DNA of 22,435 nucleotides from Candidatus Nanohaloarchaea archaeon (GCA_047617745.1 JBLGBN010000014.1:1-22435), one strand, 5' to 3'. Shown: positions 1-22,435, counted from the first letter of the stretch. Notes: generated by a model from the sequence alone, not told the origin. Numbers and translations: made by a program.

Positions 1-144
1 AGCCCCGAGAGGGATTTGAACCCTCGATCTGTCCCTTTCTTGCCCTTTTTGTTTGGAAGCCACCGAAGTGGTTTATCGCGTGCCGCACTGTGCGACAGCA
101 GGCGTTACAAGGGGACCGCTCTAGCCAGACTGAGCCATCGAGGC
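1..144 (-). tRNA. tRNA-Thr(UGU) with 69-nt intron at canonical 37/38 position (intron 37..105)
   Basis: Minus strand folds as acceptor GCCTCGA/TCGGGGC plus U73, D arm GCTC/GAGC, anticodon stem GTCCC/GGGAC, anticodon TGT (107-109), T arm GAGGG-TTCAAAT-CCCTC. BHB central helix CUUG/CAAG with UA|A and AA|A bulges. 3' end is at the window edge. Confidence 0.95.
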
Positions 145-235
145 ATCTGGTATTTAGGAAAAGTTGGTGAAGAGTTAAATAAGGTTGGAGTAGGGGCCTG
201 TTTGATATAGTTTGTTTCCTGTTTTTCCCGATAGG

Positions 236-847
236 ATGACTGTGATTAAAGGAGAGTTGAATGATCCGAATTCCGGCCAGGTTTCCGTTTCTACTGATTT
301 TGAGACTGCGGTTGTCGGAGATCTGGATCGATACTGTGATGACCTGGAGTACATGGAGGTTGACGGCTTGAGATTGGGAAGTCCTGTGGAAATTGAGTTC
401 TTGGACAGCTCTGTAAGCTTCAGGAATGTACCGGTAGATAATGTGTCACATTACAGGTACTCCGGCAGGGATTACAGCCCGGATTTCTTTGATGATATTA
501 TTATGGAGACTGAGTCTATGAGGAGGGCTCCTTCAGTTGTTGAATCAGGGAATGGCTACGAGGTGGTTGACGGCAACTCCTATTTCGAGGCCTACCAGGA
601 GACTCGAAACGAGAACAGTATCTGGGTGAGAGTGCACGACTACAGTCCTGAAGAGGCGCTGGATCATTTCCTGGACGATCATTTTCCATCTAACAAACCT
701 GAACTTGAGTCGGGAAGCTGGTACAGTGATGAGGAGATTGACAGGACACTGGAGAATCTTTACGGCGATCTCGGCGGAGAGATAAGTCTGTCGGAACTGG
801 AGGAATCAGAGAGAATAGGTTTTAACGTGGATAGGATGAGATGGTAA
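236..847 (+). CDS. ParB/Srx-like N-terminal domain protein, apparently degenerate
   Basis: PSVVESGNGYEVVDGNSYFEAY...IWVRV resembles the ParBc P.V...YE.VDG.RR..A motif, but the Arg pair is missing. ATG 236 is about 27 nt after TTTGATATA; the ORF track start at 212 is TTG. Confidence 0.55.
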   Translation: MTVIKGELNDPNSGQVSVSTDFETAVVGDLDRYCDDLEYMEVDGLRLGSPVEIEFLDSSVSFRNVPVDNVSHYRYSGRDYSPDFFDDIIMETESMRRAPSVVESGNGYEVVDGNSYFEAYQETRNENSIWVRVHDYSPEEALDHFLDDHFPSNKPELESGSWYSDEEIDRTLENLYGDLGGEISLSELEESERIGFNVDRMRW

Positions 848-857
848 AAATGAAGGT

Positions 858-1169
858 TTAAGTTACATCGACATCTGCATCGTCTACGTCTGCGTCCGGA
901 CCTCTCTGCTTGATTTCCTTCTTCTTGGCGTCCTTGATCCTGTTGACATTGATGCTTCTTGTGCATTCAGGGCATTCGATCCACCAAGGTCGTTGTCCTA
1001 GTTCCTGTTCGCCGTCCCATTCGTTTCCGCAGTAAGGGCATTCGATCTCGTAGAAGTATTTCTCGTTGTCGTAGGAGAACATTTTAACTCTCCCAGTCTT
1101 CTCTCCTTCGTCATTTTCCACTTCTCTGTTGGTGACGTACTCCGCCCTTTCGTAGTCAATTTCTTTCAT
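858..1169 (-). CDS. small zinc-ribbon protein (CPYC...CPEC)
   Basis: Two CPxC motifs and an acidic tail; TATA-like TTTAAA about 30 nt upstream. Confidence 0.75.
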   Translation of the reverse strand: MKEIDYERAEYVTNREVENDEGEKTGRVKMFSYDNEKYFYEIECPYCGNEWDGEQELGQRPWWIECPECTRSINVNRIKDAKKKEIKQRGPDADVDDADVDVT

Positions 1170-1257
1170 ACTATCATCATTAAGACTTGGTTAAAGTTTA
1201 AATGTTTTCCAGAAACTGGTGGTCCAGTATCTTTCCGCTCTGGAAAACCTGTTTTTT

Positions 1258-1740
1258 CTAGGTAAGCATTTCGCGGTAGATCAGTTCTCTTTCTTCTTCG
1301 TCCGGCATCTCTATCTCGATCTTTTCCGTACCTTCGATATCCGAGATTGATTTCTCTATTCCCAGCTCTTCTACTGGTTCGTCGGATTTGATTTTCTTGA
1401 TATCAGGGTTGTATTTTCTCAGCTGTTTCAGATCCCATTTCCTGTCCGTTTCCAGGACCACGAGATTCCATCCCTGGACCGTCGCCAGGAAGGCTCGAAC
1501 TGCATCCTCCCTGCTCTCCAGCCGGGTGTATGCCAGCTCGTCGACCGGCTCTCCTTTCAGACCTTTGTATGTCTCTTCTTCTACCTCAAAGCTTTCGATT
1601 CCCGGAACTCTCTCGAGGACTTCTTTTTCCTCTACTTCAGCTTCGATTATATCTCCATTTACCTCCGGGTTTTCAACCCGTTTCTCAAGGTTCTCTCTAA
1701 GCTGTTCGATATCCCGGATTGGCGTGATTTTTGCTTTCAT
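1258..1740 (-). CDS. acidic hypothetical protein
   Basis: 160-aa Glu-rich ORF typical of this proteome, divergent from 1793. No motif recognised. Confidence 0.75.
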   Translation of the reverse strand: MKAKITPIRDIEQLRENLEKRVENPEVNGDIIEAEVEEKEVLERVPGIESFEVEEETYKGLKGEPVDELAYTRLESREDAVRAFLATVQGWNLVVLETDRKWDLKQLRKYNPDIKKIKSDEPVEELGIEKSISDIEGTEKIEIEMPDEEERELIYREMLT

Positions 1741-1792
1741 AACCACTCATTGTTCACAAAGGCTTTTATTTGGAGTTCGAGAAGTCTACTGT

Positions 1793-2116
1793 ATGGGACT
1801 TTTCGATGATACATCATCCAGCAAGAAAGGAGAGGTAAGAATAGGAGTTCCGGATGAGGATAAAGATGACTCGAAGCTGAGAAGTGAGGTTGAGTCAAAA
1901 ATAGATGCGGCAACAGGTTCATCAGATAGGAGTTCGAAATCCTCGAGTAATGTTTCAAGGAAGGAGCTCCACCGACAGAACGAGAGAATAATTGAACTAC
2001 TGGAGAAACTTGTTGATGAGGGAAAAACAGATACAGGTAGCAGGGTTACAGATAGAACTACGGATCGAAATGATGATGATGACGGTATGAGAGGTGGAAT
2101 GGATGAGCTATTATGA
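1793..2116 (+). CDS. low-complexity acidic protein with QNERIIELLE coiled-coil motif
   Basis: ATG 1793 (MGLFDD) is about 26 nt after TTTTATT. The upstream part of the 242-aa ORF is antisense shadow of 1258..1740. Confidence 0.75.
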   Translation: MGLFDDTSSSKKGEVRIGVPDEDKDDSKLRSEVESKIDAATGSSDRSSKSSSNVSRKELHRQNERIIELLEKLVDEGKTDTGSRVTDRTTDRNDDDDGMRGGMDELL

Positions 2117-2477
2117 TAACGTAAAGGACAATGTCAAGAACAACAAATCCGGTTCAAGTTCAGGAGGCGGCGCGCCGTCCTTCGATACGCTGAAAGAAGC
2201 GGCTGAAGAAACCTCGGAAGAAGAGGATGAAAACGAGGGAGATGATACGCCTATTGAAGTGCTTGAGGAAGGCGGGTTACGTGAACAGAAAACCTCGAGC
2301 CAGAAAAAAAGTTCTTCCAAGGAACAGAATCAGTCTCGTTCCGTCGAGAAAAGTAATGAAGGTAACCAGCGTCAGAAAGCTGAGGCTGTTGATTTCTCCG
2401 GCCTGGAGTCCAAACTGGACAGGATTATCGAGCAGAACGACAGGATGATTGAGATCCTGGAAAGCTTTGCGTCTTAA
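2103..2477 (+). CDS. low-complexity acidic protein with C-terminal QNDRMIEILE coiled-coil motif
   Basis: SD GAGGTG at 2091-2096, ATG 2103 (MSYYDNVK); overlaps the previous stop, suggesting translational coupling. Confidence 0.75.
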   Translation: MSYYDNVKDNVKNNKSGSSSGGGAPSFDTLKEAAEETSEEEDENEGDDTPIEVLEEGGLREQKTSSQKKSSSKEQNQSRSVEKSNEGNQRQKAEAVDFSGLESKLDRIIEQNDRMIEILESFAS

Positions 2478-2749
2478 ACTACTTTGACGTTAATCTTTCT
2501 TCTTCCTTCATCCGTACTCTGCATTTCCTGTCTTAGTTCCAGTTCAACTGAGAGCTTCTTGTAAGTATCTCCTTCCTTGAACTCTAGTTCGACCCGGTTG
2601 TCCTTGTTGGGTGTAATCTGTACTTCCTCTCTGCCCTTGAAGCTCAGTCCTACCTCTCCTTCTCTGAGCTTATCGGCGAAATTGTCAAGGAAGTTTGCGA
2701 GTTCATCGTTGGAAAATTCAAAGTCGAGTTCTACCTCTTCGCTTGCCAT
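2474..2749 (-). CDS. amphi-Trp domain-like protein
   Basis: ELANFLDNFADKLREGEV.L....V.I.P....ELEF......LSVELEL matches the amphi-Trp domain layout, but the namesake Trp is Leu. Confidence 0.65.
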   Translation of the reverse strand: MASEEVELDFEFSNDELANFLDNFADKLREGEVGLSFKGREEVQITPNKDNRVELEFKEGDTYKKLSVELELRQEMQSTDEGRRKINVKVV

Positions 2750-2799
2750 AGGTAATAAAGAAAGAGAAAAGGTTTTATTTTTTAGTGGTGGTTACGGAT

Positions 2800-3060
2800 T
2801 CAGTCCTTGTTCATCAGCTTCCTCGAAAGGAAGTGATCCTTCTCCTCAAGCTCTCTGATGGATTCAATTGCAAACAGGTAACCTGCTCCCATCATCACTA
2901 CTCCAAGAAACGCCGGCCCTAGATCCGCGTAAGTTGAAAGCGGGTAGAGACCGGAAAGCACTAGAAGCGTTCCCAGTACGAAAAGTGTGAAAGATACCGC
3001 AACCTCCTGGTTCGTTGTCATCTTCGGTAGTCCGAAACGGTCTTCAGCTTCTTCTGTCAT
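2800..3060 (-). CDS. small two-TM membrane protein
   Basis: Two hydrophobic segments (VAVSFTLFVLGTLLVLSGL; AFLGVVMMGAGYLFAI). ATGA overlap with the arvC stop. Confidence 0.8.
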   Translation of the reverse strand: MTEEAEDRFGLPKMTTNQEVAVSFTLFVLGTLLVLSGLYPLSTYADLGPAFLGVVMMGAGYLFAIESIRELEEKDHFLSRKLMNKD

Positions 3061-3446
3061 GTTATATCAAGCTCCGATGAGTCGATTTCCTTGCTTCCAG
3101 GGGTAAAAGCTGACGGTAAGTGGACGTGGTAGACGCCCTCTGTCTTCCGTATAACCAGCGGAACCTCCTTCAGCAGGCGTGAAACGTTTATGTTGTACAC
3201 GCCTTCTTCTTCGACTACAATACTGTCTAGGTCGAACTTGAACTTAATATTTTCCCTTTCCTCGAGGCCTTCCTCCACCATTTCCTCAATATCGGACCGG
3301 ACCTCTGATCTTTCATCTTCAGATAATTCCTCTTCCTCGGGCTCGTTCTCGTAGATGAAAAGCGATGACCCACATTCGCATCCGTCAATTAACTCTTCAG
3401 AATCGTCTTCGTATGTGTTACCGCAGTTCATACACCTGTGTGGCAT
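3057..3446 (-). CDS. arvC: OapC/ArvC zinc-ribbon protein (DUF2072)
   Basis: MPHRCMNCG...GCECGSSLF N-terminus and SIVVEEEGVYNINVSRLL...EGVYHVHL C-terminus; third gene after the GTPase and DUF2073. Confidence 0.85.
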   Translation of the reverse strand: MPHRCMNCGNTYEDDSEELIDGCECGSSLFIYENEPEEEELSEDERSEVRSDIEEMVEEGLEERENIKFKFDLDSIVVEEEGVYNINVSRLLKEVPLVIRKTEGVYHVHLPSAFTPGSKEIDSSELDIT

Positions 3447-3454
3447 TTTTCCAC

Positions 3455-3844
3455 CTAGGAGCTTTCTTCTTCCATTTTTGCGAGGAACGATACTGTGTCT
3501 TTCTCCTCTTTGATTTTCTCCATAACCCTCGAGTTTCCTACAATGGTGATGCCTCTCCTGTAGTCCTCGTTCAGAAATTTGTCGTACACAAAGTTGCGGG
3601 CTTTCTCCAGTCTAGTATTTTCGGAGTTCAGTCCCATAAATTCGACACCAGGGAAGTCGTCGTCAACCTCCTCCATAGATGTCTTGATCAGTTCTCTTTT
3701 CTCGCCGGGAGCCCAGGATTCTTCGAGTACCAGTACAGCGTTGTCCTTGACTTTTTCAAGCACTAGCTCTAGCTTCTCCTCGAACTCTACGCTGTTAAGC
3801 TTCTCCTTTGACAGGAACTCGATTGTTACTCCGTCTTCTCCCAT
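3455..3844 (-). CDS. arvB: OapB/ArvB protein (DUF2073)
   Basis: IEFLSKEKL...EKLELVLEKVKD..VLVLEE...LIKTSMEEVDDDFPGVEF...GITIVG matches DUF2073. Abuts the arvA stop. Confidence 0.85.
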   Translation of the reverse strand: MGEDGVTIEFLSKEKLNSVEFEEKLELVLEKVKDNAVLVLEESWAPGEKRELIKTSMEEVDDDFPGVEFMGLNSENTRLEKARNFVYDKFLNEDYRRGITIVGNSRVMEKIKEEKDTVSFLAKMEEESS

Positions 3845-4474
3845 TTAACTTAACCTTTCGATTATTTCCTCATAAAGTTTGTCGATGTTTGTGCCCTCTT
3901 TGGCGGAAATCTCCAGTACAGGGTGCTGAGGGAATGCATCCCGTACCCTCTCCGGCTCCGCATCCTCTAAATCTACCTTGTTCGCGAGAACCAGGATAGG
4001 AATGTCTTTGGCCTCAAGGTTTCCAATAATAGTTACGTTGACCTGCGTGTAAGGATCTTCTGTAGCGTCAAAAATTACAAGGCAGGCATCTACATCGTCG
4101 AGGTATTTGATTGCCTCGACAATTCCCTTGGTTGCTTCTTTTGCTCTACCTTTAGCCTCGTCTTCCTCCATTCCATGTTCTGTGAAATCCTTGAAGTCGA
4201 CGTTTGTAGAAATTCCTGGCATGTCGAGAAGATTGATTTCCAGCGATCGGCCGTCGTCAGCTTCTATAGTAACTTTTTCTTTTTTCTCGACTGCTCGAGT
4301 TTCGTGAGGTACCTCAGAAATATCGCTCATTTCTTCGCCTGTCAGATCCTTCGAGATCTGGTTAGCGAGCGTTGATTTACCTGCGTTTGGTGGTCCGTAA
4401 ATACCTATGCCGATATCGTCCTTTCCTGAATCGCTGAACAAGTTGTTGAAAAGTTCCTTCAAACGCTTTATCAT
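3845..4474 (-). CDS. arvA: OapA/ArvA Era-like small GTPase
   Basis: G1 GPPNAGKS, G2 PHETR, G3 DMPG, G4 NKVD, G5 ISAK; family motifs RAKEATKGIVEAIKYL and DPYTQVN; N-terminal amphipathic helix MIKRLKELFNNLFS. Start chosen at ATG 4474, downstream of the TATA at about 4510-4517. Confidence 0.9.
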   Translation of the reverse strand: MIKRLKELFNNLFSDSGKDDIGIGIYGPPNAGKSTLANQISKDLTGEEMSDISEVPHETRAVEKKEKVTIEADDGRSLEINLLDMPGISTNVDFKDFTEHGMEEDEAKGRAKEATKGIVEAIKYLDDVDACLVIFDATEDPYTQVNVTIIGNLEAKDIPILVLANKVDLEDAEPERVRDAFPQHPVLEISAKEGTNIDKLYEEIIERLS

Positions 4475-4596
4475 GTTGACACCAGTTAATACTAAATCCG
4501 TTCCATAGGTATAAAAACTATTTGCCTTCCTTTCAGCCATGGAACAGTCCGGAATCCTGATACTTTTTAATTAAAGTTTGGAACAAAAACTCCAGT

Positions 4597-5031
4597 GTGA
4601 AAACTGAAAAAGGCGTTATAATAATAGCGTACAAGGATCGGATGAAGCCCCGGTTCGTGGTTCTCAACCGCTCCAAGAACTGGGAGGGCTGGGAACTGCC
4701 TAAAGGCCACCTCGAAGATGATGATTATCGGGAAACCGTTAAACTCGAGCTGAAAGAGGAAGCAGGAATCATCGAGGAGCATATCAAGGAGATATCCGAT
4801 CTTGATCACATAGTTGAGTGGACATTCGAGGACGACGGCGAGGAAATCCGGAGAGAGTACAGCGCATTTATTGTCGAGTTGAGCGAAGACGCTTTTATCG
4901 ATGTCAACGCCAACCCTCACGATGAACACGATCAAGGTTTCTTCTTCCGGGAAGAAGATGCAAAGTCTCTTCTAACCTACGACAACAATATCAAGGTTCT
5001 AGAGAAAGCTATTGAAGAGATCGAAAACTGA
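4597..5031 (+). CDS. Nudix hydrolase (Ap4A hydrolase-like)
   Basis: WELPKGHLE...ELKEEAGI Nudix box and a downstream EH motif. GTG start about 27 nt after TTTTTAATTAAA. Confidence 0.85.
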   Translation: MKTEKGVIIIAYKDRMKPRFVVLNRSKNWEGWELPKGHLEDDDYRETVKLELKEEAGIIEEHIKEISDLDHIVEWTFEDDGEEIRREYSAFIVELSEDAFIDVNANPHDEHDQGFFFREEDAKSLLTYDNNIKVLEKAIEEIEN

Positions 5032-5082
5032 TTCACCAGAGTTTTAACCTTCGACGACAATTCTTTTTTAGGTGAAATAAAA

Positions 5083-5331
5083 ATGACACAGCCGGAACAG
5101 ATGCTGGAAGTATACCAGTTTGAAGGATGCCCTTACTGCTCAAAAGTAAGATCAAAGCTAACAGAACTTGGTATCGACTTTATAGCAAGACAGGTCGACA
5201 AAAATGACCGGTCAAGAGTACAAGAAGTATCAGGACAGACTAATGTTCCAGTCCTGGTCGATCCAAACACCGATACTGTCATGCCGGAGAGCGATGATAT
5301 CGTGGAATATCTGGAAGAGCACTACGGGTAG
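5083..5331 (+). CDS. glutaredoxin-family protein
   Basis: CPYC active site, VPVL cis-Pro motif, ESDDIVEYL; SD AGGTGA upstream. Confidence 0.92.
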   Translation: MTQPEQMLEVYQFEGCPYCSKVRSKLTELGIDFIARQVDKNDRSRVQEVSGQTNVPVLVDPNTDTVMPESDDIVEYLEEHYG

Positions 5332-5879
5332 AAGTTCTCTTCAAGAAAAAGATCAATAATTTCTTCATATTCTTCATTTATTTCATATCGTTCAGTTCCT
5401 GTAGGAGTCAATCCCTGTGAGACTATTTCCTCTCCCATCATGTTACCTAACCTACCTGTTTCTGATACCTCTTTTGCAGCATCAACTGCTTGCCCTTCAG
5501 TGAAACTTCCGCTAGTCTGTTTGAACAGTTCGTAAAGAACGCTCAGTTTGCCTTCAGGATATATTATTGTTTCCGATTCTGCCTCTAAACCTATTTCCTC
5601 AAGGTAATCCTGATTCTTTTCTGCCTGTTCCTTTTTTCTCCCGATCATGCTTTCAATTGTGTCTGGTGAGACTGAGTCTGTCACCCCGACTTCTATATTG
5701 ACAAGCTGTCCTTCGATATATGTGTCCTCAAGTAGGATATCTACACGGCCCTCTGCGTTATGCTCTTCCTGAGGTACATCTCTAATTATTCCGGGGTAAA
5801 TTTCATTGACAGCTTTTACCGTGTATCCTTCTTCAGAATAGTTCTGGCTTACTTCTTCAAGAATATCTTCTCTTGTCAT
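5322..5879 (-). CDS. hypothetical protein, possible degenerate PD-(D/E)xK fold
   Basis: GRVDILLE...VNIEVG resembles the D...ExK pattern with Lys replaced by Gly; AT-richer codons. Confidence 0.5.
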   Translation of the reverse strand: MTREDILEEVSQNYSEEGYTVKAVNEIYPGIIRDVPQEEHNAEGRVDILLEDTYIEGQLVNIEVGVTDSVSPDTIESMIGRKKEQAEKNQDYLEEIGLEAESETIIYPEGKLSVLYELFKQTSGSFTEGQAVDAAKEVSETGRLGNMMGEEIVSQGLTPTGTERYEINEEYEEIIDLFLEENFYP

Positions 5880-5894
5880 ATTGGTTTCTCCATG

Positions 5895-6305
5895 TTAGTC
5901 CAGCTCTCTTTCCGCCGCTTCCTGTAGATCTTCGTATGTCATTTCAAGATCTTTTTTCGGTGAGAGGTCTTCAAGGTAATCTGTTACCTTGTCCGCTCCG
6001 TCTATACTCGATTCGCACAGTTCATCTTTCGCTCCTTCAGAGATGTTCAGGAGCCGGTTGTACGCCTCTTCTACATTGTCTTCCTTATCCTGTAGTAGAA
6101 GTTTCTCCGCCTGCGCAATGTCCCATGCCGCTGCTGCATAGTCGCTCTCCTCATTAGTTCCATCCATCAGTTGCTGGTAAGATTCCTGCAGATTTGTGGC
6201 GGCTTCAATAAAATTTTCTCTCTGAGGTACACTAGCTGTAGATTCTAGGACGATTTTCTGGCTATTTTCGATACCTTCAATCGCCTTGTCGACTACCTCG
6301 TTCAT
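5895..6305 (-). CDS. acidic helical hypothetical protein
   Basis: 136-aa ORF; TTTAAA about 25 nt upstream of the ATG. Confidence 0.7.
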   Translation of the reverse strand: MNEVVDKAIEGIENSQKIVLESTASVPQRENFIEAATNLQESYQQLMDGTNEESDYAAAAWDIAQAEKLLLQDKEDNVEEAYNRLLNISEGAKDELCESSIDGADKVTDYLEDLSPKKDLEMTYEDLQEAAERELD

Positions 6306-6407
6306 AGAATATAATTAGACTTCCAGGTTTAAATGTGTTACCGAAAAGTGACAACTAAATGCAGAAGTGTGTCCTGCTTGATTAAATTCAATGGCAAGTA
6401 AGAAAGA

Positions 6408-6482
6408 TGGACCGGCCCAGATTTGAACTGGGGATCTCCACGTTATCAGCGTGGCGCTATAACCTGGCTAAGCTACCGGTCC
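6408..6482 (-). tRNA. tRNA-Ile(GAU), intronless, CCA not encoded
   Basis: Acceptor GGACCGG/CCGGTCC plus A73; anticodon arm CCACG-CTGATAA-CGTGG; T arm CCCAG-TTCAAAT-CTGGG. Confidence 0.97.
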
Positions 6483-6572
6483 TCGCTGTGTAGAATTTTT
6501 AGTTGGGTAAGGGTTTTTAATGCATCCCTCGGTGTCGATAGTTTTTAACCCAATCAATTATAAACCGTTGCT

Positions 6573-7055
6573 GTGAGTCTAGAGCAGGAGTACCGCAAGG
6601 ACGTTGAGAAGCTAGGAGAGTCGATGGAAGACGTTGTTTCCAGACATAGAGCTTCCCAGATAAAGTCCTTTCTTGACCACATCCTGCCGATCGCACTGCT
6701 TTCACTAACCTTTGTTCTGATCTTCAGCCTGGCGGTCCCGGTTACAGATCAGATGGCGGTGTATATCAACTACCTGAACTGGGGCGTGGTTCTCTACTTC
6801 GCGTCCAGGCTTGCTGTGGAACTCAGGCTTTCTGACCACCGCGAACAGTTTGTACAGAACCATTTTCTGGACTTCTTACTTGTCATACCGGCTTTCTCAG
6901 TTCTAAAGCAGGTTCAGCTAGTGGAGGCAATTGCAGAGTTCGAACTGTTTGAGGAAGAGAACGCTATGATATCTGCCACCTTTTTCAAAGAAGCAGGTAT
7001 AGCGGCTCAGGCCACTAAAATAACGAGAATGTTGAAAAGAAGTATAGGTCTTTAG
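6573..7055 (+). CDS. membrane protein resembling an ion-channel voltage-sensor (S1-S4-like) region with no pore domain
   Basis: Three hydrophobic segments, QFVQNHFLDFLLVIP (S3-like W/FLDLL.V.P motif) and basic end KITRMLKR. Start uncertain (GTG 6573 or a downstream ATG). Confidence 0.55.
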   Translation: MSLEQEYRKDVEKLGESMEDVVSRHRASQIKSFLDHILPIALLSLTFVLIFSLAVPVTDQMAVYINYLNWGVVLYFASRLAVELRLSDHREQFVQNHFLDFLLVIPAFSVLKQVQLVEAIAEFELFEEENAMISATFFKEAGIAAQATKITRMLKRSIGL

Positions 7056-7258
7056 TGGGCTCGACGGGATTTGAACCCGCGACTACCGGCTAGCTCTGCG
7101 CAATCATGAGCGGTTAATTTTGGAAGCCATAGTTTATGGCTTGTTGCCGCATCACTTCGTGATGCTTTGAGCAGCATCCTTTAAGGAAGCTGCGGCGTCC
7201 CGTTCGAGCGTAACCACGCGTAAAAGGCCGGTGCTCTGCCAGACTGAGCTACGAGCCC
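7056..7258 (-). tRNA. tRNA-Lys(UUU) with 129-nt intron at 37/38 (intron 7092..7220)
   Basis: Acceptor GGGCTCG/CGAGCCC plus A73; anticodon stem CCGGC/GCCGG; anticodon TTT; T arm GCGGG-TTCAAAT-CCCGT. Strict BHB: CUUU/AGAG helix, UA|C and CU|A bulges, outer helix GCGUGGUUA/UGAUUGCGC. Confidence 0.95.
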
Positions 7259-7263
7259 ATTTT

Positions 7264-7485
7264 TTACTCGGTTTCCTGTTCGAATTCTCCGTACTGAATG
7301 TTTTCAACCGAGCTGTACGGAATGAATACTTTCTCCGCCTTGATTCTGTGTGCGGTTTCTTCTTCGGTCATGATGTAAGGTTCTTCTGCTTCTATTCCTC
7401 TGTCCTGTCTGGTTAGTTGATCAGTATCTTTAAGCAGAAAGTCGCCTGATTTGCTCAGGATTATGACCGAGTACTCTTCTCCCAT
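7264..7485 (-). CDS. small hypothetical protein, possibly Sm-like/beta-barrel fold
   Basis: Starts 2 nt after the rpl37e stop; VFIPYSSVENIQ resembles the Sm2/PH-type strand motif. Confidence 0.65.
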   Translation of the reverse strand: MGEEYSVIILSKSGDFLLKDTDQLTRQDRGIEAEEPYIMTEEETAHRIKAEKVFIPYSSVENIQYGEFEQETE

Positions 7486-7487
7486 TG

Positions 7488-7649
7488 TTACTGTTTCCTA
7501 GGCTTTGCCTTGTCAAAGTCGTTTCGCTTCGAGGTCTTTCCGAATCCGCATGATGCGCATTCTTTCTTTCTCAGGTGGAAAGACTTCTCTCCGCATCTCC
7601 GGCATTTGCCGTGAGATTTCTTGTTTCGTTTTCCTTTGTTTAGTCCCAT
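7488..7649 (-). CDS. rpl37e: 50S ribosomal protein L37e (absent from the ORF track, 53 aa)
   Basis: Manual translation [53 protein letters not shown], with CRRCG and CASCGF zinc-finger motifs; canonical position after lsm; SD GAGGT. Confidence 0.96.
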
Positions 7650-7664
7650 GATAATTTACCTCTA

Positions 7665-7898
7665 TTATTCAGGGCTGACAAGTATTACGTTGTCACCACG
7701 GATAATTAGTTTTCCGTAGTCTGTCTGTCCTCCGTCTTCAGTTACTGAAGCGTCTTCAAGCCACATGTTTAGGTGAAGGTCAAATGCTTTCAGGTTACCT
7801 GAAACTGTCTGTCCTCCTTTTAGTTTTGCTATTACTCTGTCACCTTTTGCAGTATCTAGTACGTCCAAAGGTCTTTTGCCACTGTCATCGTTTCCCAT
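7665..7898 (-). CDS. lsm: Sm-like archaeal protein (SmAP/Lsm)
   Basis: RPLDVL...G.LKAFDLHLNMWLEDA (Sm1) and IIRGDNVILVSP (Sm2). Confidence 0.96.
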   Translation of the reverse strand: MGNDDSGKRPLDVLDTAKGDRVIAKLKGGQTVSGNLKAFDLHLNMWLEDASVTEDGGQTDYGKLIIRGDNVILVSPE

Positions 7899-8039
7899 AA
7901 AAACTGTACACCTTGTAAACCAAAAATCTTCGACAAGTTATATAAACCTACCGCGGATTCGCTGAAGACAGGTTCTTTACCCTGTAAGACCAGCAACGTC
8001 ACAGTACTGTTTATAAAATTTCATCCACAGCCAAGTAAT

Positions 8040-8417
8040 ATGGCAATCTGGCACAAACAGTCTGGAAGAAAGAAAACTGGTGGAAGAACCAGGAGAAACA
8101 GGAAATCCAAGAAACATGAACTAGGTTCAGAGTTTTCAGAACCTGAGAAAGGGGAGAAAAGAATAGAGAAGAAAAGGACTAGAGGCGGCAACCACAAGAA
8201 TGTCGTCAGTAGAGCCGAAGAGATCAACGTCGCAGTAGAAGGCGAGGTAAAGAACGCTGAGATTGAATCGGTTGAAGACAACCCGGCTAACCCTAACTTT
8301 GTACGGAGATCCCTTCTAACCAAAGGAGCTGTAGTTCAGACATCAGAGGGCAAGGCAAGAATCACTTCCAGGCCTGGACAGGATGGAATGATTAACGGAG
8401 AAATTATTGACGAATAG
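8040..8417 (+). CDS. rps8e: 30S ribosomal protein S8e
   Basis: RKKTGGR, RTRGGN, NPANPNFVRRSLLTKGAVV, ARITSRPGQDG motifs; leaderless TTTATAAA at about 8010. Confidence 0.97.
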   Translation: MAIWHKQSGRKKTGGRTRRNRKSKKHELGSEFSEPEKGEKRIEKKRTRGGNHKNVVSRAEEINVAVEGEVKNAEIESVEDNPANPNFVRRSLLTKGAVVQTSEGKARITSRPGQDGMINGEIIDE

Positions 8418-8568
8418 GTTCTCTGATTTTTTCTCATTACCTATTTTTCTCTATAGTTTATCTTATCTCTGAAGGAATATTTTCTGTAAAGAAGAGCGTG
8501 TACTAGTTTTCAAATTAAATAAAAATAGGAGAATAAGTTGCAGGTTCCAGATTTCTTGCCTCTGGTGC

Positions 8569-8676
8569 CTAAAATACGTTTCTGATCCTGCTTACCGTAC
8601 GGGAGACAAATCCTCCCTCGTTGAACTGCACCGGAATCTGGTTGCCGGTTTCGTCCGCGAAATCGGTTCGCATCAT
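8569..8676 (-). CDS. putative 35-aa leaderless microprotein (MMRTDFADETGNQIPVQFNEGGFVSRTVSRIRNVF)
   Basis: TTATATAAAG at 8697-8706 lies about 26 nt before ATG 8676; open frame to TAG 8569; followed by a hairpin and T-rich tract. Confidence 0.55.
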   Translation of the reverse strand: MMRTDFADETGNQIPVQFNEGGFVSRTVSRIRNVF

Positions 8677-8755
8677 GTTATAATAACCCTCCTAACCTTT
8701 ATATAATCAGTGCTGGAAAACCTGTCTAATCGTTCAGTACTGTTAATAACAGTTT

Positions 8756-8932
8756 TTAAGCGCGTTTCAGGGCTTTCTGTTCGACGGTTTTGGAACGGTT
8801 GATCTGCCTGATGACGGATTCAGCGGTGTTCTCAATCTCTTTCTCAATAAAGAGAGCCTCTTTCATGGCTTTTCGCTCTTTTTCAGGCAGGTACTCCAGA
8901 TGGTCTTCGTAGGTGCGGTGGTTTGCTGACAT
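8756..8932 (-). CDS. small hypothetical protein (58 aa)
   Basis: ATG 8932 is about 26 nt after TTTATAAA (8956-8963); helical, charged sequence. Confidence 0.6.
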   Translation of the reverse strand: MSANHRTYEDHLEYLPEKERKAMKEALFIEKEIENTAESVIRQINRSKTVEQKALKRA

Positions 8933-8997
8933 ATCCTTCAATTCGACGAACTTGGTTTATAAACAAACGAGCAGTTTACCGGTAGTGCCGGTAGAAC

Positions 8998-10017
8998 CTA
9001 GCTCTGGATCATGTACTTTCTCCACCGTCCCTCACCCTCCGAGTCGATCAACCGGTAGTGATCCATCTTTGAAAGGTATTTCCTCAGTGTCCGCTTGACC
9101 TTGGGCTCTTCTACCTCTTCTTCATACTGCTCGTATAGCTCTCCCGGCTTGATTTCTCCCTCTTCCTCGATTATATCGTAGAGAACGCGCTGATGCTTGT
9201 TGAGCTTCTCCTTCGATTTGGATTTGTTCTCCTCCTCTGCCTCGGGGATGGATTCATCTATAACGTCTTCTGGTATTTCCTCCAGGTCATCTTTCTCCGC
9301 TTCCTCAGCTGCTATTCTCAGCGAGTTTATGGCTATTCTTGCATCCCCTCGGGCCCTGACTGCGATCCTCCTCAATCCGTTATTGTCGATCGCTTCATTT
9401 CTCAAACCCCATTCCCGTCTATCTTCCAGTATATCAACCAGTTCGTCTTTGGAATACTTAGGGAAATGTATATCCTTGGAGCCTTCCAGTGATGACCTGA
9501 TTCTCTCGTCGACATCGTATAGAGCGGTCTCCTTGTTTGCCAGCATTATCAGGGCTACATCTTCCATCCGGGCGAAGTCGTAGAGTATTCGTTCCTCCTC
9601 TATCTGGTCTACCTCGTCGAGTATAACTATTGTGGGTCTTTTGCGGGCTTTGGACTGGAACTTGTCCACCAGTTCGTCTGTCGGAGTTCCGGTTCTATGG
9701 ATCAGGTTAACTCCGAGATCCTGCAGAATGTTGTAGTATACTTTGAATCTTGAAGGGTATTTCCAGCAGTTGACGCTGCCTGAAACCACCTCGGAAGAGT
9801 ATTTCTGCATCTCGTCTACTACATAGTTTGCCATTGTTGTTTTACCGGTTCCTGGAGGACCATACAAAAGCATGTTCCGCGGGTTCTTCCCCTCGAGCAT
9901 CGGTTCCAGGTTTCTCTTGATCTCTCTTATCTGCGGGTCTCGGTGGACCATCCGGTTAGGCAGGTAGTCTGCTTTCAGTACTCTTGCGTCCTCGATAATA
10001 GTGTTGGGCCGCCGCAT
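8998..10017 (-). CDS. cdc6: Orc1/Cdc6 family replication initiator (short form)
   Basis: IEDARVLKADYLP...HRD N-terminus, Walker A GPPGTGKT, VNCW, Walker B VILDEVD, GDARIAI sensor-2 and a C-terminal winged helix. Confidence 0.93.
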   Translation of the reverse strand: MRRPNTIIEDARVLKADYLPNRMVHRDPQIREIKRNLEPMLEGKNPRNMLLYGPPGTGKTTMANYVVDEMQKYSSEVVSGSVNCWKYPSRFKVYYNILQDLGVNLIHRTGTPTDELVDKFQSKARKRPTIVILDEVDQIEEERILYDFARMEDVALIMLANKETALYDVDERIRSSLEGSKDIHFPKYSKDELVDILEDRREWGLRNEAIDNNGLRRIAVRARGDARIAINSLRIAAEEAEKDDLEEIPEDVIDESIPEAEEENKSKSKEKLNKHQRVLYDIIEEEGEIKPGELYEQYEEEVEEPKVKRTLRKYLSKMDHYRLIDSEGEGRWRKYMIQS

Positions 10018-10208
10018 AGTCTTATGGAATAACAGTCGTTCCGCTACCTTAAAAGAGGAAACCTCGGCGTTCCGATAGTGCCGTTAAACATATTGCTCTT
10101 CTGTATTATAGAAAGAGGGATATATGTTTATTTGGACTAATTTTGTATTACATAGAATAACTGTGTAATACATTATAGAAGATTATACTGTTATATAGAG
10201 ATAACGTA
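10018..10208. promoter_or_regulatory. cdc6 upstream region: repeats plus AT-rich tract, candidate replication origin or autoregulatory region
   Basis: CGTTCCGNTA at 10037-10046 and 10068-10077; very AT-rich 10086-10208 with inverted repeat 10144-10155/10161-10172. Confidence 0.4.
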
Positions 10209-11297
10209 TTACGCTAGATGCCTTAGGTTCAGTTCAAGAACATCCTCATCCATCAGCTCATGATCTTTCCCGACTTTCTGATCAGGGAATTTGGAGCTCG
10301 GACCGGTGACTTTCGCCTTCTTGAACCGCTCCTTCATATCACCCGGCAACTCATCCAGTGCATCGTCAACGGTGTCTCCTTCTCTAAGAATCAGGGGGTC
10401 TTCCTTGTCTGCTTCCTCACCTTTCTCCTTCATGTAAACCCTTACAAGCCCCAGTCTATCGAAAATCAGGTCCTTAAGTTCGTCAAGGTTATTACCTTCA
10501 TCTGCAGATATCAGTAGATCGTACTCCTCCTCGTACTCTTTTCTGGTTTCCGGACCAAGCATATCTGCTTTGTTGACTGTAGTTATAGCAGGCAGGTATT
10601 TCCTGTTGCTCATCAATCCATCGATAAACCGATCCAGATCGATCTTCTCTCTTATTGTAAGTCCGGCGTTTGTGTAACCTCTCTGTTTCATCAGCTGTTT
10701 GAGGGTTTCCTCTTCAATATCAAGATCGACTGTCGAGGAGATTTTAATCCCGCCTTTTCCTCTCTTCTCGACCTTCATATCTGGCGGCGAGGTGTTTGTT
10801 CTGATCCCGACATTGTAGACTTCCTGCTTGATTTCCTCCTCTCTCATTTCTTCCGGGTCGAGCATGAAAAGTATGAGATCTGCGTTCCTGACGACCGATA
10901 GGACCTGTGAGCCTCCTCCGCGGCCGTCAGCTGCTCCGCCGATAAGCCCTGGAACATCCAGTATCTGTATGTTTGCACCTTTATGCTTCAGCATTCCAGG
11001 CTCCACGTCAAGTGTTGTGAACTCATAGTGTCCGGTCTCTGAATCTGCATTTGTTAGTTTGTTTAGAAGTGTGGATTTGCCGACCGATGGGAATCCTACA
11101 AGAGCTACTGTTGCGTCACCTTTTTTCTCGACCGCGTAACCTGAGGTGTCGCCAGTTCCTTTCTGTTTCTTCTGTTTTTCTTCCTTTAACTCGGCGATCT
11201 GACCTTTAAGCCTACCTCGCTCCTTCTCGGTGGCTTTGTTTACCGGTGTCTTCTGCAGTTTCTCTTCCAGTTCCTGTATACGGTCATCTATTCCCAT
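10209..11297 (-). CDS. DRG/Rbg family OBG GTPase with TGS domain
   Basis: GFPSVGKS, YEFTTL, DVPGLI.GA..GRG.G, NKAD and C-terminal TGS (VRVYMKE...QKVGKDHELMDEDVL). Start at MGIDDRI. Confidence 0.95.
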   Translation of the reverse strand: MGIDDRIQELEEKLQKTPVNKATEKERGRLKGQIAELKEEKQKKQKGTGDTSGYAVEKKGDATVALVGFPSVGKSTLLNKLTNADSETGHYEFTTLDVEPGMLKHKGANIQILDVPGLIGGAADGRGGGSQVLSVVRNADLILFMLDPEEMREEEIKQEVYNVGIRTNTSPPDMKVEKRGKGGIKISSTVDLDIEEETLKQLMKQRGYTNAGLTIREKIDLDRFIDGLMSNRKYLPAITTVNKADMLGPETRKEYEEEYDLLISADEGNNLDELKDLIFDRLGLVRVYMKEKGEEADKEDPLILREGDTVDDALDELPGDMKERFKKAKVTGPSSKFPDQKVGKDHELMDEDVLELNLRHLA

Positions 11298-11377
11298 CTC
11301 TTTACAAGCAAGTTCTGGCAGGAAATTTTTAATCCTGATCAACAGATTGCTGAATTTATTACAAATGAATTCTTCGC

Positions 11378-12172
11378 TCAGTCGTTTAAGACAGGTTCTT
11401 TTCGCATTATCTCTCCGATCTTCTCTGCTTCCTCTTCTGTTAATGCTCCCGAGACTCCGTTCCCGAAGCTGTAGATCCGGATATCAAGGTTTAATGGCTT
11501 CAGCAGACTATCATTTATCTGTTTCATCTGATAGTCTGCCGGTAGGTATCTAGATACTTTAATCTTATTCTCTTCATCCACAACGATTCTGTGACTTGGG
11601 ACCTCGTCTTTCGATTTCGTAATCTCCTTGATATTGACTTCCTCCAGTATGTCGGTGTCTGTCTTTTCTGAGAGTTGTTCGAGGAACCTCCTTATGTTTT
11701 TCTCATTCGCTGAAAGTCCAATTTCTTCCATACGGGGAGGGAATTCTTTTCCCAGCTCTTTCATCATGCTACCGCCTATCTTTCCGGGTTCAAAACGTTC
11801 TTCTACGTCTACTTCTGCTGCCTCGCTGATTCCTTCGTCCTCCAGTCTGTTGTAGAAAAGTTCTGCAATTCTTTCTTGATTTAGGTCAGGAGTGGTATAT
11901 ATCATATCTAGGTACTTCTGTTTCTCTCCTAGAGCTCCTTTCGTAACTAGATAGCCATTTTCCAGCCAATAGTCATCGGCGTTCTTCAAAATATGGGTTC
12001 TGTACAGCATGTAAATGCCTTTCCCGATCTTGATTATCGCATAAAGTGTAACTGTTAGGACTGCTAGACCTAGGCCGGCAATTAGGAGAAATGCGAGGGC
12101 TTGAGGGAAAAAGAGTAGGATCCGCAACAGAATTATAAAGAGGATTGCTACCACTACGGTTCTTCTATTCAT
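11378..12172 (-). CDS. membrane-anchored hypothetical protein
   Basis: Two N-terminal hydrophobic segments followed by an acidic soluble domain. Confidence 0.7.
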   Translation of the reverse strand: MNRRTVVVAILFIILLRILLFFPQALAFLLIAGLGLAVLTVTLYAIIKIGKGIYMLYRTHILKNADDYWLENGYLVTKGALGEKQKYLDMIYTTPDLNQERIAELFYNRLEDEGISEAAEVDVEERFEPGKIGGSMMKELGKEFPPRMEEIGLSANEKNIRRFLEQLSEKTDTDILEEVNIKEITKSKDEVPSHRIVVDEENKIKVSRYLPADYQMKQINDSLLKPLNLDIRIYSFGNGVSGALTEEEAEKIGEIMRKEPVLND

Positions 12173-12222
12173 TGAAGAGATAGAAATAGAGAAGGTAATA
12201 TATGGTGGTTTTCTTTTGGAGG

Positions 12223-12522
12223 TTACTCTTCTACCTGTTCGATGTCTCCGTCTCTGCCGATGTTGAGCTGGATGTCGTCAGCCCATTCTCGTACGTAGGC
12301 TCCTGTGATGTGAACTGTGGCGCCTTCTTCGATTGCGTCGATTTCTTCTTCCCAGAGTGTTAGATCGATGCTTCCTGTCTCGTCTTCAAATGTTACTGTG
12401 GTGATCTTCTTCTGGCCGTACTTTGTTGTGACGGCTCTTGGGGTTGGCAGTTCGGTGATTTCGCCTTTGATTTCGACTTCGTCTGCTTCGGGTGTAAGTT
12501 CCTCAACTGTCATTTCGGTCAT
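12223..12522 (-). CDS. ssb: single OB-fold ssDNA-binding protein
   Basis: FEDETGSIDLTLWEEE...EGATVHITGAYVREW...LNIGRDG matches single-OB archaeal SSB/RPA. Confidence 0.88.
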   Translation of the reverse strand: MTEMTVEELTPEADEVEIKGEITELPTPRAVTTKYGQKKITTVTFEDETGSIDLTLWEEEIDAIEEGATVHITGAYVREWADDIQLNIGRDGDIEQVEE

Positions 12523-12582
12523 AAATTAATCCCACAGTCCTCAAATTGGCTAGTATCTTTAAAACTATTTCTGTTATCCGGC

Positions 12583-13509
12583 ATGTTTAAACCCCTGAAA
12601 CCACTATTTGAACCCGTGAAACTGCCCTGGAAACTCAAAGACGATCTAGAGCAAAAAGAAGAGAAAATAGAACAGCTGGAAGAAAAGATCAAGGAACTTG
12701 AGGAAGAGAAAGACAGCTGGAAGGAGAGGTTTGAGGCAGAAAAGGAGAGGCGCTCGAAGCTATCCACGAAAAAACAGGAGGCCGAAGAGGATAGAAACAG
12801 GCTGAAAGAGAAGCTGCAAGGCGAAGCCAAAAGTGAAGATAAAGCAGAGGAAGAGGAGAAGTCTTCAGAGTTCGAAAACCTGAGCTTTGAGGAAGCCCAG
12901 AACACGCTTCAGAAAATCGGTTCCATAAGCTCAGGAGAGGAAGATCTGGTAACTGTCTACAGTCCTGAAAAAATGGAAGATATCTCTAACCTCAGAGAGC
13001 TGAAGAACTCGATCCCGAAAGAGCAGTACTCTCAGCTTCAGGATATCGAGTCGTTTGTGGCCTTCTACGACCCGGTTCTCGGAGTTTTCGTCCTTAGGAT
13101 GAACCCGTTCTTCCCGGATAAGGTTTCTGTAGAGAAGAGCTTTGAAGTCGGTGAGATCCTGGATTTCATAGAGAAGGAAAAGTACTGGTGCGTGGTCTCA
13201 GCTGGTGAAACAGAGATATTCAGAGAACAAAATGGCGAGTTTGAACAGGTAGAAAGGATCAAAAACCGCGTTGACCGGGAACACTCCAAGGGCGGGTTTT
13301 CCCAGGGAAGGTTCGAGAGGAAAAGGGAGGAGCAGATCGATCAGCACGTGGAGCAGGTCAGTGAAGTCCTTGAAGAATACTCTGATATATACTTGATCGG
13401 CGATAGAAAGCTCTGTAAAAAGCTTGATGGAAAGTACCTTGGAGGATTCGATCCCAACAGAAAAAAACCGGAGCAGTTCTATGGCTTCAGGTTCCGGACA
13501 TTCTTTTAA
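12583..13509 (+). CDS. coiled-coil plus Vms1/ANKZF1-like (acVLRF1) release-factor-fold protein
   Basis: HSKGGFSQGRFERKREEQIDQH motif and N-terminal coiled coil. Start may be GTG 12616, since TTTAAA at 12586 is about 27 nt upstream of it. Confidence 0.85.
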   Translation: MFKPLKPLFEPVKLPWKLKDDLEQKEEKIEQLEEKIKELEEEKDSWKERFEAEKERRSKLSTKKQEAEEDRNRLKEKLQGEAKSEDKAEEEEKSSEFENLSFEEAQNTLQKIGSISSGEEDLVTVYSPEKMEDISNLRELKNSIPKEQYSQLQDIESFVAFYDPVLGVFVLRMNPFFPDKVSVEKSFEVGEILDFIEKEKYWCVVSAGETEIFREQNGEFEQVERIKNRVDREHSKGGFSQGRFERKREEQIDQHVEQVSEVLEEYSDIYLIGDRKLCKKLDGKYLGGFDPNRKKPEQFYGFRFRTFF

Positions 13510-13532
13510 CTTCTCATCTCAATTCCAAAATT

Positions 13533-14180
13533 ATGGATGAAGAAGAGAAAATCAAGGTGATCTACCAGGAACTCCTGGAAAAATACGGCGAACCAGAAGA
13601 ACCTGACGGAATGTCGGGCATCGATTACCTGATCGAGACAATTCTCTCCCAGAATACTAACGATATAAACAGAGACAAAGCCTTCAGAAACCTGAAGGAT
13701 AAGTACGGAGGCGACTACAAGGCTATCGAGAACGCTGACAGAGAGGAGCTTATCGAAACTATAAGAATTGCAGGACTTGGCCCTACCAAGGCAGAACGAA
13801 TCCAGGAAGCACTGAGAATCGTTAGAGAAGATCAAGGCGAGTACAGCATCGAATTTCTTGAAGATATGAGTGTGGATGAGGCCAAGAGATGGCTGACCGA
13901 TATCCCTGGAATCGGGCCGAAGACTGCCTCGGTAATACTCTGCTTCCACTTCGGCATGGCGACTTTCCCTGTCGATACACACGTACACAGGTTGTCCAAG
14001 AGACTGGGTCTAGTACCAGAAAATGCCTCCAGGACCAAGACGCATGAAATTATGGAGGAGAAGGTTCCCAACGAGATCAAGTATCCGTTCCATATTCTCC
14101 TGATAACACATGGTAGAAACGGATGCACCGCTCACGATGAGAGCTGTGAAGTATGTGAAAAGTATAGTGAGATTGATTAA
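13533..14180 (+). CDS. nth: endonuclease III / HhH-GPD DNA glycosylase
   Basis: ILSQNTND, LTDIPGIGPKTA HhH with catalytic Lys, FPVDTHVHR with catalytic Asp. Confidence 0.92.
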   Translation: MDEEEKIKVIYQELLEKYGEPEEPDGMSGIDYLIETILSQNTNDINRDKAFRNLKDKYGGDYKAIENADREELIETIRIAGLGPTKAERIQEALRIVREDQGEYSIEFLEDMSVDEAKRWLTDIPGIGPKTASVILCFHFGMATFPVDTHVHRLSKRLGLVPENASRTKTHEIMEEKVPNEIKYPFHILLITHGRNGCTAHDESCEVCEKYSEID

Positions 14181-14212
14181 ATTTAACTTATTTGTTTTAC
14201 AATAATTGTTTG

Positions 14213-14650
14213 ATGATTGATAAAAGAAGCATATTCTCTCTTGTTATCGGGCTTCTAATTTTGGCGGCTTATTTCTTTAATCGACTTGGATTTTCTATGT
14301 TTACAGATATTGTGGTTTTATACGTTGCTGCTGTCTCGGTAGTTGTTCTTTTTCTGTATTTGGTATTTATCTCCTTTGATATCATTTCTATACTGTTTTC
14401 GGAAGAAAAAACAGTCTCTCGCGAATATGCAAATAATATTGTTACTGGTATAACAGCAGGTCTTATTGTATCGGTCCTTAATAGCCTCAATGTGGGGACA
14501 ATTTGGTCGCCGTCATACTGGTTTGAGATATTGGTTGGAACAGCTGTTATACTGCCTCTTTTAGCCATTATGATGGTTTTTTACATGATTATGCATGAAG
14601 AAACAGATTACAGCTTCCAAAGGATATGGAAAAAGTATAGAGAAAAATAA
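14213..14650 (+). CDS. AT-rich four-TM membrane protein
   Basis: About four hydrophobic segments; markedly AT-richer than neighbours and not acidic. Confidence 0.7.
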   Translation: MIDKRSIFSLVIGLLILAAYFFNRLGFSMFTDIVVLYVAAVSVVVLFLYLVFISFDIISILFSEEKTVSREYANNIVTGITAGLIVSVLNSLNVGTIWSPSYWFEILVGTAVILPLLAIMMVFYMIMHEETDYSFQRIWKKYREK

Positions 14651-14694
14651 GTTGCTGGAACCTCTCGGTTCCACTTTTTTGTGAGCAGATCTTT

Positions 14695-14928
14695 TTACTC
14701 GTCTTCTAGTTCGTCCTGAAGGTCTTCTGGGACTCCGCCTTCAGCCTGCTGTTCCTGCATCTCTTCAACGATCTCCTGTGCTTTCTCGTTGATCTCTTCC
14801 TGGTCTACGATTCCTTCTTCCTGTAGAACGGATAGAAGTGCGTGTACTGTGATTTCTACGTTTCCGAGTTTCTGCTGCATTACCTGCATGATCTGCTGTG
14901 CGTCCATCTGCTGTGGCTGTTCTGTCAT
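14695..14928 (-). CDS. small Gln/Glu-rich helical protein
   Basis: SD AGGTG about 9 nt before the ATG; ALLSVLQEEGIVDQEEI helix-hairpin motif. Confidence 0.75.
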   Translation of the reverse strand: MTEQPQQMDAQQIMQVMQQKLGNVEITVHALLSVLQEEGIVDQEEINEKAQEIVEEMQEQQAEGGVPEDLQDELEDE

Positions 14929-14936
14929 TGTAATTT

Positions 14937-14988
14937 ACACCTAAAAGGTTGAGAGCAGGTATTGAACCTGCCATCTCCACACCTAAAA
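14937..14988 (-). other. tRNA-3'-half/T-loop-like hairpin between 10-bp direct repeats
   Basis: Minus strand TGTGG-AGATG-GCAGG-TTCAATA-CCTGC-TCTCAAC-C; plus-strand ACACCTAAAA at 14937-14946 and 14979-14988. Confidence 0.45.
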
Positions 14989-15035
14989 CTGGAAACGGGA
15001 GTAACTTTTATAAATGAGACGACTTTCCGGTTTTT

Positions 15036-15431
15036 CTAGATCGGTGTCCTTGCTCCACACGCCTGGCACTTCAGCATTTCCACACCCTTCTCCTTTACAA
15101 TCTTGGTGTCGGGTCTGGAGCATTCCGGGCAGAAAACGTACTCCTCTGCGTACTGCTGAATCTTTCCCTGTATACTACCTCTTCTGAACTCTCCATTCAG
15201 GACAAGTTCGTCGCCTTCAATATGTCCTGCGGTTCCCAGCTCATTTTGCACGTATTTCGATAAATGTTTCTCTTCACGACCAAATTTTGATGCGATATCT
15301 GAGAGGTTTGGAATTATTGTTTTTGACCCTTCTTTCCGGGTATCGGCTACAGGGACCTCGAACCGTTCTCCTTCCTCAAGGTCTTCAGCTTCTTCCATAC
15401 CTTTGTCCAGCAGTTCGTCGTAGTCTGTCAT
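15036..15431 (-). CDS. eif2b: translation initiation factor aIF2 beta subunit
   Basis: ERFEVP, KTII.N, ELGTAG, YVFCPECSRPDT...KCQACGA zinc ribbon. Confidence 0.96.
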   Translation of the reverse strand: MTDYDELLDKGMEEAEDLEEGERFEVPVADTRKEGSKTIIPNLSDIASKFGREEKHLSKYVQNELGTAGHIEGDELVLNGEFRRGSIQGKIQQYAEEYVFCPECSRPDTKIVKEKGVEMLKCQACGARTPI

Positions 15432-15462
15432 AACTAATTTTTCAGGGTCAATTTTCTTAACC

Positions 15463-16008
15463 CTAACTTAAACTCCGGCACTCCCAGAGACCGGTCCGGT
15501 TGTGCTGAGCCTGAGCTTCCTCCGCTATAAATGGTCCATTCTCAGAATAGGAGCGCGCGTAGCCCTGGACAACCAGCTCCCTGTTAATCGAGACATTTTT
15601 GTGCAGGATTTCTCCTATTATTCGCCCGTAACTCCCTCTTTCCGGCTGGCCTTCTACAACTTCATATCTCAGCGTCACGTTTTTGTCGCTTATCTGATTT
15701 TTAACGTAGCTGGAAGCGTTCTCTCCCCAGTCTGCGAGACACTGCTCTCCGTCTTCAGTGTTGGGTATCCCTTCGAACTCAGCCGGGTCGTTTTCTGTGT
15801 GAACCTCTGGCGTGTCAATACCTTCTAAACGGACAGTATCCTCCCTTCCTGTGTATCTAATATCTACTGTGTCGCCGTCAACTACATCGGTTACAGGAAC
15901 TTCTACACTTTCGATCTGCGTCTCTTCCTTCGAGGAACCGACCTCTACTGATATACATCCGGAAATAGCGGCCGCTAAAATAAGGGTTAGAATTAAAGTC
16001 CGATCCAT
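15463..16008 (-). CDS. thermonuclease (SNase) family lipoprotein
   Basis: Lipobox ISGC after a hydrophobic signal; VVDGDT, VRLEGIDTPE, YGRII, NRELVVQGYAR, GLW motifs. Confidence 0.92.
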   Translation of the reverse strand: MDRTLILTLILAAAISGCISVEVGSSKEETQIESVEVPVTDVVDGDTVDIRYTGREDTVRLEGIDTPEVHTENDPAEFEGIPNTEDGEQCLADWGENASSYVKNQISDKNVTLRYEVVEGQPERGSYGRIIGEILHKNVSINRELVVQGYARSYSENGPFIAEEAQAQHNRTGLWECRSLS

Positions 16009-16078
16009 AGAGTGCGTTTTGGATCTCCGCTGTTTAAATTCTTGGGTTATGTGCGCTGAAATTTTCCCAGATATCTTT

Positions 16079-16819
16079 TTACAGCTTCTTGATCTTGCCC
16101 GGCTGTGGCTCGTAGAAGGTGCCCTCGCTCAGCAGGGAGTTGATCGTGTCCTCAAGCTGGTCCTCCGGTGCGTCTACTTTTTCGGCGATCTCGGAGTAAT
16201 CTGCTCCTTCCTCTTTGTCGAGTTCTTCTACCGCGTCAATGATATCTCTTTCCAGGTTCTCTCTTTCCTCTCCAGAGGTTTCGAACTGCTCCCCGAAGCT
16301 CTGGAGTAGCGAGTCAACCTCATCTTCGTCAAGTTTCCCGGCCATTTCCTTCTCTATTTCCTCCTGATCTTTACCGGATTCCTTCAGCTGCTTGACAGTT
16401 TCCTTAATCTGGTTCCACTCCTCTGTTGTCTTCTTGTGCTTTAGTTCGTGGAGAAGTTCTTCTTTAACATCTCTTTTCTTCAGGATTTCTGCGTTCATGT
16501 AGATCTCCCCCTGGTACTCTCGGACTTTGCCGACAGCCTCTACGATATCTCCGACCTCGAAATCTTCGATAAGCGAAAGGTCGTTGAAGAACTTGATCTG
16601 GATAGTATCTGTTCCATCGTCGAGGGTTAATGAACCGTATGTCTCATCTTCGTTTGTGAAGGAGTCGACTACTGTTGCGACAATTCTTGCTCTTGAAAAT
16701 CTTCTTCCGTTAGGCACCAGAAGGTAGTTTGGTGTGAATCCTTCTTTCTGAAAGTATTTTCCTGAATTCAGTTCTTCTGCGGTCGCCAGTTTAGCGGTCT
16801 GTCTTTTCTGCTGCGGCAT
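16079..16819 (-). CDS. RPA32-like OB-fold plus winged-helix protein
   Basis: RARIVATVV...LDDGTDTI...VEAVGKVREY OB fold; C-terminal LLSEGTFYEPQPGKIKKL winged helix; downstream of mcm. Confidence 0.82.
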   Translation of the reverse strand: MPQQKRQTAKLATAEELNSGKYFQKEGFTPNYLLVPNGRRFSRARIVATVVDSFTNEDETYGSLTLDDGTDTIQIKFFNDLSLIEDFEVGDIVEAVGKVREYQGEIYMNAEILKKRDVKEELLHELKHKKTTEEWNQIKETVKQLKESGKDQEEIEKEMAGKLDEDEVDSLLQSFGEQFETSGEERENLERDIIDAVEELDKEEGADYSEIAEKVDAPEDQLEDTINSLLSEGTFYEPQPGKIKKL

Positions 16820-16865
16820 ATTATTCACTCTTCAGTTAAGTCTTATCAATCTAACCGGGTTTCCA

Positions 16866-18857
16866 TCACATCATTTTGACTTTTCCGGGTTCCGGTTCAA
16901 ATACTTCTCCGTCCCTCATGAGCTGTCTGATCATTTTCTCAGCTTTCTCTCGGTCGAGTCCTTCTTCCTCGGCTTCATCCAGCACGTCTTCCATATCCGA
17001 TGATGATTCACCCGCCATTCTCTTGAGTATATGTTTGATCGTCTGCTGCCGGTTTCTCTGGCTGGAGCTAACACCAGACTCCACAACGTCAATATCAAAC
17101 TCCCCTGTCTCCGGGTCTACACCTACCTGTTTCAGTGAGTAGGTCAGTATGTCGATAGCTCTTTCTGCGTCTTCAATCGTTACTTCTTTCTTTAGCTCAG
17201 CTCTAGCCGATGCTTCTGCGACTCTGACCAGTGCTTCCAGCTGTCTTGCGGTGATCGGTACTGATTCGCCTGCTTCTCCGCTCCCACGGGCACGCATTGA
17301 TACATAGAACTCCTGTATCTTGTTCGCGGCTTCCTGTGTTAGGTTCGGTCTCAGGTTCTTCTTCGAGTACGCTACGTACTTTCTCAGCATTTCCTGTCCT
17401 ATCTCTGCGTCAGTTTCCTCAGGATCTATGTGGTTCTGGAGTACCTGTGAGGAAAGCTTTGTATCCTTATCTTCGTCTGGCTCGTCCTTTACCGGGAAGA
17501 TGAAGTCGAACCTGGAAAGCAAAGTGTCTCCAATCTCGATCTGCTGTGGGATCGGCTCGTATGGATCAAATCTTCCTAGCTTTGGATTTCCTGCGGCAAG
17601 AATCGAGGTCTGAGCGTGGAGTGTTGCCTGGATGTTTGCCTTCGAGATTGAGATCTGCTGCTGTTCCATGGCTTCGTGAAGCGAGGATCTGTCCTCTTCT
17701 GACATCTTGTCGATCTCGTCGATCGCAGCCATACCTTTGTTCGCGAGCACTACGGCTCCAGCCTCCAGTTCGAACTCTCCTGTTGTCTCATCTCTTACTA
17801 CCGCAGCGGTTAGACCGGCGCCAGAAGAGCTCTTACCGACGACATAACGTCCTTTCGGCGCGATTTCTCCGGTGAACTTCAGCATCTGTGATTTACCTGT
17901 TCCAGGCTCACCGATTAACAGTATGTGTATATCTCCTCTGCTCTTAACACCGTCTTCCCTTGTCTTTCTAACTCCGCCGAATAACTGGAGTGCGATAGCT
18001 TTCTTGATCTGGTGGTGTCCATAGATGGAAGGCGCAATGGAACGTGCGATTTTATCAAATATCTCCGGGTCCTCCGACATCTTCTTTATTTCCTCGATCT
18101 CCTTCTCGCTTAGCTCCAGCTCCTCGAACTCCTGGTCTGTCGGTTCGAGGTAGTTACCCTCCATATAGATATCGAACTTCTTCGAGTTCTTCTTCATCGG
18201 AGTCTCCCGGATCACACCGGTTATCTCTGCCTTGTTACCAGGCACCACTTTCTTCTGGAAATCCGGATCGACAAGATCTCCCTTCAGTCTTACTGAAAGT
18301 GTTTCCGGCTGCTCTGATCCTTCCCGTGACTCAGGGTCTTCCTCCACTACGATGTTCTGCGTGTCGGTCATCTTCTTTTCCTCGACCTCGAACTTTCTCG
18401 ATCCACAGTCACATTTGTACGGCGATTTCAGTTCGGATGAGTCCTGTTCTTTCTCGTAACGGTCGCCACACTGAGAGCATTCGAATATTGCAGATACAAC
18501 CTCTGGTTTAACCTGTGAGGCTCGTTTAATCATTCCGTTGACAGGGATAAACTTACCGATATGTTTGGAGCGCAGGTTTTTCAGAAGTACGAAGTCTTCT
18601 TCCGGCATGTTGACGAAACGGATATTAGGTTCTTCGTCTGAAATTATATCTACTCCTTTGACTCCTTCCTCTGCTGCATTCATTGCGCTTTCTGGTTCGT
18701 CTCTAAGGTAGTCGCCTAGTTCTGGGTTGAAAATATCCATTTCCATAAAATCGACTACTATTGAGGATTCGCCCTCCTGCACAGCTCCAGCTACGTCTTT
18801 GTAGTACTGTTCAGAGAAAAACTCCTCGAACTCATTGACTGCCTCCCCGTACTCCAT
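16866..18857 (-). CDS. mcm: replicative helicase MCM (663 aa, no intein)
   Basis: CSQC/CDC zinc motif, Walker A GEPGTGKS, AGLTAAV, IDEIDKM, LLSRFD arginine finger, ITARQLE, C-terminal winged helix. Start at MEYGEAV. Confidence 0.98.
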   Translation of the reverse strand: MEYGEAVNEFEEFFSEQYYKDVAGAVQEGESSIVVDFMEMDIFNPELGDYLRDEPESAMNAAEEGVKGVDIISDEEPNIRFVNMPEEDFVLLKNLRSKHIGKFIPVNGMIKRASQVKPEVVSAIFECSQCGDRYEKEQDSSELKSPYKCDCGSRKFEVEEKKMTDTQNIVVEEDPESREGSEQPETLSVRLKGDLVDPDFQKKVVPGNKAEITGVIRETPMKKNSKKFDIYMEGNYLEPTDQEFEELELSEKEIEEIKKMSEDPEIFDKIARSIAPSIYGHHQIKKAIALQLFGGVRKTREDGVKSRGDIHILLIGEPGTGKSQMLKFTGEIAPKGRYVVGKSSSGAGLTAAVVRDETTGEFELEAGAVVLANKGMAAIDEIDKMSEEDRSSLHEAMEQQQISISKANIQATLHAQTSILAAGNPKLGRFDPYEPIPQQIEIGDTLLSRFDFIFPVKDEPDEDKDTKLSSQVLQNHIDPEETDAEIGQEMLRKYVAYSKKNLRPNLTQEAANKIQEFYVSMRARGSGEAGESVPITARQLEALVRVAEASARAELKKEVTIEDAERAIDILTYSLKQVGVDPETGEFDIDVVESGVSSSQRNRQQTIKHILKRMAGESSSDMEDVLDEAEEEGLDREKAEKMIRQLMRDGEVFEPEPGKVKMM

Positions 18858-18909
18858 GCTATGTATTTGGTTAGAAAAAGTCAAAAAGTATAGACACAGA
18901 ATAGTCTTT

Positions 18910-19663
<754 letters not shown>

Positions 19664-19706
19664 CTTAGGACTATCTCGGGGTAAAAATAAAGAGAAAGAA
19701 GGGGAT

Positions 19707-20267
19707 TCAAAGAGCCCCGATTTCTTTGAGGTTCTCTTTGAGTTTTGCGATGCCGTTTCTGACATCGTCGTAGGTTCTGCCTCCTGTACAGACGATTCTT
19801 CCTGATGAGAAGAGCAGGAATACTACGTTCGGTTCGTCGATCCTGTAAACCAGTCCTGGGAACTGTTCTGGCTCGTACTCTGTACCGACTAGCTCGAATG
19901 CGATCCGGTTGAGGTTGAGAGTCTCTCCCAGCTCTGAGGATGCTACCATGTTCTGGACTGTGATGTCTGGCTTGCTTCCGATCTCGACGTCTGCTTCTCT
20001 CAGCTCGTCGATGATCTTGTGGACTGCTTCCTTCGCCATTTCGGGCGATTGGGTTCCTGTACAGACAACTTTTCCTGATCCGAAGAGAAGTGCTGCTGCC
20101 TTCGGTTCTTCCAGTCTGTATACTAGTCCTGGGAACTGTTCTGGTTCGTACTCAGTGTTTTCTAGGTAGATAGCGATCCTGTCGAGAGGCATTCTCCTGT
20201 CGAGGGTTGTGGAGGCTACTACGTTTTCGATCTTTATGTTCTCGTCTTCAAAAGCGTCTTCGCTCAT
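19707..20267 (-). CDS. tbp: TATA-box-binding protein
   Basis: Two repeats of EYEPEQFPGLVYR...LLF.SG..VCTG; SD AGGTGA. Confidence 0.98.
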   Translation of the reverse strand: MSEDAFEDENIKIENVVASTTLDRRMPLDRIAIYLENTEYEPEQFPGLVYRLEEPKAAALLFGSGKVVCTGTQSPEMAKEAVHKIIDELREADVEIGSKPDITVQNMVASSELGETLNLNRIAFELVGTEYEPEQFPGLVYRIDEPNVVFLLFSSGRIVCTGGRTYDDVRNGIAKLKENLKEIGAL

Positions 20268-20418
20268 TTTTTGGTCACCTGGTAGAAGTTTTTGGTTTAT
20301 AAATAGAACTTCTTAATCTAACCTTTATAAACAACTCTTTTAAAAGGTGTGATTTCTAGCCCTGTATGACTAGAAGAGCGGCCACTCAGCAACCCTATAT
20401 AAACTAATAGACTGTTCG
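20268..20418 (-). promoter_or_regulatory. tbp upstream region with four TATA-like elements and a hairpin
   Basis: TTTATAAA 20296-20303 and 20324-20331, TTTTAAAA 20338-20345, TATATAAA 20396-20403; inverted repeat TTCTAG...CTAGAA at about 20354-20375. Confidence 0.5.
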
Positions 20419-20751
20419 TCAGCTATCTTTCAGCTTCTTTATGCTGCCAGAAACCCTTTTGACTTCAATAAAGCTTTTTTTATCCCCAATTTTATCTACA
20501 AGGGTTAAAGCAGCCCTAAAATCTTCTACACAGGATTTTTCAACCTTTATTACACCTGTTTGGTCGCTCCGATTAAACTGGTTTTTGATAAGCCAGTGGT
20601 TGGCTTCGCCTGTCCGTTTAGATCCTAGATAGCTGAGACAGCTTCCCCAGACTGAGTCAGACAACTCCCCGAAATTGACAGGCTCTTCTGCATGAACTTT
20701 GAATTTCAGGTACCGTTTTTTCTCCCTTATAGAAGGTGGTAGAGGTTTCAT
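20419..20751 (-). CDS. rnp2: RNase P protein Pop5/Rpp14
   Basis: LPPSIREKKRYLKF...FRAALTLV...VSGSIKKLK; start overlaps the rnp3 stop. Confidence 0.93.
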   Translation of the reverse strand: MKPLPPSIREKKRYLKFKVHAEEPVNFGELSDSVWGSCLSYLGSKRTGEANHWLIKNQFNRSDQTGVIKVEKSCVEDFRAALTLVDKIGDKKSFIEVKRVSGSIKKLKDS

Positions 20752-21311
20752 TATTCCTCACCTCTGATTTTTTCCGGGTGGTCTGAAACTGCTTTTTTCC
20801 CATTAGATCCTAGAGAATCAATGATCGACGCCAGATCTCGAGGAGCTCTTAAATCATACTTTGCCTCTGCTGAACTTGTAATTACATATGGTGCGTCGTA
20901 TTTTTCGCACAGCATCAGGTTTCTCTGCCAGTGCCGGAAAATGTGGCTTCTCGTTTTATTTGATGTGTCCAGCATTTTGAAATCCAGTCCGAGAGCTACA
21001 CTGTTCTTCGAGGCTTCCTTAGCCAGGACATGGTTGAAGCCGGAGGTCTTCCTGCCTTTCTCAGGGTGAAGCAAAATATCTATTCTGGGGTCCTCGACAG
21101 CTTTTCTATTTAATTTTTCGTCTCCTCCCCTGAAAACGAGTACATCTGCTTTTTCCCGGTTTTCACCAATCTTTCTCTTCAATTCCCCCCAGTCATCCGC
21201 TTCAAGGAAAACTGTTTCCAGTTCTGAATCTACCGTCCAGCCCAGCTTCTGCATCTTCTCAACTACTTTATCTGATTTATTTCTTATACAGAGGTCGTAG
21301 AACTCTGGCAT
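20751..21311 (-). CDS. rnp3: RNase P protein Rpp30
   Basis: GGDEKLNRKAVEDPRIDIL, NHVLAKEASKNSVA, YVITSSA...DLRAPRDL. Confidence 0.93.
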   Translation of the reverse strand: MPEFYDLCIRNKSDKVVEKMQKLGWTVDSELETVFLEADDWGELKRKIGENREKADVLVFRGGDEKLNRKAVEDPRIDILLHPEKGRKTSGFNHVLAKEASKNSVALGLDFKMLDTSNKTRSHIFRHWQRNLMLCEKYDAPYVITSSAEAKYDLRAPRDLASIIDSLGSNGKKAVSDHPEKIRGEE

Positions 21312-21364
21312 AAAAAGAACGGTTATCGGTTAAATTTTAATCATTTAGCATCTCAGAAAACTAG

Positions 21365-22165
21365 CTATATTTTAATCCCATATAAAGCTACATTTCCTCT
21401 AGCAAATTCTCCGCTGCTTGTAACAAACCTTATCCCGCTGTATGTATTGTTACTAGAACCATAACCTGATGCTTCGGCTTTAAGATAACCATAGTCGTTG
21501 TTGTCTGCACATGTACTTTTTGAGTAATATCCCCATTGGCTTGATGAGCCCCGGATCCCGTTAATCGTAATTTCCCCCTTTGCATAGTCTAGAGAGGAGG
21601 CTCCAAGGTTTGTTGCCAATGTTGCATGCTGGTTGTTTGATTCAATATAGGTTTCTGATGCGTTATCGCCTACATCCTTTCTGTCAACTCTACTTCTTAC
21701 ATAATTTTCTGTCCAGCTCCCTGAACTATCCTCCTGAAGTTGAAAATAAAGTTTTGCTCCAGCAGTATCAAAACTGAAATCAAAAATTACCTTGAAAGTG
21801 TCGTAGTCCGGTGTGGTTGAGGTGTTCCAGATCATTGATACCGAAGAACCACTATTTATGTTCTTTGTAGAGGTAATTTTCTCCCATGGCCCGGTGAGCG
21901 CTGAAGGAGTGTTACCTTGTAAGGTGGTTGCGTCTATATCGCTTGTTCCCTGATTTGAGGGCTGCAGGATTGACCATGCGGAAGTAGCGGAAGATAGTCC
22001 AATTGCTCCTGCGCCTAGGCCAGCCATCTTCAAGAACTGTCGGCGGTTGAGCCTCTTGGTTTCTTTTTCGTCTTCTGAACTCTTTTCATCTTCCTCTCTT
22101 TGTTTCAGTCTTTCTTCTACTTTCTTTTCCACGAGTTTTTCGAGTTTGTCTTCCGAAATTTCCAT
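21365..22165 (-). CDS. Tat-signal-bearing surface protein with phage-tail-fibre-like motifs
   Basis: Charged N-terminal extension, then LNRRQFLK plus a hydrophobic h-region ending ATSA; DIDATTLQG motif; Ser/Thr-rich beta domain ending GNVALYGIKI. Confidence 0.7.
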   Translation of the reverse strand: MEISEDKLEKLVEKKVEERLKQREEDEKSSEDEKETKRLNRRQFLKMAGLGAGAIGLSSATSAWSILQPSNQGTSDIDATTLQGNTPSALTGPWEKITSTKNINSGSSVSMIWNTSTTPDYDTFKVIFDFSFDTAGAKLYFQLQEDSSGSWTENYVRSRVDRKDVGDNASETYIESNNQHATLATNLGASSLDYAKGEITINGIRGSSSQWGYYSKSTCADNNDYGYLKAEASGYGSSNNTYSGIRFVTSSGEFARGNVALYGIKI

Positions 22166-22306
22166 ACAAACTAGTAACTAGGTTTCTTTTACTGACTTTT
22201 AATTTAACCTATTAGCGATATTTGTCTACGGACATTATGGGTTGATTCTTAACAGGATCTATATTTGTTTCTAAGTTTACTTGAGAGTTGTGGCAGCGAT
22301 TTTAGA

Positions 22307-22435
22307 TTACTGAATCTCTATTATAACTCTATCATCTCCAGGATTTCCAGAATTGCCGGGTTCGCCGTCTGTAGCACCGTTTATACCAAATCCTTTAGGA
22401 CCTCCGGTACCCCCTGTACCGCCTTTTACCCATCT
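22307..22435 (-). CDS. C-terminus of a glycine-rich protein (partial, runs off the window)
   Basis: Manual translation ...RWVKGGTGGTGGPKGFGINGATDGEPGNSGNPGDDRVIIEIQ*, stop at 22307-22309. Confidence 0.7.
   Translation of the reverse strand, partial: RWVKGGTGGTGGPKGFGINGATDGEPGNSGNPGDDRVIIEIQ

Follow-up and report, generated by a model that had tools for sequence, protein, structure and literature searches.

The window, a 22,435-nt stretch of a Candidatus Nanohaloarchaea archaeon genome (G000), encodes two intron-containing tRNA genes on its minus strand. The tRNA-Thr(UGU) gene (1-144; Rfam RF00005, 49.1 bits; ARAGORN with introns) has exons at 106-144 and 1-36 separated by a 69-nt intron (37-105), and the tRNA-Lys(UUU) gene (7056-7258; RF00005, 53.2 bits; ARAGORN) has exons at 7221-7258 and 7056-7091 separated by a 129-nt intron (7092-7220), in agreement with a first-pass annotation of the window. 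Both introns sit at position 37/38 and provide a 4-bp BHB central helix against tRNA positions 32-35: CUUG (32-35) pairs with CAAG near the intron end in Thr, and CUUU with AGAG, as read from the sequence, in Lys. The Thr intron was not among the imperfect central helices in our intron screen. A splicing endonuclease gene is present in the genome (PF01974 match at G000:C19, 94.3 bits, 212-aa ORF), and contigs from four DNA runs include junctions at the window introns from which exactly 69 and 129 nt are missing; at 85% likeness these may come from other organisms, and they were left out of the evidence. Minimum free energy folding recovered neither the BHB nor the pseudoknot described below in the window introns (z -2.7 and -1.4), and Rfam at gathering level matched only tRNAs in the window. 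The tRNA-Ile(GAU) gene (6408-6482, minus strand) has no intron here, and its counterparts in relatives (L005, L014 and L015) have introns headed by the element that we describe next.

The Thr and Lys introns are alike because each starts with a copy of a non-coding element of about 50 nt, consisting of a first hairpin, a short linker ending in ACGC-AA and a second hairpin. The element occurs in two subfamilies, in which the loop of hairpin 1 is either GUUACGCU or pseudoknot-forming, as in the Thr subfamily. The Thr copy (55-104, minus strand, like all window features given here) matches covariance model R1 over its full length at 53.2 bits, being itself a member of the model's training set. 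Its hairpin 1 loop, UGUCGC (92-97), pairs 6/6 with GCGAUA (74-79), and covariation suggests that these strands form an H-type pseudoknot; hairpin 2 (CCAC-UUCG-GUGG, 60-71) is delimited by covariation and folding. Comparison of introns marks the tail (37-54) as the source of the BHB partner. By eye, this tail resembles the 14-15-nt, element-free Thr(UGU) introns of relatives (L043, L072 and L077). The Lys copy is divided. Its 5' half (7195-7220, profile positions 2-26) holds hairpin 1 with the common GUUACGCU loop and a linker ending in ACGC, and its 3' half (7122-7147, profile positions 25-52) holds hairpin 2 (7124-7142, from the fold). Nested between them is a 49-nt double-hairpin module plus a repeated GC (7146-7196), with a 6-nt terminal inverted repeat, GCCGCA/UGCGGC; related modules occur at four other loci (L036, L080, L045 and L042). 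The remaining Lys tail (7092-7121), read from the sequence, may pair back on the element's 5' arm and supply the BHB partner. The covariance model match in the Lys intron, a copy outside the training set, spans 7185-7220.

The first-pass annotation had described four collinear blocks shared by the two introns and had read the Thr intron as a deletion derivative of the Lys intron. All eight block coordinates hold on direct reading of the sequence, and the likeness exceeds chance: the best local alignment was equalled by 7/5000 dinucleotide-shuffled pairs, and a common word as long as their 11-nt one was found in 3/1000. This exact 11-mer has only two sites in the source genome, the Thr and Lys introns. 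The covarying second hairpin is likewise real, with 6/6 pairs changed on both sides across the family. As for the block pairings, the second hairpin and tail were matched correctly and the other three were misaligned. The Lys UGCUGCUC (7169-7176) falls inside the nested module, and the Lys UGCGGCA (7145-7151) consists of the terminal repeat of that module with one extra base. When the Lys intron was compared with a family profile from which it had been left out, it matched in two pieces (intron positions 2-26 and 74-99); with the 49-nt module removed (7146-7196, both GC copies counted), it matched the whole profile (positions 1-52, 26.1 bits). Because removal of the module restores the whole-profile match, the Lys ACGCC (7194-7198) corresponds to the end of the Thr linker. 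The proposed deletion also has the wrong direction, since the Lys intron consists of the whole element with a module nested in it. In addition, the Lys intron is nearer to introns of other tRNAs in other genomes (score 78 for Trp L080 and 77.5 for Thr L036) than to the adjacent Thr intron (34.5). The shared blocks are real, but the two introns are not a special RNA family.

Across the family, hairpin 1 is 94.6% paired, with 7/7 pairs doubly changed, three of them outside the model, and hairpin 2 is 93.0% paired; in these figures related copies are not independent, and the 19 pairs counted include 10 to which the alignment (A2) had been fitted. Stems of at least 6 bp were found in 132/170 copies, compared with about 45 when the arms were shuffled. 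Pseudoknot pairing persists with different letters, at least 5/6 pairs being retained in 22 of the 39 non-UUACGC copies, and in the other subfamily the loop and ACGCAA are near-invariant. G-U pairs numbered 108 and A-C mismatches 32. The 5' hairpin of the element is conserved and the 3' end variable, and there are no terminal inverted repeats other than the 6-nt one of the nested Lys module. In many copies, the Lys intron included, nested insertions interrupt hairpin 1 or the linker. A test for complementarity of the 3' end to the 5' arm did not distinguish copies in introns from those elsewhere, and 27/54 duplicated copies also passed it.

The element is dispersed and patchy. A family search returned 210 matches in 43/70 genomes of the class, and 27/70 had no match, some of these near-complete; the element is missing from G002, a genome of the same genus that is near-complete and in a single contig. 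The core 11-mer gave 126 matches in 42/70 genomes, against 6 for a reversed control, and the element was also found in 15/201 genomes of a Woesearchaeota-type phylum, where the control gave 0. The full pattern had 0 matches in viral contigs, and the plasmids searched had no match to the element. Four viral matches to a shorter pattern were chance words in coding DNA with the rest of the element missing. The source genome carries copies in the introns of Thr(UGU), Thr(CGU) and Lys(UUU) and two outside introns, one head-to-head with a start codon (C11:18771) and one head-to-head with a tRNA-Ser gene (C13:5976). Contexts were counted for 133 classified copies fetched for the element. Sixty of these lie in tRNA anticodon introns (59 sense, 1 antisense), and element-headed introns are found at 16 anticodons overall. 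The other 73 are outside introns, mostly abutting tRNA ends on either strand or stop codons: 19 follow a tRNA 3' end, 16 follow a tRNA-3'-like fragment (identified with a loose regular expression), 13 follow a stop codon (12 of 13 within -2..+3 nt), in head-to-head orientation 10 face a tRNA 5' end and 1 a start codon, and 14 have other contexts. Some copies lie antisense in tRNA T-loops. Intron tails mostly match their own anticodon, 119/159 having 4/4 central pairs; therefore, usually only the 5' module is shared. In three Trp introns (L096, L186 and L242) the element stands in front of an intact C/D guide, and in Woesearchaeota-type records it heads T-loop and D-loop introns, with 8/9 T-loop copies closing a BHB helix and continuing the T-stem, several at a uniform 82-86 nt.

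Many copies are accompanied by target duplications. Direct repeats of a variable 14-45 nt, ending at the junction, accompany 31/146 copies, compared with 2.5% of shuffled pairs and 1 for an inverted control; the other 115/146 have no clear duplication, and neither window copy has one. Genome and metagenome scans gave target duplications for 52/211 copies, one of which (L456) carries ORF cargo, a short-chain dehydrogenase. At orthologous sites, the Thr(UGU) genes of G002 and G003 are intron-free, and same-genus Lys introns are unrelated to that of the window; the tail of the G001 Lys(UUU) intron (L005) is of the Thr(UGU) type and mismatches the Lys central helix at one pair. Both non-intron sites of the source genome are occupied in G001-G003 by a different two-hairpin variant, none being empty, and G001 has one identical variant at two unrelated sites where the source genome has another. 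Such occupancy would fit copies that stay for a long time and turn over, or that serve the host, as readily as copies that insert repeatedly. A neighboring module at the tRNA-Ser boundary is filled in G003 and G004 (with a 7-nt repeat) and empty in G002.

No cognate transposase was found among 116 neighboring ORFs, in which Pfam recognized two mobile-type proteins, one tnpA and one tyrosine integrase, and clustering of 245 ORFs beside 173 copies gave small housekeeping clusters only. Reverse transcriptases (7/70 class genomes) and Y1 transposases (4/70) are absent from the source genome and do not track the element, and their loci are without a copy; the six Y1 loci of the class have no profile match alongside. 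At L431 a single copy lies near a tnpA that has its own hairpin. A suggested link to IS200/IS605 ends was searched for in these data, and no likeness to such flanks was found. Known identities also fit poorly. A MITE lacks support in that terminal inverted repeats are missing, the duplication (14-45 nt) is not fixed and the 116 neighboring ORFs contain no cognate transposase, and a PATE or IS200-IS605 derivative would have the near-terminal palindromes (two hairpins), but not the duplications, and no IS605-type end matched. Rfam searches with E limits of 10 or 5, run on 8 and 12 element loci, gave nothing credible. A group I intron, which would have a catalytic core, a U before the 5' splice site and a terminal G, has no Rfam match, and here exons end in A and introns in A and U; no Rfam ribozyme model for known self-cleaving ribozymes matched; and pistol, twister and HDV ribozymes and IS608 ends have a helix order unlike that of the element, with nothing in Rfam.

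We observed a dispersed family with recurrent contexts, covariation, target duplications, a nested module and a patchy distribution. Both window introns are probably ordinary BHB introns whose first 50 nt or so are a small non-coding mobile element of DPANN archaea, best read as non-autonomous and riding in havens from which it is spliced out. The first-pass annotation had offered a miniature element that spread between unrelated tRNA genes as one option, and the data support it and extend it to sites outside tRNA genes and to another DPANN phylum. The element would be copied in with its 5' end against the end of a functional unit on the same strand: a tRNA 3' end, a stop codon, a 5' splice site or, read in reverse complement, a tRNA 5' end or a start codon. 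A direct repeat of the target, 14-45 nt long, would often remain behind the element. Copies would be retained where this duplication restores the gene or where the splicing endonuclease excises them, which would explain why they pile up in tRNA introns. Other small double hairpins would then nest inside the element, as in the Lys intron. Movement presumably takes place at the DNA level, mobilized either in trans or by host repair: a nick would provide a 3' end that becomes joined to the element over an overlap of 1-3 nt, and the conserved fold may be the recognition signal for this joining. In the Thr and Lys window genes, the element appears to have entered a pre-existing short intron. As to the detailed step, nick-and-copy by some protein is a tentative possibility, and an RNA or reverse-transcript route and recombination between look-alike gene ends are each unlikely. 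The excess of G-U pairs and the sense orientation of 59/60 intron copies suit selection on RNA, and a purely DNA-level process leaves the tight stop-codon clustering unexplained.

Could the likeness of two hairpin-rich introns be chance? Only one of the four block pairings reflects true homology and the pairwise p is only about 0.001-0.003, but the independent full-length profile match of the Lys intron without its module and the 210 matches in 43 genomes leave this idea with practically no probability. Swapping of whole introns between tRNA genes, by Thermoproteales-type transposition or by gene conversion via look-alike exons, with the shared blocks reflecting no more than a recent common ancestry of introns and non-intron copies as spill-over, would account for element-headed introns at 16 anticodons, for the Thr(UGU)-type tail of the G001 Lys(UUU) intron, and for the identical G001 variant at two unrelated sites as within-genome homogenization. 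It sits badly with the location of 73/133 copies outside introns, with the duplicated targets seen where genes end or start and with tails that mostly fit their own anticodon, and we consider it quite improbable as the explanation; it likely contributes without being the whole story.

Two further readings give the RNA a function. If the element were a host-useful processing signal, such as a self-cleaving ribozyme or nuclease stop acting at its own 5' end, it would trim tRNA trailers, 5' splice sites and mRNA 3' ends; sense copies do start within a few nt of RNA ends, and pseudoknot covariation in one subfamily, the near-invariant loop and ACGCAA in the other, G-U tolerance and occupied orthologous sites all point this way. 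Nevertheless, 11 copies run antisense to the adjoining gene, T-loops hold further antisense copies, the 27 genomes without a match include near-complete ones, many copies have hairpin 1 or the linker interrupted by nested insertions, and no Rfam ribozyme matched at E up to 10, making such a role very unlikely. The other option of the first-pass annotation, that excision yields conserved circular RNAs that act as guides or bind protein, draws on a strongly conserved structure, on C/D-like guides in Trp, Met and some Lys introns of the group, and on archaeal BHB introns that are excised and in some cases functional, such as the Trp C/D guide as described in a review (PMC4090602). More than half of the copies are never excised, however, and 11 face a gene's 5' end from the opposite strand. 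Close relatives within the genus have no intron or an unrelated one at the orthologous position, G002 being without a copy. A screen for a D-type box after an anticodon-loop guide and a downstream C-type box, covering anticodon-loop targets and not rRNA, flagged 19 Trp, Met and Lys intron rows and neither window intron, and we regard this reading as highly improbable. For the mobile element a bolder version can be proposed: that it is a portable maker of introns in tRNA genes, on either strand, working outside known transposase classes. Near a gene end the target duplication would rebuild the gene, while an inner-loop insertion would survive only as a new BHB intron, with the element 5' and the 3' end folding back on the junction. 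The T-loop and D-loop introns headed by the element, and relatives in which the window-type Thr gene is intron-free, lie in this direction, and the idea is possible though doubtful.

REP/BIME sequences, Rickettsia palindromic elements and fungal mitochondrial double-hairpin elements are tiny hairpin repeats with tolerant sites and nested modules. The Lys nested module most resembles these, whereas the element differs from REP/BIME-type repeats in its long target duplications, its exact placement at gene boundaries and the lack of a RAYT/Y1 gene in most carriers. Among transposase-free mobile repeats of haloarchaea, the MITEs, PATEs and SMRs described for Haloquadratum walsbyi (PMC3119063) are, like our element, short, non-coding, palindrome-rich, multi-copy and mutually nested, and that account names no mobilizing gene for SMRs. 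Unlike them, the element lacks terminal inverted repeats, has target duplications that are long and variable (none are described there for SMRs and IS605-type elements), includes a pseudoknot subfamily, and targets gene boundaries and tRNA loops rather than other transposons. In Thermoproteales, the transposition of tRNA introns (Fujishima et al. 2010, summarized in PMC4090602 and bioRxiv 10.64898/2026.10.13.758758) similarly involves related introns in different tRNA genes of one genome, persistence limited by the BHB and an unknown mechanism; here the shared part is a 5' module that also occurs outside introns with target duplications, in two DPANN phyla. In Caldiarchaeum, intron gain and duplicated tRNA fragments have been ascribed to an inserting element (PMC3293823), which is 1.8 kb long and encodes a recombinase, whereas the DPANN element is about 50 nt and encodes nothing. 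Like the tRNA-Trp C/D intron (PMC4090602), the window introns are long, structured archaeal tRNA introns at 37/38, but they have no C/D boxes with an anticodon-loop guide and are not conserved between orthologs.

We found no description of the element in a search of openly accessible literature. How intron DNA enters archaeal tRNA genes is still open: a review describes the mechanism of tRNA intron transposition as unknown (PMC4090602), and an Asgard preprint of October 2026 reports no general route of intron gain (bioRxiv 10.64898/2026.10.13.758758). The element is a concrete candidate for intron change and perhaps intron origin. Because it is defined and searchable, and present both in introns at 16 anticodons and outside them with duplications, the arrival step is open to study, and could be approached by strain comparison and in cultivated nanohaloarchaea. 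If it does make introns, the gain of introns in archaeal tRNA genes would have a visible agent. In streamlined DPANN genomes, nested miniature elements lengthen tRNA introns and can cause annotation to miss tRNA genes.

The window opens contig C14 of an 834-kb genome (46% GC), probably that of a nanohaloarchaeon to judge by its size and acidic proteins, and carries on its minus strand genes for tRNA-Thr(UGU) (1-144), tRNA-Ile(GAU) (6408-6482) and tRNA-Lys(UUU) (7056-7258). The Thr (37-105, 69 nt) and Lys (7092-7220, 129 nt) introns lie at position 37/38 with proper central helices; the genome encodes a splicing endonuclease and about a dozen more intron-bearing tRNAs elsewhere. The 5' part of both introns is an element of about 50 nt, comprising hairpin 1, a linker and hairpin 2. 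The first-pass annotation had described the introns as homologous across four collinear blocks, had suggested that the Thr intron looks like a deletion derivative of the Lys intron, and had proposed either an element spread between unrelated tRNA genes or a conserved circular RNA. Our results confirm its observation in part and support its interpretation in part. The sequence agrees with it at all eight block coordinates, and the likeness exceeds chance (equalled in 7/5000 and 3/1000 shuffles). Judged by profile match, its pairing of the second hairpin and the tail of that hairpin holds, but the remaining alignment is wrong. Against a profile of 27 element copies from which it had been left out, the Lys intron matches in two separate pieces; after in-script removal of a 49-nt nested double hairpin it matches over the whole length (26.1 bits), and nested modules of this kind recur in further introns, among them those of L036 (Thr) and L080 (Trp). 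The deletion reading is thus contradicted, and the Lys intron is instead an insertion derivative.

The fold of the element is conserved. In an alignment of 104 copies, which includes the training copies and in which 10 of 19 pairs were already in the covariance model, pairing reaches 94.6% in hairpin 1, where 7/7 pairs show changes on both sides, and 93.0% in hairpin 2, where 6/6 do; none of 500 shuffles reached the covariation score. The outermost hairpin 1 pairs are frequently formed with the last 1-3 target bases. These copies split into two subfamilies, one with the loop UUACGC (65/104), which includes the Lys copy and in which a full pseudoknot is impossible in that register, and one with a variable loop (39/104), where at least 5/6 pairs with a stretch 3' of the linker are kept in 22 of 39 copies. 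In the Thr copy, all six loop positions can form these pairs. A sister variant whose loop reads UCACAA, outside the coverage of the model, occurs at orthologues of host sites C11:18771 and C13:5976 in related genomes G001-G003 (L399-L401, L405-L407) and heads a Thr intron (L068); in G002 its loop is able to pair downstream as a pseudoknot.

When 40 relatives were searched with each window tRNA gene and their introns extracted, the orthologous introns were absent, short (14-15 nt) or made of other modules, and one 5' module was common to introns of different tRNAs. Two hits of this search (L064, L065) were located outside tRNA genes, directly behind stop codons. The covariance model gave 210 matches in 43 of 70 genomes of the class and zero in a single-contig genome, 98% complete, from the host's own genus; the core 11-mer gave 126 matches versus 6 for its reversed control. 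The host genome itself holds five copies, in both window introns, a Thr(CGU) intron and two non-intron sites. An exact-pattern scan of GTDB genomes returned at least 120 loci and a metagenome scan at least 123. Among the GTDB matches listed, all 80 titled loci are archaeal, with records titled Nanohaloarchaea, Woesearchaeota and 'Methanosarcinales' predominating; the one 'Methanosarcinales'-titled record that was tested clusters with the Woesearchaeota-type phylum, in which 15 of 201 sampled genomes have a match. At twelve loci in records of that type (L255, L258, L270, L272, L279, L314, L316, L321, L326, L339, L344, L365), the element lies inside a non-coding, multi-copy repeat of ~230 nt with long terminal pairing, four tested copies of which had no Rfam match.

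We classified the context of 133 distinct copies at 140 element-fetched loci, drawn from 11-mer hits and a subset of the 210 matches. Anticodon introns hold 60 (59 in sense), while 19 follow a tRNA 3' end, 16 a tRNA-3'-like fragment and 13 a stop codon; 11 face a tRNA 5' end or a start codon head-to-head and 14 are unclassified. In Woesearchaeota-type records the element heads T-loop and D-loop introns, and antisense T-loop copies also occur. Direct repeats of the target end at the 5' junction in 31/146 copies, versus 2.5% of shuffled pairs, and in 52/211 among the matches listed in wider scans, where the second repeat lies 41-179 nt downstream in 51 of the 52. The sole cargo-bearing copy among these 52 (L456:2370-3260) joins the element's 5' part to a gene for a short-chain dehydrogenase and to a target repeat of 33 nt. 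At L495, a copy ahead of a tRNA-Lys gene adjoins a sigma-70-family gene, and the flanks match an archaeal-type locus (L347).

The element is dispersed, fold-conserved and patchily distributed; it abuts gene boundaries in both orientations, and target duplications and nested passengers accompany it. Against insertion, most copies lack a target repeat, and at the two non-intron host sites G001-G003 hold another two-hairpin variant rather than an empty site. At one of these, a second module with a 7-nt repeat is present in G003 and G004, where it separates the older element from the end of the tRNA, and is missing in G002. A ribozyme or guide role fits poorly, as antisense copies exist and some lineages are without the element. 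Whole-intron swapping between tRNA genes probably adds to the pattern, as suggested by a Lys intron with a Thr-type tail (L005). In our insertion model, the element would be copied in at the DNA level, copies would persist where the duplication rebuilds the gene or EndA removes the element, and the fold would act as a handle for whatever moves it; a search for a mobilising gene found none. The window copies probably entered older short introns, because relatives have 14-15-nt Thr introns that the tail of the Thr intron resembles, and because in Trp introns the element lies ahead of a C/D guide that is intact. That the element creates introns seems rather doubtful.

Another intron module, seen by eye in both orientations in different introns (L036, L052, L058, L066, L071, L081, L087), suggests DNA-level mobility. 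In genome G018, tRNA-Thr(UGU) (L050:1081-1506, plus strand; also L101) is interrupted at 37/38 by a 426-nt intron that has a BHB-type tail and encodes an intact 133-aa PD-(D/E)XK endonuclease (PF11645, E 6.6e-42); homologues are free-standing just upstream of intron-bearing Thr(UGU)/Asn genes in four more of the 70 genomes, one of them broken. This looks like a homing endonuclease within an archaeal tRNA BHB intron, of which we found no case in the literature searched. C/D-type modules with a guide complementary to the host tRNA's own anticodon loop occur in introns of Lys(UUU) (L012, L021, L022, L024, L026, L028, L029, L030, L089), Met (L141, L147, L183, L197, L212 and, by eye, host C16:13861-14014) and Trp (L096, L186, L200, L242). 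Under the D+5 rule for C/D guide methylation sites, position 34 is the predicted target. The Lys(UUU) and Met guides would be additional to the Trp case already described (PMC4090602). In the host, tRNA-Leu(CAA) apparently has two introns, and Gln and Val genes miscalled by ARAGORN carry hairpin modules in the D-arm (this set: C30:5634-5819, C6:7965-8103, C6:8613-8720, C9:7673-7779, C3:36520-36649). No ORF of at least 80 aa is listed in window 7261-8020, which separates tRNA-Lys from a gene at 8040, although its tRNA-adjoining part resembles minus-strand coding DNA.

As far as the accessible portions of these sources go, a nanohaloarchaeal genome paper counts 15/39 intron-bearing tRNAs in one strain with their content undescribed (PMC10266531), a Nanobdellota preprint has a single mention of an intron, and an Asgard preprint treats the arrival route of introns as still open; the literature searched held no description of the ~50-nt element. 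The element works like the haloarchaeal transposase-free repeats (PMC3119063), but departs from the features that define them, having no terminal repeats or IS605-like ends and making long, variable duplications. It yields the shared-intron pattern of Thermoproteales (PMC4090602) but also lives outside introns, while the Caldiarchaeum model, as there presented (PMC3293823), requires a 1.8-kb recombinase element. We conclude that DPANN archaea carry a real structured element, probably mobile and apparently unpublished, and that copies of it head the two tRNA introns of the window.
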